Sequence record: NC_024790.1 | Strand: one strand, 5' to 3' | Source of the DNA: Escherichia phage vB_EcoP_PhAPEC7 | DNA length: 64,000 bases | Shown: piece after piece, positions 1-64,000 of the stretch | How the letters are laid out: each line of letters opens with the position of its first letter | Position numbering within the stretch: the stretch's first letter is position 1 | Made by a program: the position numbers and the translations under genes | The notes under the pieces: generated by a model | Seen by the model: the letters and a program-made list of their open reading frames with translations, nothing else | Databases searched by the model: none | What the model was told of the DNA's origin: nothing

Positions 1-654
1 AAAAACCCTGCTGAAGAAGGCTTCTGGCCTAACAACATTGTGGACATGCAGTCGGTCACTATCGACATGCAAGCTACCCCACGATTGACTGTTGCTACCA
101 AACTGCCTCGTGTAGTCTCCACCATCGAAGGCGAAGACATTAACTGGCATATTGATGTGGCAGGTGGTAAAGCACCATTTACTTATAAGTGGCAATTCAA
201 AGCTGATACTGCTGGTGCAGTATTCGCTGATATTGATTCTGGTGATAACGCATCTGCTGCTACTGCAACATTGACCATTAGTAATGTAACAGCTACTTCT
301 GCTGGTACTTATAAAGTGATTGTTACTGATGCTAATGGAACCACGGTAGAAGATACCTCGTTGCTGGCTGTAGGCTATTACGAAGCAAGCTCACTGGTAG
401 CTACCCCTGCTTCACTGACTCTATCTGTTGCTGAAGATACTGCTGCTGGTAAGACTGTAACCATTGCTGCTATACCTGTTGGTTCATCTGCTGGTACTTT
501 ATCTATTAAGACTGCTCCAGATTCCGGTCGTGCTACAGCTACCATTACTGGTAACGTACTGACAGTTAAACCTGTGGCTGCTGGTGAAGCTACTTCTGTA
601 GTAGTTACCAATGGTACTGTCGATGTAACCATCGCTATTACTGTTGCAGAGTAA
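1..654 (+). CDS. Ig-like/BIG2-like domain protein, 5-prime partial (frame is open to the window start)
   Basis: Reading frame has no stop back to position 1. Repeated Thr/Ala/Val-rich beta-strand segments of immunoglobulin-like type (YKWQF...TLTISNVTATSAGTYKVIVTDANG). Confidence 0.45.
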   Translation, partial: KNPAEEGFWPNNIVDMQSVTIDMQATPRLTVATKLPRVVSTIEGEDINWHIDVAGGKAPFTYKWQFKADTAGAVFADIDSGDNASAATATLTISNVTATSAGTYKVIVTDANGTTVEDTSLLAVGYYEASSLVATPASLTLSVAEDTAAGKTVTIAAIPVGSSAGTLSIKTAPDSGRATATITGNVLTVKPVAAGEATSVVVTNGTVDVTIAITVAE

Positions 655-704
655 GGGTATCCCTTATTTGGGGTTATAAACCCCGAAATGAAACCCTCAA
701 GTTT

Positions 705-734
705 GACCTCCCTACTAATGGGAGGTCTTTTTTT
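705..734 (+). terminator. Rho-independent terminator
   Basis: Hairpin GACCTCCC-tactaat-GGGAGGTC followed by TTTTTTT, just after the stop at 654. Confidence 0.6.
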
Positions 735-759
735 GACTTAAACAAACTGGAGCCAGGAA

Positions 760-948
760 ATGTATAAAGAGATTGCACTCTTCTCGTTCATATTAGGTGG
801 GTTCATTGGTGCAGGAATTGTAGCTATTTCTAATACCTACTTTGGTTCTACTCCAAATTCTGTAACACAAACCCTCAAGCATGAATGTGAATTGAATATC
901 CCTCGTAATCAAAACTGCGTAATGCAGTTCGTACCGGAGAAGAAATGA
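760..948 (+). CDS. Small hydrophobic hypothetical protein
   Basis: ORF with hydrophobic N-terminus (FSFILGGFIGAGIVAI); the upstream ACTGGAG motif supplies a GGAG ribosome-binding site. Confidence 0.35.
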   Translation: MYKEIALFSFILGGFIGAGIVAISNTYFGSTPNSVTQTLKHECELNIPRNQNCVMQFVPEKK

Positions 949-1130
949 AACTTACCCAGTCCCAAGCAATTTTCCTTCGCATGGTTCAAGGTGGTTCTGC
1001 CACCAGCAACCGTAATAACAAAACCGCACAGTCTCTTAAGAAGCTGGGCTTAGTACAGTTCAATGCTGGTCTTGGGTGGTCATTAACCCCTACCGGAGTA
1101 CTTCAACTCGACACGTTAAAAGGTAACTAA
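945..1130 (+). CDS. Hypothetical protein
   Basis: ORF overlapping the previous stop by 4 nt (operon-style coupling). Confidence 0.3.
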   Translation: MKLTQSQAIFLRMVQGGSATSNRNNKTAQSLKKLGLVQFNAGLGWSLTPTGVLQLDTLKGN

Positions 1131-1457
1131 ATGAAAACTTTATTTGCTGTTGTTCTAGTAGCTTTATCAGTTATGTCATTCGGTGCTCAGGCATCTAGTC
1201 GTGCAACCTTATTGGAAGCTGCTGCTGATTACAAAGCCGATAAGGGAAACTTTTTGAACCAGGGTTACTTCATGGGCATGGTTACCATGGGTGTAGAAGC
1301 AGGAAATAACTGTGTACCTGACAATATGAAGTTAGGGCACATTTTTGACAAAGTGGCCTCTATTATTCTGTATGACCGAAAGGTTAATGCAGTAAAAATA
1401 CCATCAGACATGGTTCTGCTAGCGATTGATACAGCGTATCCATGCGTTAAATCTTAA
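1131..1457 (+). CDS. Hypothetical secreted protein
   Basis: N-terminal signal-peptide-like segment MKTLFAVVLVALSVMSFGAQASS. Confidence 0.4.
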   Translation: MKTLFAVVLVALSVMSFGAQASSRATLLEAAADYKADKGNFLNQGYFMGMVTMGVEAGNNCVPDNMKLGHIFDKVASIILYDRKVNAVKIPSDMVLLAIDTAYPCVKS

Positions 1458-1491
1458 TTAGTAATTCCATTAACTTTAGGAGAGTAAGTAA

Positions 1492-2544
1492 ATGGCGAGC
1501 ATTGACTCCTTGACTGTATGTAATACACGCCAAGCCCGTAATTTTATTATCCGTGCCCTGCAAGCAGGTAACGTACCGTTCCTGACTTCATCACCAGGCA
1601 TGGGTAAATCTGCAATTATCCGTTCTGTTGCAGAAGAATTTGGCATGAAGCTGATTGACCATCGTCTGTCTACTTCTGCCCCGGAAGACCTGTCTGGTCT
1701 ACCATTCCGTAATGGTGACCGTGCAGAATTTATCCCATTCGCTGACTTATTCCCTATCGAGGGAGATGAAGTACCGGAAGGTTATAATGGCTGGCTCCTG
1801 TTCCTTGATGAGTTCAACTCAGCTAAGAAAGAAGTAGTAGCTGCAGCATACAAACTGATTTTAGACCGCATGACTGGACAGAAGAAACTTCACCCTAATG
1901 TGATGATTATCTGTGCCGGTAACAAAGCTACTGACCGTGCTATCGTTAACCCACTGGGTACTGCAATGCAGTCTCGTGTTGTCCACTTCGAAATGGAACT
2001 TAACTTCGACATCTTTGTTGAAGACGTAATGATTCCGCAGGAATGGGATGAACGTCTGGTTGCATTCTTACATGCTAACCCTGGCTATCTGCATGACTTC
2101 GATCCTGCCCACAAGAACAAAACGTTCTGTTGTCCTCGTACCTGGGACTTTGTTAACAAAGACCTCAAGAATCGACCAGAAGGTGCTCTGCCTGATGAAG
2201 ATTCCCTATACTACAGTGGATTTGTTACACCAGGTAAGGCTGTAGAGTTTGTTCAGTTCACTCAGGTATACAATCGTATGATTACGATTGAGAAGGTAGT
2301 CAAAGACCCGCTGGGCTGTGCACTGCCTGAAGATAATAACCTGTGCTGGGCTACCGTTAACCATCTGGCTAACAAGACTACTGAAGATAACTTCGCTGAT
2401 GTACTTCAGTATATTGAACGCTTTAAAACGTTCACTCATAAGATTCTGTACTTCCGTACAGTAGGCAGAGCATTACCAGAAATTCAGGCTACCCCTGAAT
2501 GGCGTAAGGCTGCTGCCAATATCTCTCGTTACATTCACGGATAA
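1492..2544 (+). CDS. AAA+ ATPase (MoxR-like)
   Basis: Walker A SPGMGKSA and Walker B LLFLDEFN; strong RBS AGGAG upstream; followed by a VWA protein, the usual MoxR/VWA pairing. Confidence 0.6.
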   Translation: MASIDSLTVCNTRQARNFIIRALQAGNVPFLTSSPGMGKSAIIRSVAEEFGMKLIDHRLSTSAPEDLSGLPFRNGDRAEFIPFADLFPIEGDEVPEGYNGWLLFLDEFNSAKKEVVAAAYKLILDRMTGQKKLHPNVMIICAGNKATDRAIVNPLGTAMQSRVVHFEMELNFDIFVEDVMIPQEWDERLVAFLHANPGYLHDFDPAHKNKTFCCPRTWDFVNKDLKNRPEGALPDEDSLYYSGFVTPGKAVEFVQFTQVYNRMITIEKVVKDPLGCALPEDNNLCWATVNHLANKTTEDNFADVLQYIERFKTFTHKILYFRTVGRALPEIQATPEWRKAAANISRYIHG

Positions 2545-2551
2545 TCACAAC

Positions 2552-3727
2552 ATGAACCAGATACCTCAGCACACACTTAGTGATGAACAACTCATGCGTG
2601 AGTATGACCGTATTCAGGCGCAGGCATTCCTTGGACGTAGTGCAGCGTTTTTTGGTTCATTGCTGTGTAGTCTTAAGTTCTCATGGAAACGCGAGGACTG
2701 CCCTACTGCATGTACTGACGGGATAGAACTCCATTTCAATCCAGACTTCTTTATCTGGATGTGCCCTGATGCGAGAGAAACAGTGCTAATGCACGAACTC
2801 TGGCATGTGGCATATCTACATGGCATCCGCTGTGGAAGCCGTGACCCGGAAATCTGGAACCAGGCATGTGACCACTTCATTAACCTTCAGTTAGAGGAAG
2901 ATGGATACAAGTTCACTGGTATCGACAAAGGCATTTGCAAAGACCCTCAATATAAAGGTTGGGTCGAAGAAGACATCTACGATGACCTGATGAAGAACCC
3001 TCAGAAAAGGCAGAAGCCGTCAGGGGGTGCTGGAGCAGGTCTTGCTGGCGACATGAAAGCTCCCTCTTCGGGGCAGTCCCAGGGTGCTGTTGTCAACAAC
3101 GTAGTACGTGCAATGCAAAGCCAGAAGATGGCTGGTGGAATGATGCCCGGTAAAGGTGCTGGTCGTATGGAAGAGGTAATTACCCAATTCCTTAAGCCAG
3201 TGGTTCCATGGCAGGAAGTCCTGCTGAACTTCTTTACCGACATTGATGACTCACACTATACGTGGGCCAGACCTAACCGTCGTTTTACTGACATCTATCT
3301 ACCATCTCTGGAAGATGATGAAGGACGCTTACGACACTTAGCTTACTTTGAAGATGTATCTGGTTCCATTAGTAGTGCTGACTCTCTACGTTTTAACTCA
3401 GAGGTTGCCTACGTTAAGAGCCAGTTCAATCCTAAGAAGATGACCCTTATTACCTTCGACGATATTATCCAAGAAGAAATAGACATCACTGAAGAAGATA
3501 CTTTTGAAGAAATTAAGATTACTGGTCGTGGTGGTACAAACCTTGAACCAGTGCGTGAATGGATTATTAAGAATAAGCCAACCGCTGCAATCATATTCTC
3601 CGATATGTATGTTCGTCCAATGGAAGAATTACCATTTGATATCCCTATCATCTGGTGTGTTCTGAATAATCCCAATGCTACCGTACCTTTTGGGGAGGTA
3701 GTTCATATCCCTAAAGGAATGAAATAA
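2552..3727 (+). CDS. VWA domain protein with N-terminal HExxH metallopeptidase-like motif
   Basis: HELWH motif near the N-terminus; MIDAS-like DVSGS motif in the C-terminal half; adjacent to the AAA ATPase. Confidence 0.55.
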   Translation: MNQIPQHTLSDEQLMREYDRIQAQAFLGRSAAFFGSLLCSLKFSWKREDCPTACTDGIELHFNPDFFIWMCPDARETVLMHELWHVAYLHGIRCGSRDPEIWNQACDHFINLQLEEDGYKFTGIDKGICKDPQYKGWVEEDIYDDLMKNPQKRQKPSGGAGAGLAGDMKAPSSGQSQGAVVNNVVRAMQSQKMAGGMMPGKGAGRMEEVITQFLKPVVPWQEVLLNFFTDIDDSHYTWARPNRRFTDIYLPSLEDDEGRLRHLAYFEDVSGSISSADSLRFNSEVAYVKSQFNPKKMTLITFDDIIQEEIDITEEDTFEEIKITGRGGTNLEPVREWIIKNKPTAAIIFSDMYVRPMEELPFDIPIIWCVLNNPNATVPFGEVVHIPKGMK

Positions 3728-4233
3728 TGGTTGTTAATGGTAATTCTCTATACCGTTCATCCCAATTGCTGGATGTTCCGGACCATAAGGTATCGGAACA
3801 TGGCGTAAGCTACGGACTAGGTGAAGCTGGTTATGATATTCGTATTAAGCAAGATATCACCTTCTATCGCTTATTTGGGTTGATTCCAATGGTGAAGACT
3901 GTCGATGCTGGGGTTGTTAAACGCCACTTCGGTAAATTCGCATTGGCTTCGGCAATTGAGAAGTTCAACATGTCTCCGTCCTGTGTAGCTATCGTTCACG
4001 ATAAGTCTACATGGGCAAGACGTGCATTATCAGTGTTCAATACCGTAATAGAACCAGGATGGAAAGGGCATCTTACCCTCGAACTGGTCTATCACGGTCG
4101 TAAGAAACTGCATATCCCGGCAGGTGCTGGGATAGCTCAAGTATTATTTCATCTGGTTCAAGAACCTGCTAATTACAATGGCAAGTATCAGAACCAGGAA
4201 GACAAACCAGTATCTGCTAGACCTTCAAAATAA
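3727..4233 (+). CDS. dCTP deaminase / dUTPase-like protein
   Basis: 168 aa; start overlaps the upstream stop; sequence resembles the dCTP deaminase/dUTPase fold. Not verified by search. Confidence 0.4.
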   Translation: MVVNGNSLYRSSQLLDVPDHKVSEHGVSYGLGEAGYDIRIKQDITFYRLFGLIPMVKTVDAGVVKRHFGKFALASAIEKFNMSPSCVAIVHDKSTWARRALSVFNTVIEPGWKGHLTLELVYHGRKKLHIPAGAGIAQVLFHLVQEPANYNGKYQNQEDKPVSARPSK

Positions 4234-4263
4234 AAGGCTATCCAGATTAACCAAGGAAACAAC

Positions 4264-4449
4264 ATGTCAGTATTTCAAGTAACTCCTGTTGATAGTACCC
4301 AGCGTAAAACTATTGTTGCAACTAACGTAGTAGACGTAGATGAAACTCCGGCTGGTGCTGTAATTCATCTCATTGATGGGCGAACTATAACTGTAAAAGA
4401 AAGCTACCGTTCGGTACGCGGTTACATTCGCAAAGCTTTAGCTGAGTAA
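4264..4449 (+). CDS. Hypothetical protein
   Basis: 61-aa ORF with RBS-like AGGAAAC upstream. Confidence 0.3.
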   Translation: MSVFQVTPVDSTQRKTIVATNVVDVDETPAGAVIHLIDGRTITVKESYRSVRGYIRKALAE

Positions 4450-4486
4450 GTAGCTGCCTAAATAGCCCAGCATAGTTGGGCTATTT

Positions 4487-4765
4487 GTGAAGAAACTAAC
4501 TCAACCCCACATAGGAACCATCATGGAATCTTTAGCAGCAATCCTTATTCTGTTATTTGCACTAGCTGTATACCTTATCCCTACTATTATTGCTTTTGCA
4601 CGAGGCCATGCCTCTAAGTGGGGCATTGGTGTACTCAATATCGTATTAGGCTGGTCTTTAGTCTTCTGGGTAGTAGCACTGATCTGGTCACTGTCCAACA
4701 AAGGTCAGAACCAAGTTACAAATGTAACTGTTGTTCAAACCAATGGTGGCAGTAAAGCAGAGTAA
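4487..4765 (+). CDS. Small two-pass membrane protein, superinfection-immunity-like
   Basis: Two hydrophobic helices with the motif IIAFARGH...NIVLGWSLVFWVVALIWS, resembling the Imm superinfection-immunity family. Confidence 0.4.
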   Translation: MKKLTQPHIGTIMESLAAILILLFALAVYLIPTIIAFARGHASKWGIGVLNIVLGWSLVFWVVALIWSLSNKGQNQVTNVTVVQTNGGSKAE

Positions 4766-4840
4766 CTAACTTAAGCATCATTGCATAGTGGTGCTTGTGG
4801 AAGTTACTTCCAGCTCATTGCTTATCCATCTCCTAATCCA

Positions 4841-4866
4841 AGCCCACCTAACCCGTGGGCTTTTTT
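4841..4866 (+). terminator. Rho-independent terminator
   Basis: Hairpin AGCCCAC-ctaaccc-GTGGGCT followed by TTTTTT. It lies inside the computed ORF 4781..5263, so that gene more likely starts at 4883. Confidence 0.55.
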
Positions 4867-4882
4867 AATTACAGGTACTCTT

Positions 4883-5263
4883 ATGTCAAACAGACAAAAT
4901 GGTAAGTCTATCTTATATGGACTGGACTTAAGTAAACTGGAACAAACTGCAATGCTTACTTTAGGCAAAACTATACATGACCAAGTAGAGAATGAAATAG
5001 AATCAGATGTTTATGCAGCAATGCAAGCTACTATTCTGAAAGGATGGAATATTAGATCATTTAATGCTTTCCCATACATCCCTCCCGAACCTCATCTGAA
5101 ATCTAAGGTAGACCGTATCATAGATAAGTTCTGGCTTAGCCCGTGTGACGAAATGCATCTTTACCTGGCTCAAATACAAAAGAATCCTCGTACTAAGGAT
5201 GTGTTCAAAAGCAAGAGCACTACCCATCATTACCCTTGGTATAGAAGAGGTAGCAAATATTAA
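4883..5263 (+). CDS. Hypothetical protein (start trimmed to the ATG after the terminator)
   Basis: In-frame ATG at 4883 (MSNRQNGK...) downstream of the terminator. Confidence 0.35.
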   Translation: MSNRQNGKSILYGLDLSKLEQTAMLTLGKTIHDQVENEIESDVYAAMQATILKGWNIRSFNAFPYIPPEPHLKSKVDRIIDKFWLSPCDEMHLYLAQIQKNPRTKDVFKSKSTTHHYPWYRRGSKY

Positions 5264-5706
5264 TGCGTATTCCATTCCTAAGAAAAAGGGAACGAAATCC
5301 TGTTCTTTATAATAAAGGCATAGAGGATGAGTATGAACTCAACCGTAAAGCCCGTTCCTACGCAACAAAATTGTTCATGGGTACTAACACCCCAGATAGA
5401 TTACTGGACTTTGTTTTCGAACAAGTCTTTATCATATACAGCTTAGCTATGTCTGCTGGTTCACAAGAAGTAAGTGATAAGGCAAGATATGCTCTCTGTA
5501 TGCTCCGTAAAGAGTATGAAGCCCTCATGTATGAAGACTTGTACTCCTTTAAAAAAGAAACCGCTGTAGCGTGTTCTGTGGCTCTTACTGAAGGTATAGC
5601 AGTATTACAGGAACTACCTCGTAGTGAGTTTAAGCTGGTATATGTTCAGGCCAAGAGGATTACAGAAAACCGTAGTGGTATTACCAACTATCTAAGGTCA
5701 TTCTAA
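5263..5706 (+). CDS. Hypothetical protein
   Basis: 147-aa ORF, coupled start/stop with its neighbours. Confidence 0.3.
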   Translation: MRIPFLRKRERNPVLYNKGIEDEYELNRKARSYATKLFMGTNTPDRLLDFVFEQVFIIYSLAMSAGSQEVSDKARYALCMLRKEYEALMYEDLYSFKKETAVACSVALTEGIAVLQELPRSEFKLVYVQAKRITENRSGITNYLRSF

Positions 5707-6650
5707 TGATTAAGGCAACTGTCATTGCAGATTCCGTTCATCATGCAACGGGTACTCGTATTACTACCTTTGAATTGGTTTATCCCCGATTCATCCACAG
5801 TGAGTTTATGACTCACCGTGTATTCAACCGCAATGCTTCAAGTAGTCGTGCTATCCCTACTTCTAAGTTCATCGAACAGGTTCGTAATGAACCAGTGATG
5901 CCAAGTCATTGGGGCAAGAACCAGAAAGGTATGCAAGCAGATGAAGAACTCACTCCTAAAGAGATTGAGGATGCTAAGTTTATCTGGGATAACGCTGCAT
6001 CTGCTGCTGCTGTATACGCTGAGCAACTGCGTCGTGGACAAGTACATAAGCAGATTGTTAACCGTATTCTGGAACCATTCACACATATTCGTGTGGTGGT
6101 AACTTCAACTAGCTGGGCTAACTTCTATGGCTTACGTGACCACGAAGATGCCCAACCAGAGATTCGTGAACTGGCTCAAGCAATGCGTAAGGCACATAAT
6201 GAAAGCACTCCGAGAGCACTCCCACAAGGGGAATGGCATTTACCGTATATTGCTCATATTGATCGTGTCGGGGCTTATAATTACTGCAAACATCAGCGAA
6301 TTACTCGTGATGAGCCAAGTAGTGAAGAAGTGTATGGCTTACTTCTTAAAGTAAGTGCTGCTCGTTGTGCTCGTGCTTCTTACAACAACTTCGAAGGCCG
6401 TCCTTCTACTATTGAAGAGGACTTAGGATTGTTTGCTAAGTTAGTTGAGAACCAACCTATTCATGCATCCCCTACAGAACACCAGGCAACTCCTATGTTG
6501 TTCGGTGATAAGTTCATTAACAACCAGAATCCATTAACATGGGAACAGGGTGTTACCTCTATGGATAGAGAAGGTAAGTTGTATTCAGGCAACTTACTGG
6601 ATTTCATCCAATTTAGGAAACTAATCCCCGGAGAAACAATTACAGAATGA
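5706..6650 (+). CDS. thyX: Flavin-dependent thymidylate synthase (ThyX)-like
   Basis: Segment HSEFMTHRVFNRNASSSRAIP resembles the ThyX RHR-x7-S signature region; nucleotide-metabolism context. Needs an HMM check. Confidence 0.45.
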   Translation: MIKATVIADSVHHATGTRITTFELVYPRFIHSEFMTHRVFNRNASSSRAIPTSKFIEQVRNEPVMPSHWGKNQKGMQADEELTPKEIEDAKFIWDNAASAAAVYAEQLRRGQVHKQIVNRILEPFTHIRVVVTSTSWANFYGLRDHEDAQPEIRELAQAMRKAHNESTPRALPQGEWHLPYIAHIDRVGAYNYCKHQRITRDEPSSEEVYGLLLKVSAARCARASYNNFEGRPSTIEEDLGLFAKLVENQPIHASPTEHQATPMLFGDKFINNQNPLTWEQGVTSMDREGKLYSGNLLDFIQFRKLIPGETITE

Positions 6651-6886
6651 AACGTTTAGCTATCCAAGCAATGATTATAAGTATCATCCTGGTTCTGGAA
6701 TTTGTATTTGCACTACATGGTGCACAGAGCCTGGAAGAGATGTTCTTCGTAGTAGCCCGTTTCTCTGCGTGTGTTCTTAACCTATGGTGTGTGTATTACT
6801 ATGCACGCGACTATGTAGCTATCAAGGAACAGGATGATGCTAAGGAACGTCTATTACAATTCTTCGTAGGACGGAATCGTAAGTAA
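6647..6886 (+). CDS. Small membrane protein
   Basis: Hydrophobic N-terminal helix (AIQAMIISIILVLEFVFAL). Confidence 0.3.
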   Translation: MKRLAIQAMIISIILVLEFVFALHGAQSLEEMFFVVARFSACVLNLWCVYYYARDYVAIKEQDDAKERLLQFFVGRNRK

Positions 6887-6892
6887 ACCTAA

Positions 6893-6917
6893 GACCTCCT
6901 CCGGGAGGTCTTTTTTT
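6893..6917 (+). terminator. Rho-independent terminator
   Basis: Hairpin GACCTCC-tccg-GGAGGTC followed by TTTTTTT; near-identical stem to the terminator at 705. Confidence 0.6.
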
Positions 6918-6945
6918 GATTCTATTAACTCTTTTAGGAGGGCAT

Positions 6946-7161
6946 ATGCCTGCTAAATACCGTATCAAAGACACGCCTGTAATGGACTCACAAGTCAATA
7001 AAGGTGATGTTGTTTATGCCTGTACACAGGATGATTTCGACACTGCTATCAGCATGTCCCAGATTACTGGTATTCATCATGTGTCCGTAACCCTAGACCC
7101 CACAGGGGATTATCCATTCTTCCCCATCCCCACTCATAACCTGGAGCAAATCCATGATTAA
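6946..7161 (+). CDS. Hypothetical protein
   Basis: ATG at 6946 preceded by AGGAGGG; the computed ORF start at 6916 is a TTG inside the terminator T-run. Confidence 0.35.
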   Translation: MPAKYRIKDTPVMDSQVNKGDVVYACTQDDFDTAISMSQITGIHHVSVTLDPTGDYPFFPIPTHNLEQIHD

Positions 7162-7480
7162 TCCTGAAGTTATTCATAGTAAAACTGGTAAGGCTGTTCC
7201 ACTTAGCGATATTGCAGTTACTGGTGATATTGCTGCTTGTCCGGCTAACATCGCTTCCCTGTGTATGTGCATTGCTGCACTAGCAGAGGAACGTAAATTA
7301 TGGCTGGAACCAAGCAAAGAGATGATTCAGGCTGGTTTGGCAGAAGTACAAAGAACCGTAGACCAGTGGCATGAAGAGTCATTCGCTGGCTTATGTATGC
7401 CAGAAGATTTAACTGATGATATGGCATCAGATATGGCTGTATTCGTCCTTCAAGCAATGGCAGGTAAACGCAATGGCTAA
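7154..7480 (+). CDS. Hypothetical protein
   Basis: 108-aa ORF, overlapping starts and stops. Confidence 0.3.
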   Translation: MINPEVIHSKTGKAVPLSDIAVTGDIAACPANIASLCMCIAALAEERKLWLEPSKEMIQAGLAEVQRTVDQWHEESFAGLCMPEDLTDDMASDMAVFVLQAMAGKRNG

Positions 7481-7664
7481 TGTAAACATCGCCTCAGAGA
7501 AAACGTATAGCATTCAGATTAATGGCTTAACCGAATATCAGGTCTTATTCCTAATGAATGCTTTTCAAAACAGTCCAGTGGGTCACCACCCTAATGATGA
7601 ACCGCTGGAAGAAGCTGAACTTCGCAAAGCTATTTTTGATAAGTGCAAACAAGTTCTACTTTAA
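7473..7664 (+). CDS. Hypothetical protein
   Basis: ATG at 7473 overlapping the upstream stop. Confidence 0.3.
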   Translation: MANVNIASEKTYSIQINGLTEYQVLFLMNAFQNSPVGHHPNDEPLEEAELRKAIFDKCKQVLL

Positions 7665-7691
7665 GCAACATTTAAACTGGAGAGTAAATAA

Positions 7692-10253
7692 ATGTTAGTT
7701 GCAGATACCAATCAATCAGCCACTTCAGCGACACTGGGTGGCAAAGAAGCAATCGCCTTTGGCATCTCTGATGACCCGGCATTCTTTCACGTATTAAGTA
7801 CTTCCCTGTATAACAACCCAACTCTGGCAGTAGTCCGTGAGACTATCTGTAACAGTTGGGATGCTCACATTGAATCAGGTAAGACTGATACTCCTATTCG
7901 TATCACTATTGATACTGACAACTTTATTACCTTCCGTGACTTTGGTAACGGTATCCCGGATGAACTCATTGGTTCCATTTATGGTGTCTATGGTGCATCT
8001 ACTAAGAAGTCCAACAGTAGTGTTACTGGTGGCTTTGGCCTGGGATGTAAATCCCCATTTGCTTATACAGATAGCTTCCAGGTTACATCATGGAACCAAG
8101 GAAAGATGTCGGTATATAACGTAGCTAAGGCTGCAATTGAAAATGATGGCAAACCGGGTATTGTTCCTATTGTTACTGGTATTCCTACTGAGGAATCCGG
8201 TCTGGAAGTTAAATTCCAATTAGGTAAACATGATTTAGATACTTTTATTCGTTATATCAAATCAATTGTATTTAATGGGGAGATTAAGGCTGAGCTTAGT
8301 ATCCCCAAACTCACTCGTGAAGAAACGGGTAATATTATTGCCCAGGGTGACTACACTCTACTGAATACACTAGGTATGTCATTTGAACCTGGTTCATATG
8401 ATTTGTCTGATAGCTGGTATCAGAACTATATGGGTAGCAGTAACATCTTTGTTCGCTACGGTAACGTAATGTACCCAATAGTATCTAGTCCAGCTAGTGA
8501 AGAGGCTGTAGGTCTTATCCTCAACTTCATGAACATCGTTGGTGCCGGTACTTTAGTAGTTCAGGCTGCACCAGATACCTTAGCTATTGCCCCTAGTCGT
8601 GAAACTCTGTCTAACCAGAAGCTAACCGACGATGGTATTACTACTCTATGTGTAGATTTAGTAGACCGGATGGAGAAAGAGATTAAGACTAAGATTCCTG
8701 AAGCTATTAAGCAGGTTGAAGAGTATGCCTCTGAAGCCACTACTCGCTACTGGGAATATCCATCTTTCTTGGGTGCTGTTACAGACAGAACTGTTCAACG
8801 CTATATGTCCTCTAGCTTGTGGGCTAAGCAACGTAAGCATCATATTAAGCACTGGCGTAATCTATCCAATAAGGCATTATTGGCTCGCCCTGAATATGCA
8901 GGTCTTAAGAAACTGTATAGTAAAGCTATGAGTGCTCTTAAGGATACTCGTACAGATGGTACTTCCACATTCCATGAATTAGTATATCGCCATCTGCACC
9001 TACCTCGGCTTGCTGATTTAAAAGCTACTGGTATTAAGTGGTCTGGTTACATAATGAACCAGGGTAACCGTGTTGACCTGGTGAAAGGTAAACTTACTGA
9101 TTACTTTAAGATGGGCTATAACAGCCATTTGGGTATCGGTATATTCACTACCAAGAACGTTGTAGTTACTCGACGTTTATCTGACTGTGCAGACTCTTTC
9201 TCATACTTCCCAGAATACAACCGAGGTGACCTGGAGCGTACAGCTTTTGTTCACGTCGTTGGTCCTAAGAAGGGTGAAGCAGAGAAAGCTGTAGCTAAGT
9301 TCACTGCTATGGGTTATCGGGTCATTGACCTTACTCAATATAATGAGTGGGACAAGCCAACTAACTTCCGCAGAGAACAAGCTAAGATAGCTGCTGAGAA
9401 ACGTGCTAAGACAATAGCTGCCAATAAAACCAAAGCAGGAGGTAAAACTAATGCACTGGTTTCATTGAATGCTGTACTAGGTACTACCCCTGTACGGGAT
9501 AAAAGTGGTGATTGGGTATCTAAGCCGTATATCCAGAAGGAATTTGCTGACCCGAGCTACCATGAGAAATCTGGTTTCATTGAAGTGGAACTGCCTAAGT
9601 ACTACGTTCTAGCCAATCAGGTTGGTTCTGGTAGACCAGAAACTGCCAAGATTGGAACCATGTGGAAATGGTATGAACTGTCCGATGAGATGAAAGCAGA
9701 GACTGTTGTCTGTCGTAATCAAATCGAAGTTAACAAGGCCAAACGCCGTGGTGCTATTCACATTGACGATATTCGTCTTAATGAATTGATGTCTGTTATT
9801 ACCAGCAAGGGATTCAAGAAGTATGCCAGTGAACAGCGTATTGGTGTTCTGGAATACGTAGGGCTGGATGACAGGGAATATTGGGAAATTCTCGATATTC
9901 TGGGACTAACATTCAAACCATTGCAGAACCTGGTTCTTAAACCAGAATACGAGTGGGCATGTGACTTCCTAAGAAGTCATTCACGTAACAAAGAGAAACT
10001 CGTTGAGATGGGCCTCATTAAGTCAGTAGATGACTTGGAACCATATGTAAGAATGGTTATTCCTCGTATGCATAAGCATTTCGAAGTACTTAACGAGTAC
10101 AAAGGACTATTCAGTTACAACTGGAGTGCTGGCGACATTCTACAGAACCTGGACTTAGGTAGTTTAGTCAAACATCTCAAGAAGAATCCAGAGGATATTC
10201 CTGGGTTTAAGTCCCTCTACCGTAATCGTCTAAATAAACTGAAAGGTAAATAA
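7692..10253 (+). CDS. rIIA: rIIA-like protein
   Basis: 853 aa; N-terminal GHKL ATPase-like motifs (ICNSWDAH, FRDFGNGIP, GGFGLG) as in rIIA; followed by a second large ORF (rIIB-like), the arrangement seen in N4-like and T4-like phages. Confidence 0.55.
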   Translation: MLVADTNQSATSATLGGKEAIAFGISDDPAFFHVLSTSLYNNPTLAVVRETICNSWDAHIESGKTDTPIRITIDTDNFITFRDFGNGIPDELIGSIYGVYGASTKKSNSSVTGGFGLGCKSPFAYTDSFQVTSWNQGKMSVYNVAKAAIENDGKPGIVPIVTGIPTEESGLEVKFQLGKHDLDTFIRYIKSIVFNGEIKAELSIPKLTREETGNIIAQGDYTLLNTLGMSFEPGSYDLSDSWYQNYMGSSNIFVRYGNVMYPIVSSPASEEAVGLILNFMNIVGAGTLVVQAAPDTLAIAPSRETLSNQKLTDDGITTLCVDLVDRMEKEIKTKIPEAIKQVEEYASEATTRYWEYPSFLGAVTDRTVQRYMSSSLWAKQRKHHIKHWRNLSNKALLARPEYAGLKKLYSKAMSALKDTRTDGTSTFHELVYRHLHLPRLADLKATGIKWSGYIMNQGNRVDLVKGKLTDYFKMGYNSHLGIGIFTTKNVVVTRRLSDCADSFSYFPEYNRGDLERTAFVHVVGPKKGEAEKAVAKFTAMGYRVIDLTQYNEWDKPTNFRREQAKIAAEKRAKTIAANKTKAGGKTNALVSLNAVLGTTPVRDKSGDWVSKPYIQKEFADPSYHEKSGFIEVELPKYYVLANQVGSGRPETAKIGTMWKWYELSDEMKAETVVCRNQIEVNKAKRRGAIHIDDIRLNELMSVITSKGFKKYASEQRIGVLEYVGLDDREYWEILDILGLTFKPLQNLVLKPEYEWACDFLRSHSRNKEKLVEMGLIKSVDDLEPYVRMVIPRMHKHFEVLNEYKGLFSYNWSAGDILQNLDLGSLVKHLKKNPEDIPGFKSLYRNRLNKLKGK

Positions 10254-10257
10254 TCTG

Positions 10258-12318
10258 ATGAAAATCGAATTGATTTCTATCATCGCACTGGCAGTTGACA
10301 GTCGTAACCTCACACTGTGGAAGCCTGATGGCTCCACGGTTGTATATCCACAGAGCGACCCACGGGTTGCTCGCATTGTATCTGAAGCACAGACTAAAGG
10401 TCTTGGTACTACCCAGGACCAAATAGAAGTAAACATTGCACCAGAAGTAGAACTTCATACTGAATACCTGGAAGCAGAGAAGAACACCAACGGATTCGTT
10501 CGTTTCTTCAAGGTAGCTAAAGCTAAACTCAAAGAGTTCTTCGAAGATGGTACAAGTGTTCAACCAGCCCGTACCATCCCAGAAATTAAACTAGGTAATC
10601 CCACTAAGACATTGGTGTCTAAAGCTATGGATACCTTCCTGGCTGTTCAGGCTAATGAACCAGAGGTAACGGTAGCAGACGGTTGTTATGACAAACGTGA
10701 CAATCTGATGTGGGTTACTGGTTGGGACAAAGACCATAACCATCCTGCACTGGTTCGCTTTATTAACGACGTACTAGGCTGGGGATATGCCCATACCGAT
10801 CGTATTCTTAGACAGGAATGGCCTATTGGAATTCGTGCAGTATCTGACGATGAAATGGGTGAGTTTGCTAAACAAGCCCAATGCATCAAAGGCGTACACG
10901 TTGTATTTACCAATCGTGGGGAAACACCACTGCCTTATGTGGAAGTAGTTAAAACTACGAACAAGGATAAGCTGGCTGCTGCTTCAGAGAAGCTAGCTGC
11001 ATTAGGTGCTATCAGTACCGATGATGCTAACTTCCACACTGATGTGAAGGAAGATGAAGTGGTTGTTGCTGTTACTAACAATGGGGTTATCCCTGGAGTT
11101 GAGAACCTGCAACGTCACCTGCGTCAGTCTGCCAAGCTGAAAGACTACAAGGGCTTTACTAAGTTCCTTGAGCGTCTGGCTCCGGTTATTAAAGACCGTT
11201 TGCACTCAGTGGAAGACCTGATGAAGTTCATGGAAACTGCTGAACTGCCCATCGCTGATGATGGCTCTATCCTGTTCCTGAAACGACTTAAGTTCAGAGG
11301 TACAGAAGATGGTAAACGTGTATTCGTTGACTGTCACTCAGGCAACATCCGTCAGTGGGTAGGCTGTAAAGTACAGGTACGAGAAGACCTGGTAGACCCT
11401 GACCGACGTCAGGACTGCTCTAACGGTCTGCATGTGGCATCCATGAGCTACATTCGTCACTTCGGTGGTAACGTAACTATCCTTGGTAAAGTAGCACCAG
11501 AAGATGTTTTTGCTGTTCCTGAGTACAACACTAATAAGATGCGTGTAGCTGCGTATCACATTATTGCTGAACTTCCAGAAGAGGAACGTTGCAACGTTAA
11601 CAGTGGTATCTACCTGTCTAAGACAGAAGTAGGTAAGAAGTTGCTTAATGATGCCATCGTTGGGAACCATAGTTCACCTACTACACTTATTATGGTTGGT
11701 GGTCACTATGGTACTAACCTCAAATACACTAATCTCTCATCTGGTTCTGTAGAACAATTCCGTATAGTTGCTAATAAAGAGGCACTGAATATGGAAGAGT
11801 CACTGAATGAAGCTTTAGCTGCTGAACCAGTGAAGGCTACTGACCTTAAACCTATTAGTAAGAAGGCTCCTACTGTGAAAGAACAAATCCAGGAACTGGT
11901 TAAAGAGTTCCTCAATGCAACAACTCCATATGATAAGTTAGCTGCTGCTGATTTGCTTGTGGAAATACGAGGTAAGGCTCGTAAGCCGTGGGCTGCTTTA
12001 GGTGTAGGTAATGATGTAGTAGCTAAGATTGCTGATGTACGTGCTACCTATACAGCTAAGTCTATTGGTAAACCTAAAGCTGTTAAGCAGGATAAGACAG
12101 TTAAGCCTACACGTTCTGCTGCTGCCACTAAAGTAGCTCCATCTGGTAAACACGTTGATAACCTGCGTAGCATTCTGAACGATACGTCATATTCTGACTA
12201 TCAGAAAGGTCATGCTCTGCAAGACTATAAGCGTCATGCCAAGAAGTCATTCACTGCAATGGGTCTGACTGAAGAAGAAGCTAAGTTAGCTACCAAGCTA
12301 GTTAAAGCTGCTAAGTAA
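10258..12318 (+). CDS. rIIB: rIIB-like protein
   Basis: 686-aa ORF immediately after rIIA-like gene; assignment by synteny and size only. Confidence 0.4.
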   Translation: MKIELISIIALAVDSRNLTLWKPDGSTVVYPQSDPRVARIVSEAQTKGLGTTQDQIEVNIAPEVELHTEYLEAEKNTNGFVRFFKVAKAKLKEFFEDGTSVQPARTIPEIKLGNPTKTLVSKAMDTFLAVQANEPEVTVADGCYDKRDNLMWVTGWDKDHNHPALVRFINDVLGWGYAHTDRILRQEWPIGIRAVSDDEMGEFAKQAQCIKGVHVVFTNRGETPLPYVEVVKTTNKDKLAAASEKLAALGAISTDDANFHTDVKEDEVVVAVTNNGVIPGVENLQRHLRQSAKLKDYKGFTKFLERLAPVIKDRLHSVEDLMKFMETAELPIADDGSILFLKRLKFRGTEDGKRVFVDCHSGNIRQWVGCKVQVREDLVDPDRRQDCSNGLHVASMSYIRHFGGNVTILGKVAPEDVFAVPEYNTNKMRVAAYHIIAELPEEERCNVNSGIYLSKTEVGKKLLNDAIVGNHSSPTTLIMVGGHYGTNLKYTNLSSGSVEQFRIVANKEALNMEESLNEALAAEPVKATDLKPISKKAPTVKEQIQELVKEFLNATTPYDKLAAADLLVEIRGKARKPWAALGVGNDVVAKIADVRATYTAKSIGKPKAVKQDKTVKPTRSAAATKVAPSGKHVDNLRSILNDTSYSDYQKGHALQDYKRHAKKSFTAMGLTEEEAKLATKLVKAAK

Positions 12319-12331
12319 TAGCCTGTTCAAA

Positions 12332-12365
12332 TAGCCTCACTTATAATAAAGTGAGGCTATCTTTG
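12332..12365 (+). terminator. Hairpin terminator after rIIB-like gene
   Basis: 9-bp stem TAGCCTCAC/GTGAGGCTA with a 10-nt loop, followed by TCTTT. Confidence 0.4.
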
Positions 12366-12380
12366 AAGAGGAAATAAGCT

Positions 12381-12776
12381 ATGTCTAAAGTATTCAGAAG
12401 TAATCGCAAAGCAACTGATGAAGACATCATTCGTATGAATGCTGTTGGTCTGTCCCTCGCAACTATCGCTAAGACGTTGGGGGTTCACCCCACTACGGTT
12501 ACTTTGCGATTGCGTTCTCTAAACATTGAACCAGCTGACACACGTCGGACGTTCATGGAGAATGTACTCCGTCCATTACCAACCCATGTGGCAGATTGGC
12601 TATCAGAACAAGTTGGTCCTGCTTATGAGATTCGCTCATATGTAAGAGACTTGATTCTGGAGGCTTATAATAATCGCCACCTTAACCAAGAGAGTGAGCA
12701 TGACAAGTTCATCCGTTTGTACGCTGGCAAATACGGAAGCCTGGTTCCGGAAAGCAGTACCAAATCCGACGAGTAA
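12381..12776 (+). CDS. Putative helix-turn-helix DNA-binding protein
   Basis: N-terminal segment MNAVGLSLATIAKTLGVHPTTV is HTH-like. Confidence 0.3.
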   Translation: MSKVFRSNRKATDEDIIRMNAVGLSLATIAKTLGVHPTTVTLRLRSLNIEPADTRRTFMENVLRPLPTHVADWLSEQVGPAYEIRSYVRDLILEAYNNRHLNQESEHDKFIRLYAGKYGSLVPESSTKSDE

Positions 12777-13164
12777 GAATATTAGTACCCAGATTGGTTG
12801 CCATCTGGAAGAAGTGGTGGAAATGCTGGATGTACTCCAGACTAAATATCCTGGTTACAAAAATAAGTTAGATGATGCCCGTAAGCATTTACGCTTCATT
12901 TCTAACTTACTTAAGCAGGAAGAGGGCAGTTTCTTCATTCAAGAAGAAGACCGTCAAGAACTACTGGATGCACTGGCAGACCAGATTGTTACAGCAACTG
13001 GCGTCGGTACTTTCCTTGGGATGAATGTCCCTGGAGCATTGGCTGAAGTCAATCGCTCAAACTATTCTAAGTTCGACGAAGACGGTAATCCTATCTTCAA
13101 TGAGAATATGAAAGTAATGAAAGGCCCACATTACACCAAGCCTGACCTCAAACCATACATCTAA
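12694..13164 (+). CDS. MazG-like nucleotide pyrophosphohydrolase
   Basis: MazG-like segments (IGCHLEEVVEMLDVL; ALAEVNRSNYSKF). The 5-prime end overlaps the upstream ORF in another frame, so the true start is uncertain. Confidence 0.4.
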   Translation: MSMTSSSVCTLANTEAWFRKAVPNPTSKNISTQIGCHLEEVVEMLDVLQTKYPGYKNKLDDARKHLRFISNLLKQEEGSFFIQEEDRQELLDALADQIVTATGVGTFLGMNVPGALAEVNRSNYSKFDEDGNPIFNENMKVMKGPHYTKPDLKPYI

Positions 13165-13184
13165 CCCTCTACGGAGGGTTTTTT
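13165..13184 (+). terminator. Rho-independent terminator
   Basis: Hairpin CCCTC-tacg-GAGGG followed by TTTTTT. Confidence 0.55.
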
Positions 13185-13197
13185 ACTGGAGATTTAA

Positions 13198-14508
13198 ATG
13201 TTTTCCAAACCTACCAAAGCCCCATTGAACCAGGGGCAAGAAGCGGTTGCGAAGGAGTTCTTCGACTTCCTGCTCGACCCTAATGCCTCAGAATTCAATA
13301 TTAGTGGACCTGGGGGAACTGGTAAGACATTCCTGATGTCGCACCTTATTGATGACACTATGCCTGCATATATGGAAACCTGTTCTCTGATGGGAACCAA
13401 GCCTCTGTATAACGAAGTTGTCATGACAGCGACCACGAACAAAGCTGCTGAAGTTCTGGCTCAAGCTACAGGGCGTCCAACGTCTACCTATCATTCCTTC
13501 CAGGGGCTGATTGTTAAGAATGACTTTAAGACTGGTGAGGCTAATGTTGTACCGTCTAAGTCATTCACCATTAAGAAGAACAAGATTATCTTCGTAGATG
13601 AAGCATCCATGATTGACCGTCAGTTACTTAAGTATGCTCGTGAAGGTACTCACCAGTGCAAACTGGTATTCGTGGGTGATGCTTCCCAGCTTCTGCCTGT
13701 TAAAGAGAGTAAGTCTCCAGTGTATGCAGGTAATATCCCAACACACTATCTGACTGAACAGATGCGTACCGATACACCAGAACTCAAGGCATTGCATCAG
13801 CAATTGCGTGATACGGTGGAAGGTAAGACAGGCTTCCTGCCTATTAAATGTATTCCAGGCATCATTGACTGGGTACAGGAGGAAGAGATGGAGAAACTGG
13901 TTCTCAGTCACTTCACTCAACCCACCAATAGTCGTATTGTTGCTTACACAAATGACCAGGTTATTAATTACAATAACTACATTCGTGAAGCTAATGGCTA
14001 CGTGGGTGAATACTCCATTGGTGAGCAGCTTGTTTCTAACTCAGCCGTTCGCTTGGGTGTGGATGACCGTCTGTCTATCGAGCAGGACGTAAAACTTATC
14101 GACCAGGATAGTAGTACTCGCATGATTAAAGTTACAGGTGACCTGGAACTAGAAGTCCGTGATAGTACTCTAGACCTTGGTTATGGTGGTATTGTTAGTG
14201 AAGTTCCAATTCCTACCGACCCAGACTACTTCAACCGTTTGGTTAAGTGGTTAGGTAAAGAAAAGAACTGGGAACCATACTTCCGTCTTAAAGAAACCAT
14301 TCCAGACCTTCGTGCTACACATGCATGTACTGTTCATAAATCACAAGGCTCTACTTACGACACAATCTTCATTGACGCAAATGACCTCTCAAGCTGTCGC
14401 CAACCTGATATGGTTGCCCGTCTGCTTTACGTCGCTGTGTCTCGTGCTCGTAAGCGTGTAGTGTTCTATGGCAATCTTGCCAGTAAGTATGGTGGTCTAA
14501 CTTTCTAA
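13198..14508 (+). CDS. Dda/RecD-like superfamily 1 DNA helicase
   Basis: Walker A GPGGTGKT, Walker B IFVDEASM, C-terminal motif VHKSQGSTYDTIFI. Confidence 0.7.
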   Translation: MFSKPTKAPLNQGQEAVAKEFFDFLLDPNASEFNISGPGGTGKTFLMSHLIDDTMPAYMETCSLMGTKPLYNEVVMTATTNKAAEVLAQATGRPTSTYHSFQGLIVKNDFKTGEANVVPSKSFTIKKNKIIFVDEASMIDRQLLKYAREGTHQCKLVFVGDASQLLPVKESKSPVYAGNIPTHYLTEQMRTDTPELKALHQQLRDTVEGKTGFLPIKCIPGIIDWVQEEEMEKLVLSHFTQPTNSRIVAYTNDQVINYNNYIREANGYVGEYSIGEQLVSNSAVRLGVDDRLSIEQDVKLIDQDSSTRMIKVTGDLELEVRDSTLDLGYGGIVSEVPIPTDPDYFNRLVKWLGKEKNWEPYFRLKETIPDLRATHACTVHKSQGSTYDTIFIDANDLSSCRQPDMVARLLYVAVSRARKRVVFYGNLASKYGGLTF

Positions 14509-14518
14509 GGGAGGGTAT

Positions 14519-15049
14519 ATGCCTCAGATTGGTTCAGCGACTATTGGTCAGGTTGCCAATAGTAGTGAGATAGTCAAGCACCTGTTCTTAGCAGAACTAG
14601 TTCGTCTTGATGGTGTGTTAAATGGCATTATTGATAAGAATGATCGTATCAATGGTGTAGACGTATCGGCTGGATTCCTTCATCAAGGAGAGTTCTATCA
14701 GCGTTCTAATGCTTCCAGACCCCCAACCTATGGTGAACGATTAACGCTTAATCCAGAACTCTGGCCTGCAATGGACAAGTATCTGAAAGCCTCCAGTCGT
14801 CTGATTATGGAAGTACACCTTGTGAACCAGACTGTATATCGACTGGTTCGTGGTTGTATGTCCTATCAGGATGTACGTGATGCTCTACCCGAATGTCTGG
14901 TAGCACAAGACCAGACTGGTCAGTACAAAGGGCTACCCCGTACTCGTGAAGCAGCTTGGACTCTTGCTGGCGATGCTATGGCAATCAAACAGTATGAGAA
15001 GATTCTACCTTCTATTGAGTACTATGCAGCTTCACATTTGATTTTCTAA
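14519..15049 (+). CDS. Hypothetical protein
   Basis: 176-aa ORF between helicase and polymerase. Confidence 0.3.
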   Translation: MPQIGSATIGQVANSSEIVKHLFLAELVRLDGVLNGIIDKNDRINGVDVSAGFLHQGEFYQRSNASRPPTYGERLTLNPELWPAMDKYLKASSRLIMEVHLVNQTVYRLVRGCMSYQDVRDALPECLVAQDQTGQYKGLPRTREAAWTLAGDAMAIKQYEKILPSIEYYAASHLIF

Positions 15050-15058
15050 GGTAAAGCT

Positions 15059-16729
15059 ATGCGTTACATCACCTCTCAGGATACTGGTAAGTATCCTATT
15101 GCTATCCTCGGTCATCAAATCCGAAGGGAGGAGATGATTAAAACCTACCTGCTGCCTTATGACCTAAGCATGGAAGATTTCATCTTCCTTGAACTTCATT
15201 CTGCCCCCGGCAAGAAGAAAACTCCTGCAAGGGAGATTAAGGAGTTCATTCAGCAGGAACTGCAACAAGTACTGGATGATGCAGAGACTCAGTACATTAT
15301 CTGTACCGATTCTGATTACTTTAAAATACTGACTAAAGAAGCTAAAGCAGAGGCTAACCTCGGCTATGTTTGTGACTCAGTATGGGGTAAGCAGAAGGTT
15401 ATCTATACACCTAGCTACAGACAGGTCTTTTATGATCCACCTGTAGTGAAAGCTAAGATTGCTCAGGGTATGGATGCATTACTTAACCACATTCGTGGGC
15501 AGTATGCTGAACCAGGACAGGGAATCATTGAGTTTGAAGCCTATCCGGATACACCAGAAAAGATTAAAGCCTGGCTAGACCAGTTGCTTGAGATGAATAA
15601 GCCTCTGGCTATAGACATCGAATCATTCGGTTTAAAGCACTATAACGCTGGTATAGGGACGATTACGTTCTGTTGGAGTAAGACACAAGGTATAGCCTTT
15701 AATGTGGACTACGAGCCAATTAAGGGGGCTACTGAAGCACCCTATGGGCGTATCAACAGGAATGATGTTGTTCGTAACCTGTTACGTGAGTTCTTCATTA
15801 AGTACACTCAACGGCAGATGTATCACAACATTAGCTATGACGTGTACGTGCTTATCTATCAGTTATTCATGGATAACCTGATTGATACGGAAGGCTTACT
15901 GCACGGCATGGAAATCATGCTACGTAATTGGGACTGTACTAAGTTAATTACCTATCTGGCTACTAACAGCTGTGCCGGTAATCACCTTAGTCTGAAAGAA
16001 CAGGCTCAGGAATATGCTGGTAACTATGCTCAGGATGACATTAAAGACATTCGTCTTATTCCTAATGAGCAACTGTTACGCTACAACCTCATTGATGGTT
16101 TGTGTACGTGGTACACCTACGAGAAGCACTGGGATACTCTCATTGCTGATGACCAATTAGATGTTTACAACAATATCTTTAAACCAGCCTGTGAAGACAT
16201 TATTCAGATGCAGTTAACCGGTATGCCCATGAATATGGAAACCGTTAACCAAGTAGCTGAGGAGATGGAAACTGACAGGAACCAGGCTCTGAAAACTATT
16301 CGTGAGTCTAAGCTCATGAAGAACTTCACCCTGATGCTTCGTCAGGAATGGGTAGACGATAAGAATGCTAAGCTAAAGAAGAAGCAAGTAACACTGGCTG
16401 ATTGTGACATAGTGTTTAATCCTAATTCAGGGCCACAATTACAGAAACTGTTATTTGATTACATTGGCTTACCGGTTCTTGGTCTTACTAAGAGCAAGCA
16501 ACCTGCTACTGACGGAGACACTATTAAAGCACTGCGTACACATACGCAGAGTGAAGATGTTAAGGAACTGCTCAATGCACTTATCGACTATAAACTCGTG
16601 GATAAGATTATCACTAGTTTTATACCAGCTTTCAGGAATGCCCAGCCGGGGCCGGATGGCTGGCACTACCTATTCGGCAACCTCAATCTTGGAGGCACAG
16701 TCTCCGGTAGGCTATCGGCTTCAGAGCCT
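15059..16729 (+). CDS. DNA polymerase I (family A), exon 1 with 3-5 exonuclease domain
   Basis: Exo I LAIDIESFG and Exo II YHNISYDVYVL motifs; ends inside the conserved GRLSASEP|NLQTIP motif. The computed ORF runs on into intron sequence to a stop at 16750. Confidence 0.85.
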
Positions 16730-17435
16730 AAAATAAATTGGGCTATTTAAACCATGTGAATTCAGGGGAAACCCAGACCGGGCAATCCTGAGCCAAATCA
16801 ACCATACCTGCCTTAGGAGGCACATGATGGATATCAAGAATCTGTACGAGAATACTGACCTATCTCAAGCAGAAATATCAAAGCGTTTGGGTATTAATTA
16901 CAAAAAAGTCTCTAAATATATTAGGGAGAACTACAGTAAAGAATACCGCCAAAGCAGAAATGCAAAGTCTTACCGACGCTCCAAGCTGGGGAAAAATAAC
17001 CCCATGCTCGGTAAATTCGGCAAAGACCATCACAACTACAAAGGTTTAGTATCCGATAGTAAGGGCTACTTAATGGTACTTAAACCCGATTGGTATACTG
17101 CACGCAAAGGTAGCAAACATGTTTTTGCTCACCATGTAGTGGTATGTGAGGCACTTAATATCAGTGAAATACCTAAGGGCTGGTGTGTGCACCATTGTGA
17201 TGAAAATCCATACAACAACGACTTTGATAATCTTGTATTGCTAAGTGTTCCTGACCACGCTCGGTTACACTCAGCATTGAAAGGTGCAACGACTATCTCG
17301 AAAGAGAGTACACTCATGTGGGTGGAAGCGCATGGCACGCCTTACTATCTGGCGTGATGATATAGTCTGCTCTGCATAGGAATATGCAGCAGTCGAAAGA
17401 CGGGCATGGATTAACGACCCATGCTGAACAACAGG
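16730..17435 (+). mobile_element. Group I intron in the DNA polymerase gene, carrying an HNH homing endonuclease gene
   Basis: 5-prime exon ends in U (..GAGCCU); internal guide GGGCU can pair with it. P/Q-like core elements (TGAATTCAGGGGAAACCC, GGGCAATCCTGAGCC) at 16755-16795, R-like AAGGTGCAACGACTATC at about 17281 and S-like GATATAGTC at about 17359. Intron ends in G at 17435; joining the exons restores GRLSASEP-NLQTIPSGSKY in frame. Confidence 0.75.
16824..17357 (+). CDS. HNH homing endonuclease (intron-encoded)
   Basis: Own RBS AGGAGG; HNH motif HHVVVCEALNISEIPKGWCVHHCDENPYNNDFDNLVLLSVPDHARLH; N-terminal HTH-like segment. The 3-prime coding end overlaps the intron R-like element. Confidence 0.75.
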   Translation: MMDIKNLYENTDLSQAEISKRLGINYKKVSKYIRENYSKEYRQSRNAKSYRRSKLGKNNPMLGKFGKDHHNYKGLVSDSKGYLMVLKPDWYTARKGSKHVFAHHVVVCEALNISEIPKGWCVHHCDENPYNNDFDNLVLLSVPDHARLHSALKGATTISKESTLMWVEAHGTPYYLA

Positions 17436-18344
17436 AATCTACAAACAATTCCATCCGGTTCTAAATATGCCAAGAAGATTAAGAAATGCTTCGAAGCCCC
17501 ACCTGGCTGGGTATTTTGCGGTTTGGACTTCGCCTCGCTGGAAGACAGAATATCTGCATTGACTACTAAAGACCCCCAGAAACTTAAGGTATATACCGAT
17601 GGTTACGATGGTCATAGTCTTCGTGCGTATGCTTACTTTGGTGAGCAGATGCCAGACATTGTAGACACAGTTGAGTCAATTAATTCTATTCAGACGAAGT
17701 ATAAGCACCTGCGTAGTGATTCTAAAGCCCCAACCTTCTTGCTTACCTATGGTGGTACGTATATGGGCTTGATGAAAAACTGTGGCTTCTCAGAAGAGAA
17801 AGCTAAAACAACAGAGAAACGTTATCACGATCTCTATGTAGTTAGTGATATGTGGGTTCAGGCTAAGCTAGATGAAGCTGCCAAGACTGGTTATGTAACT
17901 GCTGCATTTGGTTTGAGAGTGCGTACTCCTTTACTGGCTCAGGTATTACGTGGGACATGTAAGACTCCATATGAAGCAGAAGCTGAAGGTAGAACTGCTG
18001 GCAATGCTTTAGGGCAAAGCTGGTGTCTATTGAATAACCGTGCTGGTTCAGAGTTTATGCGTAAAGTCAGAGCCAGTGAGTTCAGGTTAGATATACGCCC
18101 TAGTATTCACATTCATGATGCTCAATACTTCATGATTCGTGACAACATGGATACCTTGCAGTACACGAACAAGCATTTGGTTGAAGCCGTTAACTGGCAA
18201 GACCATCCTGATATTGCTCATCCAGAAGTTGGTTTGGGTGGGGAACTATCCTTGTTTTACCCAACGTGGGCTAACGAGATTGAGATTCCAAATCACGCTA
18301 CCCCAGAAGAAGTTAATCAAATAATTCAAAAGGCATTCGCATGA
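17436..18344 (+). CDS. DNA polymerase I (family A), exon 2 with polymerase motifs A, B and C
   Basis: Motif A DFASLEDR, motif B KAPTFLLTYGGTYMG, motif C HIHDA. The computed ORF 17421..18344 starts a few codons upstream in intron sequence. Confidence 0.85.
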   Translation, partial: NLQTIPSGSKYAKKIKKCFEAPPGWVFCGLDFASLEDRISALTTKDPQKLKVYTDGYDGHSLRAYAYFGEQMPDIVDTVESINSIQTKYKHLRSDSKAPTFLLTYGGTYMGLMKNCGFSEEKAKTTEKRYHDLYVVSDMWVQAKLDEAAKTGYVTAAFGLRVRTPLLAQVLRGTCKTPYEAEAEGRTAGNALGQSWCLLNNRAGSEFMRKVRASEFRLDIRPSIHIHDAQYFMIRDNMDTLQYTNKHLVEAVNWQDHPDIAHPEVGLGGELSLFYPTWANEIEIPNHATPEEVNQIIQKAFA

Positions 18345-18646
18345 CTAAAAGTACTAAAGAAACCGCCGTCAAAAAATATCATTGGATGGTGGCAGCACAG
18401 GTAATCTTCCAGCTTCCTAAAGCTGATGATGGTTCCCTGCTTACCATGAATACAATGCTGCTCACTGACGAACCTCATGTGACTTATAAAGATTTGGCCC
18501 GTGTTAATCACTCTCTGAAGATTAGTCTGGACCAGCGTTTCGACACCTCAGTTGACTTGAAAGACATTGTTTATCTATCCATCAATAACCTGGGTCTGAT
18601 GTCTGAACCAGAGTTCCAAGCAAACATGATTCCCAAGGGGGAATAA
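18341..18646 (+). CDS. Hypothetical protein
   Basis: 101-aa ORF overlapping the polymerase stop. Confidence 0.3.
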   Translation: MTKSTKETAVKKYHWMVAAQVIFQLPKADDGSLLTMNTMLLTDEPHVTYKDLARVNHSLKISLDQRFDTSVDLKDIVYLSINNLGLMSEPEFQANMIPKGE

Positions 18647-19113
18647 TGACTAAGCTCTCCGGTGGCCTTAATAACTACTATGTAGTTCCAATTAAGAATC
18701 CCCAACGGAAAGAGCAAGAGCCATATCAAGCAGAGTGTGAGGATATTATCCAAGCACTTGGCATGACCTTCGATGAAGGTTGTGCCTTTAAAGCTCTATG
18801 GCGAAATGCTGCTGCCCGTATGGGTAATGGTAAACCTGGTAACAAAGCCCTGTATGACTGTGAGAAGCTGGTTCATTACGCTAATCGTATTCTAGCTAAA
18901 GAAAGGTTAGCAGATGAATTACTTAACCGGAATAACACCACTATTGGAAGATGCTGGCATTACCCAGGAAAGGATAAACCTTACATAACAACGAACTTTC
19001 AATTCATTGAGGTAGCATACAAGGGTGAGTTGGATAATGTAGTCAGCTATAACTTCGATGAGATAGATGGTATTCGCTGGAACCAAGTTCACAGATACAG
19101 GATTACTTACTGA
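18646..19113 (+). CDS. DUF3310-like phage protein
   Basis: Segment YQAECEDIIQALGMTFDEGCAFKALWRNAAARMGNGKPGNKALYDCEKLVHYA resembles the DUF3310 signature (recalled, not searched). Confidence 0.35.
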   Translation: MTKLSGGLNNYYVVPIKNPQRKEQEPYQAECEDIIQALGMTFDEGCAFKALWRNAAARMGNGKPGNKALYDCEKLVHYANRILAKERLADELLNRNNTTIGRCWHYPGKDKPYITTNFQFIEVAYKGELDNVVSYNFDEIDGIRWNQVHRYRITY

Positions 19114-20093
19114 TGAAGATAACCAACAACCATGATGTCTCGCTGGCCCTGGCTGTATGGCTATTACATGACGAATATGATTACGTAGACAATCCTAAGT
19201 ACCTGTCTGCTACTACATTGCTTAAGCCTATTAAGCAAATCGTCATGAAGCATCGTGTAGATTTTAGTGACCAGTCAATTGATGTTATGGATTTCGTCTC
19301 CACATCAATGGGTACTGGCTTACATGACTCTATTGAGAAAGCCTGGAAGCTAGGTCATAAGACTGCATTGAAGAAGCTAGGTTATCCTCAGCGAGTAATT
19401 GATGCAGTAGTCATTAACCCAACCAAAGCAGACTTTGCTGCTAACCCTGACCTTATCCCAATCTACATTGAACAGCGTGGAACCAAGGTAGTTAAGGGTT
19501 GGACCATCGGTGGTAAGTTTGACATCGTAACGGAAGGTCTGTTGCAAGACTTCAAGTCTACCTCAACCTATTCTTGGGTTGCTGGTTCCCGTGATGATGA
19601 ACACAAGATGCAAGGCAGCTTGTACCGTTGGATTCACAACGACATCATTACTGAGGATGTAATTCGTATTAACTACATCTTCACCGACTTCATGAAACAC
19701 ATGGCTAATAGCAATCCAAACTATCCTGCTAATCGTATTATGCATAAGGATATTCCGTTGCTGTCTGCTGAGAAGACTGAACGTTGGGTGGAAGAGAAGA
19801 TTCACTTCATCGAAAAGTACTGGGATGCACCTGAAGAGGAAATCCCTGAATGTACTGATGAGGAGTTGTGGCGAACAGAGCCACAGTTCAAATACTTCTC
19901 TGATGCTTCTAAGGTAGATGTACCTGGAGCCAGGAGTACCAAAAACTTTGACGATATGGCATCTGCCCGTATCTTCATGGCTGAAAAAGGTGGCAAGGGT
20001 GCTATCAAGGTCGTGGAGGGGCAGGTTAAACGTTGTTTATATTGCCCTGTCGCGTCCATTTGCAAACAAAGAGAGAGATATTTTCCATCATGA
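19113..20093 (+). CDS. Putative nuclease with C-terminal cysteine cluster (Cas4/RecB-like)
   Basis: C-terminal CLYCPVASIC (C-x2-C-x5-C); replication-module position. Confidence 0.4.
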   Translation: MKITNNHDVSLALAVWLLHDEYDYVDNPKYLSATTLLKPIKQIVMKHRVDFSDQSIDVMDFVSTSMGTGLHDSIEKAWKLGHKTALKKLGYPQRVIDAVVINPTKADFAANPDLIPIYIEQRGTKVVKGWTIGGKFDIVTEGLLQDFKSTSTYSWVAGSRDDEHKMQGSLYRWIHNDIITEDVIRINYIFTDFMKHMANSNPNYPANRIMHKDIPLLSAEKTERWVEEKIHFIEKYWDAPEEEIPECTDEELWRTEPQFKYFSDASKVDVPGARSTKNFDDMASARIFMAEKGGKGAIKVVEGQVKRCLYCPVASICKQRERYFPS

Positions 20094-22243
20094 GTATTGA
20101 CCTTACCGGAGTAGTGCACCATCCAGCGATTGAAGAAATCGTAGATGTGCTCTGCAATAAAACCCAGAATAACGACCGGGGATTCTTCCGTGTCGAAGTG
20201 GCCTACTTCTTGGCTAAAATGGCATCCTGCATGGGTGCAACCATCGTAACTAAAGACCGTGGTGACCTGCCAGTAAACATCTACGCTATGGCGTTGGCTA
20301 CATCTGGTTTCGGTAAAGGTCACTCGGTAAATATCATTGAAGACGGGTTCATGACTGGCTTCCGTAAGCGTTTTATGGAAGACACCATGCCCGTCATTGC
20401 AAATGACCGTCTATGGAAGATTGCTAACGAACGTGCTGCTCGTCAAGGCACAGACCAGAATGATGAGTTCGATAAAGTTGAAGCAGAGTATAAACGTGCT
20501 GGGGCATTCCCATTCACATTCGACTCTGGTACAGCACCTGCTGTAAAACAGCTTCGTCACAAACTACTTATGGCTGGTTGTGGTGCTATTAACTTACAGA
20601 TTGATGAGATTGGTTCCAACCTCATTGCCAACGTTGAAGTGCTTAACCTGTTCCTTGAGTTGTATGACCAGGGGAAAGTAAAACAGAAGTTAACCAAGAA
20701 CACTGCTGAAAGTGTTCGTGGTGAAGAACTGGATGGTAAGACTCCCGCTAACCTGCTGCTGTTCGGTACTCCGAGTAAGCTGCTGGATGGTGGTCAGACT
20801 GAAGACCAGTTCTATGACTTCCTCGATACAGGGTATGCACGTCGTTGTCTGTTTGCCATTGGGCACTTAGACAAGCGAGCACATGCAACGCTGACTCCGG
20901 AAGAAATCTACCGTAACCTGATTAAGCAGGATAACGTTCAGTCTCTTGGTAAGTGGGCTAACCACTTCCATAGTCTGGCTGACCCAAACCTGTTTGGCTT
21001 TAAGATGATTGTGGAAGATGCAGTGGGTATTGCTCTGATTACTTACAAAATTGATTGTGAGAAAAAAGCAGAAGCTATGGCTGACCACGAAGAAATTCGT
21101 AAGGCTGAAATCTCTCATCGTTACTTCAAAGCTCTTAAACTGGCAGGTGCACTGGCGTTTGTTGATCAGAGTTCATTCATTGAGATGTCTCACCTTAAAC
21201 AAGCAATCCTGCTAGTAGAAGAATCCGGGGCAGCATTCCAAGGTATTCTCAATCGTGAGAAAGCCTATGTGAAGCTGGCTAAGTACATTGCATCCGTAGG
21301 TAAAGAAGTGACTCATGCTGACTTGCTGGAGTCGTTGCCGTTCTATAAGAGTGGCAATGCAGCTCGCAATGAGATGATGACTCTTGCTACAGCATGGGGT
21401 TACAAACAGCACATCATTATTAAGAAGACATTCAATGAAGGTATTGAGTTCTTCCGTGGTGAGACTCTGAAAGAGACTAACACCAATGAGATGCTGGTGG
21501 CATATAGTGATAGCTTTGCTTATGACTATGTTGGTGAACGTGTACCGTTTGACCAGCTACATGTATTAACCCAAGCTCACGGTATGCACTGGGTGAACCA
21601 TCACATGAAGAATGGGCATCGTTCTGAAGAGAACGTTATCCCAGGATTTAACATGATTGTTATTGACTGTGATGGTGGAGTACCACTGCATACGTGCCAT
21701 GAGCTGATGAAGGAATATAAGTTCATGACCTATACCACTAAGCGTCATACCGACGAAGAGAACCGCTTCCGTCTGATTATTCCAATGAACTATGAGTTAC
21801 ACCTCGATACCGAGGAATACAAAGAGTTCATGAATAACGTTATGGCTTGGCTACCATTCGAAACGGATGAGTCTGCTAACCAACGAGCCAAGAAGTGGAT
21901 GTCCTGTGAGACTGGTTCCTATCATTACAACCTTGATGCGAATCTGTTGGATGTACGTGACTTTATTCCTCGTACCAGTAAGAACGAGCAGTTCCAGAAC
22001 CAGATGAAGGAAGTTCAGTCGTTGGACAATCTGGAGCGTTGGTTCGCTGGTCGTATTGCCTCCGGTAATCGTAATAATCAAATGATTAAGTACGCACTGG
22101 CATTAGTAGACAGTGGTTGGGACTTTGCTCAAGTACAGCAAGCCGTCTACTCATTCAATAAGAAACTGGCTAATCCATTACCAGATGATGAATTGAATGC
22201 AACTGTAATGGTCACCGTGGCTAAACGCTTCGCTGGCAAGTAA
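20090..22243 (+). CDS. Putative DNA primase (N4 gp43-like by size and position)
   Basis: About 717 aa from the ATG at 20090, which overlaps the upstream stop; sits between nuclease and ATPase as in N4-like replication modules. No motif confirmed. Confidence 0.35.
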   Translation: MSIDLTGVVHHPAIEEIVDVLCNKTQNNDRGFFRVEVAYFLAKMASCMGATIVTKDRGDLPVNIYAMALATSGFGKGHSVNIIEDGFMTGFRKRFMEDTMPVIANDRLWKIANERAARQGTDQNDEFDKVEAEYKRAGAFPFTFDSGTAPAVKQLRHKLLMAGCGAINLQIDEIGSNLIANVEVLNLFLELYDQGKVKQKLTKNTAESVRGEELDGKTPANLLLFGTPSKLLDGGQTEDQFYDFLDTGYARRCLFAIGHLDKRAHATLTPEEIYRNLIKQDNVQSLGKWANHFHSLADPNLFGFKMIVEDAVGIALITYKIDCEKKAEAMADHEEIRKAEISHRYFKALKLAGALAFVDQSSFIEMSHLKQAILLVEESGAAFQGILNREKAYVKLAKYIASVGKEVTHADLLESLPFYKSGNAARNEMMTLATAWGYKQHIIIKKTFNEGIEFFRGETLKETNTNEMLVAYSDSFAYDYVGERVPFDQLHVLTQAHGMHWVNHHMKNGHRSEENVIPGFNMIVIDCDGGVPLHTCHELMKEYKFMTYTTKRHTDEENRFRLIIPMNYELHLDTEEYKEFMNNVMAWLPFETDESANQRAKKWMSCETGSYHYNLDANLLDVRDFIPRTSKNEQFQNQMKEVQSLDNLERWFAGRIASGNRNNQMIKYALALVDSGWDFAQVQQAVYSFNKKLANPLPDDELNATVMVTVAKRFAGK

Positions 22244-22299
22244 GCAAACAGGAGTCTTTCTTTGGTTTGAAGGACTCCTAAACTAAACGAGGAAAAATA

Positions 22300-22632
22300 A
22301 TGTCCGAAGAAATCTCCAACGATATGAACACTCAGCTAATCCTGATTGCAGGATTCTCAGCTAGTGGTAAATCAGCATCACTGCGTAATATCCGGAACCA
22401 GGAACGCTGGCTGTATCTGAATACAGAAGCGGGTAAACGTCTACCTTTCCGTAATAAGTTCAACACCTACAATATCGAAGACCCATACCAGATTTGGGAA
22501 GCATTCGATGTTGCATCTCCTGGTGGTGAAATGGCAGACGATGTTGATGGCATCATTATCGACTCTGCTACCTTCATGATGGACATGCTGGAATCCCAGT
22601 ATGTATTACCATCTGCTAATACCCAAAAGGCT
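22300..22632 (+). CDS. RecA-like (AAA_24/Sak4-type) ATPase, exon 1
   Basis: Walker A GFSASGKSAS. Exon is exactly 111 codons and ends in U (..AAGGCU), which can pair with an internal guide GGCC 10 nt into the intron. Confidence 0.55.
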
Positions 22633-23404
22633 TAACTACTAAGGCCCGTTAGTCAGTAATGATTAATGATAACTGATTGAATTCAGGGAAACCCCTAACG
22701 TAAAGACGAGGGCAATCCTGAGCCAAGACTTAATCTTTCTCCGGTTTTTATTAACGGAGTTACAAACATGAGTAAGAAAAGATTCGGTAATGAATTACAT
22801 CCTCTGTATTACACATGGTTAACCATTAAACAGAGATGTGACAACCCTAAGCACGCTAGTTATAAAAACTATGGGGCTAGGGGGATAACTAGAGCAGAAG
22901 AGTTCTCTGACTTCAAAGTGTTTGCTGCCTATCTAGAATCATTAGATGGTTACGCAGACAGGGAGAGACTGGGTCTTACTTTAGATAGAATAGGTGGTTC
23001 ACTTGGCTATGTGCCAGGAAATCTGAGATAGGCAACTAGAACAACTCAGACCATTAATTCCAGAAAAAGAAGAACCAGTAAAGCTACCTACTTAGGGATA
23101 GGTTTAAACACCACTAAGAAAAAATGGTCAGCAAGAATCTGCAACGGTAATGAAAGAATCTTTGTAGGTAATTTTGATTCCGAGATTGAAGCTCTGAAAG
23201 CTAGAAATGCCTACATTATTGAGCATGGTTTACCTCATGCCATTCAAAAGATTAAGTAAGGTGCAACGACTATCCAGTAATGGAGTAGGGCAGAAGCTAA
23301 TGCTGCTCGAAGCGGTCAGCATCCTATCGTAATTAACGAGGATGAAGATATAGTCTGGACTGCATGGAAACATGCAGATGCAGGTAATGCTGCTGGGAGT
23401 GTAG
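22633..23404 (+). mobile_element. Group I intron in the ATPase gene, carrying a degenerate homing endonuclease gene
   Basis: Shares core elements with the polymerase intron: TTGAATTCAGGGAAACCC and GGGCAATCCTGAGCCAA (22676-22728), AAGGTGCAACGACTATC (about 23259-23277), GATATAGTCTGG plus a CTGCATGG..ATGCAG hairpin (about 23348-23380). Ends in G at 23404 just before exon 2. Boundaries inferred by analogy, plus or minus a few nt. Confidence 0.65.
22768..23258 (+). pseudogene. Homing endonuclease with AP2-like DNA-binding domain, interrupted by an in-frame TAG
   Basis: RBS GGAG then ATG at 22768. N-terminal half YYTWLTIKQRCDNPKHASYKNYGARGI...LDRIGGSLGYVPGNLR. TAG at 23029-23031 falls where related endonucleases have Trp. 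Frame then continues through an AP2-like segment (YLGIGLNTTKKKWSARICNGNERIFVGNFDSEIEALKARNAYIIEHG) to TAA at 23256-23258. Confidence 0.5.
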
Positions 23405-23848
23405 TTGCGTACACTCTTGAACGTATCGTGGGGAGACTTTGCACAGTTCTTTAAAGTACTGCTGCAACAGAAAGTCGTTAAGTTTGGTAAGCCGGTAATC
23501 ATTACTGCCCATGCCAAAGATGAACTCGACGAAGCTGCTGGTGTAATGAAAACATTCATCCCGGTCAAGGGTTCACTGAAGAACAATGGCCTTGAGGCTT
23601 ACTTTTCTACAGTGGTTTACGCAGAACGTGTAGACATTAAAGAACTGGAGAAGTACGGCAACAAGATGCTTGATATTACGGAAGAAGAACGTGACTTAGG
23701 CTATAAGCACGTATTCCAGACACGTCCAACCAAGAAGTCTGTTGGTAAACGTCTTCGCTCACCAATGGGTATGTTCGATAAGTCTCAGACTTACATTGAT
23801 AATGATGCCCAAAAACTCTTAGACCATCTGGCTGAATACTACGCTTAA
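23405..23848 (+). CDS. RecA-like (AAA_24/Sak4-type) ATPase, exon 2
   Basis: Frame is open immediately after the intron terminal G; preceded in frame by TAG at 23402-23404, so it cannot extend upstream. Spliced product would be about 259 aa. Confidence 0.5.
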   Translation: MRTLLNVSWGDFAQFFKVLLQQKVVKFGKPVIITAHAKDELDEAAGVMKTFIPVKGSLKNNGLEAYFSTVVYAERVDIKELEKYGNKMLDITEEERDLGYKHVFQTRPTKKSVGKRLRSPMGMFDKSQTYIDNDAQKLLDHLAEYYA

Positions 23849-23888
23849 GCGTTTGCCTGGTTGTTAATCACTTATTAGGAAAAATATT

Positions 23889-24692
23889 ATGTCACTGTTC
23901 GGTAACTTGAAAGAAAAGACCAAAAACGTTGAAGCTGCAAAAGACTCCCTTGGTGGTGGTGGCTTCGGTGCAAAAGAATCTGATATCTATACCGGTACTG
24001 TAAAAGTAGCTTACGTAGGTAAAGCTGACTCTGGTGCAGACTGGATGCAGTTAATCATCGAAAACCTGAAAGGTTCTGACGGCAATGATGCTGGTGAGTT
24101 CCGTGCCCAGGTATACTTTACTTCCGGTAATACTAAGGGCAATAAGCCAACTTACGAGAAGAACGGTAAAGAGTACTTCCTGCCTGGTTACACTGTCATT
24201 AATGACATGATGCTTATGGCTACTGGTTGTGAACTGCCAGATGCAGACTTCGAAGAGAAGATTGTTAAAGTCTATGACTTCGACCTGAAAGCTGAAACCA
24301 ATAAGTCTGTCATGGTTCCAGTTGATCTGGTTGGTCAGACTGTTACCTTCGCTCTGGAAAAGGTTCTGGAAGCTAAACAGGTTAAAGGTGACAACGGTTA
24401 CGTTGACTCCGGAGAAACTCGTGAAGTAAACGAGATTCAGAAAGTGTTTCACCCGGAACTGCTGGTCACAGTCGTCGAGGCTCAGGAAGCAGAGAAGGCT
24501 GAGAAAGAACTGACTCCGGAACTGGCTGTATTCTATGCAGCATGGTTGGAAAAGAACAAAGGTAAAACCCGTGATAAGACCAAGGGTTCTGCTGGTGGTA
24601 ATGGTAAAGGTGGCTTGCCTCCTAAACCAGGTGCAGGTGCTGGCACAGGTACTACTCCTGCCGGTGGTAAATCACTGTTCGGTAAGAAGTAA
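23889..24692 (+). CDS. Putative single-stranded DNA-binding protein (N4 gp45-like by size and position)
   Basis: 267 aa with Gly-rich C-terminal tail; position after the ATPase and before the resolvase. No motif confirmed. Confidence 0.3.
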   Translation: MSLFGNLKEKTKNVEAAKDSLGGGGFGAKESDIYTGTVKVAYVGKADSGADWMQLIIENLKGSDGNDAGEFRAQVYFTSGNTKGNKPTYEKNGKEYFLPGYTVINDMMLMATGCELPDADFEEKIVKVYDFDLKAETNKSVMVPVDLVGQTVTFALEKVLEAKQVKGDNGYVDSGETREVNEIQKVFHPELLVTVVEAQEAEKAEKELTPELAVFYAAWLEKNKGKTRDKTKGSAGGNGKGGLPPKPGAGAGTGTTPAGGKSLFGKK

Positions 24693-25273
24693 TGAAAATC
24701 CCAATTGTCGGTGCAGACATTAGTCTCCGCAATTGGGGATTGGCTCGTGGGATGCTGGACATTGAGTCTGGCGTCTTCGAGCAGGTCGAACTTAAACTGG
24801 TTCAAACTGAAGTTGACCACAACAAACAAGTTCGAACCAACTCCAAAGATATACAAGCCTCTCATGATTTGTTTCTTGGTTGTGAGGAATGGTTACGGTC
24901 TGCTAAAGCAGTATTCGTAGAAGTACCAGTAGGCTCTCAGTCTGCTAATGGTATGAAGTCCTATGGCGTATGCGTAGGATTAATCGGTGCATTTCGTGCA
25001 TTGGGTTGTCCAATCTTTGAAGTATCCCCAATTGAAAACAAACTTGCACTGGTAGGTGATAAAACTGCATCCAAAGACACGATGATTCGTGCTGCTCATG
25101 CCATCTATCCTGAAGCCAACTGGCTCATGGATAAGAAGGGCAAGCTTCTGAATAAGAATGAGCACTTAGCTGATGCAATCGGTGCAATCCACGCTGGTGT
25201 AAATCTCCCAGCTTTCCAGAATCTCCTTAAATTAATAGAGACACAATATGCAAATCGTTCTGAATCAGTCTGA
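24692..25273 (+). CDS. RuvC-like Holliday junction resolvase
   Basis: N-terminal IVGADISLRNWGLA with catalytic-type Asp; internal VFVEVP; C-terminal NEHLADAIGAIHAG. Confidence 0.5.
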   Translation: MKIPIVGADISLRNWGLARGMLDIESGVFEQVELKLVQTEVDHNKQVRTNSKDIQASHDLFLGCEEWLRSAKAVFVEVPVGSQSANGMKSYGVCVGLIGAFRALGCPIFEVSPIENKLALVGDKTASKDTMIRAAHAIYPEANWLMDKKGKLLNKNEHLADAIGAIHAGVNLPAFQNLLKLIETQYANRSESV

Positions 25274-25697
25274 AGTAGAAGCTGCTATTGAAGCTTATGT
25301 AAATGAACAAGTTAATCTTGCCGGGGACATTAATATCCTGGTGAATGCAGATGGTACTGCCACTATTGGTATCAACGAAGAGGTCGGTCATAGTGATGAC
25401 ACTCCACCCTTGGTAGAGAAGAAGACTCGCCGTCCTCGTAAGAACCCTCAAGAAGCCAAACACCGTCCGGTAGAACCGGAACCGGTTGTTGAGGATGAAG
25501 CCGAAGAAGAGGTAAAGGAAGAAGAAATCCAGACCTCTACTGGTGGACCGAGCGAGAGTTCTACGCCGGAACCTGAAGAAGCAGTAGCTGAACCAGAAGC
25601 ACAAGAAGAAGTTGTGCAGGAGGATGTTAAGGCTGAAGAACCAGCAGAGAAACCTGCTGCGAAGCCTTCACTGTTCGCTGGCCTGAAACGTAGTTAA
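25248..25697 (+). CDS. Acidic low-complexity protein
   Basis: C-terminal half is highly Glu/Pro/Ala-rich (PEPVVEDEAEEEVKEEE...); overlaps the resolvase 3-prime end. Confidence 0.35.
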   Translation: MQIVLNQSEVEAAIEAYVNEQVNLAGDINILVNADGTATIGINEEVGHSDDTPPLVEKKTRRPRKNPQEAKHRPVEPEPVVEDEAEEEVKEEEIQTSTGGPSESSTPEPEEAVAEPEAQEEVVQEDVKAEEPAEKPAAKPSLFAGLKRS

Positions 25698-25928
25698 TCT
25701 GGTAGGTGGCTCAGAAGCTGCTGCTAGGTGTGGTAGTGTTTATAGTCCTGATGCTATTACTGGTCAGGATTATAGACGTGTCGGCTCCATACATAGCTTT
25801 TATCATCACTGTCATTATCCTGTGGAAATGCAGTGGTAAACACGGTGGTGACAAGCCGCCAGAATAACAACAACCGAACCAGTGGGCTTTAATACTCTCC
25901 GAAGTCCATTGGTTCAACCGGGGTTAAT

Positions 25929-26099
25929 ATGAACAAATTTACTATTCACTGGCTCAATGGAAAGGTTAGTTCTTTCATGGGTGGAGAACCTGCTGAAGGA
26001 AACAAAGCATTCCACATTGATTCAGAAGGCTGCAAAATCTTAATACCGTATGTTTGGTATAAAGAGGGTGAAGTTGAAGCATTGAAAAAGAGTAGTTAA
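25929..26099 (+). CDS. Small hypothetical ORF (56 aa), not in the supplied track
   Basis: ATG..TAA frame read manually (MNKFTIHWLNGKVSSFMGGEPAEG...). Confidence 0.2.
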   Translation: MNKFTIHWLNGKVSSFMGGEPAEGNKAFHIDSEGCKILIPYVWYKEGEVEALKKSS

Positions 26100-26781
26100 T
26101 ATCGTGAAGGGTTCTGTCAGAATCCTTTGAGATAGGAACTCCTATCATAACCTTTCTTAACTTAATCTTTGCCGTATGGCACTGACGCTAGGGGTGGCCC
26201 CCCATCCGTCAGACAGACTATTTTAAGAATGGGTTATCTCAGAAAATGTAAAGCAACATTCGGGTTAATCAATGGCCTCTCCCTATAGGGGCCATTTCTG
26301 AATCTTAGGCTATATCCCAAAGGTTAGTATCTTTGGGATAAGGCTTCAGATCCCTTATCAAACTAACTGCTCAATGTTGAGTATATTAATTAACCCAGCC
26401 CACTAAGGGGGCGGGAGTTTAATGCCGGTAAGCATAAGCCCATCCGACTACAACATCGAAGTGTTAGGTCTTACATGCAATATAGGGTATAAAGGGAGGA
26501 TTCGTCCCCTCCCTCCTATTATGAACTATCGGAGAGTGCATTAGTTGATTAGCTGTGGAAGGTAGGCCGATGTCCACAAGTGTGGCCCAGAGCTAGTGTA
26601 CTCCCCGATAGTTTTCGTAGCGATTATGCGGTTTTTTAGAAACGAACCAATAACATAAATGCAAACGAAGAAGCGTATCTGATGGTCGCCTAACAGCGTA
26701 ACCTCAGTCAGGAGTGAGTCGTCCTGATTATCAAACGACCGTGGAGTTCTCCCGTCCATGTATTAGAAACGGGGGACCAAC

Positions 26782-27113
26782 TACCAGTTGCACGAGATGG
26801 CTTGATATGTTCAAGTTTGGACTAAGTGTGACACCGCTAGATTGGAGGGCTGCTGCGGTAAGCTATAGACTCCAACCGGAGGTTCGAATCCTTCACTGGT
26901 AACCAATTCAAAGTAGCACTGGCTCATATTAGTGGAACTCGAACCCATTGAGCAGACGAGATTAGCTAACTCTCAGTGCTACCCCTAATTGGAAGAATTA
27001 AGACGGGTCTGGTGAAGTAGATGGGGTTCAATTCCCCCCGGTGGAGTAATCCACTAGCGTGCTTGGTGCACGTATAAGACTTAGTACTGGTGGTTCGATT
27101 CCATCCCCCGTTA
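26782..27113 (+). other. Cluster of tRNA-like T-arm motifs and stable hairpins that do not fold into canonical tRNAs by hand
   Basis: Three GGTTC(G/A)A(A/T)TCC T-loop-like hairpins at 26878-26894, 27022-27038 and 27089-27105. The first is followed by ACTGGTA-A-CCA, and a perfect 7-nt partner TACCAGT lies at 26782-26788 (121 nt span). No anticodon arm found upstream of any of them. Also a GNRA-type tetraloop hairpin at 27041-27054 and a hairpin at 27058-27072. Confidence 0.3.
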
Positions 27114-27307
27114 CCTGAAGTCGCCAGGTACTTATGGCAAACGGGTAGTAACGAACTAGTCATTCGTCAAACGCCCACCCAATTATGAGTCAGCAAGAAC
27201 GCCTTCACTTAAACTTAAACAAAAAAGCTTAACGCAATGATTATGTAGGGGTATGTAAGGATTGCGAAGAAGGAGCCAGTTAGAGCCTGGCATGACTCAC
27301 CTATTAT

Positions 27308-27381
27308 GTCCGCTTAGCTTAGACTGGGAAAGCAACCGACTAATAATCGGAAGGTCACTGGTTCAAATCCAGTAGTGGACA
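27308..27381 (+). tRNA. tRNA, anticodon AAT (formally Ile); 74 nt, CCA not encoded
   Basis: Manual cloverleaf: acceptor GTCCGCT/AGTGGAC (one G-U), U8, D-stem GCTT/AAGC with G18G19, anticodon stem CCGA/TCGG with loop CTAATAA (U33, A37), T-stem ACTGG/CCAGT with loop TTCAAAT, discriminator A. Confidence 0.6.
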
Positions 27382-27840
27382 CCCATTCAGCAGTAACATA
27401 GTCCTGATTGCATAGCACTCTAAAGACAACACTGGTAAGACAGTCCAGTGGCTGCTAATGTATTGTTATTCCCCTCGACGGGAATTTCGCTGGAGAATAG
27501 GAACTACTTAAATCCTAGCCTGAGTATTGCAATATGTGACTATCAATCACGAGAGACGGGACGACCAGACCCCTGAAGCTGGCAATATTGCATATTCATA
27601 CAAGCCTCCCAGCTATGGGTAAATAGTACTAAGTCCCTCAGAGCCGTCACTCTGGGGGACTTTTTTATTTGAGCATTAATAATTGGATAATCAATATGAT
27701 TGATCTAATCTTAACCCCGTATGCCTATGAGGTAACGGATAACCGAGGATGTAAGTCTTTGGTATTTGCAGGTAGCGTAGCCTATAACAACGCAGTTATG
27801 TTTAAGTACAAACTCAAACCACTCTATGAGGCTAATAATG

Positions 27841-28218
27841 GCAACAGTAAGTAAAGAATCAATCGAAGATAAGATTAAGAGCGTCTACTATTTCAATGGT
27901 GCTGATGCAGTAAAGTCTGCATTCGTTGACCCTTCTGCACTCCCGGCAGACGATCTGGCTAACCTGGGCCTGGTAACCTACTGTATTATCATCCTGGAAA
28001 ACGGCTTCAAAGTTGAAGGCGTATCTGCCTGTGTTGACCCAACCATCTATGATGAGTGGAAAGGCCGTCAGTATGCATATGAAAATGCATTCGATAAGAT
28101 TTGGGAAATGGAGGGTTACCTCCTACGTCAGGCATTACATGAGAAAGAGGAGACTGCTAAGGCTCTGGCTTCCTTTGCAGAAAACAACACCTGTGATGGT
28201 GGTGGTTGCACCATTTAA
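27841..28218 (+). CDS. Small phage protein of unknown function (gp49-family-like assignment is a guess)
   Basis: ATG at 27841; position immediately upstream of the vRNAP block. Confidence 0.35.
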   Translation, partial: ATVSKESIEDKIKSVYYFNGADAVKSAFVDPSALPADDLANLGLVTYCIIILENGFKVEGVSACVDPTIYDEWKGRQYAYENAFDKIWEMEGYLLRQALHEKEETAKALASFAENNTCDGGGCTI

Positions 28219-28309
28219 CAAATAAGAGTAAGGTGGTTTTTACCGAAAGGTACTGAACTACCCGACATGTGGTAAGGCTCATGAAGCCAAAACAAAACAA
28301 GCCCTCTTA

Positions 28310-28825
28310 GTGAGGGCTTTATCATTTGAGGTAGTTATGTCAGAAGAAATTAAAGTTCACTTCACCAACAACATTGGAACCAAGTGTGTAAATAGATTCC
28401 GGATTAACAAGGAAACATATTGCAAACTACGTGGCTGGGATGTGCCTGCTAATGAAGACCCATTAGAAGTAGGTTACTTAGTAGTATACCCAGATTCTAA
28501 ACCTAACCATGAGCATTTCCGTGGTTATATTAGCTGGTTACCAAGGGCTGCATTTGAAGCTGCATATTGTGATGTAGATAAGGGTTGTACTTTTGGTCAC
28601 GCCGTAGAGCTTCTCAAAGCAGGCTTCAAACTAGCCCGTAAAGGTTGGAACGGTAAGGGAATGTATATCACCTTAGTAACCGGTGAAAATTGGGCTATAG
28701 ATAAACATGAGAATACTGTTTGTGAGAAACGGGATTGGCTGGGTATTAAGACCGTTGATAACCAATTTATGCCATGGGTTCCATCCCAATCGGATGTATT
28801 AGCTGAAGACTGGGTATTAGTCTAG
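28310..28825 (+). CDS. Hypothetical phage protein with DUF2829-like C-terminal segment
   Basis: C-terminal FGHAVELLKAGFKLARKGWNGKGMYITLV...DVLAEDWVLV pattern; unverified. Confidence 0.3.
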   Translation: MRALSFEVVMSEEIKVHFTNNIGTKCVNRFRINKETYCKLRGWDVPANEDPLEVGYLVVYPDSKPNHEHFRGYISWLPRAAFEAAYCDVDKGCTFGHAVELLKAGFKLARKGWNGKGMYITLVTGENWAIDKHENTVCEKRDWLGIKTVDNQFMPWVPSQSDVLAEDWVLV

Positions 28826-28833
28826 TAAGAATT

Positions 28834-28860
28834 AAAGCCCCTCATTAGAGGGGCTTTTTT
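28834..28860. terminator. Terminator hairpin between convergent gene blocks
   Basis: AGCCCCTC-atta-GAGGGGCT followed by TTTTTT on the plus strand and a weaker T-run on the minus strand; sits between the plus-strand stop at 28825 and the vRNAP stop at 28864. Confidence 0.6.
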
Positions 28861-28863
28861 ATT

Positions 28864-31800
28864 TTAGTTTACTAAGTTCATCCAAGGGTTCAGGTTGTGA
28901 GCACGAAGCCCTTGACCAAAGCCCCATGAGTAATCCAGCCCACCCTTAGCAGCAATGCTAAAGATGTTGTCCTGAATAGGTAAGCCAACATTACCAAACA
29001 TGGTAGGAGTTGGAGCCAGCATTGCCATTGCTGCATGTACCGGGTTGTTACGAATCATGGATACTGCAACTTTTGCAGAACGGATCTTAAAGTTGTAGAA
29101 CCACATTAAACCAACGCTTTCCATATACCCACGGAAGCGACCCGGCAGACGGTCATAGTTAATGAACTCTTCAGTTACACGTCCCAGTGCTTCTTCACGA
29201 GTCTTACCTTTACGCTGGGTCAGCTCATCATAGATGATTGCTTTAGCGATAAAGTCAGAGTACTCAACTGTCTTCTGGATACCCTGGAACAGAGCAGTAT
29301 CCTTAGTAATAAGTGCATAGCGACCAGCAGTACGTACAGACTTAGGTAACTTATCAGCCAGTTTCTCCATGTATTCGTGAAGTTTACCTTCGGTAATCAG
29401 GATGTCATCACGACCGATACCAGCATCTGCAATTGAAGAGAACTCACCTGCTTCTAACAGAGGCCATATACTCATACGCTTATGACTATCAGTAATGGAC
29501 TGAATCTCAGCCTTAAGTTTACGAATCTGGTTCGGGTTAGTAGCTGCACGTAATTCTGCTTCTGCATCTACCTGACGCAGACGAGATTTAAGGTACTGGT
29601 TAATCTCAGCAGTTTTCTGTGGAATGCTCTTAGCAATGTTCTTAACCGGTACACCACGAGCAACCATTTGGTAAAGGTTAGCCAAGAAGTTAACGGCAGG
29701 TACGACTACTGACTTAACTACAATCAGAGTCTTAGCTTCTTTAACTAAGTTCTGAACCAGGTTCTCACCACCCATTGTGTACTTATAAGCACGGTTGCCA
29801 AATACACCCAGCATAGCTTTCTTGAAGGTATCCAGTGTTTCCGGGGACCAACGAGAATTACCAGACCAAGCATCACCTACAGAAGCTGCACGATAACCAA
29901 GTGCATCATTAAGCATGTCACGACGCACCCACAATTCACCCTCACCGAACAAACTCTCTGCTTTCTGACGTGTTTCACTGTTCATCAGCTTAAGAGCATC
30001 AGCAGTTACTGGGTCCAGTTTAGAACCAAGAAGGTTAACGTACTGGGACTTATTAGAGGCAGACATCTTAATGTCATTCTCATACATGCTATGCAGGTTC
30101 TCAATCAGCATATCGTTGAAACGCTGAGCCTTAGCTTCTTCCACCTGACGACCACGCCATATACCAATTGCACGGGCAAGATGGTTCTCACCTTCAATAT
30201 GCTTCAGCATGTTAGGGTCAATGGATTGCTCATAGGCAACCACATTACCTTTATCATCATATACAGGCAGGAGTGGTTCATTACCACGTTCACCACGAGC
30301 CAGTGCTTTAGTGATACGGTCTACGGAAGGCTTGTCAGTGATACGACCAGCTACCATGGAACCCATCGTAAAGCCTGTGCCGAGGTCTACGCCACCAGCA
30401 GTATCACGAACGTTCTGTAGGATACCCTGTGAGAATGGAGCCTGTGCCTGTACCGGTGCGAAGTAGTAGCTACGTGCCGGACCACGGTTAGCAGAGCTAC
30501 CCTGATAAGTACCCAGACGTACATAAGATTTCTCAATCAAATCAGCAAACTGATTATCTTCAGCAACAATCAGATTAACACCCTGTTTGTTCTCACTAGG
30601 GATATGCCCTTTGTACTGGTTCAGGGTTGCACGCATATCAGATTTGGCTTTAGCCATTTCATCTTTACGTTGACCAACTAGATAAGAGGTAGCAAAGTCC
30701 ATCCCATCAACTTCTGTCTGAGCCAGTGAAGATAACATCTCACGGTCGGACTTGTTCATTGCTTCCAGTGCATACAAAGTAATCAGCTTATCCAGTTGAG
30801 CTACATCTACAGTAGAGCGAGCAGCCTGACGTTCACCCAGCATACGAGAGATTGCAGTAGCATTACGCAGCAGGTTATTACCGACTGTACCGTTAATCAT
30901 GTACTGAGCCAGTTGCTTAGATTTACGGTTAATCAGGGGCCAGTTACGACCAGCTTGCTTCTGCAAATCTGCTTCCAGCTTGTTCACTTCACGGTCAACA
31001 ATCTTCTGGTCAGATAGCAGGTCACGGATTTCAGCCAGAGACATGGTGTCACGCAGAACAGCTAAGTCAGTTTTACCCATACCAGTGTGCATTGCTTTCC
31101 ACTCATCGTTAGTCAGCTTACGGCTGAATTTAGATGCGATAGTAGTAGGCAGGTGTTCACGGAATTGCTGACGGTCTGCCTGTACCTGTGCACGAACTGC
31201 TTTAATCAAATCGTATACAGAAGCATTGCTCTTAGTACGACCGGTTAAGTCATTAATCAAGTCGTGGAAAGGTTGCCATACCTTACCCTGGTTCATTGCA
31301 GCCATAACACCTTCAGCTACGATTGCACCATTCTTCTCTGTAGCAATGGCAGCTACCAGTTGTGCAGCATGAGCAGCACCTTTTACTAATGGATTCTTGG
31401 TATTGGCTGCAACTTCACGAGCACTTTCTAAAGCACGGGTAGACAGTGCATCAATAGAATCCACCAGATACTGGTTAGCACGGTCGATAGCATTACCACT
31501 AGGAGTAGCAACGGAATCATAGAATGACTGTGCATTAAGGCTAGTCTGCATGATTGTCTGAGCCAGTGCATCCATACCTTCCTGTACGTTGGTAGCTTTG
31601 GTATCACCTGCTACACGGGCATTCAAACTAGACATTGCAGCAGTACCGATGTTAGTCAGCATTGCATCAACGGTATTCCCAGATTTCTTATCTGCTTTCA
31701 TAACAGGAATGTTAGCCAGTACATTACGCACCTCTTCACTTACCATTGCCAGACCAACAAAAGTAGGCAGTAAGGAAGAACGACCCTGTGCGTCAAACTC

Positions 31801-34800
31801 AATATTGTTAGCACCCATGATGGTATCGAACTTCTGTTGAGCATAGTAACGGTCAGCAGGGTTAGTACTATCTGGGTCAGCCATGAATGATTCAACGGTC
31901 AGGTTCTTAGTGACGTGTGCATAGTATTCCTGTGCACGAGAAAGAGCAGCCGGACTAATAGCAGCTTCAGTAGCCAGTGCAGCAACGATATTAGTGAACA
32001 GTCGCTGTTCCTGCATATTCATAGTGAAGCCATGAGCCTGAACATCACGAGTTACTTTAGTTGCATTCACTACTGCATCAGAGAACTTACCTTTACGAAT
32101 TACTTGCTGTACTGGTTCAGAACCAATGTAGTTAATAATCAGCTTATCAAAGGTCTGTCCCAGCTCTTCCAGACGAGTATTGTCACCATACGCCTTGTTA
32201 TGGAACAAGGTAGTGTCTTTGGATACAGCAGCCGTAGGAGCCTGTCCACGCATAACCACAGATGAGTTAAACAGTAAGCCAGAGAACATATCATCTGCAT
32301 TAGCAGGTGCTTTCTTGCGACCAAATACCAGACGTTTGATTGCCTCATATACAGACTGAACCATAGTTTTCAGTGCTGTGGTTTTCTTCTGCTTACCAAT
32401 CAGTTCACGGTTAGTTAAGCCCCAAGCCATATACTCATTCAGTGCAGCAGCTTTAGCCATTGCTGGTTCAATAAAGCCATTAGACAAGTGACCGTTAATA
32501 GTATTAAGTGCATCAGCATATGCTTCACGTACTGCCGGAGATTCATTCTTAACATCCAGAGTACGGAACTGGTTCATCAAGTCTTCAATATTCTGGATTG
32601 CTTCATTAGGAGTACCCTCATAGTGAGCCAGTACGGATTCAAAAGTGGAAGCATGTACCAATTCATGAACCAGAGTCTCTAAGGAAGAGGTAACTAAGTA
32701 GATGGTCTTATCATCAAAGTTAGTCCAGCCATATGCATTACCAGCTTCGGCAGCTTCAATATCTTTTGGTGCTGGGCGAGTAATGTTCTTCTCAATAGCA
32801 TAAGCATCCAGTTGAGCAGGAGTACCGTAAACAACCTTATAGTCTTTGGCAGCAAGGGATTTCTGTACTTCTTTCAATACTGCTTGCTGTTCAGGAGTCA
32901 TCTCTTTAGCCAGTTTAGAAATGGCAGTATTGGACAACAGACGTACACCAGACTTAAGTACACGACCAACCTGTTCCATCGCTGGTACTTCTTTCACTGG
33001 TTCTGCTTTAGCAGCACGTACTGCATTACGACGCTTATTTAATTCAGCATCAAACAGCTCGTTCAGCTTAGCTACTTGCTGGTCTACAGTCAGACCTTCC
33101 AGAGAAATTTTACCGTTATTCACATATGGAGCACCTACAGCAGCCATCTGGTCAACAGTGGTCTGTACCTGGTTCATTACTTTGTGGCGAATATCTACAC
33201 CCAGAGCAATATTACGTAGGTTACGTTCAATCTGTTCAGCACCTGCACGAAGTAAGTCATCGGTAGCACCCTCACGTTGGTCATATTCCAGAGCAGACTT
33301 AGCGATAGCCTGTTTGGTTTCATCTGACAGTTTGCTGAAGTCTACATTCTTCATGAACTTAGCGTAGGAGTCATAAACATTCTTGATAGGGTTCCCCTGC
33401 CAGGAAGTGTATACAGCCTCATTTGCTTTACGACTCGCATCAGTGATGTCGTTGATACCAATGTTCATACCATCAAAGATTTTCAGGGTATTCTTCGGTG
33501 CACCTTTCATAGTAGAAAGAGTCTGCATCATCATGCCATCACCAGTACCGATGGTCATAAATGGAATACCTGCAACACCTGCTTGTGAAGGAGCATAGAT
33601 GCTCATTGGCACACGCATACGGTCATCTAAGTTGGTAGCCAGTACTTGGTTAGCAACATCAGTATTCTCACTACCAGCAATGTAGAAAGTCTGTGAACCA
33701 GTCTCAATCATTGGAGCCAGTGGAGATAATGATTCCTGGATTTCATTCAGTTCTTTCTGTGTTAAGAAATCACCCTTCTTCCAGGTTGGGTCTTTTTCTT
33801 TTTCTGCCAACTTAGTCTGTACTGCTTGCTGGAACATATCCTGCAATACCAGAGACTGAATCTGAGTAGCCTTCTGCAAGTTCTCGGTAGAGTGCATCAG
33901 ACCTTCACCAACAGTATTACGAATACCAGTTCGCATTGGTTCAACGAACAGGTGGAGCATGTTCTCCTGTAAGTTCTTCAGGGCATTACCAGATACGGTA
34001 AATTTCTGAGGGTCTAACTTACCAGTCAGAGCACCATCTACCTGCTGAATAGACAATTCACCTTTACGCATAACTGGAACATTGCCTGTCAGTGCTTCCA
34101 TAGAAGTAAGGAAAGTATCCAGCATAGCCTGAGCATCAGCCTCAGACGCAGCCTCCTTACCAAACATTGCCATAGCTGGGGAAATGCTAGGGTCAGCAGC
34201 CCGTGCTTGCAGAACGTCACTGAAGCGTTCGTAGATGGTGTCAGTAATTGCACTGACCATCTTCCCAGCAATACCACGAGCACCGGAACCATAGATGGTA
34301 ATGGTCAGTGGGTTTTTAGCGATACCACGTTTCAGGTCCAGAGTACCATCTTCATTCAGATTAAAGTCTTTAATGAACAGGTCCATTAACTTCTGAAGAT
34401 GATTCATCTGGCTCATAACCGGAACGTTGTTACGGTAAGTAGTACGTAACTCATTTAGTGCTTGTTGCAGACCATTAGTAGATGCTTCATACAGGTCAAC
34501 ACTGTCATCCTGTGAACGATGTTCGTTCATAGTCTTACCGGCTTTACCGAAGAACAGACCACCTTTAGCAGTATTCTTAATCCAGTCTGGAGTGAACTTA
34601 CCCCCAGTCATTAATACCATTGCGTTAATCGGGCCGTTGGTTACACCATCAGCTTCAACGTACAGTGGAGTAGTAAAGTTGGCACGGTCATCACTGTTCA
34701 GGTAACGGGCATATTCCATCAGAGCCATGAGAGCTACGAAGGATTTGTCACCACCCAGGGAGGTCTTCAGAATATCTACTGCATCAGCAGGTAAGTGACC

Positions 34801-37800
34801 AGACTTATCGAACTCAACCATCATATCAACAGCAGGTTTCAGATTACCTTCCAGAGCCTTGGTCAACTTTTCAGACATAGCTTCACGGGACATGTTATGT
34901 ACCTTGATGCCTAATGCCTGAGCCAGTCCTAACTGGAAGTCAGAGACTGCTTGGCTGTTTTCATTACTCAAGTCAATAGTAGAGAAGGTTGGCAGAATTG
35001 CTTCACGAACCAGCTTACTGGATTGTGGGTTATTCTTACCTAGCATCTGCATACGACCTACACGGGTCATGTTGTAACCATAGTGAATAGGAGTATCCAG
35101 ACCATTCTCTTGTTCCCGTATCTGGCTGATTACACCAAACAAGGAATCATATGCCATAGACACGGACAGGTTTTTACCCTCCAGTGACTTAGCAGTGTTC
35201 ATATTCAACAGTTCTGGATTAAGAGAACCAGCACCCATCAGTTCCAGAATGTTGTCACGACCTAAAGCTTCATAGAAGTTAACCATCGGCATGTGTACAC
35301 GGAACTCAGTAGCTTGTTCAGCTTTCAGTGCAGCTTTCTGTTCCGGGGTATTTTTAACAGCAGGGTTACGTAACTGAGTTTGAGCCACGGAAGGAATGTC
35401 GTCACCGAAGTACATTTTCTCTTCTGGTTCTAAGAGGACAGCTTCCTCAATAGCAGTAGGGAATTTGTTAATGGCATCATTGTCATCCAGCTTCTCAATG
35501 GTATACAGACCAACAGTCTTATTAGAGTCTGGGTCAATCTCAGACACATCCAGCATAGACTCTTTAACTTCACCCATTTCAATGAGGGAAGACAGAATCT
35601 CTGTAGCCATTGCCATTGGGATACCTTTTGTGTAACCCAGTGGTGCATTAGGATTACGATTCAAACCCCAATAAGATTCAATCTTCTGAGCCAGTGAGTT
35701 AGTAGCTTCGACCAGAGTCTGGGCATTCTCAAACTCAGCCAGAATACCTTCTGGTAACAGAGATGCTTCCACACCAGTAATAGCAGCTACGTCTTTCATG
35801 TCTTTAATGGCAGCATTCTGTGTAGCAGTCAGTCGCCATTGCAGTCCGGCAAGTACAGCAGTCTCTAACAACTGATCATTGAACTTAAAGGTGTCACCAT
35901 CTCGTTCAACGATATTCAGCAATTTGCCACCTACCCAACGGTTAGCTTCAGTACCTTCTGCAAAACGTTTACCAACGTTCTTATTAGCAAGGAACTTAAC
36001 CAGACGTTCAGACAAAGTAGTCTTCAGAGTTTCCCCAAAGTCCATCAAGTCCTGATAACGTTTCATCACATCACTAGTGAGAGCGTTATTTTCTTTTTGA
36101 GTGAATGCCTCAAAGCGAGCAGCAGAAGACAGTGCTTGCTTAATATCAGCCAAAGGAGATTCAGAACCAATGGTACGGGACTTAGGTTCTTCCGGTAGGG
36201 TAAATGCTTTCAGGAACTGGTTCGGTGTCTTTTCATTGTTATAGACAGGGAACACTGTTTCCATTTCTGTTTTAGTTTCAGCTACTTCCTGGATGGTATC
36301 CTCATTAGTGAGGGTAGCTTCTACTGTTTCGGGCTTAGTAGTAGAGACTTCTTCTGCTTTTGGACTAGTCTCCTTAGTAGGAGCAGTCTTATTTTCTACC
36401 ACTGGTTTAGCTTTAGGCTGTACAGTAGTAGTGTCCTCTTGCACTGGTGCAGGAGTTTCATCAACCTGATTCACTGGTTCATTAGTCTGTTGAGACTGAG
36501 TGGCATCAAGACCACCTTGACGGAACTCTTTAACTACCTGGGCAACTGGCTTGTTCAGACGTGAATCCAACGAGGTAACTTTCACATGAGAAACATTAAG
36601 CTCCGGGTAAGCCGTAGCAAGTGCGTTAGCAATATCAGCTACGGTTTTGGCCTCCAGTCCTACTTGCTGGGCAAACTTAACAGACTTGGTATCGTAAGGA
36701 TTGACACCGAGGCCAGTACGACTACGTACCCATTCACGGGAAGGCGAGAGAGCCTGATAATGGACAGACTTATTCTTATCCGCATTCCCCGAAATCAGAT
36801 GCTCATTCAACGCTCCGACCTTATTCTGCATGTGCTGGGCGAACTTCATAAAGTCGCTCAGATAAGCGGAGGCCAAATCGAAGTTACCAGAGTTATACGC
36901 AGAACGAATGCGTTTCGCATGTTGCAACGCAGAGTACTGTCCTTCATTAGAACGAGACTCATCGGTTTTAATCTGTTTACTAACAATGTCCTGAGGACGT
37001 AAGCCCAGTTCTTCTGCTTTAGCGTCGAACTCACGTGCACCCTGTAACAAGGCAGCAGCAGATTGCAGGGCAGCACGTTGACGATTCCCTAATGTAATCT
37101 TACCTTCACTTGCATGTTTAAGAACCATGTTCACTGAATCTGCATCCAGTACTTCTGGAGACACATCAGCAGCCATAGCAATGTTGTTTGCTTGGGCTTG
37201 GTTAGCTTCTTCAGTAGCTTTCAGTTTACCTGCCTCAGCCTGTTCCTGAATCATGGAATGGATAGCACGGAATGCACGAAGTACTTTAGGGGTATTCTGT
37301 ACGTTAGCCATCAGGCCGGAGAACTGGTCTACGATTGCAGCAGCAGGGGAACCTTGTTCCAGATTAGCCAGAGCACCTGGGTCACGGTTAATGAAGTTAT
37401 CCATAGACATGATGTTGTCATACATCTGAATTGCAGCTTCCATTTGAACGTTAGGGTCTTCGGCAGTATTAACCAAGTCAGCCATCTTCTGAATAGCTTC
37501 TACACGGTTAGTGGAACCAGAAACAGCTTCACGGATTACTGGGTTAACTTGTTCCAATTCTACTGGGTCAAACTTCATTGCCTGAGTTAAATCAGCAGCA
37601 TACTGGGTAGCAGCAGCTTTCTCTTCTGGAGTGATATCCATTGCATCTACTGCTTCTTGTACAGTTGCTTGTGCTTGCTCTGCTTGAGCAGCAGCTTCCT
37701 GTGCAGCAGCATTAACCGTAGCATCAGCTACAGGGGATGCTTGTTCATTACGCTTAGCAACTTCTTCACCACGTTGAACCAGGATGTTAGTAAGGGGAGA

Positions 37801-39234
37801 TGTAGCTTTTGCTAATGTTTTACCAACCAGAGAAGCACCAGCCAGAGTAGTACGAAGAGTAGGACCAGCAGCAGCACCGGCAGCTTTAACAGTTGCACCA
37901 GGAGCCTGAGCAACACCAGCACTACCGAAGCCATAGAGTGCACCCAGACCTGCTTGCTCACCGACTCCCTTGAGGGTATCTCGGGATGCATCAACATTCT
38001 CTTTGATTGCAGTGTTTTGTGCGAACTGACCAAAGCCTGACTGAATACCTTCCTCTACAGTTTCACGCAGCATATTAGAACCAGCACCAGCCAGTGAACC
38101 TACCTTAAGTGGGTTAAGTTCAAATCGAGATACCAGTGGACCGGTAGCAGCAGCAACTGGAGCAGTTAAGCCAGCAGCAGTAATACCTGTTTCAGATGCA
38201 GTCTGACGACGTGCTTCATCAGGAGATAAACCATCAGCAATATGTTGTTGGTAAACAGGAGACTTACTTGCCAGTTCTTGATGGGACATCTTCATGATTT
38301 CAGAAGCAGTCTGTTGGTATGCACCACCAGCTTCCATGCCACCGATTGCAATAGCAGGTGCAACAACACGACCAGCAGACAATGCAACCTGTGCAGGGCG
38401 TGAACCTAATCCAGCAGCTAAGGTAATACCCTTAACAGCTTTATCACCACCTACCATTACTTTACCGAGTGCAGATACACCACGGATAAGTGGACCACCA
38501 GTAAAGAGGGAACCAACACCTTCACTAAGTCCGTCGGAAGCAGCCATACCATTATCAAGTGTATTAGCAACAGAATCGAAAGCATCACGACCAATACGAG
38601 ACAGGGAGGCAACCAAATCGCTCTCCCCGTTTTTGACATCTTGTTCATAGAGTTTCTGGTTCTTTTGAGCAGAAATCTGGTTCTGATTCTGAACAACTTT
38701 ACGAGTAGCATTCAGTGCATCAGATTGTAGATTGTGTACACCTTCATTCAACCAATCCATCCCGGAAGCAATGGATGCCCCGGCATTATCATTGACCAGA
38801 CCTGTGCCAAGAGCAGCAATGCCCCCAAGGGTATTAGCAACACCAAGACCAACACCAGAAAGAGTATCGCCAAATGCTTCTGCGTTAGTACGTTGTTTAG
38901 ATAAGTCCTGACGTACAACATCAGCAGCATTAGCTCGGCTATTAAGAATTTGTAGACCTTGCTCATTACCGTATTTATTAATGATTTCTAATGGGGAGGC
39001 TTGAGTGAAATCTGCCTGAAGTGAACCTGGTTCGAATGCACCGATTCCAAGATTACCTACTCGTCCAGTCTGGAGATTGTAAGCGTTCTCTGGGGTTAAT
39101 TGGAAAGGGCTTTGCCCTTGTGCAGCTTGCTTCTGGGAGGTTGCAGTAGAGACATCGACTTGCTTAGCATTAGTGATGCTGTCTGCGAAACCTGCCAGAC
39201 GGTCAAATGTTGACATAGCATGTTTCCTGTTCAA
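28864..39234 (-). CDS. Virion-encapsidated RNA polymerase (N4 gp50-like, 3456 aa)
   Basis: Giant ORF of N4 vRNAP size at the start of the late block. Contains a T7-like single-subunit RNAP motif B, R-x3-K-x7-YG (RGIAKNPLTITIYGSG, encoded at about 34283-34330), and a motif A-like YVEADGVTNGP. Confidence 0.85.
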   Translation of the reverse strand: MNRKHAMSTFDRLAGFADSITNAKQVDVSTATSQKQAAQGQSPFQLTPENAYNLQTGRVGNLGIGAFEPGSLQADFTQASPLEIINKYGNEQGLQILNSRANAADVVRQDLSKQRTNAEAFGDTLSGVGLGVANTLGGIAALGTGLVNDNAGASIASGMDWLNEGVHNLQSDALNATRKVVQNQNQISAQKNQKLYEQDVKNGESDLVASLSRIGRDAFDSVANTLDNGMAASDGLSEGVGSLFTGGPLIRGVSALGKVMVGGDKAVKGITLAAGLGSRPAQVALSAGRVVAPAIAIGGMEAGGAYQQTASEIMKMSHQELASKSPVYQQHIADGLSPDEARRQTASETGITAAGLTAPVAAATGPLVSRFELNPLKVGSLAGAGSNMLRETVEEGIQSGFGQFAQNTAIKENVDASRDTLKGVGEQAGLGALYGFGSAGVAQAPGATVKAAGAAAGPTLRTTLAGASLVGKTLAKATSPLTNILVQRGEEVAKRNEQASPVADATVNAAAQEAAAQAEQAQATVQEAVDAMDITPEEKAAATQYAADLTQAMKFDPVELEQVNPVIREAVSGSTNRVEAIQKMADLVNTAEDPNVQMEAAIQMYDNIMSMDNFINRDPGALANLEQGSPAAAIVDQFSGLMANVQNTPKVLRAFRAIHSMIQEQAEAGKLKATEEANQAQANNIAMAADVSPEVLDADSVNMVLKHASEGKITLGNRQRAALQSAAALLQGAREFDAKAEELGLRPQDIVSKQIKTDESRSNEGQYSALQHAKRIRSAYNSGNFDLASAYLSDFMKFAQHMQNKVGALNEHLISGNADKNKSVHYQALSPSREWVRSRTGLGVNPYDTKSVKFAQQVGLEAKTVADIANALATAYPELNVSHVKVTSLDSRLNKPVAQVVKEFRQGGLDATQSQQTNEPVNQVDETPAPVQEDTTTVQPKAKPVVENKTAPTKETSPKAEEVSTTKPETVEATLTNEDTIQEVAETKTEMETVFPVYNNEKTPNQFLKAFTLPEEPKSRTIGSESPLADIKQALSSAARFEAFTQKENNALTSDVMKRYQDLMDFGETLKTTLSERLVKFLANKNVGKRFAEGTEANRWVGGKLLNIVERDGDTFKFNDQLLETAVLAGLQWRLTATQNAAIKDMKDVAAITGVEASLLPEGILAEFENAQTLVEATNSLAQKIESYWGLNRNPNAPLGYTKGIPMAMATEILSSLIEMGEVKESMLDVSEIDPDSNKTVGLYTIEKLDDNDAINKFPTAIEEAVLLEPEEKMYFGDDIPSVAQTQLRNPAVKNTPEQKAALKAEQATEFRVHMPMVNFYEALGRDNILELMGAGSLNPELLNMNTAKSLEGKNLSVSMAYDSLFGVISQIREQENGLDTPIHYGYNMTRVGRMQMLGKNNPQSSKLVREAILPTFSTIDLSNENSQAVSDFQLGLAQALGIKVHNMSREAMSEKLTKALEGNLKPAVDMMVEFDKSGHLPADAVDILKTSLGGDKSFVALMALMEYARYLNSDDRANFTTPLYVEADGVTNGPINAMVLMTGGKFTPDWIKNTAKGGLFFGKAGKTMNEHRSQDDSVDLYEASTNGLQQALNELRTTYRNNVPVMSQMNHLQKLMDLFIKDFNLNEDGTLDLKRGIAKNPLTITIYGSGARGIAGKMVSAITDTIYERFSDVLQARAADPSISPAMAMFGKEAASEADAQAMLDTFLTSMEALTGNVPVMRKGELSIQQVDGALTGKLDPQKFTVSGNALKNLQENMLHLFVEPMRTGIRNTVGEGLMHSTENLQKATQIQSLVLQDMFQQAVQTKLAEKEKDPTWKKGDFLTQKELNEIQESLSPLAPMIETGSQTFYIAGSENTDVANQVLATNLDDRMRVPMSIYAPSQAGVAGIPFMTIGTGDGMMMQTLSTMKGAPKNTLKIFDGMNIGINDITDASRKANEAVYTSWQGNPIKNVYDSYAKFMKNVDFSKLSDETKQAIAKSALEYDQREGATDDLLRAGAEQIERNLRNIALGVDIRHKVMNQVQTTVDQMAAVGAPYVNNGKISLEGLTVDQQVAKLNELFDAELNKRRNAVRAAKAEPVKEVPAMEQVGRVLKSGVRLLSNTAISKLAKEMTPEQQAVLKEVQKSLAAKDYKVVYGTPAQLDAYAIEKNITRPAPKDIEAAEAGNAYGWTNFDDKTIYLVTSSLETLVHELVHASTFESVLAHYEGTPNEAIQNIEDLMNQFRTLDVKNESPAVREAYADALNTINGHLSNGFIEPAMAKAAALNEYMAWGLTNRELIGKQKKTTALKTMVQSVYEAIKRLVFGRKKAPANADDMFSGLLFNSSVVMRGQAPTAAVSKDTTLFHNKAYGDNTRLEELGQTFDKLIINYIGSEPVQQVIRKGKFSDAVVNATKVTRDVQAHGFTMNMQEQRLFTNIVAALATEAAISPAALSRAQEYYAHVTKNLTVESFMADPDSTNPADRYYAQQKFDTIMGANNIEFDAQGRSSLLPTFVGLAMVSEEVRNVLANIPVMKADKKSGNTVDAMLTNIGTAAMSSLNARVAGDTKATNVQEGMDALAQTIMQTSLNAQSFYDSVATPSGNAIDRANQYLVDSIDALSTRALESAREVAANTKNPLVKGAAHAAQLVAAIATEKNGAIVAEGVMAAMNQGKVWQPFHDLINDLTGRTKSNASVYDLIKAVRAQVQADRQQFREHLPTTIASKFSRKLTNDEWKAMHTGMGKTDLAVLRDTMSLAEIRDLLSDQKIVDREVNKLEADLQKQAGRNWPLINRKSKQLAQYMINGTVGNNLLRNATAISRMLGERQAARSTVDVAQLDKLITLYALEAMNKSDREMLSSLAQTEVDGMDFATSYLVGQRKDEMAKAKSDMRATLNQYKGHIPSENKQGVNLIVAEDNQFADLIEKSYVRLGTYQGSSANRGPARSYYFAPVQAQAPFSQGILQNVRDTAGGVDLGTGFTMGSMVAGRITDKPSVDRITKALARGERGNEPLLPVYDDKGNVVAYEQSIDPNMLKHIEGENHLARAIGIWRGRQVEEAKAQRFNDMLIENLHSMYENDIKMSASNKSQYVNLLGSKLDPVTADALKLMNSETRQKAESLFGEGELWVRRDMLNDALGYRAASVGDAWSGNSRWSPETLDTFKKAMLGVFGNRAYKYTMGGENLVQNLVKEAKTLIVVKSVVVPAVNFLANLYQMVARGVPVKNIAKSIPQKTAEINQYLKSRLRQVDAEAELRAATNPNQIRKLKAEIQSITDSHKRMSIWPLLEAGEFSSIADAGIGRDDILITEGKLHEYMEKLADKLPKSVRTAGRYALITKDTALFQGIQKTVEYSDFIAKAIIYDELTQRKGKTREEALGRVTEEFINYDRLPGRFRGYMESVGLMWFYNFKIRSAKVAVSMIRNNPVHAAMAMLAPTPTMFGNVGLPIQDNIFSIAAKGGLDYSWGFGQGLRAHNLNPWMNLVN

Positions 39235-39282
39235 ACTTATATCGTATATAGGTAACTTACTCTACAGTAAGCCAGTTAAAGA

Positions 39283-39304
39283 AAAAAGCCCCGTAGGGCT
39301 TTTA
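39283..39304 (-). terminator. Minus-strand rho-independent terminator just upstream of the vRNAP gene
   Basis: On the minus strand: hairpin AGCCC-tacg-GGGCT followed by TTTTTTC; between the upstream stop at 39311 and the vRNAP start at 39234. Confidence 0.5.
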
Positions 39305-39310
39305 TTAGTA

Positions 39311-41275
39311 TTACCGATTTTGTCTTGGTTGCATATACTCAGGCAGTCCTTGTGCCTGACGAAGGTATCGTTCAGCACGCTCCTTGTTTTCTTTCTCAAC
39401 TGCCCGGTCTACAGAGGCCTGAGATTGAAAGTTACGTGGAGCCAGGTTAGTTGGGTCAGTCTGTACTTGTGCCTGTGCAGCTTGGAGCATTGCAGCAGCT
39501 TTAGTAACAGCCTCCTGTCGTGCAGGTAACAATGCAGTAAGACCAGTTTGTCCGGTGTTAATCTTATTCTGAGTATTTGTCAGTGCAGCTACGGCAGCAT
39601 CATATGCAGTCTGTGCTGCTTGAATATTCTGCATAGCCTGAGCACGACCAAGGTTACGTACACTACCCTCCAGTGGTTCTCCCCGTTTCACACCCTCAAT
39701 TAACTGTTCTACCTGACGGTCATTAAGACGCATACCATTACCGGCTTCATTGGTAATGAATGGGTTAACTGCATCAATAGCACGACTAATATAACCCTCC
39801 GGTACACCAGTCTGTGCACGTTGCATAACAGCAGCAGCCATAGCTGGCGACATATTCCCACGTTGGGAAATATCGTTCAGTCGGTTCAGTACCCAGTTAC
39901 GGTCAGCACCTTTAAAATCACCTTCCAGCAGACGGTTAGCAATCTCGCCTACTGGGGTATTATCAGTGACTGTACCAAGGAAGTCAGTATTAAGACTACC
40001 GGTATTATCCTGCATAGAACGTGTGCCAATCATACCCTGAGCCAGAGTAGATACTGCCTGATTACCTTGGTTATTCTGAACCATAGCGAGTGGGTCAGCC
40101 CCTACTTCAGCTTGGGCAATAACAGGTTTAATCTGTTCCCAAGTCATATCCTTATAAGCACCTGGGGTAGAGTTAGGCAGAGCAGCCCAGGTATCTTTAA
40201 GGTTGCCATTCTTACGAGCCTCGAAGATAGCCTTACCAATCTTATCCTGGTTCTCAGGAGAAAGAGGCTGGCTTTGCCAGTCTGAACCAAGAACTTTGGG
40301 AGCGAAATCTTTCAGAGTAGCTTGGTTAATCTGGAATGCCCCAACAGGCGAAGCACCTTGGTTCGTCTTCATACCATCCTGGTGTTTAATTACATCACCA
40401 ATACTCATTTGAGTAATAGGAGTAGATGTACCAGCAAACTGGTAGGTAACATCGTAAGGGGAACCCTGTCGTGTACCAGCAGTACCCGGAGCAGACGTAG
40501 CACCAACATTATTACCGTAAACACCCGGGTATGCTCGTGCAAGCATTTCCTGCAAACGTGCCTGTGCAACCGGGGACAGGTTCTTACTATATGCTTCTGC
40601 CAACAGACGGGCATCATTAGGGTTCTCAGCACCACGAGTAATCTGTGACATTACGCCCATAGCTGCCTGACTATCGGCATCATTACGCTGAGCAACACCC
40701 AAATCAAAACGGTTCTGTGCCTGATTAATAGCCTGACCACCTTGGCCTTGAAGACGACCCAGCATGTCCAATTGCTGGTCAGCAGGGAGTGCAGACAGTG
40801 CATCACGGGTCTGACTTAATGCAGCATTAATACGGTTCTGGTCACCGGACTGATAAGCCTCAGACAGTAAACGAATAGCTGGGGAAGCATTATCTAATGC
40901 AGTGTTAGTATCCTGTAAACGACCAAAGCGATATGCATTGTAGTCATTGGTTCCCTGCTGTCCTTGTTGCGTCAGTAATGTACCTGCTCGCTCATCCAGA
41001 TTCTGGAGAGTACGCTGATTTACCAGTGAAGGATCAACCCCCTGAAACAGTGCACCAGATGCCAAAGCATTACGGTATTCATTCGGGTCTTGGTACTGCA
41101 TAGCATTCATCATGACGGCATTGCCAGCCTCCTGCTTGGCAGCGTTCTGGAAATTACCCAGTGCATCACTTAAGCCGGAGGTGGCGTTACCAATCATGCT
41201 GCCAAATGTGCGAATGCTGTCACCTACTCCAGAGAAGTTAGGTGCATCAACATTACGCCATGTAATTTGAGCCAT
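39311..41275 (-). CDS. Virion structural protein (N4 gp51/52-like by position)
   Basis: 654 aa, Gln/Asn/Ala-rich; synteny only. Confidence 0.4.
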   Translation of the reverse strand: MAQITWRNVDAPNFSGVGDSIRTFGSMIGNATSGLSDALGNFQNAAKQEAGNAVMMNAMQYQDPNEYRNALASGALFQGVDPSLVNQRTLQNLDERAGTLLTQQGQQGTNDYNAYRFGRLQDTNTALDNASPAIRLLSEAYQSGDQNRINAALSQTRDALSALPADQQLDMLGRLQGQGGQAINQAQNRFDLGVAQRNDADSQAAMGVMSQITRGAENPNDARLLAEAYSKNLSPVAQARLQEMLARAYPGVYGNNVGATSAPGTAGTRQGSPYDVTYQFAGTSTPITQMSIGDVIKHQDGMKTNQGASPVGAFQINQATLKDFAPKVLGSDWQSQPLSPENQDKIGKAIFEARKNGNLKDTWAALPNSTPGAYKDMTWEQIKPVIAQAEVGADPLAMVQNNQGNQAVSTLAQGMIGTRSMQDNTGSLNTDFLGTVTDNTPVGEIANRLLEGDFKGADRNWVLNRLNDISQRGNMSPAMAAAVMQRAQTGVPEGYISRAIDAVNPFITNEAGNGMRLNDRQVEQLIEGVKRGEPLEGSVRNLGRAQAMQNIQAAQTAYDAAVAALTNTQNKINTGQTGLTALLPARQEAVTKAAAMLQAAQAQVQTDPTNLAPRNFQSQASVDRAVEKENKERAERYLRQAQGLPEYMQPRQNR

Positions 41276-41287
41276 GATGGGTTCCTA

Positions 41288-41752
41288 TTAACGAGTTAGT
41301 TCATTAGCTGCAATGTAAGCATCAGCCGAAGACTGGTCACGATTCTCTGCTGTAGCACGACTACGAGCACGGTCTTCCAGTGCAGTGTTATAAGACTTAA
41401 TCTGGTTATTCAGGTTAGTGTTAGTAACACTCTTAGTGAAGTTCAACTGGTCTTTGGCTAACTTGTTAGCCTGGAAACCACCGTAGATATTCGCTAAGGA
41501 ACCAATTGCACCAAGTCCTAGTTGGAAAGTAGGTACGTTCATACCCAACTGATTAGCTGAACCAGATAAGAAGGAAGTTGGGGAAGCCACTCCTGTACCT
41601 GCATTCATACCAATAGCTGCACCTGGGTTATAGTTCATAGCTGGGGTATTAAAGTTCTGATTGTTATTAGACATCCAAGACATAGCAGCTGGCTGTGGGG
41701 TTTGGTTGCCTGTTAAGAATGACAAATCCATGGGGATTCTCCTGTTAAACAA
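41288..41752 (-). CDS. Hypothetical virion protein
   Basis: 154-aa ORF in the structural block. Confidence 0.35.
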   Translation of the reverse strand: MFNRRIPMDLSFLTGNQTPQPAAMSWMSNNNQNFNTPAMNYNPGAAIGMNAGTGVASPTSFLSGSANQLGMNVPTFQLGLGAIGSLANIYGGFQANKLAKDQLNFTKSVTNTNLNNQIKSYNTALEDRARSRATAENRDQSSADAYIAANELTR

Positions 41753-44399
41753 GGTCAGTATTAAGAGTCATATCAGAGTAGCTGCCAACCATGTTTAAAG
41801 ACATGTCAGCTATATCCGAACCAGTCATGAGAGTACGTGATAGAAATGAATCCATCGACTCCATTGACACAAATTGCATAGGGTCAATTACACCCTGTCC
41901 AGCAGTACCAAACATTTCTTCATACTGCTTATTGATTGCCATCATATCAGTATTGTACTGCTGCATTACATTCTCTGCTTTCTGAATAGTAGCAGCCGTA
42001 GATGCATTAATATACTGGCTAATACCATTACCTACTGAACTGGTAAGCTGCATGATGTTCTGAGCATTCATCATTTCACCAACTAAAGTAGACATAGATG
42101 CACCTGTAGACATGGCAGTACCAACGTTCATGGCCACCATTGAAGCAATAGCAGCAATGATAAAACCTAGCTTATCACCAAACAGTGAAGTGGATACTTT
42201 AGTGATAATAGATACCAGAATCATTGCAGCAATGGCGTTTGCTACAGCACCCACTATTACAGCAGCTAACCCAACAAAGCCAAGCGATGCACCAACTGCA
42301 CCGTATGCCCCAAGGATACCTGCACCACCAGCACCCATAGTGAATACGGATACAACAACAGCAACTACAACAACCACAATCTTAAAGGCAGACGATGTAT
42401 ACCACTTCTGTTTAACCTTCTTATATGAGTTCATCACTAAGTAGGAACAGGCAGTAGACAGCTGTGTACTACGAGTCAGTGACATTGAACGGTAGATGTT
42501 AGTGTGTAGTGGAATAATGAATCCACTCTCCTCTGCATCACCCATTGCTTCGGCAACATCAATGTTTACTGACTTATTTTTATATACCCTGTTGTTGTGG
42601 TTTAGCCCCAGTACCCTAAGTTTACGGTAGGTGTTGTTACCATCCTGCCAAAGCAACTCATACTCCTGCATAGAGTAAAACGTAGTAGTAACTTCCAGTT
42701 TCTTAGTCGAACCAGAGTTACTGGCAGTACGTATGTTCTTACGGGTAAGAGTTATATCTCCTGCATACCTGGCTCGAAGTTGTCCTTGTTTAGCACCAGT
42801 CCATGCTTCACCGGAATGAGTAGTTTCAGACACATAGTTCCAACCAATGGTCATGTCGTATTTGTACTGCTTATTACTATGTACCCTAAACTCTCGCTTA
42901 GGTATAACGGGGTATTCTGGCAAGGGTGGAGGTGTTCCAACAGTTTGACCTTCATGCCTGTTCCACCATTCTACGTATGCATCGACTGCATCATTTGCTG
43001 CCTGATAACCTGCAATCACTGCTTCCAGTGTGGGGTAGGTTGGGTCAGGTGGGAATGCTTCAGTAGCCATTTGAAAGAAACGGTAGATGTATTCCTTAGC
43101 AGTATCTTCCGGAGTATTAAGAGATACACCGAATGTGCCATAGATGTACTGAATATCACCTATGTCCTCATTCTTCTTAAGCTCGGTTACTACTTTATCA
43201 AGTTTACCGCCTGTAGCTTTATAGAGTGCTTTCTTACAGTGGGGGTAGATTGGGTCATTCTCCACCCATTGTTTATCATTCCTGATTGGAATGAAGGGGT
43301 AAAATCGGTTATCAGTAGCTTCAGTCTCAAACAGTGAATCGAGTGCAACGTTGCCTGAGTTCTGCTTATAGATAAGCATCTTAGGTGTACCAACAGCAGT
43401 CATCTCAGTATCCGTACGAGTAGTCTGAGATGAGTACTTACGAACCAGTGTCTCTGTAGTTGTGGTGATTGTATCTGTGCGAGTAACACCACCACCTAAA
43501 TCAACAACATTGGTTGTTACAGTAGTACTGGATTGAATCTCACCAAACTTTGTATGAGTCATTACCCTATCAGATATAACTACAGTTATATCATCTGGTT
43601 TCTCAGTGAATCCTCTGCGATAAACCTTAACGTAGGAGTTCCAGTTATCCACACTTGGTTCAGTAACAGTGCTGTCTTCATCCGGTCTACCATCAGAGTA
43701 AACAGAATGAGTCTGTATAGTCTTAGTAAGATTGGCTGTATTAGCTGTCGTATCACTTGAGATGGTAGTCCACAACAAAGTAGATGGTAAGTCATCTTCA
43801 TCATCGTAGACAGTAATCGGCCCTACTACAGGTGGGTTGGTAGTAGGGGACTTATAGAATGAGTAATCAGCATAGAGATACAAAGCACCTGGTTCAAAGT
43901 TAGTAGGTGTGAATGTAATGGTAGAACCTCCATCCAGGGAGGTCATAGTAATTTCATTGGTATCTTCATCAATGTCTACGTCGAATCGTTCCATGATTCG
44001 ACTTGGGGCATTCTCATAAAGATACTGGTCACACCATTGCTCAAAGTCAGCAAAGCCAATCTCTGCTGCCTGAACATAGACAGATTCCCCAGCAGGTGGG
44101 GTAATTTGACCCTCTATAACAGTAGGGTCAATCTTAGCCAGTACACCTAAAGAAGAACCAGCCATACCAACTTCTGAGTCATAGTGGTTCTTACTCCAGC
44201 TGGAGAACAGTCGCATACGAATACCCGGCCCATTCAGATAACTATCGGAGATAGTGTCTGCCATAGTGAATCCTGTATCAGCAACAATCTTACCGATGAC
44301 TACAGTCTTCATATAGTTTGGACGTTTGTGTATATCCCCTGCCATGTTATAGACAGAGGATGCTACGTATACTTTGGTCTTCCCACTGAATAAGCCCAT
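41745..44399 (-). CDS. Large virion protein with C-terminal multi-pass membrane segment
   Basis: 884 aa; C-terminal third has several Gly/Ala/Val-rich hydrophobic helices (KIVVVVVAVVVSVFTMGAGGAGILGAYGAVGASLGFVGLAAVIVGAV...). Confidence 0.4.
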   Translation of the reverse strand: MGLFSGKTKVYVASSVYNMAGDIHKRPNYMKTVVIGKIVADTGFTMADTISDSYLNGPGIRMRLFSSWSKNHYDSEVGMAGSSLGVLAKIDPTVIEGQITPPAGESVYVQAAEIGFADFEQWCDQYLYENAPSRIMERFDVDIDEDTNEITMTSLDGGSTITFTPTNFEPGALYLYADYSFYKSPTTNPPVVGPITVYDDEDDLPSTLLWTTISSDTTANTANLTKTIQTHSVYSDGRPDEDSTVTEPSVDNWNSYVKVYRRGFTEKPDDITVVISDRVMTHTKFGEIQSSTTVTTNVVDLGGGVTRTDTITTTTETLVRKYSSQTTRTDTEMTAVGTPKMLIYKQNSGNVALDSLFETEATDNRFYPFIPIRNDKQWVENDPIYPHCKKALYKATGGKLDKVVTELKKNEDIGDIQYIYGTFGVSLNTPEDTAKEYIYRFFQMATEAFPPDPTYPTLEAVIAGYQAANDAVDAYVEWWNRHEGQTVGTPPPLPEYPVIPKREFRVHSNKQYKYDMTIGWNYVSETTHSGEAWTGAKQGQLRARYAGDITLTRKNIRTASNSGSTKKLEVTTTFYSMQEYELLWQDGNNTYRKLRVLGLNHNNRVYKNKSVNIDVAEAMGDAEESGFIIPLHTNIYRSMSLTRSTQLSTACSYLVMNSYKKVKQKWYTSSAFKIVVVVVAVVVSVFTMGAGGAGILGAYGAVGASLGFVGLAAVIVGAVANAIAAMILVSIITKVSTSLFGDKLGFIIAAIASMVAMNVGTAMSTGASMSTLVGEMMNAQNIMQLTSSVGNGISQYINASTAATIQKAENVMQQYNTDMMAINKQYEEMFGTAGQGVIDPMQFVSMESMDSFLSRTLMTGSDIADMSLNMVGSYSDMTLNTDLV

Positions 44400-44400
44400 A

Positions 44401-45243
44401 TTAGTTCAGCCCGTTGTTAGACTTCAGCTTGGTCAGAATGGTATCAATACTTGCATTAGTGAAACCATTAGGTGGGTTCAAGCCTTCATCAATAGTCTTC
44501 TGTGTAATCCATGCATCAGTAAACAGCTTAGATGCTTTAACTTCTGCATCACGTTGGTAAGAAGTAATCTGTTGAGAGTACAACTCTTTCTGCTTACCTA
44601 CGGAACCAGTAACAGTAGCTCCATCGCTTCGGGTATCCAGTGTCTGTGCACGCTGTGCTTCAGTCTGCTCAGTAATCAGTTTAAGCTGTTGAGGTAACAT
44701 CTGGTCAGCGTTAAACAATGCAGCACAGTATGTTTCAGACTCAGTAGCAATCTTCATCTTAGTGAGAGCATATTCACTCTTAGCAGACAGTGCCTGAATC
44801 TTAGCCAGTACAAACTGTGCCTTAGAGGTTGCCAGTTGAACACGTGCAGTAACTGCCTGAATCTGTGCCATAGCAGCAGCCCAGTATGCCTGGTCACGAC
44901 CAAGTAAGAACTGAACAGCATTACTCATGCATGATTCCATCATAGCAATGTATGCTTTGGTGTATTCACCACCGGTAATACGGTTAGCTTTAAACTCAGC
45001 TTTAAGGTGATTGTGTGCAGATTCCATTAATGCATCAAACGTACCACTACCACCTACTTCACGGGTAGTAAGTGATTCATTTGTTACTTTAGTAATAGCA
45101 TCAAAGATTGGGGAATTATCACCACCAGGGATATCCCATTCAGGACCAGACATATCAATGTCAGGGAGGGTAAAGTCATCACCCTTAGTTAACTCTTCTA
45201 GGAGTCGGTTAGCTTCTACCTCAGCAGAACAAGACATAATCAT
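44401..45243 (-). CDS. Hypothetical structural protein
   Basis: 280 aa, coiled-coil-like; synteny. Confidence 0.35.
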
Positions 45244-45313
45244 TCCTCTTGGTTCAAAAAGAAACGGCCCACGGAGTTACCCCAGTGAGCCGTGTTGAAC
45301 TGTAGCTTATACG

Positions 45314-45955
45314 TTAATCGTTCAGGCTACCAGCAGCAATCTGTGCTTGAGCCAGTTGAGCCAATTCTGCTTCAGTCAGCGGAGGCAATACTTCAATGGA
45401 GAACTCGCGTGCTTCTGTTGCACGAATATCCGGTAAGCCATTCTTACCTTTACGAGTCGTAATGTTGATGAACTTACGCTCTTTAAGGAACTCGTAGATA
45501 CAGTACGGAATATGATAACCATTGTCAGTGACTTCACCGAATGGAACAAACTTACGTACAGTACCCATATATTCGTTAGCTACGGTGATAATCTCACCAG
45601 GCAGGTCTTTCTTCTTGGGGTCAAGGTTCTGGATACGTACACGAATCAGTCGAGTCTGTTCTGCACGAATCTTCTGACCCAGAGTCATTTTCTTAACACC
45701 TGCTTCTTGTTTTTCACCCAAAGGATTAACAGCAGCTTCTTTTACTTCTGGTTCATCTTTTGCTTGTGCAGCTTCAATCTTCTCACGAAGTTTCTCAACG
45801 GAGATGTTGTTAGAGAACTTAATATTCATCAATGTTGCACGTTGCTTAAGAACATCAAGTTCGCTAGGCATTGCAATATCGTTAACGGTATCTTCGTTGC
45901 CCTGTACGTCCAGTTCTACGTCAGTGGTCGGTTTATCGTTAATGCTCATGTTCAT
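45314..45955 (-). CDS. Hypothetical structural protein
   Basis: 213-aa ORF immediately upstream (in transcript order) of the capsid gene. Confidence 0.35.
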   Translation of the reverse strand: MNMSINDKPTTDVELDVQGNEDTVNDIAMPSELDVLKQRATLMNIKFSNNISVEKLREKIEAAQAKDEPEVKEAAVNPLGEKQEAGVKKMTLGQKIRAEQTRLIRVRIQNLDPKKKDLPGEIITVANEYMGTVRKFVPFGEVTDNGYHIPYCIYEFLKERKFINITTRKGKNGLPDIRATEAREFSIEVLPPLTEAELAQLAQAQIAAGSLND

Positions 45956-46022
45956 ATTTCCTGTGGTTCAACTAGTTTTATTAAGAGGGGGACTTATGTC
46001 CCCCTTGTTTTATTTAGGACTA

Positions 46023-47225
46023 TTACAGAGGAGCAACAGTCTTAATCAGAGCCAGACGTTCTGGACGTTTAACCAGAATACCGTAGTACCACTTGATGGA
46101 ACTGAAGCCAGTCTCACCATACGGGTCATTACGGTCAGCAGTTTCTCGACCAGGCATCTTAGTCATAATGGAGAACTTAACAGACTTACCATCAGTCTGG
46201 AAGCCAATGGTAGAGAAGGAGTCATCACCAACTACCAGCATCGGGAATACGTCGTAGTGTTCTTGGCCACTAACCATAGAAGAACGGTAACCTGGGTTAG
46301 TAGTAACCTGAGCACCAGCACCTGCCCAATGAAGCATCTCAGGAACCTGGATAATACGGAACTTGTCGATACAACCAATTTCGCCGTTCATCAGAGTACC
46401 AGCATCAGCATAGTGCTGAACCTCAATGAATGCTTTGTTGCCGAACAGGTCTTTCATCGCTTTCAGTTCTGGAACCAGTTCAGAACCAACATACATTACA
46501 CGAGTACCACCAAGTACTTTGGTATCAGTAAGTTTAGAACCAGTGATAATAGTAGTCTGAGTCGGGGTACGGTTCTCAGTAAGAATCTGGTCAAGACGCA
46601 TCAGGTTCTTATAAGAAACTACAGAAGGGGTAGCACCTTCACCAGTGATAGTAGCATCGGAAGTAGCAGCACCTGCATACAGTACAGTACCGGCAGCAGC
46701 CAACAGGTCTTTCTGGAGAACAGCTTCAGTCAACTGTACAGCACCGTTCATCAGTTCACGAGACAGGTGTTCTTTAAGTTGGTCATCAGAATCAAAGTCC
46801 AGAGACTCTTGAGTAAATTCGTAGAAGAAACCGAACTTATGGATGGAACCTTCACGAGACAGACGAGTAAAGCCTACACGGTTAACACGACCACCGTTCT
46901 CTGTCAGCAGAGGCAGTTTAGAGGTGATGTTACCAACGTCTCTGGAAGAACCATACAGGTTACCGTTAACGATGGTAGCACCATTAGCATCAATACCCTG
47001 GTCGTTGATGTTCTTATCGTCGAGCAGTGGAACGTACTCATACACCTTAACAGTCTTACCGTAGTTCTTCGGCATGTTAATGGTGTTAGCCAATGGCATG
47101 AAGTACTGATCTTTACGGGACTGAATAATAGCTTTCTTCAGCCAGTAATAGGTATTCATCTGGTCGGAACCAGCACCATCAATGCTAGATTTCTGACCGT
47201 CAATTGGGGCGTTATAGTTTAACAT
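46023..47225 (-). CDS. Major capsid protein (N4 gp56-like)
   Basis: 400 aa (N4 major capsid protein is about 401 aa) at the expected position between vRNAP-side virion genes and the portal. The overlapping 472-aa plus-strand ORF has antisense-like composition. Confidence 0.7.
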
Positions 47226-47241
47226 ATCATCTTATTCCTGT

Positions 47242-48462
47242 TTAAAGACTACCCGGTACTGGGAGTTTAGCGAAATCTTCATCACTCATAGCTAGTGGGT
47301 TTACAATAGGTGTTGCTTTACGTGTAGCAGCCCGATTAAGGGAAGCTGCTTTAGCTTGCTCGCTGTTAGCCAGAGTCTGCTTAGGTTGTGCTACACGCAC
47401 TACCGGCTGAACTACTGGTTTAACTGCTTGTACCGGTTCAGGCTTAGTCACTCGGTTAAATGCCCCTTGTTGTGCAAGGAGGTTACCGACGTGGTTATAA
47501 GCCTGAATGAACGGAGTACCTACCGGAATCTGGCCTAACATCTGAAGACGGTTCACTTCGTTTGCAATGGTGTCATAAATACCATTCTCACGTTGTTCGT
47601 GAATAGTCTGGAGTAGGCCACGATTCTGGTAAAGAGCATCTTTACTGGCAGCATCCCATGTCGAGCCGATAACACCTAATGTAGCTTGTCCTTCTTGAGT
47701 AGACTTTAAGTCGTCAATTTCGGTTGCAAAATCTGCTTCGGTGTCGGTAACACGGTGATTGCCACCCTGGTAGTTAATTTCCTCATCTGGGTTAAAATCC
47801 AGAGGGTCTGTACCAGAGTCTTTGAGCAACTTCTTAATGGCTTCGGGATTCTTTTTATCCAGGTCAATCAGGAAAGAAAGTTTATCCTCATCCATTAAAC
47901 CGTTGTTCTGTAACATCAGCATTACCTTACGGTAAGGCTTTAGTTCTTGCATCTTACGAGTATAGTTAGCACCCATCTGCATCAGGCTAATGGCCTCCTC
48001 CGGTGAACGGGGAGTAATCACTTTGCCGTTAGCTTTAAAAGGAGCCATCAACTTTTCGTAACTTTCCTTATAGTTGAAGTCAGCAGGCAGACCTTCAGAC
48101 TGTTTGCCTTCTTCTTTCTGTTCCTGGCCTGGTTCAGTAGTAGAAGGTTCAGCTTTAGTAATCGGCTCGCCGTTACTATCAACTTCTGTGTCAACAACTT
48201 TATCATCAACTTTATCAGAAGTTAAAGGATTTGCTGAATCTTCTTCATCTGGTTCGGCTTCAGGGGGGGTTTCTTCGGTTGGTGGGTCTTCAACAGCAGG
48301 GGTGTCAACTTCTTCATCAGGAGTCTGTACGCCGTTGGTTTCTGGGTTGTTCTGAGTGGAAGTGTCTTCCTCAGCAATAATTGCTGGGGCTTCCATATTC
48401 AGAATCTCATCATCCGACATTGCGAGAATGTCGGAAGCTGTGGTTGCAGCTTCCGTAGTCAT
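47242..48462 (-). CDS. Putative scaffolding/assembly protein
   Basis: 406 aa with acidic Pro/Glu-rich N-terminus; between portal and capsid genes. Confidence 0.35.
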   Translation of the reverse strand: MTTEAATTASDILAMSDDEILNMEAPAIIAEEDTSTQNNPETNGVQTPDEEVDTPAVEDPPTEETPPEAEPDEEDSANPLTSDKVDDKVVDTEVDSNGEPITKAEPSTTEPGQEQKEEGKQSEGLPADFNYKESYEKLMAPFKANGKVITPRSPEEAISLMQMGANYTRKMQELKPYRKVMLMLQNNGLMDEDKLSFLIDLDKKNPEAIKKLLKDSGTDPLDFNPDEEINYQGGNHRVTDTEADFATEIDDLKSTQEGQATLGVIGSTWDAASKDALYQNRGLLQTIHEQRENGIYDTIANEVNRLQMLGQIPVGTPFIQAYNHVGNLLAQQGAFNRVTKPEPVQAVKPVVQPVVRVAQPKQTLANSEQAKAASLNRAATRKATPIVNPLAMSDEDFAKLPVPGSL

Positions 48463-48481
48463 AGGAAATATCTCCGGTTAA

Positions 48482-48826
48482 TTATTCGTCTTCAGGTTCA
48501 GCACGAACTGCATCGAGTTCTTCTTCTACCTGTAGAATAACGTCAGCTTCGTTTTCGCCCATACGAATAGCGAGGTCGAGCCAACGACGTAAGTGCCCAG
48601 CAGCTTGAGCCATGTTCAATGCATCTGCACGGTTGTTGGCTTCAAGCAGTGGGTCACCAGACTCTTGCACGTAACGTGCACAATCTTCAGTACAGAACTG
48701 GCGAAGGATTACTTTACGGAACAGTGGATTCTCCAGAAGTTTACGTACATCTTCTGCATGTGCAACTGCACCTTTAGCAGCTTCTAGTCGATGTTCCAGT
48801 CCAGCGATTGTTGATTCTTTACTCAT
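48482..48826 (-). CDS. Hypothetical protein
   Basis: 114-aa ORF in the head module. Confidence 0.3.
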   Translation of the reverse strand: MSKESTIAGLEHRLEAAKGAVAHAEDVRKLLENPLFRKVILRQFCTEDCARYVQESGDPLLEANNRADALNMAQAAGHLRRWLDLAIRMGENEADVILQVEEELDAVRAEPEDE

Positions 48827-48839
48827 GTGAAGGTCTGCC

Positions 48840-51110
48840 TTACAGGTTCATGCCAAGAGCCGATGCTGGGTCTTGGCTAGGGTCATAGTATTGGGAACTA
48901 AGTGAATAAGCCGGGTCTTGTTGAGCAGCTAAATCACGTTCTGGTATAGAGTTCCCGTTAGTCAAAGTATTATATCCAACAGCTGCAGATATGTTGGGGG
49001 TAGTTTCCCCTTCTTTAATAGGTGTTGTCAATGCCTTAGTTATCTGAAGATTCTGGTTTCCTTGAGATTGTGCTTTTTGTTTTTCCATATCACGGGCATG
49101 TTTAGTACCAGATTCCTGTTCCAGATAATCCAGGTCTTTAAGGTCACCAGCAGAAGCAGCCTCTTTAGCCTTAGCCATATTGAGTGCAATCTTGCTTTGT
49201 AACTCTTCATTCTCAAGCTGTGCTTTCTGAATTGCCAATTGCTTAAGCTGCTCTTCCATAGGGTCTGGCTGTGGTTGCCAAGTACGTAATTCATGAGCCA
49301 AGTCAGGCATACGTTTAAGTTCTGCAATCTTAGCTACGAGAGATAACGTAATAGTCTGGTCAACCGTATTACCCAATGTTTGAACCATGAAGCTCAAATC
49401 CTGGGATTTCTGGTTATCAATTTCAGCAGTGTTAATATCAACTTCAATATCGAAGTTACCTTTAAGGTCTTCACGGTTAATCTCTACGTACTGCTCGTTA
49501 GTAATACGTACTACTTCCTTCTCAGATAAGAACACGGCATTCATTGCACAAATCTTAGTGCCAATGTCTGCCATACCCTTAGCTAATCGGCGAAGGATTG
49601 CCATCTCACGTTTGGATGCTGCATCAAGTGCACCACGAATACCAGCAGCCACGTCTCCATAAGCTGAACCAGTTACACCACCAGAGAATGCTTTAACACC
49701 AGTTAGGGATTCTGCTTCCTGGTTTTGCATCTGGGTCATTACTATTGCTGACTGAGGTAACTCAGGGAACTTATGTTCCATAATGGCCTGACTAGGATTG
49801 CCCTGCATTGGGTTATATTCATAGTCTTGTCCATCGTCATATCGACGTCGGTTTAGTGTATCCAGCATCCCTTTAGGATAACCACGTTGACCATTTGCAC
49901 TTCGACCTAACAGGTCAATCATCCCACGCATAGTTGCACCAAGAATTGCTTGGTTATCTCCTAATAGTTCAGCATCAGCTTCGCCAAAGAGTTCACGTTT
50001 ACGTGGCATGTAAGGAACAACTACTAAAGGTAACTTACCATCCGGGAATGGGTTCTTCTCCATACGAATAAGAGTAGAACCAATCCAGGTAGCAACAATA
50101 GGTTCCAGAGAACCATCATCATTGATGTCGTAAAATCCCCAGTATTCATAAGCGACAACTTTCTTGCGAAGTGCATCCTTAAACTGGAAGTCACTTGGAG
50201 TTTTACTTTCATGGTCTGGGTCAGTCATAGGACTGGAACTTTCCCAGTCAATCTTATCTAAATTGTGATAACGGTCCTTGTTCTTCATGAGGTCTGCTTT
50301 GCATGTCTCAAATGAAATAACTGCATACAGAGCCTTATCCAAATCACCATTACAGCTTGGGTCAATAACTACGTTATTGGGATTAAGCATTTCAACGGTA
50401 GGTCTGTTAACCAGTGCCTTCTCTACTTCTACTTCAGTAACCCCAGTCTGGATTGCATAAGTAGCTTCCCCAGTTTCATTGAAGTAGTTAACAGCTTCCT
50501 TAATATCTTCCGGCATAGTTTCATCATACTCACGAGGATTCTCTGCCTGAAGCTGTAAAGCCTGCTGTAGAACATCTGCCTGTTCCTGGTTCTCAATTGG
50601 ATACAACTGGAAGACTGGTGTTTCTGTTTTAATCTTAACAGTCTTACGTTCCCAACCAATACGAGCAATACCAGTACCATCATCTACGACACTGTGTACG
50701 TAATCATCTATCAGTTTCACTTTATTAAGCTGGGTACGGAATTGGTAGTTAAGAACTAATTCATTCTGTCGTGCAGCCAACTCATCTTCAAAAGTAACCG
50801 GAGTTACTTTAAAAAGTTTATTAGACGAAAGGAACGGCTCAGACAATGGAGCGTATCGCCACTCTGCCTGACGACGAACCAGTCTGGGCTGGACTTGTGA
50901 ACGGCCTTTAACCTTTGGGGGTTTAGCCTTACCCTTGACTTCCATCAGGTCATTCCACTCACGAATCTGTGCCATAATCGCTTCGTGAGCAGGTTTAGCT
51001 GATTCCAAATCACCCTTCAGTAATTGGATACTTGGTTCCTTCTTCCAGTCCGTTAGCTTCTCTGATTGAGCCGGGTCTGGTAAAGGCTTAAAAGTGTCTT
51101 GGTGTTCCAT
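48840..51110 (-). CDS. Portal protein (N4 gp59-like)
   Basis: 756 aa (N4 portal is about 763 aa); position between lysis cassette and capsid genes. Confidence 0.6.
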
Positions 51111-51118
51111 AGTTAATC

Positions 51119-51619
51119 CTATTCAAAAAGTTTACGGTCAGCCTGAATTTGTTTACCCAACTCAATTAGTTGGTTGTCACGGAGTCTAACAGTTGCCCTG
51201 AGTTCTTCAACCAAACGTCTGCCTTCTTCAAGACTGCTGTCGAGTCTGGCTGCATGGCTTGCAAGACTTCTGCACTCAAGGGTTCCGGCTTCGGCTTGAC
51301 GTTTATATACCGATGCTCGTCTTTCAGACTGTTGCATCCGGCTGTCGTAATCACTGCTAACGCGAGCAAGCTCGCTTGCGTAATTACTCTCAGCCGTCTG
51401 CAACCGGGAAGTGAGTAACCCGACTTCATAACTATGGTTTCTTTGGAGAGCATTGTATTTGTCCTGTAATTTTTGCGTTGCCTTCTGGTCTTCAACCTTT
51501 TGGGCATCCCACTTCTTTTGAACAGTAGACTGTCCATTGGAATTGCCCCAAAAGTAAATGGTGGCCCCGAGGACCACCACCAGAAGATAAGGCCAACCCT
51601 TAGAGATTAGCATCTTCAT
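51119..51619 (-). CDS. i-spanin (Rz-like)
   Basis: N-terminal transmembrane helix ([16 protein letters not shown]) followed by coiled-coil-like sequence; next to the endolysin; contains an embedded lipoprotein ORF. Start chosen at the internal Met. Confidence 0.5.
51166..51429 (-). CDS. o-spanin (Rz1-like) embedded in the i-spanin gene in another frame
   Basis: Signal sequence with lipobox ([12 protein letters not shown]) then a short Pro-containing domain; lies entirely inside the i-spanin ORF. Confidence 0.45.
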   Translation of the reverse strand: MKSGYSLPGCRRLRVITQASLLALAVITTAGCNSLKDEHRYINVKPKPEPLSAEVLQAMQPDSTAVLKKADVWLKNSGQLLDSVTTN

Positions 51620-52235
51620 TACATGCCTCCAGTGGCACATTACCGATTCGGTTAGCTACCCAACCATACGTAAAGTCTGGCATGTTCAATGAGGTGTAGT
51701 GGTTCAGCTGTTTAGCATCAAGTAACTTAATCATTACCTTACATGCTGCAACTTTGCCTCGTTTTTTCTGCAATGCTTTATATGCATTAACAGTACCTGC
51801 ACCGACTTTACCATCAACTTGTACTTTAGGGTAGTCTTTGCCATTACGGGACATTTCATTAAGGGATTGCTGCAACCATTTAGCCGGTCTGGTTACACCA
51901 GTATTAACACCAGCATCAACCAGTTTGTGTGTTACAGCAGGAGATATATCAGCGAAGGCTACGAAGTTAGGCTTAAGAACGTAGTCATCAATGTATATCT
52001 CAGCAGCCATTTCTTTCGATAAACCCTTCATGGAACCATCCCAACCATACTCAGTAGCCAAAACTTCTTTATGAGACTTAGCTACTGATTGAGTAATACC
52101 ATGATTAGTTTCCCCACCTGGGTCACGAGGATTGTTTACGTACCCTCCTTCCATATAGAACACTGCCCCCAGAATAGCAGCGACAACTCCTCCCACTGCA
52201 CCACCTTTTGCAGCAAGTTTTTGTTTAGCTTTCAT
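51600..52235 (-). CDS. Endolysin, N-acetylmuramidase (GH108-like) with SAR-like N-terminus
   Basis: GH108-type motif EGGYVNNPRDPGGETNHGIT; Gly/Ala-rich weakly hydrophobic N-terminal helix (GGAVGGVVAAILGAVFY), typical of signal-anchor-release endolysins. Confidence 0.75.
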   Translation of the reverse strand: MKAKQKLAAKGGAVGGVVAAILGAVFYMEGGYVNNPRDPGGETNHGITQSVAKSHKEVLATEYGWDGSMKGLSKEMAAEIYIDDYVLKPNFVAFADISPAVTHKLVDAGVNTGVTRPAKWLQQSLNEMSRNGKDYPKVQVDGKVGAGTVNAYKALQKKRGKVAACKVMIKLLDAKQLNHYTSLNMPDFTYGWVANRIGNVPLEACNEDANL

Positions 52236-52551
52236 GAGAATCTTCCTTTGGATGGAATCGTATTAGTCTGCCTACAATGTTTAAGGCAAATAGTGCGATT
52301 GTAATACTGGAACCATGTGGAATATCTTCAAGGATGTGACGAGGTAGTCCTGTCAGCATTGGTTGGATAATATCTACAGCAGAAAACAGAATTAATCCAA
52401 ATGCACTAATCTGAACAGATGCCCACTTCCAGGACTTCTTCCAGTTAGGTACTAACCCTATCTTTCTTTTTAGCTTGCAAACCATGCGAATATCTCCCGT
52501 CTTGCAGCAGCCAATACACCAATAAATGCACCTGCTCCAGCCCATACCCAC
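52225..52551 (-). CDS. Putative holin (two transmembrane helices)
   Basis: Two hydrophobic helices (ISAFGLILFSAV; ITIALFALNIVGRLI) directly upstream of the endolysin; true start may be the internal Met near 52485. Confidence 0.35.
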   Translation of the reverse strand: MGMGWSRCIYWCIGCCKTGDIRMVCKLKRKIGLVPNWKKSWKWASVQISAFGLILFSAVDIIQPMLTGLPRHILEDIPHGSSITIALFALNIVGRLIRFHPKEDSHES

Positions 52552-52802
52552 TTACCAAAAATTCCAGCACCGGCAACTTTATGTTTAATAGTGATGAACT
52601 CTTCGATGGTAGGTTCAGACTTAGTGATGCTCTCCTCTACCCGTTTAAGCCGGGTACTAAGGTCGCCCATAGACTCACTTAGCTTTTTAATAGACTCTTC
52701 CATTTTCTCCCTTTCCCTCGATTCACGGGTTTGGTTTTCGAAAATGTTTCTCAGTCTCTCTTCGAGTCTGGCTAGAGTTACGTTATCCGGTTCATTTCCC
52801 AT
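52470..52802 (-). CDS. Membrane-anchored coiled-coil protein (lysis-associated?)
   Basis: Charged helical N-terminal part and one C-terminal transmembrane helix (GIFGKWVWAGAGAFIGVLAA). Confidence 0.3.
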   Translation of the reverse strand: MGNEPDNVTLARLEERLRNIFENQTRESREREKMEESIKKLSESMGDLSTRLKRVEESITKSEPTIEEFITIKHKVAGAGIFGKWVWAGAGAFIGVLAAARREIFAWFAS

Positions 52803-53059
52803 AGGGGATTTCTCAGGTTAGTTAAGTCAGGATTGACTGAAACAGTCTACATAAAGGATTGTTTGCGGTACAACAAAAACCCACCCCTACAGCCTAGTTG
52901 GCAGGTTGGAACCTGAAACATCGAGTAGCAATTGGGTCAACAGCAGTGAACACCAAAACAGTAAAACCCACATGGAGGCAATGAGCCTACGATGGGTCCC
53001 GATAATTCAATACCCTTCTGATGATAAAACTAGCCCCACTTCGGTGGGGCTAGTTTTAA

Positions 53060-55195
53060 TTAAATCAATCCGTAAATGGTATTGTGTATTACGACGCCAC
53101 CAACAACAGAGGAAACGTTGAAATTAATTTCAGCTTTGTAAGCTCCTTGCGGAACGCAATCCACCAAAGCATAAAAGTTGAACGTGTTCCCTACTGGGAT
53201 GATGTACCCTATGGAATCTGCTACAGCATTCCCCAGCTGGTCCAAGAATCTCAATGACACCAGGGTGGTTGTTGTACTCTTAGACCAAAAACCAAATTGA
53301 AAGTAACGCCCAGGTTCACAGTCAATAATTGTTTGGGTGAAGTTAGCTGCTGCGTCAACCGATGGCACAGATAAAACAAAAGAAGTTGAAAACATTAAAT
53401 CATTAGGGACATCGTTTCCTACAGTAGCAGTGACAATGCCGGTTCCGGTTTGCGAGAGTGTCCAGTTAGATATGTTATTAAACTGCCCAGACCCATTACT
53501 AATACTATTAATATAGGGGCTTACAATGCTTCCTAGATTCCAGTTAGTTGTGATGAATCCTGCACGGGGGAAGCACCCACGTGATGTAATCTTCTTACTA
53601 GAGCCACCTACTAACTGACGGGTTGGAAATCCAGTACCTACAGTAGTGTTACCATACAGTGGAAGTGAGCAGTTATTAAAACTAACTACCCCGTCACCGT
53701 TACTAACAATAGGCACTGTACTGTAGCCTTCCGGAAGCAGAAGCGTAGAATCTTTAATACTGAGTCGGGAGCTTCCATTCACAGTAAAGCCTACAAAACT
53801 CTGCCCAGGTTGATACTCAATATTACCGTTAGCAAACACCAAGGTAGCATTATCACCCAATGCCATTACCGGGTCGAAGTAGCCTGCCTTTTTACCTGCT
53901 GGCAATGAGCATGAATCAAAGATGAACTGCCCATTCTCAAAGGTAAATGGACCTCCATTATCAACCATCCAGCAGTGGTTGAACTTTATAACCTCACCTG
54001 CATTAGCCGGGGAATTAAAGATTACAGAGTTAGTAAAACTACGAGAAATGATGCACTTATCAAACAGGACACGATATGCATTATCTTTAAACTCAATACC
54101 CGCAGTAGATATAAACCCGCAGTTAGCTATACGTAATTCTGCTACCTCCCCTGAGGTGCTACCACCCAAACACATCTTTCGAGCACCTTTACCTACAAAG
54201 GAGATTCCTGTTAATAAGGCGGTAGCATTAATGGCATCACGGGCTGTGTAATCTGTATTAGAGTTGGTTACGATTAAGTAATACTCCCCTGTTAAACCTT
54301 CCACTTCCGTAAGGGTACACTTATTAGCTCCTACTAAAGATCCCTTAGCCACATCCAGTACGATAGGTGCACTAATGGTCCCTGAGGTAGGTACAAGACA
54401 GTCGTAACCGGCAGAGTTTACCTTGTTAATGAACGGAGCAATATCCCCCGTACCGGTATACCCAGCATCATACACGTCCACGGTGCCGTTGAAGAATTTC
54501 CTTTTCCATACCACCCCACTTCCTAAGAAGGTAACAATATTGTCTATAGTGGTATCCTCACTAACAGCTACCATAATACCACCACCAAGATTAAACCCGC
54601 TCACATACGAATCAAGGATTATGGAATCGCCGATTGATCCTGATAATGATGATAACTCAGAAACCGATGATGCAGTTCCTATATAAGATAAGCCATTTGG
54701 TTTATTTAAATCACTCCTAAGAGCGTCAACACCAACACTTAACCATGCACCTAAACCAATGTCACCAGTGGTTTTAGGAGTCGAGTTAGCAAGAACTTCT
54801 TTAGGTAGCGTACCATCCCAACGGTATTTACCATCCGTAAAGACAACCAGTTCATTCTTAGTATTAACAGTTACACCAGTAGTAAATGAACCAGGTAAGG
54901 TTACATACTCTTCTCGCGTAACAGCAAGTGCACCTAAGTCTACACTACCAGCAGAGTGAACTAATACCCCAGCAGGACTAAGGCTTACAGCAGTAACCCC
55001 TGGACCAATGTCAGCAGGTAAGGAATAAGCACGTTGTGACGCTTTGTCATAGATGACTTTGTAACCAGTAAGTAGAGCACCCACTGAGAAGTAAACAACA
55101 TCTGATTGCTTAACCCCAAAGTGACGGGCTACTGCTTGTTTATTGGTTAAGATTCCGGTTGAACCTTTACCACCTTGTGAGAACATTTCGTTCAT
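53060..55195 (-). CDS. Tail protein / putative tailspike
   Basis: 711 aa, Gly/Asn/Thr/Ser-rich beta-type composition; in the tail module between lysis genes and the terminase. Confidence 0.4.
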   Translation of the reverse strand: MNEMFSQGGKGSTGILTNKQAVARHFGVKQSDVVYFSVGALLTGYKVIYDKASQRAYSLPADIGPGVTAVSLSPAGVLVHSAGSVDLGALAVTREEYVTLPGSFTTGVTVNTKNELVVFTDGKYRWDGTLPKEVLANSTPKTTGDIGLGAWLSVGVDALRSDLNKPNGLSYIGTASSVSELSSLSGSIGDSIILDSYVSGFNLGGGIMVAVSEDTTIDNIVTFLGSGVVWKRKFFNGTVDVYDAGYTGTGDIAPFINKVNSAGYDCLVPTSGTISAPIVLDVAKGSLVGANKCTLTEVEGLTGEYYLIVTNSNTDYTARDAINATALLTGISFVGKGARKMCLGGSTSGEVAELRIANCGFISTAGIEFKDNAYRVLFDKCIISRSFTNSVIFNSPANAGEVIKFNHCWMVDNGGPFTFENGQFIFDSCSLPAGKKAGYFDPVMALGDNATLVFANGNIEYQPGQSFVGFTVNGSSRLSIKDSTLLLPEGYSTVPIVSNGDGVVSFNNCSLPLYGNTTVGTGFPTRQLVGGSSKKITSRGCFPRAGFITTNWNLGSIVSPYINSISNGSGQFNNISNWTLSQTGTGIVTATVGNDVPNDLMFSTSFVLSVPSVDAAANFTQTIIDCEPGRYFQFGFWSKSTTTTLVSLRFLDQLGNAVADSIGYIIPVGNTFNFYALVDCVPQGAYKAEINFNVSSVVGGVVIHNTIYGLI

Positions 55196-55244
55196 ATAAA
55201 CCTCTTTGTTTTTCTAGGAAACCCCTCCGAAGAGGGGCCGTATA

Positions 55245-57989
55245 TTAACGCTCTGCAAAAATAGTAATACCCTCTAAATCGCCACCATTCGCTGTAGTAT
55301 CAGCAGAAGCTGTAGCTCGTACATCAATAACCTGACCAGCATTAAGATTACCAAGGAATACACGAACAGTTGCAGAAATTGCATTAGGAGCACCAAGTGT
55401 CTTAACTGCACTATCTACATATACATCTAACTGTACGTTGCCTGCTGCTACGCGAATGTTAGCTAATACCTCTACATCTCTTAGACCACCAGCAGGAACA
55501 GTGAAACGACCTGCTGAATAATTAGAAGTCCAACGATACATGTCATCAGACGTCTGTGGTGTAACGTAGTTAACTACACCTGGTGAAGTACCAATTGCCT
55601 GCCCATTACTGTTATACGCACGATACACAGCACGACGTGGGAACAGAAGAATACCTCCGGATACTGCCTGTAAACCGGGTACAAACTGCCAACCAAATCC
55701 AGATGGGTCATAGTCAACAAGGGTATTAGCACCAGCAACGATATTTGCTTGGTTACGAACAACCCCACAATAAAGTTGAATATCTTTGGTAGTAATTTTA
55801 CCTGCATACTCAGATGCAGAGGAATGAACAGTAATCATCCCACCATTGTTTTGACTATGATACCCACGGATATTAGTAAAGCTTACTCCAGTACGATTAC
55901 TTATTGTAGAGGTAACCTCATCAAGATTAGCAATCATACATAGCTGTGCAGCAGTTTCTACATGGCAGTTAGCAACACCAACGCTACCATAGCTATTACC
56001 ATAGTTATTCTCATCACCATCGGTAATATCCGTTACTGGTTCAACAAGGATAGTAGCACCACTAATATTGTCATTATGCTGTAACTCACCACCAATGAAC
56101 ATGACATTTGCACCCTTGGTATGCAGGGTGTACTGAGTAGCTACAGACAGTCCACCGGGAGCACCAGATACAGCATTAAATCCAATGAAGTTGATATAAG
56201 TCTGATTACCAATTGCACGGATAGCACACGGAGTCCCAACAGTATAACCACCATGGAAAGTCAGTTCTGAAATCAATGCATGAGGGTAGGCAATATCACC
56301 AAGAGTAATACCTGTTAATGCATCAGATGCACAAATACCATAAAAATCACAGAAGCTGAATCCATTTGAGTTATCAGACCAGAACTTAAATGCACTCTTA
56401 ATACCAATTTTGCTTTGTCCTGATACTTCTAATCGACCATACGTTCTAACACCCTGTGCGTTACGAATACCAAATATGTAGTCACCGGTATCATAAGTAG
56501 GGTAGATATAACATTGAGCATAAATACTTAATCCAGTCAGATTACTAAACTGAATTGGGGCACTTGTTTTAAAAATGCCTTTAATTTCAGCAGTAGCCCA
56601 GGGAACAGAAGCACATGCATCAGCCCATGCCTGTAAAGCGGCATATGAGTCAACATTACCAGTAGGGTCAGCACCAAAGTCTGCAACAGCATCCAATGTA
56701 CGAGCATATCTGGCTGAGAGAGTATTTATTGCACTCCCGATAACTCCTGCTTTTTTGTACCTGATTAAATCAAAACCAGTATCACTTAGTAAGCTTGCTT
56801 TGAATGCATCAAGTGAAGCGTTAGCTGAATTGATGGCATCATTGCCTGAAATGATATCAATCAAATCAACATTAACATTCCCAGGAGAATAGGTTAACTG
56901 ACCATTGGATACAGCGTTAATGTAAACATTGGTGGGTAAGATAGGTAATCCATAGATTCGCTGAGTAACTACATCAAAAATCACCTTCTTACTATTAAGT
57001 ACTTGAGTAGTATCCGTACTGAGGATTACCTCAGAATCTTTTACGTTAGCTGAGCGAGCCACTTCCTGAATAGTATGGTCTACTATTTCAAGTATCTTAG
57101 CTTCACCACCCAACTGAACAATCAGACAGTCATTGGTTGCCAATGGTTCGGTAAGAATGATTCGGTTATTATCTGAGTCAATAGTATAAGAATTATTAGT
57201 TAACCCTTTGTAGAAACGTAAACCATTCTTATATACAGCAGGCACAGACTGGAAGGTATATGGAATATCAATTACCTGTTCTCCACCAACAGCAGCACCT
57301 TGGTTATACAACCAGTTAATGGTTACCCAATCAGAAACATTAGGATTATCCGGAGTTGCGGGAACACCGGTACGCATAACTACAACAAAGTCGCCAGGTT
57401 CCAGTGGGGTAGTGAAGCTAACCTCAAAAGCTACCGGGTCATACTCAAAGTCATATCCTTCAGTCTGCCAATCACCATTAACAATCATGAATGGTGCACC
57501 AGCCGTTTCATCCGGGATACGAATGGTAGTCTCGCCACCATTAGCAGAACCAGAGTTATAAATCCACGGGATGTATCCACCATCACTAGTAGACTCACCA
57601 CCACCAGATGAACCAGATGTAGCTACCTTAACCCAAGAACCAGTTGCAGCGATATCGTCAGGTAGAATACCGGTACGGTCACCCTCTACATACAGGTAGT
57701 CAGTAACACGACGGTCACCAGCAGGGGTCTTATCATAGATACGAGCAAAGGTAGCCTTAGTAGTTAACGCCTTAAGCTCTGCTTCAGACTGTACACCAAG
57801 AACCATTCCATATTGGTTCAGGAAATCATAAATAAGTTTCAGGTTACCTAAGTTACAGTAGACAGTACGAACCACGTGGTAAGCATTACCAAGTAATGCA
57901 TCTACCATTGGGTCATTGGAACTATTCTGGCAGTAAGGATTGGTCCAATCCTGATTTGCATCGAAGGGGGTATGTGCGTTCATCGCCAT
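55245..57989 (-). CDS. Tail fiber / receptor-binding protein
   Basis: 914 aa, Gly/Asn/Thr-rich; tail module position. Confidence 0.4.
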   Translation of the reverse strand: MAMNAHTPFDANQDWTNPYCQNSSNDPMVDALLGNAYHVVRTVYCNLGNLKLIYDFLNQYGMVLGVQSEAELKALTTKATFARIYDKTPAGDRRVTDYLYVEGDRTGILPDDIAATGSWVKVATSGSSGGGESTSDGGYIPWIYNSGSANGGETTIRIPDETAGAPFMIVNGDWQTEGYDFEYDPVAFEVSFTTPLEPGDFVVVMRTGVPATPDNPNVSDWVTINWLYNQGAAVGGEQVIDIPYTFQSVPAVYKNGLRFYKGLTNNSYTIDSDNNRIILTEPLATNDCLIVQLGGEAKILEIVDHTIQEVARSANVKDSEVILSTDTTQVLNSKKVIFDVVTQRIYGLPILPTNVYINAVSNGQLTYSPGNVNVDLIDIISGNDAINSANASLDAFKASLLSDTGFDLIRYKKAGVIGSAINTLSARYARTLDAVADFGADPTGNVDSYAALQAWADACASVPWATAEIKGIFKTSAPIQFSNLTGLSIYAQCYIYPTYDTGDYIFGIRNAQGVRTYGRLEVSGQSKIGIKSAFKFWSDNSNGFSFCDFYGICASDALTGITLGDIAYPHALISELTFHGGYTVGTPCAIRAIGNQTYINFIGFNAVSGAPGGLSVATQYTLHTKGANVMFIGGELQHNDNISGATILVEPVTDITDGDENNYGNSYGSVGVANCHVETAAQLCMIANLDEVTSTISNRTGVSFTNIRGYHSQNNGGMITVHSSASEYAGKITTKDIQLYCGVVRNQANIVAGANTLVDYDPSGFGWQFVPGLQAVSGGILLFPRRAVYRAYNSNGQAIGTSPGVVNYVTPQTSDDMYRWTSNYSAGRFTVPAGGLRDVEVLANIRVAAGNVQLDVYVDSAVKTLGAPNAISATVRVFLGNLNAGQVIDVRATASADTTANGGDLEGITIFAER

Positions 57990-58690
57990 CCTCGTTGTTC
58001 AAATTTAGTTTCGGTAATTGAAATACTTCCATTAGCCAGGTCGTAATCAACAACCTCACCACAGATGCTTTCATACGTTTGCAGATACTCTGCTGCTTTA
58101 GCGTTAGCTTCAGGAGTATTCAAACCAGTGTGGTAACGATAACCCACCCAGTTATGAAGTGCCGTCATTAGCGTATCAGCTAAATCAACTTCCTGTTCTT
58201 CATCACCCGTAAGTACTGGGTGCTTAGCTTGATACGTTATGTTAAGTGCCTCAAAGTGTCGAGGTCGCATACACTGAATAGTATCAGGCCGTGGTGTGAA
58301 AATAGCACGAGGGTCTGAATCGTCGTTCAGTCTACGTCGATTCCCTGAGTTATCAAACACATTTAAGATTTTAATAACATCATCCTGGAAAGGTTTCATG
58401 AACCCATCCATGATATAAGGATATTGAACCTCAAGAGTAGGCTTAGTAAATTTGGAGTAAGCATATTTGGATTGAAGAGGATAATCAGTACGCCCTTCCT
58501 TCATCTCCACAATGCAGCTATTTGTCTTAAGAGGGAAACGACTATGCAGTCGTACCAGCCCCTCATTAATAGCTGCCAGTATCTCCGGCTTACTATCCGG
58601 TTCAATACCCAGCCTGTCATCCGTGACTGCACCAGTACCCTTCAAGGTACTTAGTGCCAAGCCACGATATACTTCCGGTAATTTCTGCAT
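57980..58690 (-). CDS. Hypothetical structural protein (N4 gp67-like by position)
   Basis: 236-aa ORF between terminase and tail genes. Confidence 0.3.
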   Translation of the reverse strand: MQKLPEVYRGLALSTLKGTGAVTDDRLGIEPDSKPEILAAINEGLVRLHSRFPLKTNSCIVEMKEGRTDYPLQSKYAYSKFTKPTLEVQYPYIMDGFMKPFQDDVIKILNVFDNSGNRRRLNDDSDPRAIFTPRPDTIQCMRPRHFEALNITYQAKHPVLTGDEEQEVDLADTLMTALHNWVGYRYHTGLNTPEANAKAAEYLQTYESICGEVVDYDLANGSISITETKFEQRGWR

Positions 58691-58696
58691 GGTTCC

Positions 58697-60307
58697 TCAC
58701 ACAATGTATGAACGTAGTGGGTTAACACTATCTTCTTCTTCCTCATCCCACATCGGGTCACCCTTGTTATCCACCATAGTCATACCTGCTTGTGGCTTCC
58801 AAGGATTGAGATAACCCAGCATGGAGATAGTATCAATACAGTCATCCTTACCTTTGATTCCATTAATGGTAGCTAGTTTAATCTGGCCCATGAACAGACC
58901 CATAATAGTTGTATCTCTCAGCTCTTCCGGGAAGTACATCTTACCAACTTTGAACCATGGAACTACCAGGTTAAAGCGTGACAGCTTAGAGGTTACAGGA
59001 CGGATGCCCGGCTTACCACCCTCAGAGGATGCAAAGTTAAAGAATACATTACGGTTAATCATTTCTTTCTGAAGAAGGGAGATGAATCCACCTTGCTGTC
59101 CTGTGACCTCGACTCCAACGTTTTGAGGTTGGTATTCTTGAACCAGACGGAATAAGTCGTCAAAGTTTTTATCCATAAGCTGACGATTAGCCACACCATC
59201 AACCCAGAACCAATCTCCATTAGAACTATATGCCCAAACTGATATGACACTGTAGTCACTGGTCTGTTTCTCCGAAGTAGCAAAGTCAGTTGTAATGTAA
59301 TAGTTGTAGCAGGACTTCATCCTTAATAGTTGCTGTCTGCTGTACCATTTAATCTCGCTATCCTGAACAAGACGCTCATCTTCAGAACTAATACGAAGCA
59401 TAAGTTCCTGGTAGAAGCCAGCCAGCTTACCAGTCTTAGCTGCCATATCGTATTGGGCTTTGATGTAGTCGTAAGAGAAACGGTCATCCCATGCACCCTG
59501 AAACTCTTCTTCACTGCATGGGAACTTCTCGCATACAGGCCATACGTTCACATCCCATGCACCAGACTCAACTGCTTCTATAATAATGTCTTCCTTATTA
59601 AAGGGAGTACCATTAAAGATTACTTTACGACGGGTAGGGTCAAGAGCATGGTTCACACCTTTATAGACAGTATCCTTAATAGCTTCCATACTCGTCTTAG
59701 AGTTAGCATCACCATCACTAATCAAGTCATCCAGTACACAGAGCGTCGGACGTTTACCATATATCTTCGTACCACGAAGACCTGTCTTAGCACCAAACAA
59801 CTTAACACCCAGTCGATGTCCTTCTGCATTACGGAACTCTAACAGGTTATCTGTAAAGGTAGCTTCAGGTATCCACTGTTGAAGGAACTCACTGTTTTTA
59901 TATCGGAACTCAATGTTCTTACGTGCAGACTTAGCACCGTTATCCATTGAGTCAGATACGTAAATCATTCCTTCTACTTTCCCCAGACTTGGTAAGTGCC
60001 CAAACACTGCCAAGAACAAAGTAAAGTATTCCATGAACACAGCAGTCTTACCTGCACCACGGAAGCACAGATTAACTACATACTGGTTCGGGCTAATCAT
60101 CTTATCCAACATCTTCAGGTGAACTGGGGGTGTTTTGTTGGATTCACCTTCCTTGCCATTAACCAACTTAATAAAGTTGGCAAAGGTAAGAGCAAACTGA
60201 CTAGGAACATAGTTGGAAGAATTAAGGTGGGAGTAATCCACCTGGTCTAGCCATTCATCCAGTTCCTGCTTAATTAACTCAGACATCTGTAATGTCCTCA
60301 TCTGCAC
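58697..60307 (-). CDS. Terminase large subunit (N4 gp68-like)
   Basis: 536 aa; Walker A-like FRGAGKTA; first large gene of the late block. Confidence 0.65.
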   Translation of the reverse strand: MQMRTLQMSELIKQELDEWLDQVDYSHLNSSNYVPSQFALTFANFIKLVNGKEGESNKTPPVHLKMLDKMISPNQYVVNLCFRGAGKTAVFMEYFTLFLAVFGHLPSLGKVEGMIYVSDSMDNGAKSARKNIEFRYKNSEFLQQWIPEATFTDNLLEFRNAEGHRLGVKLFGAKTGLRGTKIYGKRPTLCVLDDLISDGDANSKTSMEAIKDTVYKGVNHALDPTRRKVIFNGTPFNKEDIIIEAVESGAWDVNVWPVCEKFPCSEEEFQGAWDDRFSYDYIKAQYDMAAKTGKLAGFYQELMLRISSEDERLVQDSEIKWYSRQQLLRMKSCYNYYITTDFATSEKQTSDYSVISVWAYSSNGDWFWVDGVANRQLMDKNFDDLFRLVQEYQPQNVGVEVTGQQGGFISLLQKEMINRNVFFNFASSEGGKPGIRPVTSKLSRFNLVVPWFKVGKMYFPEELRDTTIMGLFMGQIKLATINGIKGKDDCIDTISMLGYLNPWKPQAGMTMVDNKGDPMWDEEEEDSVNPLRSYIV

Positions 60308-60968
60308 GTACTAGTTTAGAACCAGCAATCTCTTTGGTAGGTACACCACTATTGATTGCATTGATTTGCTGTTCAGCTAATGCAGCAAGTGTTGCCTTGA
60401 GGTCAGTCAATCCAGAGTTCTCTCTTAAGTCCAGATTGATATTCGTTACCTGGTCTTTCGGTTTAGCTAAGTGAGTGAGGATAGAGTTAGCTGCATCACA
60501 CCTTACTTTCTCACTTGCTGCTGTATTCATTAGTTCAACCTGTACGTTGATAGCCTTCTGATAATTGTCCTGGTTCACAATCCACACTGGAACCAAACTT
60601 TGTTCCATGATTAGGTTAACTAACTTACCTCTGTGATAAGCAGATACGTAAGCACTAATATCTTTCTCACTGGTTCCTCGTGCTACAAGTTCTGCTTGTC
60701 GGTTGGGGAATGTCTTGAAGTAGGCTTCCTTATTCGAGTAGCCCATGTGTTTGTAAGTTACATACTGAACTGCATTCATGTAGTCCTGTGTCTTAAACTT
60801 ACCTTCCTTCATAACACCAGAGTAAGAGATGAAGTTTTCACGGAATGACTCAGCAACCAGTTGGTCTTGGGTTACGTTGTTAATCGTGTCTACCAACTCT
60901 TGGCTCACACTGTTCTTGAAGTTAGCAGGTAAGGCATTAATGATCTGCTGCTTAGTTAGCTCACTCAT
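60279..60968 (-). CDS. Hypothetical protein (N4 gp69-like; possible small terminase subunit)
   Basis: 229-aa ORF upstream of and overlapping the large terminase start. Confidence 0.3.
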   Translation of the reverse strand: MSELTKQQIINALPANFKNSVSQELVDTINNVTQDQLVAESFRENFISYSGVMKEGKFKTQDYMNAVQYVTYKHMGYSNKEAYFKTFPNRQAELVARGTSEKDISAYVSAYHRGKLVNLIMEQSLVPVWIVNQDNYQKAINVQVELMNTAASEKVRCDAANSILTHLAKPKDQVTNINLDLRENSGLTDLKATLAALAEQQINAINSGVPTKEIAGSKLVRADEDITDV

Positions 60969-61111
60969 ACTTATCTCTCTACAAAGTTATGTCTATTAAC
61001 GAAGATTCTTTTCTTGGGGTGAGATACCCCTTGAAGAAACCATACCATACAGTTACACTTTAGTCATGATATAGAAAAAGTTCATGATACTAAATAGTAT
61101 GTAATGTTCCG

Positions 61112-61429
61112 ATGACCCTATTCCCCAAGGAGTACCCCTTGAGAATCTTTATGAGAAGTCCCTCATATGAAGACAACTACTCTGAGCTAGACCACACCAA
61201 GGCTGGCTTCCTGAAGGGTGATATCATTGTCACCCATGACTGGGATACGTTCCATGAGTTATCTGGAATAATGCTATTAGAGAACCGTCCCGGTGTTACC
61301 ATCTTAGAACCACAAGAAACTTACTCTTTAGAAAGATCTATTTCATCTCTTGTGTTCTTCACAAAATTACCTCATAGTGTCTCCATCAAACGAAGCAACG
61401 ATAGCGTTCGGATGACGGTGACGATGTGA
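61112..61429 (+). CDS. Small early-region protein, paralog family member
   Basis: Shares the family motif (..IIVTHDWDTFHELSGIMLL..). Confidence 0.4.
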   Translation: MTLFPKEYPLRIFMRSPSYEDNYSELDHTKAGFLKGDIIVTHDWDTFHELSGIMLLENRPGVTILEPQETYSLERSISSLVFFTKLPHSVSIKRSNDSVRMTVTM

Positions 61430-61578
61430 TTAGTCATACCGCCTAGTAGACAGTGGCGGTACTCGTAAAGAGTTAATAACTTCTACAGTCAGAGTTCCCC
61501 GGCTCCTTTCCTACTCCGTAGGTCTAACGGTACATAAGTACCTAGGGGGATGAACTGACCCGTGATTGAAAACGGTAA

Positions 61579-61614
61579 GGGGTAGAGTCGAGAGGCTCTA
61601 CCCCATTTCTTTTT
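61579..61614 (+). terminator. Rho-independent terminator
   Basis: Hairpin GGGGTAGAG-tcgagagg-CTCTACCCC followed by ATTTCTTTTTC. Confidence 0.55.
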
Positions 61615-61630
61615 CTGGAGGTATGCAATT

Positions 61631-62029
61631 ATGAGCATCTACTTTTTTGATATTGATATTACTGGTGTACTGCGTAGACAAGAACCCCATTACTTGGGAG
61701 AACCAGAAGCAGTAAGTAAGATGCTTGCCCCATGGCAATCAGTATTCTTTCCTGACTGTGAAGAGTCCCATGAGATTATCGGTTCTCTTTTCTTATCCAA
61801 CCTTCAGCTTAACGCTGAGATACTTACTGAACCAAGGGTGTATGATCTCACTCAGTATAGTGATTTCACCAAGTTCTTCCCTGGTGTACGCTTCTATAAG
61901 ATAGACGGTTGGGAATTGATAGCTGACCATAACGTCTTTAACAAGACACTTTCCATTTACTTCAGACCTATTCCTAAAGGAAGGAGAATCAATCATGAAA
62001 TTCATAATGACCATCCCCAGTTTTGCTGA
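61631..62029 (+). CDS. Small early-region protein, paralog family member
   Basis: Family motif (..SVFFPDCEESHEIIGSLFL..). Confidence 0.4.
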   Translation: MSIYFFDIDITGVLRRQEPHYLGEPEAVSKMLAPWQSVFFPDCEESHEIIGSLFLSNLQLNAEILTEPRVYDLTQYSDFTKFFPGVRFYKIDGWELIADHNVFNKTLSIYFRPIPKGRRINHEIHNDHPQFC

Positions 62030-62309
62030 AAGGGCGCCCATGTACACAAATGACTTCACTTTAGAAGAAGTCATGGATAGTAGTTCCCAACGTGTAATAC
62101 TAGTTCCTACCTTAGAGGACTACCATGAAGTAAGGGGCCAACTCTTCTTAGTAGGTAATGACCGTAAGGTTGTATGTATTATTCCTCCTTCCATCTACCC
62201 CGTTAGTAGTGCAGATGACGCTCTACCTTTCATGATGGTGTCCGATGAATACCAGTGGAATACCCGTTATGAGAATGATGAATACCGTTACTATTACGTA
62301 AGGAAGTAA
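61995..62309 (+). CDS. Small early-region protein, paralog family member
   Basis: Family motif (..RVILVPTLEDYHEVRGQLFLVGNDRKVV..); closest to the 63615 ORF. Confidence 0.45.
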   Translation: MKFIMTIPSFAERAPMYTNDFTLEEVMDSSSQRVILVPTLEDYHEVRGQLFLVGNDRKVVCIIPPSIYPVSSADDALPFMMVSDEYQWNTRYENDEYRYYYVRK

Positions 62310-62312
62310 GCC

Positions 62313-62627
62313 ATGCACTTCTACGGTTTAAGTAGTCGTAGTACCTGTCCCCTTAATCTGGGGGTAGGTAAATCACCTTGGTTGGGAATAAGTAAACCCA
62401 TGACCATGTACTATGAACAATGTGAAAAAGCAGATGAGTTCATCGGAACCTGTTTAATGTTAGGTGTACCTATTACCTTTATTAAGATAGATGCTTCCGT
62501 TGAAGTTCCAGAGAATGTCACTGTATATATCTATTCCTCCAGTGAACCTATGGTAGCTACTACTCTTACTGGTAGGCTCATTACCCTCTATCCTTCCTCA
62601 TATTTATCTAGCGACGAGAGTCACTAA
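62313..62627 (+). CDS. Small early-region protein, paralog family member
   Basis: Family motif (..MYYEQCEKADEFIGTCLMLG..). Confidence 0.4.
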   Translation: MHFYGLSSRSTCPLNLGVGKSPWLGISKPMTMYYEQCEKADEFIGTCLMLGVPITFIKIDASVEVPENVTVYIYSSSEPMVATTLTGRLITLYPSSYLSSDESH

Positions 62628-62941
62628 TGAAGCTAAACACATCACCCTATCCGGTACAGTTAGAAGTAGTATTTGACTGGGTTATCTTCTCTAAGAAATA
62701 CAAGAAAGCTAAAGGCATTGAACCAGAGGAACAAAGTAAAGGGGTTACTACATTACTCCCCGACGGTTCGGTACTTATCTATGTACAGAATAGTAACCCT
62801 ATCACCTTGGTTCATGAACTTAATCACTTCTGCATATACACCTTTGGCTTCGTTGGATTACCAATTAATGATGAATCTTCTGAGGCGTACTGTTACTACA
62901 TGGATAGCCTTCTTAAGCAGGTACTAAAGAATGAACATTAG
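62627..62941 (+). CDS. Small early-region protein, possible divergent paralog
   Basis: Weaker match (..LIYVQNSNPITLVHEL..). Confidence 0.3.
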   Translation: MKLNTSPYPVQLEVVFDWVIFSKKYKKAKGIEPEEQSKGVTTLLPDGSVLIYVQNSNPITLVHELNHFCIYTFGFVGLPINDESSEAYCYYMDSLLKQVLKNEH

Positions 62942-63266
62942 ATATCTAGGTGAGAGAGGTTCTGATGTGGTGTACTACTGCTCTGAACCAGAGAAAGCAG
63001 TCATTCTGGTTATGTCCTATGATTCTTACACCTTAATAATGGAACCGGGAGAGTTAGCAGACTTTGCACGAGGGCATAAGCTCCTTACTAATAGCAATAC
63101 AGAGATAGTTATCTTTAACGAGGGGGATAGTTACCTTGCCCCCGAAGGTGATTGTTTCCATATCTTCTTACCAGTAAAAGTAAGAACCAGTATGGTAAGG
63201 GAAGGTAACTCCTTCAGTACTATTCGTATCATCACCAAAGCACCGTCTTACAGGAATGATGTATGA
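62931..63266 (+). CDS. Small early-region protein, possible divergent paralog
   Basis: Shares EPG and VILV segments with the family. Confidence 0.3.
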   Translation: MNIRYLGERGSDVVYYCSEPEKAVILVMSYDSYTLIMEPGELADFARGHKLLTNSNTEIVIFNEGDSYLAPEGDCFHIFLPVKVRTSMVREGNSFSTIRIITKAPSYRNDV

Positions 63267-63299
63267 CTATGATTATCACTCACTTATAAAGGACTAACC

Positions 63300-63593
63300 A
63301 TGTATGTATACTGGGTAGCATCCCCTTATGATGAAAGGATAGGTACATCCTCCATCAGAATGTTATCAGGCACGGACTGGTATAAGTTCGAACCAGGAAT
63401 AGCAACTATCTATGTACACCCCGACATTGATTATCATTTCATACAAGGTGAGTGCATCATCCTTGGTAAGAAAGCCAAGCTAATAGAGTGCCCAGATAAC
63501 TATCATATTAAAGTACGTGGAGTATACATCCTAGCTCGTGATTACAAAGCAGCATTGGAGTTACTACGGCCTAAGTATTCCCCTCCTACTTGA
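63300..63593 (+). CDS. Small early-region protein, paralog family member
   Basis: Family motif (..FEPGIATIYVHPDIDYHFIQGECIILGKKAK..). Confidence 0.45.
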   Translation: MYVYWVASPYDERIGTSSIRMLSGTDWYKFEPGIATIYVHPDIDYHFIQGECIILGKKAKLIECPDNYHIKVRGVYILARDYKAALELLRPKYSPPT

Positions 63594-63614
63594 ATAGGTA
63601 CTAAAGGATATTAA

Positions 63615-63941
63615 ATGAAAATTACTAAGATAGGTTATGCTGATGGACCTAATCCCACTATCCATACAACCTTGCAAGACCTTGAACCAGGTAGACTCAC
63701 TCCTATTATCCTAGTACCAGATGAGCAAACTCTTCATGAAGTGAAAGGTCTAGCTCTAATACTAGGCAGGAAAGTTATTGTAAAACTACAAGAACCAGGA
63801 AAGGAATTACCATGGTCCTCTTCCATGTACTCCCCCTGGCATGTGAACACGGACAAATACACTCTTACCTTCACCATGAGTGATACCCTACAATCCCCTC
63901 ATTTGGTATATGCTCCCTCCTATTTAACTGCTTATAAGTGA
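63615..63941 (+). CDS. Small early-region protein, paralog family member
   Basis: Family motif (..LEPGRLTPIILVPDEQTLHEVKGLALILGRKVIV..). Confidence 0.45.
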   Translation: MKITKIGYADGPNPTIHTTLQDLEPGRLTPIILVPDEQTLHEVKGLALILGRKVIVKLQEPGKELPWSSSMYSPWHVNTDKYTLTFTMSDTLQSPHLVYAPSYLTAYK

Positions 63942-64000
63942 GATAGTTATAATATTTTTGCATGTCAAAATTGTGATAGCTATGTATGGCTACAGTGGTG

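Follow-up and report, generated by a model that had tools for sequence, protein, structure and literature searches.

A probable mobile IA2 group I intron carrying an HNH endonuclease gene in the family A DNA polymerase gene of an N4-like coliphage

Related introns in phage polymerase genes

The group I intron of phage Pf-WMP3, which lies between Pro363 and Asn364 of the DNA polymerase at the position corresponding to site 674 of E. coli Pol I, self-splices both in vivo and in vitro (PMC3428280). Its endonuclease, I-PfoP3I, is a Mg2+-dependent site-specific nickase; cleavage takes place on the coding strand, 4 nt upstream of the insertion site, and depends on 14 bp located downstream of the cut (PMC3428280). 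The same paper places the introns of SPO1, SP82 and Bastille at site 674 as well, that of phiL7 at site 676 and those of PhiI and W31 at site 881 (PMC3428280). In the N4-like phage Pollock, an intron-encoded HNH endonuclease has been described in the polymerase (PMC4319500). Like the one reported here, the introns of phiL7, PhiI/W31 and SPO1/SP82/Bastille belong to group I, carry HNH genes and interrupt family A polymerase genes. The SPO1-type endonucleases constitute the I-HmuI family. The T4 td intron belongs to subgroup IA2 and has its ORF looped out of P6a, as in the present intron, and its 3′ end (GAUAUAGUCUGCUCUGCAU..., with AUUAACGAC as the loop of P9.2) is very similar; it differs in its host gene (thymidylate synthase), in encoding the GIY-YIG enzyme I-TevI instead of an HNH protein, and in possessing P2.

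The window analysed in this study (the whole stretch of 64,000 nt) contains an element of this kind at positions 16730-17435 of the plus strand. The intron is already annotated in a public genome, that of vB_EcoP_PhAPEC5 (KF192075), as 'PartI of DNAP split by an intron of 672bp' and 'Part II of DNAP', together with a 'putative HNH endonuclease inducing intron mobility'; the figure of 672 bp measures the distance separating the two CDSs and does not correspond to the intron length. PhAPEC5 and Shigella phage Moonfish carry the same element at the same site as the window, but their records are silent on splice sites, fold and subgroup, and a literature search on PhAPEC5 together with intron found nothing. 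The window phage is not PhAPEC5, because the latter lacks the second intron of the window, which lies in a Sak4-like gene; the polymerase exons of the two phages also differ by ~2%. Experimental characterisation exists for the family itself (IA2, HNH ORF in P6a, polymerase site 674). Biologically, the present case is one further example of a well-understood phenomenon. New here are the exact splice sites, the covariation-supported IA2 fold and the overlap between the ribozyme core and the endonuclease frame.

We consider it very probable that 16730-17435 is a mobile, self-splicing IA2 group I intron with an HNH gene, residing in an essential family A polymerase gene. It shares with the Pf-WMP3 intron the homologous Pro/Asn codons, the IA2 subgroup, the absence of P2, the P7.1-GUA-P7.2 arrangement, and an ORF that runs from P6a through P6, P7, P7.1 and P7.2 with the HNH motif in its C-terminal half. 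At their ends, both I-PfoP3I and the window HNH protein carry ...ATTISKES, which is P7/P7.1 read as protein. Differences are also present. The Pf-WMP3 intron has no P9.1 or P9.2, and an in-frame UAA stands at its start; its ORF, of 161 aa, ends sooner than that of the window, which continues through P3′ and P8; it comes from a different phage family with a different host bacterium, and its splicing and nicking were demonstrated by experiment (PMC3428280), those of the window intron being predictions.

The interrupted polymerase gene and the ribozyme

The host phage is an N4-like coliphage of the genus Gamaleyavirus (Schitoviridae). In a megablast search with 15059-18344, PhAPEC5 matched at 98.4% over the full length and Moonfish matched the polymerase region at 93.2%, while dozens of other Gamaleyaviruses (G7C, IME11, pSb-1 etc.) gave two-piece matches to 77-79% of the query. 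An upstream polymerase ORF (15059-16750) ends in GRLSASEP-KINWAI-stop, and a downstream one (17421-18344) includes NLQTIPSG; both match Pfam DNA_pol_A, at profile positions 11-128 and 124-303, respectively. In G7C, gp39 is a single uninterrupted polymerase gene of 2580 nt. The alignment with such an intron-less polymerase had been suggested by the first-pass annotation, which read the frame as breaking after GRLSASEP and resuming 706 nt later, and it bears out both the break and its coordinates. G7C is colinear with the window up to ...TCAGAGCC(A/T) and then again from AATCTACAAACA, its target around the insertion site reading ...TCAGAGCCAAATCTACAAACAATTCC..., and the intervening 706 nt (exactly 16730-17435) are absent from it. 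The edges of the insert carry a 2-nt AA ambiguity, which was settled as 16730-17435 by the group I rules of U at -1 and G as the last intron base.

Exon 1 (15059-16729, plus strand), a homologue of N4 gp39 delineated by its ORF, Pfam DNA_pol_A and the G7C alignment, ends with the codon CCU (Pro) and the base U16729. Exon 2 (17436-18344, plus strand), supported by the same three lines, begins with AAU CUA CAA (N L Q). Joining the two in silico gives 2580 nt, or 860 codons with one terminal stop, and a product colinear with G7C gp39 that is identical at 854 of 860 residues with 0 gaps. The DNA_pol_A domain becomes continuous after removal of the insert. The junction, GRLSASEP|NLQTIPSG, aligns with TGRLSSSDPNLQNIP of Taq Pol I, and Klenow and Bst polymerases can also be aligned across it, so the expected restoration of the family A motif holds. 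In annotation, the polymerase should appear as a single CDS, joined from 15059..16729 and 17436..18344, instead of as two genes, with the intron and its HNH gene listed as a separate mobile element.

The assignment of the 706-nt insert to group I, subgroup IA2, draws on its absence in G7C, a sub-threshold match to Rfam RF00028, homologous introns that pass the gathering score, and covariation. P1 (16725-16744), supported by sequence and covariation, is formed by exon AGCCU (16725-29) and the intron guide GGGCU (16740-44); at the 5′ splice site, U16729 forms a wobble pair with G16740, and this U.G is invariant in 19/19 relatives. The terminal base of the intron is G17435. The U at the end of the exon, the guide GGGCU that can pair with the exon and the terminal G, all proposed in the first-pass annotation as group I hallmarks, were thus found. 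AUU at 16737-39 could in addition pair with AAU of exon 2 (17436-38) as P10.

The 5′ strand of P3 (CCAUGUG, 16752-16758) pairs with CGCAUGG at 17329-17335. The region 16762-16801 comprises P4 (16762-67/16786-91), P5 (16772-74/16780-82) and the 5′ strands of P6 (GCC, 16792-94) and P6a (UCAA, 16798-801); the 3′ strands of P6a (UUGA, 17277-80) and P6 (GGU, 17283-85) and the 5′ strand of P7 (GACUA, 17291-95, a match to the classical R element) lie in 17277-17295. Between P7 and P3′ (17296-17324) there are two hairpins, P7.1 (UCUC-GAAA-GAGA, 17296-307) and P7.2 (CACUC-AUGU-GGGUG, 17311-24), joined by GUA (17308-10). The 3′ strand of P3 (17329-35), the P8 hairpin (17336-56) and J8/7 follow within 17329-17367, the 3′ strand of P7 (UAGUC, 17363-67) being part of the conserved GAUAUAGUC (S element). 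These assignments rest on the RF00028 match and pair counts, and those of P9 (17372-89), P9.1 (17392-401) and P9.2 (17403-25) in 17372-17435 on pair counts and the minimum free energy (MFE) fold. The 3′ tail of the intron is GAACAACAGG, ending in G17435. The intron has no P2. All helix coordinates in the window were confirmed by script.

For comparative support, 19 introns were aligned structurally after the ORF interior was cut out, with hairpins anchored on conserved flanks and variable loops N-padded; this was used instead of plain MAFFT on the ORF-deleted introns, which misaligned P1, P8 and P9.1. MAFFT left the resulting 313 columns unchanged. With P1, P3, P4, P5, P6, P6a, P7, P7.1, P7.2, P8, P9, P9.1 and P9.2 modelled, standard pairs occupy 96.9% of 1285 cells and compensatory (both-side) changes occur in 42/68 pairs, in an alignment that was hand-anchored on the proposed hairpins and so favours the structure. 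None of 500 shuffles was as good on any of five measures, and sliding the 3′ partners by 1-3 columns as a control reduced pairing to 30-41%. Compensatory changes are seen in P1, P3, P6a, P7.1, P7.2, P8, P9.1 and P9.2, whereas P7 and most of P4 are uninformative because they are invariant. In P1, 95.6% of cells are paired and 5/6 pairs are compensatory, the guide co-varying with differing exons; P3 reaches 99.2% with 4/7 pairs compensatory, and is also present in the MFE fold of an ORF-deleted construct. That fold (z = -2.9) recovers P3, P4, P5, P6, P6a, P7.1, P7.2, P8, P9 and P9.2. The core of P3-P8 helices with a P3/P7 pseudoknot therefore has comparative support, with P7 itself invariant and the alignment hand-anchored. 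Weak points are the short helices P1 (5 bp) and P5 (3 bp). As for the subgroup, IA2 introns are defined by extra P7.1 and P7.2 hairpins, G-U-A linked, between P7 and P3′ (PMC3428280); here both hairpins and the GUA are present and both hairpins covary (P7.1, 97.4% of cells paired and 3/4 pairs compensatory; P7.2, 100% and 5/5).

The gathering score of RF00028 is 50 bits. A permissive scan gives 38.0 bits at 17136-17389 (E 5e-8), covering the P7/J8-7/P9 part of the model, and 17.7 bits at 16762-16847 for the P4-P6 part (model positions 60-140); the E value is 4e-6 when the whole window is scanned against all families. At the gathering threshold, Rfam reported a tRNA alone in the whole window. 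The RF00028 check suggested in the first-pass annotation was accordingly failed at the gathering score (38 vs 50 bits), as is normal for ORF-containing members of this family. The shortfall arises because the 530-nt ORF splits the model. ORF-carrying relatives fall below the gathering score too (APK32, 37.7 bits; Moonfish, 33.0; Pf-WMP3, 31.9; phiL7, 31.7), whereas three ORF-less ones exceed it (84.7, 69.7 and 61.9 bits), and the APK32 intron with its 37.7 bits has an ORF-less twin, KEN_02, at 84.7. Since the ORF-carrying relatives score alike and the ORF-less twin does not, 38 bits is the expected outcome rather than a contrary one. The Rfam gathering score routinely misses ORF-carrying members of this intron family, the experimentally proven Pf-WMP3 intron among them.

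In a blastn search with the insert, 454 phage records hold a similar insert, the best at E 1e-74; together with the RF00028 E values (5e-8 locally, 4e-6 for the whole window), this excludes a chance match. At each of the 22 relative loci retrieved (22/22), the insert splits an essential replication or transcription gene. Related inserts are found in the polymerase genes of Autographiviridae on Acinetobacter, Pseudomonas, Providencia, Dickeya, Pectobacterium and Klebsiella, in those of Xanthomonas phage phiL7, the Schitovirus Shigella phage B2, the T7-like Vi06 and a Pakpunavirus, in the RNA polymerase gene of Draal03, and in primase/helicase genes of VL73 and JSF38. Across quite dissimilar phages, the intron lineage thus occupies genes for polymerase, RNA polymerase and primase/helicase. 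The introns of Draal03, VL73, JSF38, Vi06 and the Pakpunavirus share this IA2 ribozyme lineage but carry different endonuclease ORFs, one of them annotated as endonuclease VII, and in each of the five the guide of P1 has been adjusted to the exon next to it. In Vi06 and the Pakpunavirus, the lineage sits at the motif B site of the polymerases. ORF-less versions of 239-279 nt occur at the same polymerase sites in KEN_02, Valrath and MK21, and KEN_02, as the ORF-less twin of APK32, fits a cycle of gain and loss of homing endonuclease genes.

Within family A polymerase genes, the lineage uses two neighbouring sites: after Pro in the window, Moonfish, Shigella phage B2, the Acinetobacter phages, RCIP0039 and PPWS1, and after Asn-Leu in phiB1_1, PS3, BF25/12, phiL7 and Valrath. 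The phiL7 ribozyme aligns with that of the window throughout, but its intron, judged from the sequence, follows PNL (PNL|Q, site 676), two codons further downstream; the window intron, lying after Pro two codons upstream of the phiL7 site, is therefore at site 674. The PhiI/W31 introns are at site 881, in the motif B region where the Vi06 intron lies. The insertion site of the window is a published hot spot for polymerase introns.

We propose that in the pre-mRNA the exon sequence AGCCU would pair with the guide GGGCU as P1 while the core P3-P9 folds; an external guanosine would then attack after U16729, and the freed 3′-OH of exon 1 would attack after the terminal G17435. Ligation of ...GAG CCU to AAU CUA... 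would yield a full-length polymerase with the SEP-NLQ finger motif. That the host gene is essential and its ORF exactly restored suggests that the window intron would indeed undergo guanosine-dependent self-splicing.

The endonuclease gene and probable mobility

The HNH ORF (16827-17357, plus strand) encodes a protein of 176 aa from ATG 16827, or 177 aa from ATG 16824, and was recognised by Pfam HNH_3, phrog_7545 and identity to I-PfoP3I. It begins in the P6a loop, reads through P6a′, P6′, P7, P7.1, P7.2, P3′ and P8, and stops at UGA 17355-57 on the P8/J8-7 border. Since the ORF runs on through P6 to P8, its last ~25 codons are at the same time ribozyme core. HNH_3 (PF13392) matches residues 104-147 with 30.8 bits against a cut-off of 24.8, while an N-terminal helix-turn-helix-like region falls slightly under the Pfam cut-off; phrog_7545 ('HNH endonuclease') matches at E 1e-57. 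By tblastn, 40 phage records hold relatives at coverage of at least 80%, and those inspected are all ORFs of polymerase-gene introns. The protein is 45% identical to I-PfoP3I (E 3e-44, pairwise) and 58% identical to phiL7 gp45; a PDB sequence search with it gave no significant match, and I-HmuI was not detected.

The ORF had been taken for a free-standing HNH gene with its own ribosome-binding site, and the HNH_3 match and a Shine-Dalgarno sequence (AGGAGG, 16815-20) 6 nt ahead of ATG 16827 agree with this. Half of AGGAGG is buried in a local hairpin, UGCCU-UAGG-AGGCA (16809-22), and a possible outer stem between CCAU (16802-05) and AUGG (16827-30) would cover the start codon. This element (16802-16830, plus strand) was assessed by RNAfold in 10 relatives; its stem shows compensatory changes (UACCU/AGGUA, CGCCU/AGGCG and CACCU/AGGUG), and the Shine-Dalgarno sequence is paired also in introns with unrelated ORFs. 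In the T4 td intron, a hairpin over the I-TevI ribosome-binding site represses translation of the intron ORF. By analogy, the conserved hairpin of the present family probably restrains translation of the endonuclease, such that ribosomes would spare the folding of the ribozyme.

Between the window and Moonfish, codons of the HNH ORF differ synonymously in 21 cases and non-synonymously in 6 (pN/pS 0.07), a ratio that indicates, at the level of sequence, purifying selection. The ribozyme has 0 substitutions in its 5′ part and 3 in its 3′ part, all at unpaired positions. Given this ratio and the confinement of the ribozyme substitutions, selection seems to act on both the protein and the RNA. In the window phage as well as in PhAPEC5 and Moonfish, the ORF is intact, and the evidence, which is indirect, favours an endonuclease that would still be active. 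By analogy to I-PfoP3I, it would probably nick intron-less polymerase alleles of co-infecting relatives near the site, and recombinational repair would copy the intron together with flanking exon sequence into the nicked allele (homing).

The distribution of the intron and its identity to relatives bear on this. Among ~110 matching records, PhAPEC5 and Moonfish are the sole Gamaleyavirus carriers, so that the distribution is sporadic; over all 706 nt the intron is 99.9% identical to that of PhAPEC5 and 96.0% identical to that of Moonfish. Relative to PhAPEC5, the intron has 1 mismatch over its 706 nt and the exons have 51 over their 2580 nt (Fisher p = 1e-4), and in fact the whole of 16691-18429 holds a single mismatch (16924), with flanks on both sides 2-3% divergent. 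This near-identical block of 1.7 kb comprises 40 nt of exon 1, the intron and ~1 kb of exon 2. It fits recent homing with co-conversion; ordinary mosaic recombination may also have produced it. From -40 to +65 of the site, the intron-bearing allele differs from that of G7C solely in the -1 base, CCU vs CCA. U at -1 was considered as a mark of intron-bearing alleles and rejected, because the intron-less ST4 also has CCT.

The window holds a second intron of the IA2 type (group I, recognised by RF00028 in a permissive scan), 796 nt long at 22633-23428 on the plus strand, which splits a gene for a Sak4-like/N4 gp44-like AAA ATPase into exons 22300-22632 and 23429-23848. RF00028 scores it at 49.5 bits over 23150-23377, with a further 30.9 bits over 22623-22892. 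An in-frame UAA opens the intron, which also has U at -1 and a terminal G; once spliced, the gene encodes a protein colinear with G7C gp44. The intron occurs in SP5M, Bas96 and PW8 but not in PhAPEC5 or G7C. Relative to phage Bas96, its endonuclease ORF (22768-23259) carries a TGG to TAG nonsense mutation at 23029-31 that leaves a stub of 87 aa.

The best-surviving alternative to the mobile intron is one that splices and yet is immobile, its HNH protein being inactive, unexpressed, or serving as a maturase or a weapon against competitors, with vertical descent as the only route of inheritance. The burial of the Shine-Dalgarno sequence would agree with this, and the nonsense-mutated endonuclease gene of the second intron demonstrates that such decay occurs in this genome. 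Nevertheless, we regard it as unlikely in view of the intact ORF in all three phages with its low pN/pS, an HNH_3 domain above the Pfam cut-off, the sporadic occurrence within the genus, and a near-identical block centred on the intron between divergent flanks, as expected after recent homing and co-conversion. The 45% identity to I-PfoP3I, purifying selection, patchy distribution and identity tract together lend indirect support to an HNH protein that would cleave site-specifically and promote homing of the window intron. A bolder proposal, which is possible but in our opinion doubtful, is that the intron is now an active weapon or drive among co-infecting Gamaleyaviruses: the HNH enzyme would nick G7C-type alleles, and the 1.7-kb block would be the scar of recent homing in which exon 2 was co-converted asymmetrically. 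If so, mosaicism in the polymerase gene would be shaped by the element, which may also confer an advantage in competition. An intron endonuclease of PhiPA3 is reported to provide such an advantage (PMC11620839).

Other readings of the insert and further elements

Could the polymerase instead be a gene in pieces, in which a non-splicing homing-endonuclease cassette separates the coding regions of two polypeptides that together form the active enzyme? GenBank records do list two polymerase CDSs, and in SP5M and ST4 HNH inserts with no detectable ribozyme lie elsewhere in the gene. In the window, however, the ORF is surrounded by a complete group I core that covaries, the break falls inside the invariant finger motif, and U at -1 with the terminal G gives a seamless join. 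Furthermore, exon 2 has no Shine-Dalgarno sequence and its sole upstream ATG (17421) is inside P9.2, and the homologous Pf-WMP3 intron splices; we therefore judge this alternative very improbable. An intein or a group II intron stands next to no chance. Polymerase genes commonly host inteins, but the exon-1 frame runs into a stop at 16748-50, after 7 codons of the insert, and this excludes an intein. The HNH ORF possesses a start and a Shine-Dalgarno sequence of its own, its ribosome-binding site having been the argument of the first-pass annotation for an intron, and neither a Hint or intein domain nor a reverse transcriptase nor a group II Rfam match (E<=10) was found.

The inserts of SP5M and ST4 are different from that of the window. 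The former is 702 nt long (locus 2330-3031) with an ORF composed of NUMOD4 and HNH_3, the latter, also with an HNH ORF, is 843 nt long (locus 2240-3082), and they lie at other conserved polymerase motifs, KVY|TDGYDGH and EAPP|GWIFCGLDF. Scanning both for ribozymes gave no RF00028 match at E<=1, and the flanking polymerase fragments carry short extra peptides. These inserts may represent genes in pieces or unrecognised introns.

The window also contains a single tRNA gene at 27307-27385 on the plus strand, identified by ARAGORN as tRNA-Ile with the anticodon AAT and scoring 62.4 bits with the Rfam tRNA model. An Ile anticodon with A34 is unusual for bacteria.

Follow-up and report, generated by a model that had tools for sequence, protein, structure and literature searches.

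Group I introns of subgroup IA2 with an endonuclease open reading frame (ORF) in the P6 loop are a textbook class, represented by the td, nrdB and nrdD/sunY introns of phage T4. Introns of this subgroup also interrupt the DNA polymerase genes of the T7-like phages PhiI, W31 and Pf-WMP3, and their signature is the pair of helices P7.1 and P7.2, joined by G-U-A between P7 and the 3' strand of P3 (PMC3428280). Group I introns are on record from N4-like phages, one example being that in the td gene of Vibrio phage pVa5 (PMC5746245). Our literature search returned no description of an intron in a Sak4-like/gp44 gene, nor of any intron in Gamaleyavirus, phages Bas96 and PhAPEC5 included.

We analysed 64,000 nucleotides (nt) of Escherichia phage vB_EcoP_PhAPEC7 (NC_024790.1), a stretch that we call the window. 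Its Sak4-like ATPase gene very probably contains a mobile IA2 group I intron of 796 nt, which has only distant kinship with the polymerase intron of the same phage. The element resembles the known phage IA2 introns in its P3-P9 core, its GUA-joined P7.1 and P7.2, its P9.1/P9.2 tail, the U-G pair at the 5' site and the terminal G. It is also like them in having an ORF in the P6 loop, UAA as its first codon, an insertion point in a conserved motif of a DNA-metabolism gene, and a sporadic distribution. It differs from them in its host gene, a Sak4-like/AAA_24 ATPase of N4-like phages, and in its putative endonuclease, which is PacI-like with an AP2 domain rather than GIY-YIG or canonical HNH. By our literature search, the Sak4-like/gp44 ATPase is new as an intron host; the class of intron, and a joined coding sequence in the record of Bas96, were known.

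PhAPEC7 is a G7C-like N4-like coliphage (genus Gamaleyavirus, family Schitoviridae). The region around the insert is 97.9% identical to that of Escherichia phage vB_EcoP_SP5M and 94-96% identical to those of RudolfBernhard_Bas96 and vB_EcoP_PW8; about 50 further Gamaleyavirus coliphages are similar. The interrupted gene lies between those of the primase and the SSB and is the homolog of N4 gp44. Its predicted spliced product has 250 aa, exactly the length of PhAPEC5 gp51, and matches Pfam AAA_24 (4.2e-10) and PHROG 124 (phrog_124, "Sak4-like ssDNA annealing protein", 1.1e-49). We class it from these matches as a predicted Sak4-like/AAA_24 ATPase with a RecA fold, for which the label "RecA-like ATPase" is fair. 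The gene is kept across the Schitoviridae, and in PhAPEC7 both exons are intact and in frame. The insertion point interrupts the strongly conserved motif NTQKA/WGDFAQFFK (here and below, the slash marks the junction). The parts of the gene are the following:

22300..22632, plus strand: ATPase exon 1, 111 codons ending in ...AAG GCU; from the ORF list and its translation, collinear with the intron-less PhAPEC5 gp51 and G7C gp44.
22633..23428, plus strand: ATPase intron, group I, subgroup IA2, 796 nt; the exact gap of the intron-less allele, with Rfam Intron_gpI matches on both halves.
23429..23848, plus strand: ATPase exon 2, 139 codons plus stop, starting with UGG GGA (W-G-D-F...); from the intron-less alleles and 120 aligned homologs.

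An earlier note on this DNA had described the insert as a group I intron that splits a RecA-like ATPase gene. This is borne out by the Rfam Intron_gpI (RF00028) matches on both halves and by the covariation of the core helices. The 5' match (22623-22892; 30.9 bits, E = 8.6e-6) aligns to the P1-P6 part of the model, and the 3' match (23150-23377; 49.5 bits, E = 2.4e-11) to the P6'-P9 part. Both introns of the window were detected by Rfam at the E-value threshold only. At the gathering threshold (50 bits), which no single intron match reaches, the whole 64-kb window yielded only a tRNA. The scores fall below this threshold because the ORF in the P6 loop (492 nt) splits the model; related introns score 31-45 bits if they carry an ORF and 72-106 bits if they lack one.

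The core helices P3-P9 were all found, in canonical order and with the P3/P7 pseudoknot. In the list below, P1 was read from the sequence, and P2 from the PhAPEC7 sequence only. The elements from P3 to the 5' strand of P6 come from the Rfam alignment and pair counts, those from the 3' strand of P6 to P9 from the 49.5-bit Rfam match and covariation, and those from P9.1 onwards from the folding of relatives and covariation.

22629..22646, plus strand: P1, exon GGCU and intron U (22629-22633) with the guide AGGCC (22642-22646).
22649-22666, plus strand: P2, with a GUAA loop.
22673-22679, plus strand: P3, 5' strand.
22683-22688 with 22716-22721, plus strand: P4.
22693-22696 with 22709-22712, plus strand: P5.
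22722-24, plus strand: P6, 5' strand.
23260-62, plus strand: P6, 3' strand.
23268-73, plus strand: P7, 5' strand.
23274-83, plus strand: P7.1.
23288-23308, plus strand: P7.2.
23313-19, plus strand: P3, 3' strand.
23322-42, plus strand: P8.
23350-55, plus strand: P7, 3' strand.
23360-77, plus strand: P9.
23380-93, plus strand: P9.1.
23396-23417, plus strand: P9.2.
From P9.2 to G23428, plus strand: single-stranded tail UGAACGUAUCG.

Covariation was tested on a whole-ribozyme alignment (A4) of 11 related introns from which the ORFs had been removed. The P3-P9.2 model is paired in 95.7% of the cells of these 11 introns, against 34-43% when the partners are slid by 1-3 columns. Two-sided (compensatory) changes affect 37 of the 56 pairs, and none of 500 shuffles matched the observed pairing or covariation. 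An alignment restricted to the 3' domain (A2) contained shifts of one or two columns in P9.1 and P9.2; its column pair counts were left aside in favour of per-sequence folding and the whole-ribozyme alignment. P7.1 and P7.2, linked by an invariant GUA, separate P7 from the 3' strand of P3. The predicted fold places the ATPase intron in subgroup IA2.

At the 5' end, the splice site is marked by the wobble pair U22632-G22643 in P1. A site after U22632, and the exon 1 of 111 codons that goes with it, had been proposed before, and the ORF translation, the P1 pairing and the intron-less alleles all agree with them. The first three bases of the intron are UAA, a stop codon for the unspliced RNA.

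The 3' end required a correction. The earlier note had ended the insert at 23404, which gave an intron of 772 nt and a second exon of 148 codons. Comparison with intron-free ATPase homologs, a check that the note had itself suggested, supports the insert and its 5' boundary and shifts the 3' boundary by 24 nt. The stretch missing from the intron-less PhAPEC5 allele is exactly 22633-23428, i.e., 796 nt, and the same clean junction, ...GCN/TGGGGAGA..., occurs in the intron-less G7C, Mimir124, Moonfish and PBM-2. The first eight codons of the 148-codon exon, LRTLLNVS (23405-23428), correspond to residues in none of 120 homologous proteins (63-94% identical), all of which read ...NT(Q/M)KA/WGDFAQFFK. 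Removal of the intron up to its last base, the terminal guanosine G23428, restores the reading frame as ...QKA/WGDF..., collinear with 120 of the 120 homologs.

The disputed 24 nt consist of the 3' strand of P9.2 and a terminal tail of the form UGAAC-N5-G that is conserved in related introns. G23404 is the first loop base of the P9.2 hairpin, in which GGAGUGUA (23396-23403) pairs with UACACUCU (23410-23417) and in which five of the seven pairs show compensatory changes among related introns. When nine related introns were each folded alone, eight gave the same tail of P9, P9.1, P9.2 and about 10 unpaired nt, (U)GAAY-N5-G; the exception is the KIL1 intron, whose minimum free energy (MFE) fold departs after P9. 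The invariant NrdD motif SMG/CRSFL pins the aligned terminal G as splice site in the nrdD intron of nepoznato, as does the terminase motif FDEL/THF in the intron of Shewanella phage 1/40. Introns also occupy the same site of the ATPase in two metagenome contigs of distant N4-like type, L021 (Logan SRR6675345_9690) and L022 (JGI Ga0590109_0000307), and these end ...GAACAUAUCG/UGGGG and ...GAUUAAG/UGGGG, respectively.

We also considered P10 as an arbiter of the 3' splice site and set it aside, because it is equally weak or absent in the nepoznato nrdD intron, where the junction is certain. In PhAPEC7 it is weak with the proposed exon 2 (U-A, then a mismatch), and consists of three weak pairs with the G23404 site (UUG with UAA), slightly favouring the latter. 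In the spliced RNA, our model gives the junction ...CAAAAGGCU/UGGGGAGAC..., i.e., AAGGCU/UGGGGAG, and the G23404 alternative gives ...GGCU/UUGCGUAC..., i.e., AAGGCU/UUGCGU. Taken together, the alleles, homologs and folds point to G23428 rather than G23404 as the 3' splice site, and to an intron of 796 nt instead of 772.

The P6 loop of the ATPase intron houses the endonuclease gene and a hairpin just upstream of it:

22739..22759, plus strand: hairpin CUCCG...CGGAG in the P6 loop, holding the Shine-Dalgarno GGAG, 8 nt upstream of the endonuclease ATG.
22768..23259, plus strand: gene of a putative homing endonuclease, 163 codons, PacI-like His-Me finger plus AP2, with an in-frame TAG at 23029-23031 (codon 88).

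We speculate that the hairpin, by including the ribosome-binding site GGAG, may limit translation of the endonuclease. Searches of Pfam and NCBIfam gave no family for the protein, which matches phrog_374/8790 and has a C-terminal AP2 domain. Its AlphaFold model, for which 44 homologs were used, reached a mean pLDDT of 93.7. It presents a beta-beta-alpha-metal fold that lacks the catalytic His and has a Tyr in the omega loop. The invariant residues of the family are D73, R74, Y81, N85, Q94 and N97; Arg74 stands at the position of the catalytic histidine, and Y81 in the loop between the two strands. The C-terminal part consists of a three-stranded sheet with a helix packed against it and resembles AP2 (PF00847) in sequence. 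In the structure of PacI, two zinc-binding cysteine motifs are said to flank the active site. Zinc-binding cysteine clusters are absent from the 163-aa family alignment, which has a single nearly invariant Cys (C24), and we call the endonuclease PacI-like rather than a member of the family because these cysteines are lacking. The histidine-less layout is the same as in the PacI group (group 20; Jablonska et al. 2017, PMC5714182), and the invariant Tyr lies where PacI has its catalytic Tyr. Besides the missing clusters, the protein differs from PacI-type nucleases in being fused to AP2 and encoded in an intron. The structural model thus suggests a putative homing endonuclease made of a PacI-like His-Me finger and an AP2 domain.

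The two parts of the element are in different states in PhAPEC7. Bas96 and SP5M have ribozymes 100% identical to that of PhAPEC7. In the comparison with Bas96, none of the 304 ribozyme positions differ, against 24 of the 492 positions of the ORF (Fisher p = 1.3e-5), of which 18 are synonymous. Constraint is hence stronger on the ribozyme than on the ORF. The ORF is intact (163 codons) in SP5M, Bas96 and PW8, and five changes in it are specific to PhAPEC7: D76G, W88stop, A95T, E144K and one synonymous change. D76G falls in the conserved LDRID segment. At codon 88, TGG is replaced by TAG; Trp88 is nearly invariant in the family, and the stop removes the helix with Q94 and N97 together with the entire AP2 domain. 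A sequencing error might account for the TAG, or a host with an amber suppressor might read through it. The nonsense and missense changes in the endonuclease gene, with the ribozyme unchanged, argue that the PhAPEC7 intron probably still splices and has probably lost its autonomous mobility. This is the pattern expected after fixation of an intron, when the endonuclease is no longer selected.

The second intron of the window, in the polymerase gene, has the following features:

16730..17435, plus strand: polymerase intron, IA2, 706 nt; Rfam scores of 38 and 17.7 bits, and an exact 706-nt gap in G7C, Bas96 and others.
16824-17357, plus strand: ORF of the polymerase-intron endonuclease, HTH plus HNH_3 (HNH_3 2.3e-7; phrog_7545), overlapping the 3' half/core of the ribozyme.

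Two introns in one genome had previously been read as copies of a single lineage, on the grounds that they share four sequence blocks in the same order and both have the guide sequence 10 nt away from the 5' splice site. We found both observations to be accurate. The blocks are GAATTCAGGG..AAACCC, GGGCAATCCTGAGCCAA, AAGGTGCAACGACTATC and GATATAGTCTG..CTGCAT..ATGCAG. They correspond to the conserved IA2 catalytic core and have BLAST matches in Staphylococcus, Bacillus, Vibrio, Pseudomonas, Campylobacter-labelled and many other phages. The distance from the splice site to the guide, by reading, ranges from 8 to 11 nt among related introns. The kinship of the two inserts holds at the level of the structural subgroup, IA2, but at about 57% identity it does not extend to one lineage that moved within the genome.

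Intragenomic homing or transposition, as had been suggested, is unsupported because each intron is closer to introns of other phages, their endonucleases are unrelated, and their distributions are independent. The identity of the two introns is 57% over the whole ribozyme and 58% within the 3' domain; for the 5' core it is 76% over aligned columns and 57% with gaps counted as mismatches. The ATPase intron is 74% identical overall to that of contig L021. It shares 90% (5' core) and 74% (3' domain) with the polymerase intron of Ralstonia phage BOESR1, and 66-71% (3' domain) with the terminase/nrdD introns of phage PDX, Shewanella 1/40, 18-1-2 and nepoznato. The polymerase intron has relatives in Autographiviridae: it is 83% identical (3' domain) to the polymerase introns of the T7-like pphageT21 and PPWS1, the latter inserted at the same codon as in PhAPEC7. 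It differs from the ATPase intron by a shorter P5, by its P7.2, P9.1 and P9.2, and by host gene and distribution. The endonuclease of the polymerase intron combines HTH with HNH_3, and that of the ATPase intron a PacI-like fold with AP2. SP5M, Bas96 and PW8 are the sister phages that carry the ATPase intron, and PhAPEC5 and Moonfish those that carry the polymerase intron; none of the sister-phage records in our collection has both. We considered the polymerase insertion of SP5M as a possible copy of the ATPase intron and rejected it, as its position is some 290 nt downstream of the PhAPEC7 polymerase-intron site and it gives no group I signal. Independent acquisition of the two introns from co-infecting phages would fit all of these data.

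The ATPase intron is present in three of about 50 Gamaleyavirus records (SP5M, Bas96 and PW8); the remainder have the clean junction. Presence and absence are precise and sporadic among phages more than 94% identical. At this site, the ribozymes of the carriers are 99.7-100% identical to that of PhAPEC7 and their ORFs 95-98%. The flanking exon changes along with the intron: exon 1 ends in AAGGCT in all carriers and in AAAGCC, AAGGCA or AAAAGT in intron-less alleles. The splice-site U is present in all intron-containing alleles and absent in G7C-type intron-less alleles, and the length of the converted tract varies among alleles. Annotations of the gene are heterogeneous. The GenBank record of Bas96 already gives the ATPase as a two-piece joined coding sequence, and the Bas96 paper does not mention introns. 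SP5M has two separate ORFs and PW8 exon 1 only, neither of them joined.

Homologs of the endonuclease were also found on contigs of N4-like size. L021 carries a group I intron of 819 nt, with an endonuclease 65% and a ribozyme 74% identical to those of PhAPEC7; in L022 the group I intron has 803 nt, and the identities are 50% and 63%. Both are inserted at the same K-A/W-G site, in ATPase genes that share only about 51-52% identity with that of PhAPEC7, and the peripheral helices of the two introns show compensatory changes. With PhAPEC7, the endonuclease is embedded in an intron at K-A/W-G in three lineages whose ATPases are 51-100% identical. On these comparisons, the ATPase intron appears to be a member of a site-specific lineage spread across N4-like phages. 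Vibrio phage 1.097.O has a free-standing homolog of the endonuclease (44% identical), whose gene immediately follows an intact gp44-like ATPase gene with no interruption, and the locus gives no intron signal. N4-like phages may thus preserve both stages in the formation of a mobile intron, i.e., a free-standing endonuclease and then the same enzyme embedded in an intron of the gp44-like ATPase gene, an idea that we put forward only tentatively and regard as rather unlikely.

Several other readings of the locus have to be weighed. An intron of 772 nt ending at G23404, which would leave LRTLLNVS in a 258-aa ATPase, gains something from the open frame that follows this base and from an exon start, UUG, able to form a 3-bp P10 with the UAA beside the guide. 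It is nevertheless very improbable: intron-less alleles lack 796 nt and not 772, none of the 120 homologs has the eight residues, the base opens the loop of a helix with compensatory changes in five of seven pairs, and the introns of L021 and L022, like the nrdD and terL relatives, end at the aligned distal G. We give no more credit to the idea that the ATPase and polymerase introns are two copies of one lineage that spread by intragenomic homing or transposition. Both are IA2 introns, alike in the order of the four blocks and in the 10-nt distance, but the blocks are the universal core, present also in introns of Staphylococcus, Bacillus, Vibrio and Pseudomonas phages. The ribozymes are only about 57-58% identical, and each is closer to introns of other phages (74-90% for the ATPase intron, 83% for the polymerase intron). 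The variants of P5, P7.2, P9.1 and P9.2 differ, the endonucleases are unrelated, the distributions in sister phages are independent, and the lineage at the ATPase site extends to phages with only about 51% identity in the ATPase.

The insert might alternatively be a free-standing endonuclease cassette, with the ATPase made as two separately translated polypeptides and no splicing. The annotation of the halves as separate ORFs in SP5M and PW8 would agree with this, as would the free-standing homolog in Vibrio phage 1.097.O and the polymerase genes of SP5M and ST4 (Gamaleyavirus), which have HNH insertions without intron signal. Yet a full group I core with strong covariation flanks the ORF, and it is more constrained than the ORF itself. 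Moreover, the homologous start of exon 2 (UGG at 23429) offers no ATG, GTG or TTG, and the break falls inside the highly conserved NTQKA/WGDFAQFFK. We consider a cassette of this kind highly unlikely. There is similarly little chance that the intron is in decay, has ceased to splice and leaves the ATPase as a pseudogene in PhAPEC7. The endonuclease gene is indeed decaying, with a nonsense and three missense changes specific to this phage, but the ribozyme has the very sequence found in Bas96 and SP5M, both exons are intact and in frame, and the gene is conserved across Schitoviridae.

The preferred reading remains that of a mobile IA2 intron. We establish here its fold, its boundaries, its constraint, its sporadic distribution and the co-conversion of its flank. 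Splicing itself and the exact exon junction are predicted from sequence, and the mechanism of the family suggests how two-step guanosine-initiated splicing, and endonuclease-driven homing in co-infection, would proceed. The intron RNA would fold into P1-P9.2. An external guanosine would then attack after U22632, paired with G22643 in P1, and the freed 3'-OH of exon 1 would attack after the terminal G23428. Ligation would join ...AAG GCU to UGG GGA... and give a 250-aa ATPase collinear with its intron-less homologs. In unspliced RNA, the UAA that opens the intron would halt translation. During co-infection, the intact endonuclease of sister phages presumably cuts intron-less ATPase alleles, and repair would then copy the intron with a short stretch of flanking exon.

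These results have consequences for annotation. The ATPase of PhAPEC7 should be given as a single 250-aa protein, join(22300..22632, 23429..23848), rather than as two hypothetical proteins, and those of SP5M and PW8 should likewise be annotated as one 250-aa protein. They also call for caution, since core blocks shared by two group I introns of one genome do not amount to a recent duplication. PhAPEC7 would capture a stage at which selection keeps the ribozyme while the endonuclease decays. In a route reportedly proposed by Bonocora and Shub in 2009, a free-standing endonuclease collaborates with an ORF-less intron and then invades it. If the free-standing enzyme of the Vibrio phage cuts at or near the insertion site, the N4-like phages would offer a natural example of this route, and would also define a candidate family of homing endonucleases with a histidine-less, tyrosine-dependent His-Me finger. 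The Sak4-like/gp44 ATPase of the Schitoviridae joins the genes that host IA2 introns, and the main value of the finding lies in its correct annotation and in a tidy example of the evolution of introns and their endonucleases.

At the ATPase site, introns extend well beyond the close relatives of PhAPEC7. Two N4-like metagenome contigs (L021 and L022) carry a group I intron at the identical position of the ATPase gene, between K-A and W-G:
L021, 2346-3164, group I intron
L022, 2344-3146, group I intron
Their host ATPases are only ~51-52% identical to that of the window, and their endonucleases are homologs of the ATPase-intron endonuclease (65% and 50% identity, respectively). In L021, downstream of the endonuclease gene, the frame remains open across the 3' ribozyme and on into exon 2. 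In Escherichia phage U1G (L020, 301-1052), the annotation divides the ATPase into two ORFs (301-702 and 768-1052) with no insert there; the split probably reflects a frameshift or a sequencing error.

The converted exon-1 tract (window 22620-22632, compared with the sequences L001, L004 and L016-L019) is of unequal length among intron carriers. Relative to the PhAPEC5-type sequence, which lacks the intron, PW8 differs in the last 4-5 nt only, whereas the differences are spread across ~20 nt in the window, SP5M and Bas96. The unequal lengths are consistent with independent homing events or with later recombination.

The endonuclease gene of the ATPase intron carries four window-specific changes that alter the protein:
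window 23029-23031, in-frame TAG, TGG (Trp88, a nearly invariant residue) in the three sister phages
window 22994, missense change D76G
window 23050, missense change A95T
window 23197, missense change E144K
The ribozyme, in contrast, has no change. The endonuclease appears to be in decay, and in PhAPEC7 alone. In the P6 loop, a predicted hairpin (CUCCG-N11-CGGAG, window 22739-22759) would sequester the GGAG ribosome-binding site of this gene, and AAUCUUU (window 22728-34) could pair with AAAGAUU within the first codons of the ORF. Such pairings could regulate how the endonuclease is translated.

The HNH ORF of the polymerase intron (window 16824-17357) traverses P6', P7, P7.1, P7.2, P3' and P8 in the 3' half of that intron's ribozyme (window 17281-17435), so that the shared bases both encode protein and build the catalytic core. 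The ORF of the ATPase intron, by comparison, ends (TAA, 23257-59) directly before P6'. A different HNH ORF splits the DNA polymerase gene of two other phages, ~290 nt downstream of the site of the window polymerase intron:
SP5M (L014), 899-1441, HNH ORF
ST4 (L015), 774-1430, HNH ORF
The polymerase gene of PD205 is probably split likewise. Since neither the SP5M nor the ST4 insertion has an Rfam group I match, they may be free-standing endonuclease insertions or an unrecognised element.

In Shewanella phage 1/40 (L006), the large terminase gene itself has three distinct matches to group I introns over a span of ~2.3 kb:
135-333, group I intron match
1430-1605, group I intron match
2070-2271, group I intron match

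The sole tRNA of the window (27307-27385; Rfam, 62.4 bits) is called tRNA-Ile with anticodon AAT; an unmodified A in the wobble position is unusual.

Vibrio phage 1.097.O (L023, MG592470; 1783-2974) encodes a free-standing homolog of the ATPase-intron endonuclease (44% identity). This gene overlaps the 3' end of a gp44-like ATPase gene that is uninterrupted, and there is no group I signal at the locus. Taken with the intron-borne copies that occupy a fixed site of the ATPase gene in other N4-like phages, this arrangement resembles the route that has been proposed to lead from a free-standing endonuclease to a mobile intron.

Follow-up and report, generated by a model that had tools for sequence, protein, structure and literature searches.

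Why does a phage endonuclease gene carry a stop codon with a whole DNA-binding domain still encoded behind it? In a stretch of 64 000 nucleotides from Escherichia phage vB_EcoP_PhAPEC7 (NC_024790.1; called the window below, its first base being the equivalent of PhAPEC5 position 7297), an earlier note made from the sequence alone placed an intron-encoded homing endonuclease at 22768–23258, interrupted by an in-frame amber codon at a conserved Trp position. It offered three readings: a recently inactivated gene, a sequencing error, or a gene expressed by amber read-through. We consider the first of these probable, a real G-to-A change having recently turned W88 into amber. The finding is most likely an ordinary one, following the usual decay route of such genes and not involving read-through of a stop codon.

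The endonuclease ORF starts at ATG 22768 and runs for 87 codons before TAG takes the place of codon 88. Past the TAG the same frame stays open for 75 sense codons (23032–23256) up to TAA 23257–23259, just as the earlier note had described; its start coordinate was right and its end one base short. The whole frame is 163 codons (22768–23259, + strand). Its parts, with the ribosome-binding site, are as follows.

22756–22759, + strand: Shine-Dalgarno sequence GGAG, read from the sequence, 8 nt 5′ of the endonuclease ATG and inside a 5-bp hairpin
22768–23031, + strand: truncated endonuclease ORF, 87 codons plus the amber codon (PHROG 8790, E 6.9e-26; PHROG 374, E 1.8e-20)
23029–23031, + strand: in-frame amber TAG at the Trp88 position, G to A at 23030; TGG in six related alleles
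23032–23259, + strand: untranslated remnant, 75 sense codons plus TAA, covering an alpha helix that bears the invariant Q94 and N97, then a linker and a DNA-binding domain of the AP2 type

The two halves of the ORF belong to one gene. The N-terminal half matches positions 270–341 of the PHROG 374 profile and the C-terminal half positions 343–404; the two matches abut, and the single profile position omitted is the TAG. There is no in-frame start after the TAG from which the remainder could be expressed. GenBank lists the same 87-aa sequence as YP_009056178.1 / AHV82673.1 of phage vB_EcoP_PhAPEC7, labelled ‘restriction endonuclease’. The hairpin around GGAG (22739–22743 pairing with 22755–22759) is weak, at −6.8 kcal/mol and z −1.25, and its sequence is invariant among the alleles, offering no evidence of covariation.

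The frame lies within an insertion that splits another gene, whose exons and ribozyme parts are these.

22300–22632, + strand: exon 1 of a gp44-like AAA ATPase / Sak4-like ssDNA-annealing gene, 111 codons, ending ...QKA
22633–23428, + strand: group I intron, 796 nt, beginning with TAA right after exon base U22632 and ending with G23428
22633–22735, + strand: 5′ ribozyme part by Rfam alignment, with P1, P2, the P3 5′ strand, P4, P5 and the P6/P6a 5′ strand
23250–23428, + strand: 3′ ribozyme part by Rfam alignment, with the P6a/P6 3′ strand, P7, the P7.1/7.2 insertion, the P3 3′ strand, P8, P9 and the 3′ tail with the terminal G
23429–23848, + strand: exon 2 of the ATPase gene, 139 codons plus stop

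The exon 1 boundary was set by alignment to intronless PhAPEC5. By tblastn, exon 1 is 99.1% identical to residues 1–111 of PhAPEC5 gp51 and exon 2 is 100% identical to residues 111–250. PhAPEC5 and G7C show a gap of exactly 22633–23428, and with these bases removed the two exons give the same 250-aa protein as in PhAPEC5 (99–100% identity). The insertion is missing from most relatives (PhAPEC5, G7C and many others), which have one continuous 250-aa gene. Three sequenced phages carry it, SP5M, Bas96 and PW8, and in Bas96 the ATPase gene is annotated as a two-piece join.

No group I intron passed the gathering threshold in an Rfam scan of the whole window, the RF00028 covariance model being split here by the 514-nt ORF loop. 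The two parts of the intron hit the model separately: the 3′ part (23150–23377) scores 49.5 bits (E 2.4e-11), just below the gathering score of 50, and the 5′ part (22623–22892) scores 30.9 bits (E 8.6e-6). A 5-bp P1 can be read from the sequence (G22629–U22633 with A22642–C22646); it holds the U22632·G22643 wobble at the splice site which, like the terminal G23428, is a mark of group I introns. The ORF occupies the P6a loop, its last 10 nt and the TAA forming the P6a 3′ strand (23250–23257 paired with 22728–22735), which upholds the earlier description of the endonuclease as intron-encoded. Across five alleles the 5′ ribozyme part has one variable base, in PW8, and the window has no private change in either ribozyme part. 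The 3′ part is also 70–80% identical to the intron cores of many other phages. Judged by its sequence, the intron would be expected to splice; splicing has been demonstrated for another intron of G7C-like phages (g16; bioRxiv 10.1101/542787). We found no description in the literature of the intron at 22633–23428 or of the PhAPEC7 allele.

What the amber codon removes depends on how the protein is built. PHROG ‘HNH endonuclease’ families match both halves of the ORF, and a Pfam search gave no HNH or other family for the nuclease domain and a sub-threshold match for AP2. An AlphaFold model of an intact allele (pLDDT 93.9) has a helical N-terminal region, strands at 71–74 and 86–89, a short helix at 91–96, a linker, and an AP2 fold at 111–153. 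The strands and short helix have the beta-beta-alpha-metal arrangement of HNH / His-Me finger endonucleases. The C-terminal part, in which the earlier note had seen an AP2-like segment, is indeed of that kind, combining the sequence match with a helix against which three strands pack as a sheet. Among I-HmuI-type homing endonucleases, AP2 is an established module for binding DNA (PMC5714182). Residue 88 sits in strand beta2 (residues 86–89) with helix 91–96 next, and 22768–23031 covers the two beta strands of the nuclease motif together with the helical region N-terminal to them.

Aligned with the I-HmuI HNH motif ‘VVDHKD...NLRWVT...VEN’, the family profile gives a weak match (E 0.06–0.17), in which the mutated Trp88 falls on the W of ‘NLRW’. 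Two invariant residues, N85 and N97, align with the Asn of ‘NLRW’ and that of ‘VEN’ respectively, and N97 lies downstream of the amber codon. The catalytic His that closes beta1 in I-HmuI (D-H) has its counterpart here in R74, invariant in 92 sequences; this family is therefore a variant beta-beta-alpha nuclease. With I-HmuI and group 2 of the His-Me fingers (HNH_3) it shares a small beta-beta-alpha motif followed by a modular DNA-binding domain, the setting in a phage group I intron, and the motif ‘D-x-x-D...NLRW-x-T...N’, including the Trp that is mutated in the window. It differs in the weakness of the sequence match, in having no Pfam HNH match, and in the replacement of the catalytic His by Arg.

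The endonuclease family is widespread and, with its signature ‘...YKNYGARGI...LDRID..GY.PGNLRWAT...Q..N’, has no Pfam model. An invariant Tyr (Y81) stands beside the invariant Arg at the I-HmuI His site. The best structural match of the family is PacI (PDB 3m7k), to which the modelled protein shows a modest similarity, of fold only. Unlike the intron-encoded, AP2-bearing enzyme of the window, PacI is a free-standing restriction enzyme; it has zinc sites and lacks AP2.

Residue 88 is a conserved Trp, as the earlier note had claimed. Codon 88 is TGG, one base away from TAG, in six of six related alleles: those of phages SP5M, Bas96 and PW8, an IMG/VR contig (L005), Logan contig SRR8960846 (L006) and ENA metagenome contig ERZ1090867 NODE-42 (L009). 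Among 58 aligned homologs the residue is W in 54, F in three and L in one. None of the 58 ends naturally at codon 88, and even the shortest aligned homologs (94 and 100 aa) extend through W-A-T-x-x-Q-x-x-N, so the reading of the window's product as a truncation stands. Q94 and N97, both lost, do not vary across 92 sequences. The only contig recorded with the amber allele is the GenBank genome: an exact look-up of the 87-aa product gave no independent occurrence by gene position and only the GenBank record by sequence, and a scan of viral and of metagenome contigs for TAG or TGG at this codon gave one match each, both TGG.

The age of the change can be judged from the nearest allele, L009. Over the 796 intron bases it differs from the window at two positions, 23030 and a change of its own at 23165, and its ORF (reverse complement of 4304–4795) is intact at 163 aa. 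The flanking exons are less alike, with 14 differences upstream of the intron and 13 downstream, about 3%. With so near an allele still intact, the amber is a single and very recent change that no further decay has followed; it is the only intron change private to the window. D76G, A95T and E144K had looked like extra decay (three nonsynonymous singletons in 57 nt; Fisher p 0.05–0.07) and were rejected, as all three are present in the intact L009.

The exons carry, within window 22609–23455, a trace of how the intron arrived. Those of the window resemble the PhAPEC5 exons apart from the last 22 nt of exon 1, where four synonymous third-position differences are shared with the intron-bearing phages. 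It looks as if recent homing brought the intron into a backbone of the PhAPEC5 type and co-converted a short flank. A near-identical intron in two backbones whose exons are ~3% apart, with short co-converted flanks, is indirect support for site-specific cleavage of the intronless allele, and the endonuclease allele was probably active until very recently.

The gene has also been broken elsewhere. A second nonsense allele, in which Y15 has gone from TAC to TAA, occurs on nine contigs from other assemblies, for example at 1351–1842 of L006 (Logan SRR8960846) and in eight similar places; on it gene callers start a 113-aa product from an internal GTG. Nonsense alleles of this endonuclease gene thus arise and persist, and together with an intact allele only two of 796 bases away the Y15* allele favours recent inactivation among the readings first offered.

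The closeness of L009 also suits an artefact of sequencing, assembly or propagation, in which case the phage would really have TGG at 23029–23031 and an intact endonuclease. L009's own change aside, 23030 is the sole difference from that nearest intact allele, just one contig is on record with the 87-aa product, and with no extra decay beside the stop a consensus error would look exactly alike. Against this, every conserved gene compared in the 64-kb window lacks a stop or broken alignment: all 51 PhAPEC5 genes of at least 100 aa have stop-free counterparts there (tblastn). A random error would have had to hit a single given codon in a dispensable gene of 492 nt, and Y15* shows that real nonsense alleles of the same gene exist. 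Substitution errors in phage consensus sequences are rare and G to A is the commonest spontaneous transition, both of which count against an artefact. That the only broken frame lies in a dispensable selfish gene is what would be expected of a real mutation filtered by selection. We therefore regard an error, which the earlier note had listed among its alternatives, as unlikely and as a poorer account than a real mutation.

The remaining alternative in that note was read-through, by which a suppressor tRNA of host or phage, or leaky termination, would give some full-length enzyme, perhaps limiting a toxic nuclease. The 75 downstream codons are open and unchanged relative to the intact alleles, but so young a mutation would leave the frame open in any case. 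Phages keep their homing endonucleases under tight down-regulation (PMC2988022), and the nuclease ORF in the polymerase insertion of a related phage became mutated on cloning, from which the authors inferred toxicity (bioRxiv 10.1101/542787). The stop itself, however, is not conserved, all related alleles having TGG and none of the 58 homologs a stop at codon 88, and the other disrupted allele uses TAA at another codon, which favours random knockouts over a recoding device. Nor does the RNA around the TAG stand out: folding there (z −0.32), as around the Shine-Dalgarno sequence, gave nothing significant.

A suppressor is equally hard to find. The earlier note had seen no CUA-anticodon tRNA in the window, and this is correct, the sole tRNA being a tRNA-Ile at 27307–27385. 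On the first 40 kb of PhAPEC5, a span that includes the portion absent from the window, ARAGORN gave the same tRNA-Ile only, and the annotation of the last 31 kb of PhAPEC5 lists no tRNA. We also considered that TAG might be unused as a stop in this phage and rejected it, since TAG closes two of 40 long ORFs in the window and is a true stop in one of these, the conserved gp49-like gene at 28337–28825. Read-through is thus unsupported and, in our judgement, very improbable. Slimmer still is the chance that the amber is simply tolerated, slight natural UAG read-through or a suppressor host yielding enough full-length enzyme for homing. If that were true, one nonsense codon would be holding down the output of a toxic intron endonuclease, like a throttle, and would not have killed the enzyme. 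As to the tRNA itself, ARAGORN assigns it the anticodon AAT, which is unusual for bacteria, and it is also present in PhAPEC5.

It could also be asked whether the 87-aa protein has a function of its own, as a non-specific nuclease, a nickase or a regulator, so that the truncation would be adaptive. Its helical N-terminal region and its two beta strands survive, with the invariant residues D73, R74, Y81 and N85 among them, and GenBank does annotate it as a protein. It has nevertheless lost the DNA-binding domain and the invariant residues Q94 and N97, none of the best 120 homologs is as short for a natural reason, and the amber allele has been seen once only. We give this idea hardly any weight, and read-through and another function taken together still make a very unlikely pair.

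Returning to recent inactivation, we propose the following course. The gp44-like ATPase gene of this G7C-like (Gamaleyavirus, N4-like) coliphage carries a mobile group I intron, whose P6a loop holds the frame of a 163-aa homing endonuclease, pairing a PacI/I-HmuI-like beta-beta-alpha nuclease domain with a DNA-binding domain of the AP2 type. One G-to-A transition, at 23030, would have changed Trp88 from TGG to amber, and in an ordinary E. coli host translation would now end after residue 87. The product would be without the alpha helix of the nuclease motif (Q94, N97) and without the entire AP2 domain; with these gone it should have lost specific target binding and most likely cleavage, as the model and the conservation suggest. 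The endonuclease gene would be a fresh pseudogene. The ribozyme and both exons are intact and the ATPase would presumably still be made via splicing; as the ribozyme has no private change and the spliced exons are the same as in PhAPEC5, the phage should be unaffected by the amber and pay no cost. The intron would spread only where a working endonuclease is supplied in trans. This stage would correspond to the degeneration step of the usual homing-endonuclease cycle. Such degeneration has been described (PMC2988022), and among coliphages there is precedent for defunct intron endonucleases, such as I-TevIII of T4, whose version in RB3 is intact (PMC1865063; PMC2790892).

For annotation, the 87-aa ‘restriction endonuclease’ of PhAPEC7 would become a truncated homing-endonuclease pseudogene within a group I intron, and the two ATPase pieces one spliced gene. 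The importance of the locus is small beyond this correction. It would still be a clean natural example of the first step in homing-endonuclease decay, and the TAG and TGG alleles could make a convenient natural pair for work on intron homing in N4-like phages.

I-TevIII of T4 was disabled by a deletion, whereas here there is a single nonsense codon with the remaining frame untouched; the interrupted gene is a gp44-like ATPase and not nrdB, and the DNA-binding domain is AP2 and not zinc fingers. The two loci are alike in that the intron still splits an essential or important gene while its H-N-H endonuclease is disabled, that of T4 being intact in the relative RB3 (PMC1865063; PMC2790892), and the T4 nrdB intron, as would be the case here, moves only with help in trans (PMC2988022). 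With the T4 td intron and I-TevI the present intron shares its subgroup IA-type phage intron structure and an ORF looped out of P6a. A Shine-Dalgarno sequence ~8 nt 5′ of the start within a hairpin is also common to both (PMC2988022), the hairpin here being the weak one noted above. I-TevI differs in being a GIY-YIG enzyme.

Several other features of the genome came to light. A second group I-like intron (16751–17420; RF00028 38 bits, E 6.8e-8) splits the DNA polymerase gene, with exons at 15059–16750 and 17421–18344. Its ORF (16824–17357) codes for a classical HNH endonuclease of 177 aa that is intact and shares 99.4% identity with PhAPEC5 gp44, and one genome therefore holds one intact and one broken intron endonuclease. 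Between its exonuclease and primase genes PhAPEC5 has a free-standing gene, gp49 (27449–28021), annotated ‘putative HNH homing endonuclease’; the window lacks it, its two flanks meeting directly at ~20090. In the virion RNA polymerase gene the window has at 36270–36286 (− strand) ~122 aa fewer, in frame, relative to PhAPEC5 residues 977–1103, through either an insertion in PhAPEC5 or a deletion in the window. The gene at the dCTP deaminase position (3727–4230) is only 45% identical to its PhAPEC5 counterpart, and the tail (spike) protein (56853–57983) matches that of PhAPEC5 over its N-terminal 377 aa only, at 75% identity. These last two differences are module swaps between phages that are otherwise 95–99% identical.

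Follow-up and report, generated by a model that had tools for sequence, protein, structure and literature searches.

A mosaic stable-RNA cluster in an N4-like Escherichia phage carries tRNA-like RNAs and a derivative of the tmRNA mRNA-like domain

Layout and genomic setting of the RNA cluster

The window analysed here is a stretch of 64,000 nucleotides from Escherichia phage vB_EcoP_PhAPEC7 (NC_024790.1), whose closest matches are Gamaleyaviruses with 90-95% identity. Region 26100-27660 of this Gamaleyavirus (G7C/PhAPEC5-like, N4-like) phage, which lies between gp45-47 and gp48-gp50 (vRNAP), is a mosaic stable-RNA cluster. It contains a tRNA-Ile with anticodon AAU, two tRNA-like RNAs (X1 and X2), a module termed M3 and conserved non-coding blocks, arranged as follows:

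26100..26523, plus strand: left non-coding block, rich in predicted hairpins, ending in junction motif CCTATTATG
26524-26539 paired with 26598-26613, plus strand: stem cassette upstream of M3, with a hypervariable apex (26540-26597)
26598-26779, plus strand: module M3, with the anatomy of a tmRNA mRNA-like domain and no tRNA-like domain
26782..26905, plus strand: X1, a 124-nt tRNA-like RNA with a 7-bp acceptor stem, a T arm and an encoded CCA, without an anticodon arm
26913..26982, plus strand: stem cassette between X1 and X2, with stem GUAGCACUG/CAGUGCUAC and a variable apex
27002..27115, plus strand: X2, a 114-nt tRNA-like RNA with a 6-bp acceptor stem, a T arm (27089-27105) and the 3' end ACC
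27116..27307, plus strand: conserved non-coding block found in Gamaleyavirus only, ending in junction motif CACCTATTATG
27308..27381, plus strand: tRNA-Ile, anticodon AAU (A34), called by ARAGORN and Rfam
27382..27630, plus strand: conserved non-coding block, partly common to Klebsiella Kaypoctaviruses
27631..27669, plus strand: intrinsic terminator at the end of the RNA cluster (13-bp stem, then a T run)

The region is matched in 154 phage records, a conservation far above chance, and its sub-modules are also found in other phage families. A search of IMG/VR anchored on gp48 returned only 5 loci. It is strongly mosaic: tRNA genes are variably present or absent at fixed junctions among relatives, and in G7C a homing endonuclease is inserted within it. 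The cluster is made up of recombining modules, is probably transcribed rightwards, and would end at the intrinsic terminator, which is carried as an annotation in PhAPEC5 and G7C.

The left block is restricted to Gamaleyavirus loci. Its first part (26100-26300) is near-invariant among them, whereas ~26380-26460 is a variable cassette; across 18 aligned loci most columns are invariant, with compensatory changes only in the hairpin at 26493-26517. In the stem that follows (26524..26613), compensatory changes convert CTATC/GATAG to CCATC/GATGG, GG/CC to AA/TT and GTAC/GTAC to GCAC/GTGC, while its apex is represented among phages by at least 9 unrelated, mutually non-homologous sequences. Cassettes of this kind flank M3 in many phages. 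The stem of the second cassette (26913..26982) is similar to the CAGUGCUC cassettes adjoining M3 in other phages, and its apex is common only to PhAPEC5 and, in part, to locus L094. Conserved non-coding sequence beside the modules totals ~900 nt.

An earlier note on this DNA, made from the sequence alone, held that the region has no ORF of more than 60 aa on either strand. This is slightly incorrect, as three mechanical ORFs of 62-72 aa are present:

26541..26759, minus strand: ORF of 72 aa, mechanical call
26714..26902, plus strand: ORF of 62 aa, mechanical call
26966..27163, minus strand: ORF of 65 aa, mechanical call

Since these ORFs span covarying RNA helices and segments that are swapped for non-homologous sequence in relatives, the region is nevertheless effectively non-coding. 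It is hardly credible that it encodes small proteins, whether these ORFs or the 30-45-aa "hypothetical proteins" annotated in Mimir124 and Bas96. The mechanical ORFs do exist and some depositors annotated 9-13 small CDSs in the region, but the three ORFs have no Pfam match, in relatives they cross indel junctions and segments replaced by unrelated sequence, base-pairing rather than ORF frames governs the substitutions, and the same sequence receives almost no CDS from other annotators.

The tRNA and the tRNA-like RNAs X1 and X2

The one well-formed tRNA reported in the earlier note, with anticodon AAT at 27308-27381, is the sole tRNA call made by ARAGORN and by Rfam (RF00005, 62.4 bits against a gathering cut-off of 29). 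Its unusual A34 had been read correctly: the anticodon loop CUAAUAA is invariant in 15 loci, which show a compensatory change in the anticodon stem, and an independent copy occurs in locus L104. CCA is not exactly encoded at the 3' end (sequence ACCCA). No further ordinary tRNA was called by the two programs, which the note had named as a check on its hand folding. With intron detection at normal stringency ARAGORN found no intron-containing tRNA; intron-containing tRNAs were rejected as candidates, the calls obtained at reduced threshold being noisy and mutually inconsistent. The note had offered intron-containing or degenerate tRNAs, or else a different structured RNA, as explanations for the remaining elements, and only the last of these is borne out.

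Three T-arm-like hairpins noticed previously are present at 26878-26894, 27023-27037 and 27089-27105. We also recovered the perfect distant partner described for the hairpin with an A-CCA end: the 3' strand 26895-26901 pairs with 26782-26788 over 7 nt, forming the acceptor stem of X1. Relatives carry the acceptor variants TACCAGT/ACTGGTA, TATCAGT/ACTGATA and TACTGGT/ACCAGTA, and because these are compensatory the pairing over ~120 nt is not a chance match. X1 further comprises a hairpin (26799-26817), the T arm (26878-26894), a candidate internal pseudoknot, the discriminator A26902 and CCA at 26903-26905. Its structure is paired in 99.6% of cells, compared with 27-43% in slid controls, with double changes in five pairs distributed over the acceptor stem, the hairpin and the T stem; the interior is invariant and its fold is a candidate. 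X1 was found in Gamaleyavirus and Kaypoctavirus loci.

X2 possesses a T-loop-like hairpin (27023-27037), two further hairpins (27041-27054 and 27058-27072), a D-loop-like linker and the conserved single strand GACUUAGUA. Here 98.9% of cells are paired, as against 44-59% in slid controls, and 14 of the 25 pairs show double changes, a value reached by none of 500 shuffles. Homologues of X2 are found in the T4-like phages VR5, VR25 and PEi20, and these T4-like copies keep G3:U70, whereas position 3:70 of the acceptor is C:G in both X1 and X2 of the window. A scan of the window for a T arm followed by N7 and NCCA with G3:U70 found nothing.

X1 and X2 are conserved tRNA-like RNAs with well-supported non-cloverleaf structures. 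Neither has the set of D, anticodon and T arms of a cloverleaf that a tRNA finder would detect: ARAGORN called neither, with or without the intron option, and Rfam gave no tRNA match even at E<=10. They lack an anticodon arm while retaining the acceptor stem, the T arm and a linker resembling a D loop, and in this they are closer to the tRNA-like domain of tmRNA than to a tRNA. They are not decaying tRNAs, since different genera, and in the case of X2 different phage families, keep their covarying helices.

Non-tRNA stable RNAs within a phage tRNA cluster are known from T4, where species 1 (rnaC) and species 2 (rnaD) resemble X1, X2 and M3 in this respect; rnaC also ends, like X1 and X2, in a T arm that a terminal stem closes. 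However, nhmmer searches with T4 rnaC and rnaD matched T4-like loci only and gave no homology to X1, X2 or M3 in the window, so that X1 and X2 were rejected as rnaC/rnaD homologues. The T4-like phages that bear X2 also have rnaC and/or rnaD, and X2 is therefore a separate family. With X1 and X2, a puzzle posed 50 years ago by species 1 and 2 of T4 extends to other phage families. The cluster as a whole is similar to the phage tRNA clusters of T4, T5 and KP8 in its tandem, co-oriented and closely spaced modules, its encoded or nearly encoded CCA ends, its mosaicism and a nearby homing endonuclease, but only one of its modules is a decodable tRNA and the others lack an anticodon arm or are not tRNA-like.

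M3, a derivative of the tmRNA mRNA-like domain

The module between the upstream stem cassette and X1 is absent from the earlier note. It comprises the following elements:

26605..26639, plus strand: predicted antisense arm CCGAUAGUUUUCGUAGCGAUUAUGCGGUUUUUUAG, complementary to E. coli tmRNA nt 67-109
26640..26660, plus strand: linker AAACGAACCAAUAACAUAAAU, directly upstream of the resume codon
26661..26693, plus strand: tag frame GCA AAC GAA GAA GCG TAT CTG ATG GTC GCC TAA (ANEEAYLMVA*)
26679..26707, plus strand: helix-5-like hairpin (outer stem CUGA/UCAG, inner stem CGC/GCG) whose loop holds the stop codon
26708..26739, plus strand: H-type pseudoknot, S1 26708-26712/26723-26727 and S2 26718-26721/26736-26739
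26749..26779, plus strand: terminal hairpin HP3, with the 7-bp stem CUCCCGU/ACGGGGG and a conserved 13-nt loop, then A-CCA

M3 resembles tmRNA (ssrA, above all the two-piece, circularly permuted betaproteobacterial forms RF01850 and RF04321) in its GCA start, in the lack of a start codon and in the ..UAAAU|GCA context. The linker has U at -5 and A at -4, the same as in E. coli tmRNA, and aligns with the Rfam beta_tmRNA and tmRNA_permuted consensus ccaUAAAu|GC; within it GAAAC..ACCA is invariant in 53 sequences. No ATG, GTG or TTG lies between the in-frame stop TAG at 26637-26639 and GCA. As in tmRNA, a helix-5-like hairpin holds the stop codon in its loop and is followed by an H-type pseudoknot, and some variants have a loop like GUUACCAAA.

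Compensatory substitutions uphold these helices. The outer pair of helix 5 changes from A:U to G:C in 24 of 53 sequences, 7 of the 9 pairs in the pseudoknot stems are changed on both sides (97% and 86% of cells paired), and in HP3, which has a mosaic breakpoint with X1 at ~26774-26783, four out of four pairs covary. Taken jointly, helix 5, the pseudoknot and HP3 are paired in 89.9% of cells compared with 31-51% in slid controls, and 13 of their 20 pairs are double-changed. The segment upstream of the tag is invariant in sequence, and its fold is a candidate. An intramolecular pseudoknot in this segment (GUUUUC/GAAAC plus GGU/ACC) was rejected, its pairs being invariant and in competition with the antisense reading of the arm, and base pairs between the HP3 loop and the pre-resume linker were discarded when the apparent covariation broke down in P1.

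In the window, M3 scores 23.1 bits with the Rfam tmRNA_permuted model (threshold 47) and 16.7 bits with beta_tmRNA (threshold 84). The best scores in other phages, 31.9 and 23.2 bits respectively, are still sub-threshold, and the overall ranges are 23-32 bits against 47 and 14-23 bits against 84. Such sub-threshold matches recur at the same spot of M3 in five different phages, and their extent coincides exactly with the stretch from the pre-resume context through the tag to the pseudoknot that follows. With default settings, neither the window nor any of 110 distinct M3 loci yielded a tmRNA call from ARAGORN. In contrast to tmRNA, M3 has only one pseudoknot plus hairpins, and it lacks a tRNA-like domain: there is no T arm and no acceptor stem, HP3 with its ACCA forms at most a 7-bp minihelix, and position 3:70 of HP3 is C:G rather than the alanine-identity G3:U70. 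M3 thus combines the start-less tag frame, the stop in helix 5 and the pseudoknot of tmRNA with the absence of a tRNA-like domain, of G3:U70 and of any score at the Rfam gathering threshold, and it is a derivative of the tmRNA mRNA-like domain without its own tRNA-like domain.

Several candidates for a missing tRNA-like domain were rejected. The apexes of the upstream stem are non-homologous and have no T arm or CCA, and some phages start M3 at a promoter; in ~47-kb siphoviruses, for example, the promoter TTGACA-17-TAGATT lies directly at its 5' end. HP3 with ACCA is not retained as a minimal acceptor, because several relatives lack CCA and HP3 of the majority type is only 4 bp long. A scan of all loci for a T arm, acceptor and CCA with G3:U70 yielded the KP8-type element, some chance pairs and a small number of tRNAs, but no element common to all loci. 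A tmRNA, standard or permuted, that uses the T arm and ACCA of X1 is also rejected, since the 3' strand of X1 covaries with 26782-26788 and the stem closed in this way does not enclose the tag. A second tag candidate, AHPIMSQQERLHLNLNKKA* (~27170-27230), obtained with low-stringency ARAGORN, has no tmRNA-like context.

The M3 tags share with the E. coli tag ANDENYALAA a length of 10 codons and the pattern AN(D/E)(D/E)...(A/V)A. The M3 copies, 143 in number, fall into 36 ORF alleles and 22 tag variants, every one of 10 codons; one variant keeps this length through compensating 6-nt indels. Of 26 single-nucleotide differences between alleles, 15 are synonymous against 22.8% expected (p=1.3e-4, although the pairs are not phylogenetically independent), and none touches the stop codon. 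This pattern indicates coding-type selection on the tag, acting at the level of the peptide. The phage tags end in MVA, MAA, AVA or VAA, never in LAA, and the host tag was never found among them.

We found M3 in 327 phage records, among them P1, Vi01-like and lambdoid phages and siphoviruses, and in none of them is it annotated. It also occurs in more than 120 IMG/VR loci, and 561 of 5426 E. coli genomes (~10% of complete genomes) carry it on P1-like plasmids. In P1 it is located immediately after the dicF-like region. A strict pattern scan of species-representative genomes gave only 3 plausible matches, in Enterobacterales. Literature searches on the tags, on phage RNAs resembling tmRNA or ssrA and on non-coding RNAs of N4-like phages found no description of M3, and the supplements of the tmRNA database paper that were examined contain no phage names.

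Predicted pairing with host tmRNA and possible functions

An arm complementary to host tmRNA is found in M3 and is not known from any tmRNA. The predicted duplex between the M3 arm of the window and E. coli tmRNA has a dG of -33.6 kcal/mol (RNAduplex) compared with a shuffled mean of -13.9, and blastn aligns the arm with the minus strand of ssrA 57-106. Minus-strand alignments to E. coli ssrA 68-106 were obtained for all 8 of 8 M3 variants. Over 109 distinct M3 arms the duplex dG averages -35.8 kcal/mol; shuffled arms give -16.2, and pairing with the tag region of M3 itself gives -19.5. Every shuffle was beaten in 109 of 109 copies, and the best site on full-length E. coli ssrA always starts at nt 60-69; these values all refer to E. 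coli ssrA as the target. The RNAduplex query was the arm alone, as the whole of M3 against ssrA gave no usable signal on such long sequences. The arm thus has an extended, conserved predicted complementarity to one site of ssrA, well above shuffles. This target runs from the 3' half of PK1 through the linker and the resume codon as far as codon 5, and the predicted duplex would need to displace part of host PK1. Because 9 nt of the arm (26605-26613) overlap the 3' strand of the upstream stem, that part of the arm would become accessible only once the stem has been cut or has opened.

Trans-translation is the chief route by which bacteria rescue ribosomes and exert quality control, and it affects the growth of several phages. 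The combination of an anti-tmRNA arm with a tag template suggests that phages tamper with bacterial ribosome rescue. In the model that we favour, with a probability of roughly 0.55, M3 would pair with host tmRNA and either substitute or block its tag. Processing at the flanking tRNA-like elements may free M3, which would then anneal to host alanyl-tmRNA over the start of its coding region, mask the host resume codon and offer the phage frame to the ribosome instead. Products of stalled ribosomes would in that case receive a phage tag ending in MVA, MAA, AVA or VAA rather than LAA; in a weaker version M3 would merely block host tagging. More tentatively, M3 might represent an undescribed class of RNA, a surrogate mRNA-like domain that docks on alanyl-tmRNA-SmpB by ~30 bp and re-programmes trans-translation, giving tags (..LMVA/LMAA/LAVA/MVAA) with altered protease targeting, X1 and X2 being tRNA-like-domain-like RNAs that act on the same pathway. 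We know of no precedent for a tethered second RNA as a template for trans-translation.

Three other explanations for M3 and its neighbours have to be weighed against this model. M3 could be a pure antisense inhibitor of host tmRNA, or an RNase III guide against it, with the tag frame as an untranslated leftover; the conserved complementarity to ssrA would suffice for this, M3 has no tRNA-like domain, and a tmRNA fragment of mycobacteriophage DS6A that consists of the tRNA-like domain only, half a tmRNA, is reported to inhibit host tmRNA (PMC4131195), so that phage interference with trans-translation has a precedent. We nevertheless think this rather unlikely, because it leaves unexplained the fixed 10 codons over 22 variants, the universal stop and the synonymous excess, as well as the retention of the -5U/-4A context, helix 5 and the pseudoknot 3' of the arm. 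Less probable again is a split tmRNA, independent of host tmRNA, in which M3 is partnered by a phage tRNA-like RNA such as X1 or X2, the Ala-type RNA of KP8 or, in other phages, a tRNA-like cassette. X1 abuts M3, ends in ACCA, has a D-loop-like linker and lacks an anticodon arm; T4-like copies of X2 have G3:U70; the best Rfam likeness of M3 is to two-piece tmRNAs; and KP8 encodes a 75-nt tRNA-like RNA, GGGCAGU/ACUGUCC-A-CCA (G3:U70), in which a tetraloop replaces the anticodon loop. Yet X1 and X2 of the window are C3:G70, both acceptor strands lie inside X1 and none comes from M3, X1 is missing from most M3 phages (including P1, Vi01-like, lambdoid phages and siphoviruses), no M3-X1 complementarity was found, and the anti-ssrA arm would have no explanation.

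It is very unlikely that the region is a decaying tRNA cluster, in which X1, X2 and the hairpins are pseudo-tRNAs, M3 is a captured ssrA fragment and only tRNA-Ile is functional. Such decay would fit the mosaic structure, the presence or absence of tRNAs at fixed junctions, the homing endonuclease of G7C and the rejection of X1 and X2 by tRNA finders, but compensatory substitutions uphold every tested helix of X1, X2 and M3. Moreover, X2 is conserved from N4-like to T4-like phages, M3 is conserved across unrelated families with coding-type selection, and the host tag is never among the phage tags. The ssrA fragments carried by integrating elements derive from the 3' end of ssrA and not from the tag region (PMC9004378).

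Complete phage tmRNAs have been described from cluster C mycobacteriophages, Bacillus phage G and marine myophages such as Melnitz (PMC4131195; PMC11915505; PMC9004378). These are phage-borne RNA derivatives of trans-translation like M3, but the known examples are either complete, and detected by ARAGORN, or consist of the tRNA-like domain only, as in DS6A. M3 is the reverse case of DS6A, a mRNA-like domain alone with a putative antisense arm, and surveys of phage tmRNAs contain no report from phages of Enterobacterales, where M3 occurs.

Phage anti-sRNAs such as AgvB and AsxR of EHEC prophages reportedly pair with abundant host non-coding RNA, and the dicF-like region of P1 is also grouped with the phage antisense regulators of host RNAs. 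M3 differs from these regulators in that its predicted target is tmRNA, the ~30 bp exceed typical seed pairing and the arm is fused to a surrogate coding module.

Phage-borne tmRNAs were previously thought to be rare and complete. If the favoured model is correct, these phages would be the first viruses known to hijack or re-template tmRNA, part of the "dark" non-coding DNA beside phage tRNA genes would be explained, and M3 would provide a handle on tagging and proteolysis during infection and, possibly, on ribosome-stalling defence systems. M3 is common yet unannotated in model phages (P1) and in several genera of therapeutic phages. On a minimal reading, M3, X1 and X2 are conserved RNA families that can be added to annotation pipelines, and some "tRNA-OTHER" calls can be corrected along with dozens of "hypothetical proteins" that are spurious.

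The RNA cluster and its mosaic arrangement

A sequence search with window 26100-27660 matched 154 phage records, the best matches being Gamaleyaviruses (G7C-like N4-like podoviruses), for example Mimir124 (93% identity) and PhAPEC5 (95%). In annotated relatives this region is flanked by genes for gp45 SSB, gp46 and gp47 on one side and by gp48, gp49 and the 3456-aa virion RNA polymerase on the other; from this gene order and the minus-strand location of the polymerase, it represents the end of a rightward-transcribed block. No sigma-70-type promoter is prominent in the region, as expected for N4 middle transcription. The features are as follows:

26661-26693, plus strand: tag frame of the M3 module, ANEEAYLMVA*, read from the sequence
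27116-27307, plus strand: further block of the RNA cluster, no assigned role
27308-27381, plus strand: tRNA-Ile(AAU), called by ARAGORN and Rfam (62.4 bits)
27382-27630, plus strand: further block of the RNA cluster, no assigned role
27631-27662, plus strand: strong intrinsic terminator with a T run after it, closing the RNA cluster
28864..39234, minus strand: virion RNA polymerase, ORF of the window

The earlier note had described the region as lacking any ORF over 60 aa, which is narrowly wrong, as ORFs of 62, 65 and 72 aa are present. These have no Pfam match and overlap RNA helices and segments that are replaced non-homologously among relatives. Depositors of Mimir124 and Bas96 have placed 9-13 "hypothetical proteins" of 30-70 aa over the homologous stretch, and an automated pipeline names the gp48/gp49 homologues of Mimir124 and 24-32N "anti-CRISPR protein"; both sets of labels are probably over-annotations.

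Pairwise comparison of the window with ~30 related loci gave a module map, in which modules are kept, missing or exchanged at fixed breakpoints (~26004/26069, 26523, 26595-26607, 26697 and 26774-26783 in the left half; 26913-26928, 26972-26985, 27102-27118, 27300-27308 and 27373-27395 in the right). Additional tRNA or tRNA-like genes sit at module junctions in the relatives, such as tRNA-Ala(CGC) 5' of M3 in St11Ph5, and a "tRNA-Cys" plus a 67-nt mini tRNA-like RNA 3' of M3 in UE-S5a and PhAPEC5. In G7C the left edge of the cluster holds an inserted gene for gp47.1, an HNH homing endonuclease (594-1091 of locus L031), which recalls segB of the T4 tRNA cluster and may drive the mosaicism. The non-coding stretch 26100-26300, where several stable hairpins are predicted, is near-invariant among 18 Gamaleyavirus loci though the flanking genes differ by 7-10%, and conservation of this degree implies strong constraint on the block. 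A junction motif, CCTATTATG, is repeated in the region. The motif (C)ACCTATTATG occurs at window 26514-26523 and 27297-27307 and at ~2630 and ~2768 of the locus of Klebsiella phage KP8 (L011), recurring directly 5' of modules of the tRNA or tRNA-like kind as well as at mosaic breakpoints; it could act as a promoter or mark sites of processing or recombination.

The M3 module: tag frame, fold and distribution

A permissive Rfam scan gave weak matches to tmRNA_permuted at 26592-26693 and beta_tmRNA at 26640-26740, which align "ACAUAAAU|GCAAACGAAGAAGCG..AUGGUCGCCUAA" and the next pseudoknot with the two-piece tmRNA consensus. The M3 tag equals E. coli ANDENYALAA in length (the host tag was confirmed on the ssrA of comparison locus L158), and no possible start codon lies between the in-frame stop at 26637 and the frame. 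An alignment of relatives shows the frame preserved via synonymous and conservative changes: the end of the tag ANDDVVLMAA is coded GCA GCC, GCT GCT or GCG GCG, and other relatives carry ANDDVVLMVA or ANNETYLMVA. The 143 copies of M3 in the loci compared comprise 36 ORF alleles and 22 peptides, every one exactly 10 codons long; one pattern match (ANI*) that showed no alignment to M3 beyond the pattern was excluded. Among the 26 pairs of alleles that differ by one nucleotide, 15 differences are synonymous, as against an expected 22.8% (p=1.3e-4), 16 fall at third codon positions and none gains or loses a stop codon; where an amino acid is replaced, the change is conservative. The tag frame of M3 is of tmRNA type and is selected at the peptide level.

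In 53 diverse copies the helix enclosing the stop codon, both pseudoknot stems and the terminal hairpin are supported, with 89.9% of cells paired versus 31-51% in slid controls, changes on both sides in 13 of 20 pairs, and 143 compensatory cells versus at most 29 in the controls. By its frame selection and covarying helices, M3 has both the anatomy and the signature of selection that mark the mRNA-like domain of a tmRNA.

M3 lacks a tRNA-like domain. ARAGORN at default settings called no tmRNA in 110 distinct M3 loci, Rfam matches never reach past the tag region, and a dedicated scan for a T arm, acceptor and CCA with G3:U70 found nothing common to M3 loci. Although the stem 5' of M3 covaries, at least nine phage groups each have a sequence of their own at its apex, unrelated to the others and without a T arm, and in ~47-kb siphoviruses a TTGACA-17-TAGATT promoter ends 7-8 nt 5' of the first conserved M3 nucleotide. 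The adjacent RNA X1 was considered for this role; it is excluded by its own closed acceptor stem, and most M3-bearing phages are without it.

M3 is a widespread, structured and unannotated phage RNA module. Its core matches 327 phage records, in every one of which it is unannotated; they include N4-like phages, Ackermannviridae (Vi01, Det7, phiMAM1), Salmonella phage 7-11, the ~47-kb siphoviruses and P1. A strict pattern scan found more than 120 loci in IMG/VR, many of them prophage late-gene leaders. In P1 (L038:1091-1375; record 68791-69075) M3 lies in the C1-controlled ban-operon leader, directly 3' of the annotated "dicF-like region", and is followed by ~270 nt of stem-rich sequence and then tRNA-Asn and tRNA-Thr. 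Of 5426 complete E. coli genomes, 561 have M3 on P1-like plasmids, at a site left blank by PGAP. In many phages M3 is bordered by "cassette" stems whose apices are hypervariable. In lambdoid-type prophages (IMG/VR loci L045, L101, L071 and L039) M3 is part of the late-operon leader, with a tR'-like terminator on one side and the holin gene on the other, and has repeated long stems, ACAACAGGUAAGAGCAUUG / CAGUGCUCUUUCCGUUGU, on its flanks from about -200 to +480 of the tag; their apices are hypervariable, sometimes with T-arm-like hairpins, and an additional closed domain, GUGGUG...CACCAC, follows.

Complementarity to host tmRNA and its possible function

The most conserved stretch of M3 5' of the tag (26605-26639), GAUAGUUUUCGU..GCGAYUWUGCGG.UUUUUAG, is, bar small indels, the reverse complement of E. 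coli tmRNA nt 67-107. These nucleotides contain GUAAAAAGCCGC (the 3' part of pseudoknot PK1), AAAAAAU and AGUC|GCA AAC GAC GAA AAC UA, the last being the linker, resume codon and codons 1-5; the conserved M3 arm is thus complementary to the stretch where the coding region of the host tmRNA begins. In minus-strand blastn against ssrA, most of eight diverse variants aligned over 37-41 nt with 72-78% identity; the window arm gave 68% identity over 50 columns and that of phiMAM1 an alignment of only 21 nt. RNAduplex on 109 distinct copies gave a mean dG of -35.8 kcal/mol against ssrA 60-115, compared with -16.2 for shuffled arms and -19.5 for the arm against M3's own tag region. All 109 arms outscore all 30 of their own shuffles, and on full-length ssrA the optimum starts at nt 60-69 for every copy. 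In the predicted duplexes, window-type arms lack the complement of CAAACG, which is common to host and phage tags; this gap, along with codons 3-6, at which phage and host tags diverge, would minimise self-annealing. Short matches (CCUGAUUA, UGAUUAA) at window 26723-26730 and in majority-type loops of the terminal hairpin HP3, two different M3 types and different places, are complementary to ssrA 236-244; they are possibly a second tmRNA contact, although chance would be expected to yield matches this short (E about 4).

We infer that M3 is released from a polycistronic precursor. In the window X1 lies directly 3' of M3, and RNase P cutting at X1 would make M3 end in ..ACGGGGG-ACCA. The released RNA would anneal to host tmRNA, and then either offer its frame to ribosomes that the host tRNA-like domain and SmpB have rescued, or block host tagging. 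Supplying a frame would explain the upkeep of the frame, the -5U/-4A context (the key frame-setting determinant of E. coli tmRNA), helix 5 and the pseudoknot; blocking would require the arm alone. Phage tags end systematically in MVA, MAA, AVA or VAA versus LAA in the host, the part of the host tag recognised by ClpX, and phage-type tags would probably change the fate of tagged proteins, in either direction.

Surveys of phage tmRNA (PMC4131195, PMC11915505, PMC9004378) cover solely complete or TLD-only genes. One names mycobacteriophages, Bacillus phage G and DS6A; 79 phage sequences, not named in the text, are counted in an update of 2025; and in an ARAGORN survey 402 of 18,146 phage genomes had tmRNA, two-piece forms being nearly all marine. 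Nothing describing M3 turned up in openly available full texts, whether on its tag peptides, on tmRNA-like RNAs of phages, on elements like ssrA or on ncRNAs of N4-like phages, and Rfam 15 lacks the element. On this basis we regard M3, X1 and X2 as undescribed, subscription-only literature aside. One RNA of the cluster points to an unrecognised and very common interplay of phages with host trans-translation. The observation in the earlier note was essentially right and its interest justified, the reason for that interest being another one: we reject the view of a graveyard of odd tRNAs in favour of a cluster of selected RNA genes.

X1, X2 and the tRNAs of the cluster

The T-arm-like hairpins reported previously are present in the window sequence, and the A-CCA end at 26902-26905 does have a perfect 7-nt partner, at 26782-26788. 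These ends close X1 (26782-26905). Its ACCA is encoded and it includes a D-loop-like linker; it lacks an anticodon arm and is not detected by tRNA or Rfam models. In a gap-free alignment of 15 distinct copies, taken from loci of Gamaleyavirus and Klebsiella Kaypoctavirus, the proposed fold pairs 99.6% of cells versus 27-43% with slid partners, and five pairs show double-sided changes (three in the acceptor stem, one in hairpin 26799-26817 and one in the T stem). The interior of ~60 nt, with a candidate pseudoknot (ACCGC/GCGGU and UUGGAG/CUCCAA), is invariant.

X2 (27002-27115) forms five helices: an acceptor stem, a hairpin of 4 bp that carries a T-loop sequence, two more hairpins and a true T arm. 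Across 21 distinct copies, including those of T4-like VR5, VR25 and PEi20 and an IMG/VR contig, this fold pairs 98.9% of cells versus 44-59% in slid controls, with double changes in 14 of 25 pairs, a value matched by none of 500 shuffles. The VR5 homologue (L010:2484-2596) is unannotated between tRNA-Met and tRNA-Arg, as also in VR25, PEi20 and L013. All three variants of the T4-like copies keep G3:U70 while neighbouring pairs, including 2:71, vary; in N4-like copies G3:U70 is not retained. The closest known analogues of X1 and X2 are the T4 small stable RNAs rnaC and rnaD, annotated beside tRNA-Arg, with which X1, X2 and the window share no detectable sequence; T4-like phages with an X2 homologue also encode rnaC and/or rnaD homologues. 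X1 and X2 could be decoys or partners resembling a tRNA-like domain.

The tRNA with anticodon AAT stands as described, ARAGORN and Rfam (at curated thresholds) finding it as the sole RNA gene in the entire 64 kb. It is kept in 15 loci with an invariant anticodon loop, CUAAUAA; both the acceptor stem and the anticodon stem show compensatory changes, CCGA/UCGG having become CUGA/UCAG in the latter. An independent tRNA-Ile(AAU) with an identical anticodon loop occurs on an unrelated phage contig (L104). Invariant loop, compensated stems and independent copy show A34 to be a selected feature. A34 may be deaminated, or it may serve the evasion of anticodon nucleases that has been proposed for phage tRNAs (PMC10264068). 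Two relatives (L001:3208-3283, L003:3001-3073) have, in tandem with tRNA-Ile, a 73-76-nt tRNA with encoded ACCA and a 6-nt anticodon loop, which ARAGORN calls tRNA-??? with a 2-nt "anticodon" and annotations give as tRNA-OTHER or tRNA-Thr; the window has one gene in place of the pair, aligning to either copy.

Other unusual tRNAs occur in related loci. Bas96 has an 85-nt "tRNA-Val" (L004:3413-3497), not called by ARAGORN at default settings, with the acceptor stem and T arm of the window tRNA-Ile and an enlarged, different anticodon region. The KP8 "tRNA-OTHER" (L011:1417-1491; also in L020 and L028), ~330 nt 5' of the KP8 M3 copy, is a 75-nt RNA with an alanine-type acceptor (GGGCAGU/ACUGUCC), G3:U70, A73, encoded CCA and a tetraloop-capped 6-bp stem in the anticodon-loop position, and from these elements it looks like a stand-alone Ala-accepting tRNA-like domain. 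A phage tRNA-Arg(UCU) adjoining an M3 copy (L091:7757-7833) has the acceptor GCGCCAT/ATGGTGC with a G3-U70 wobble, a pair that is an alanine identity element.
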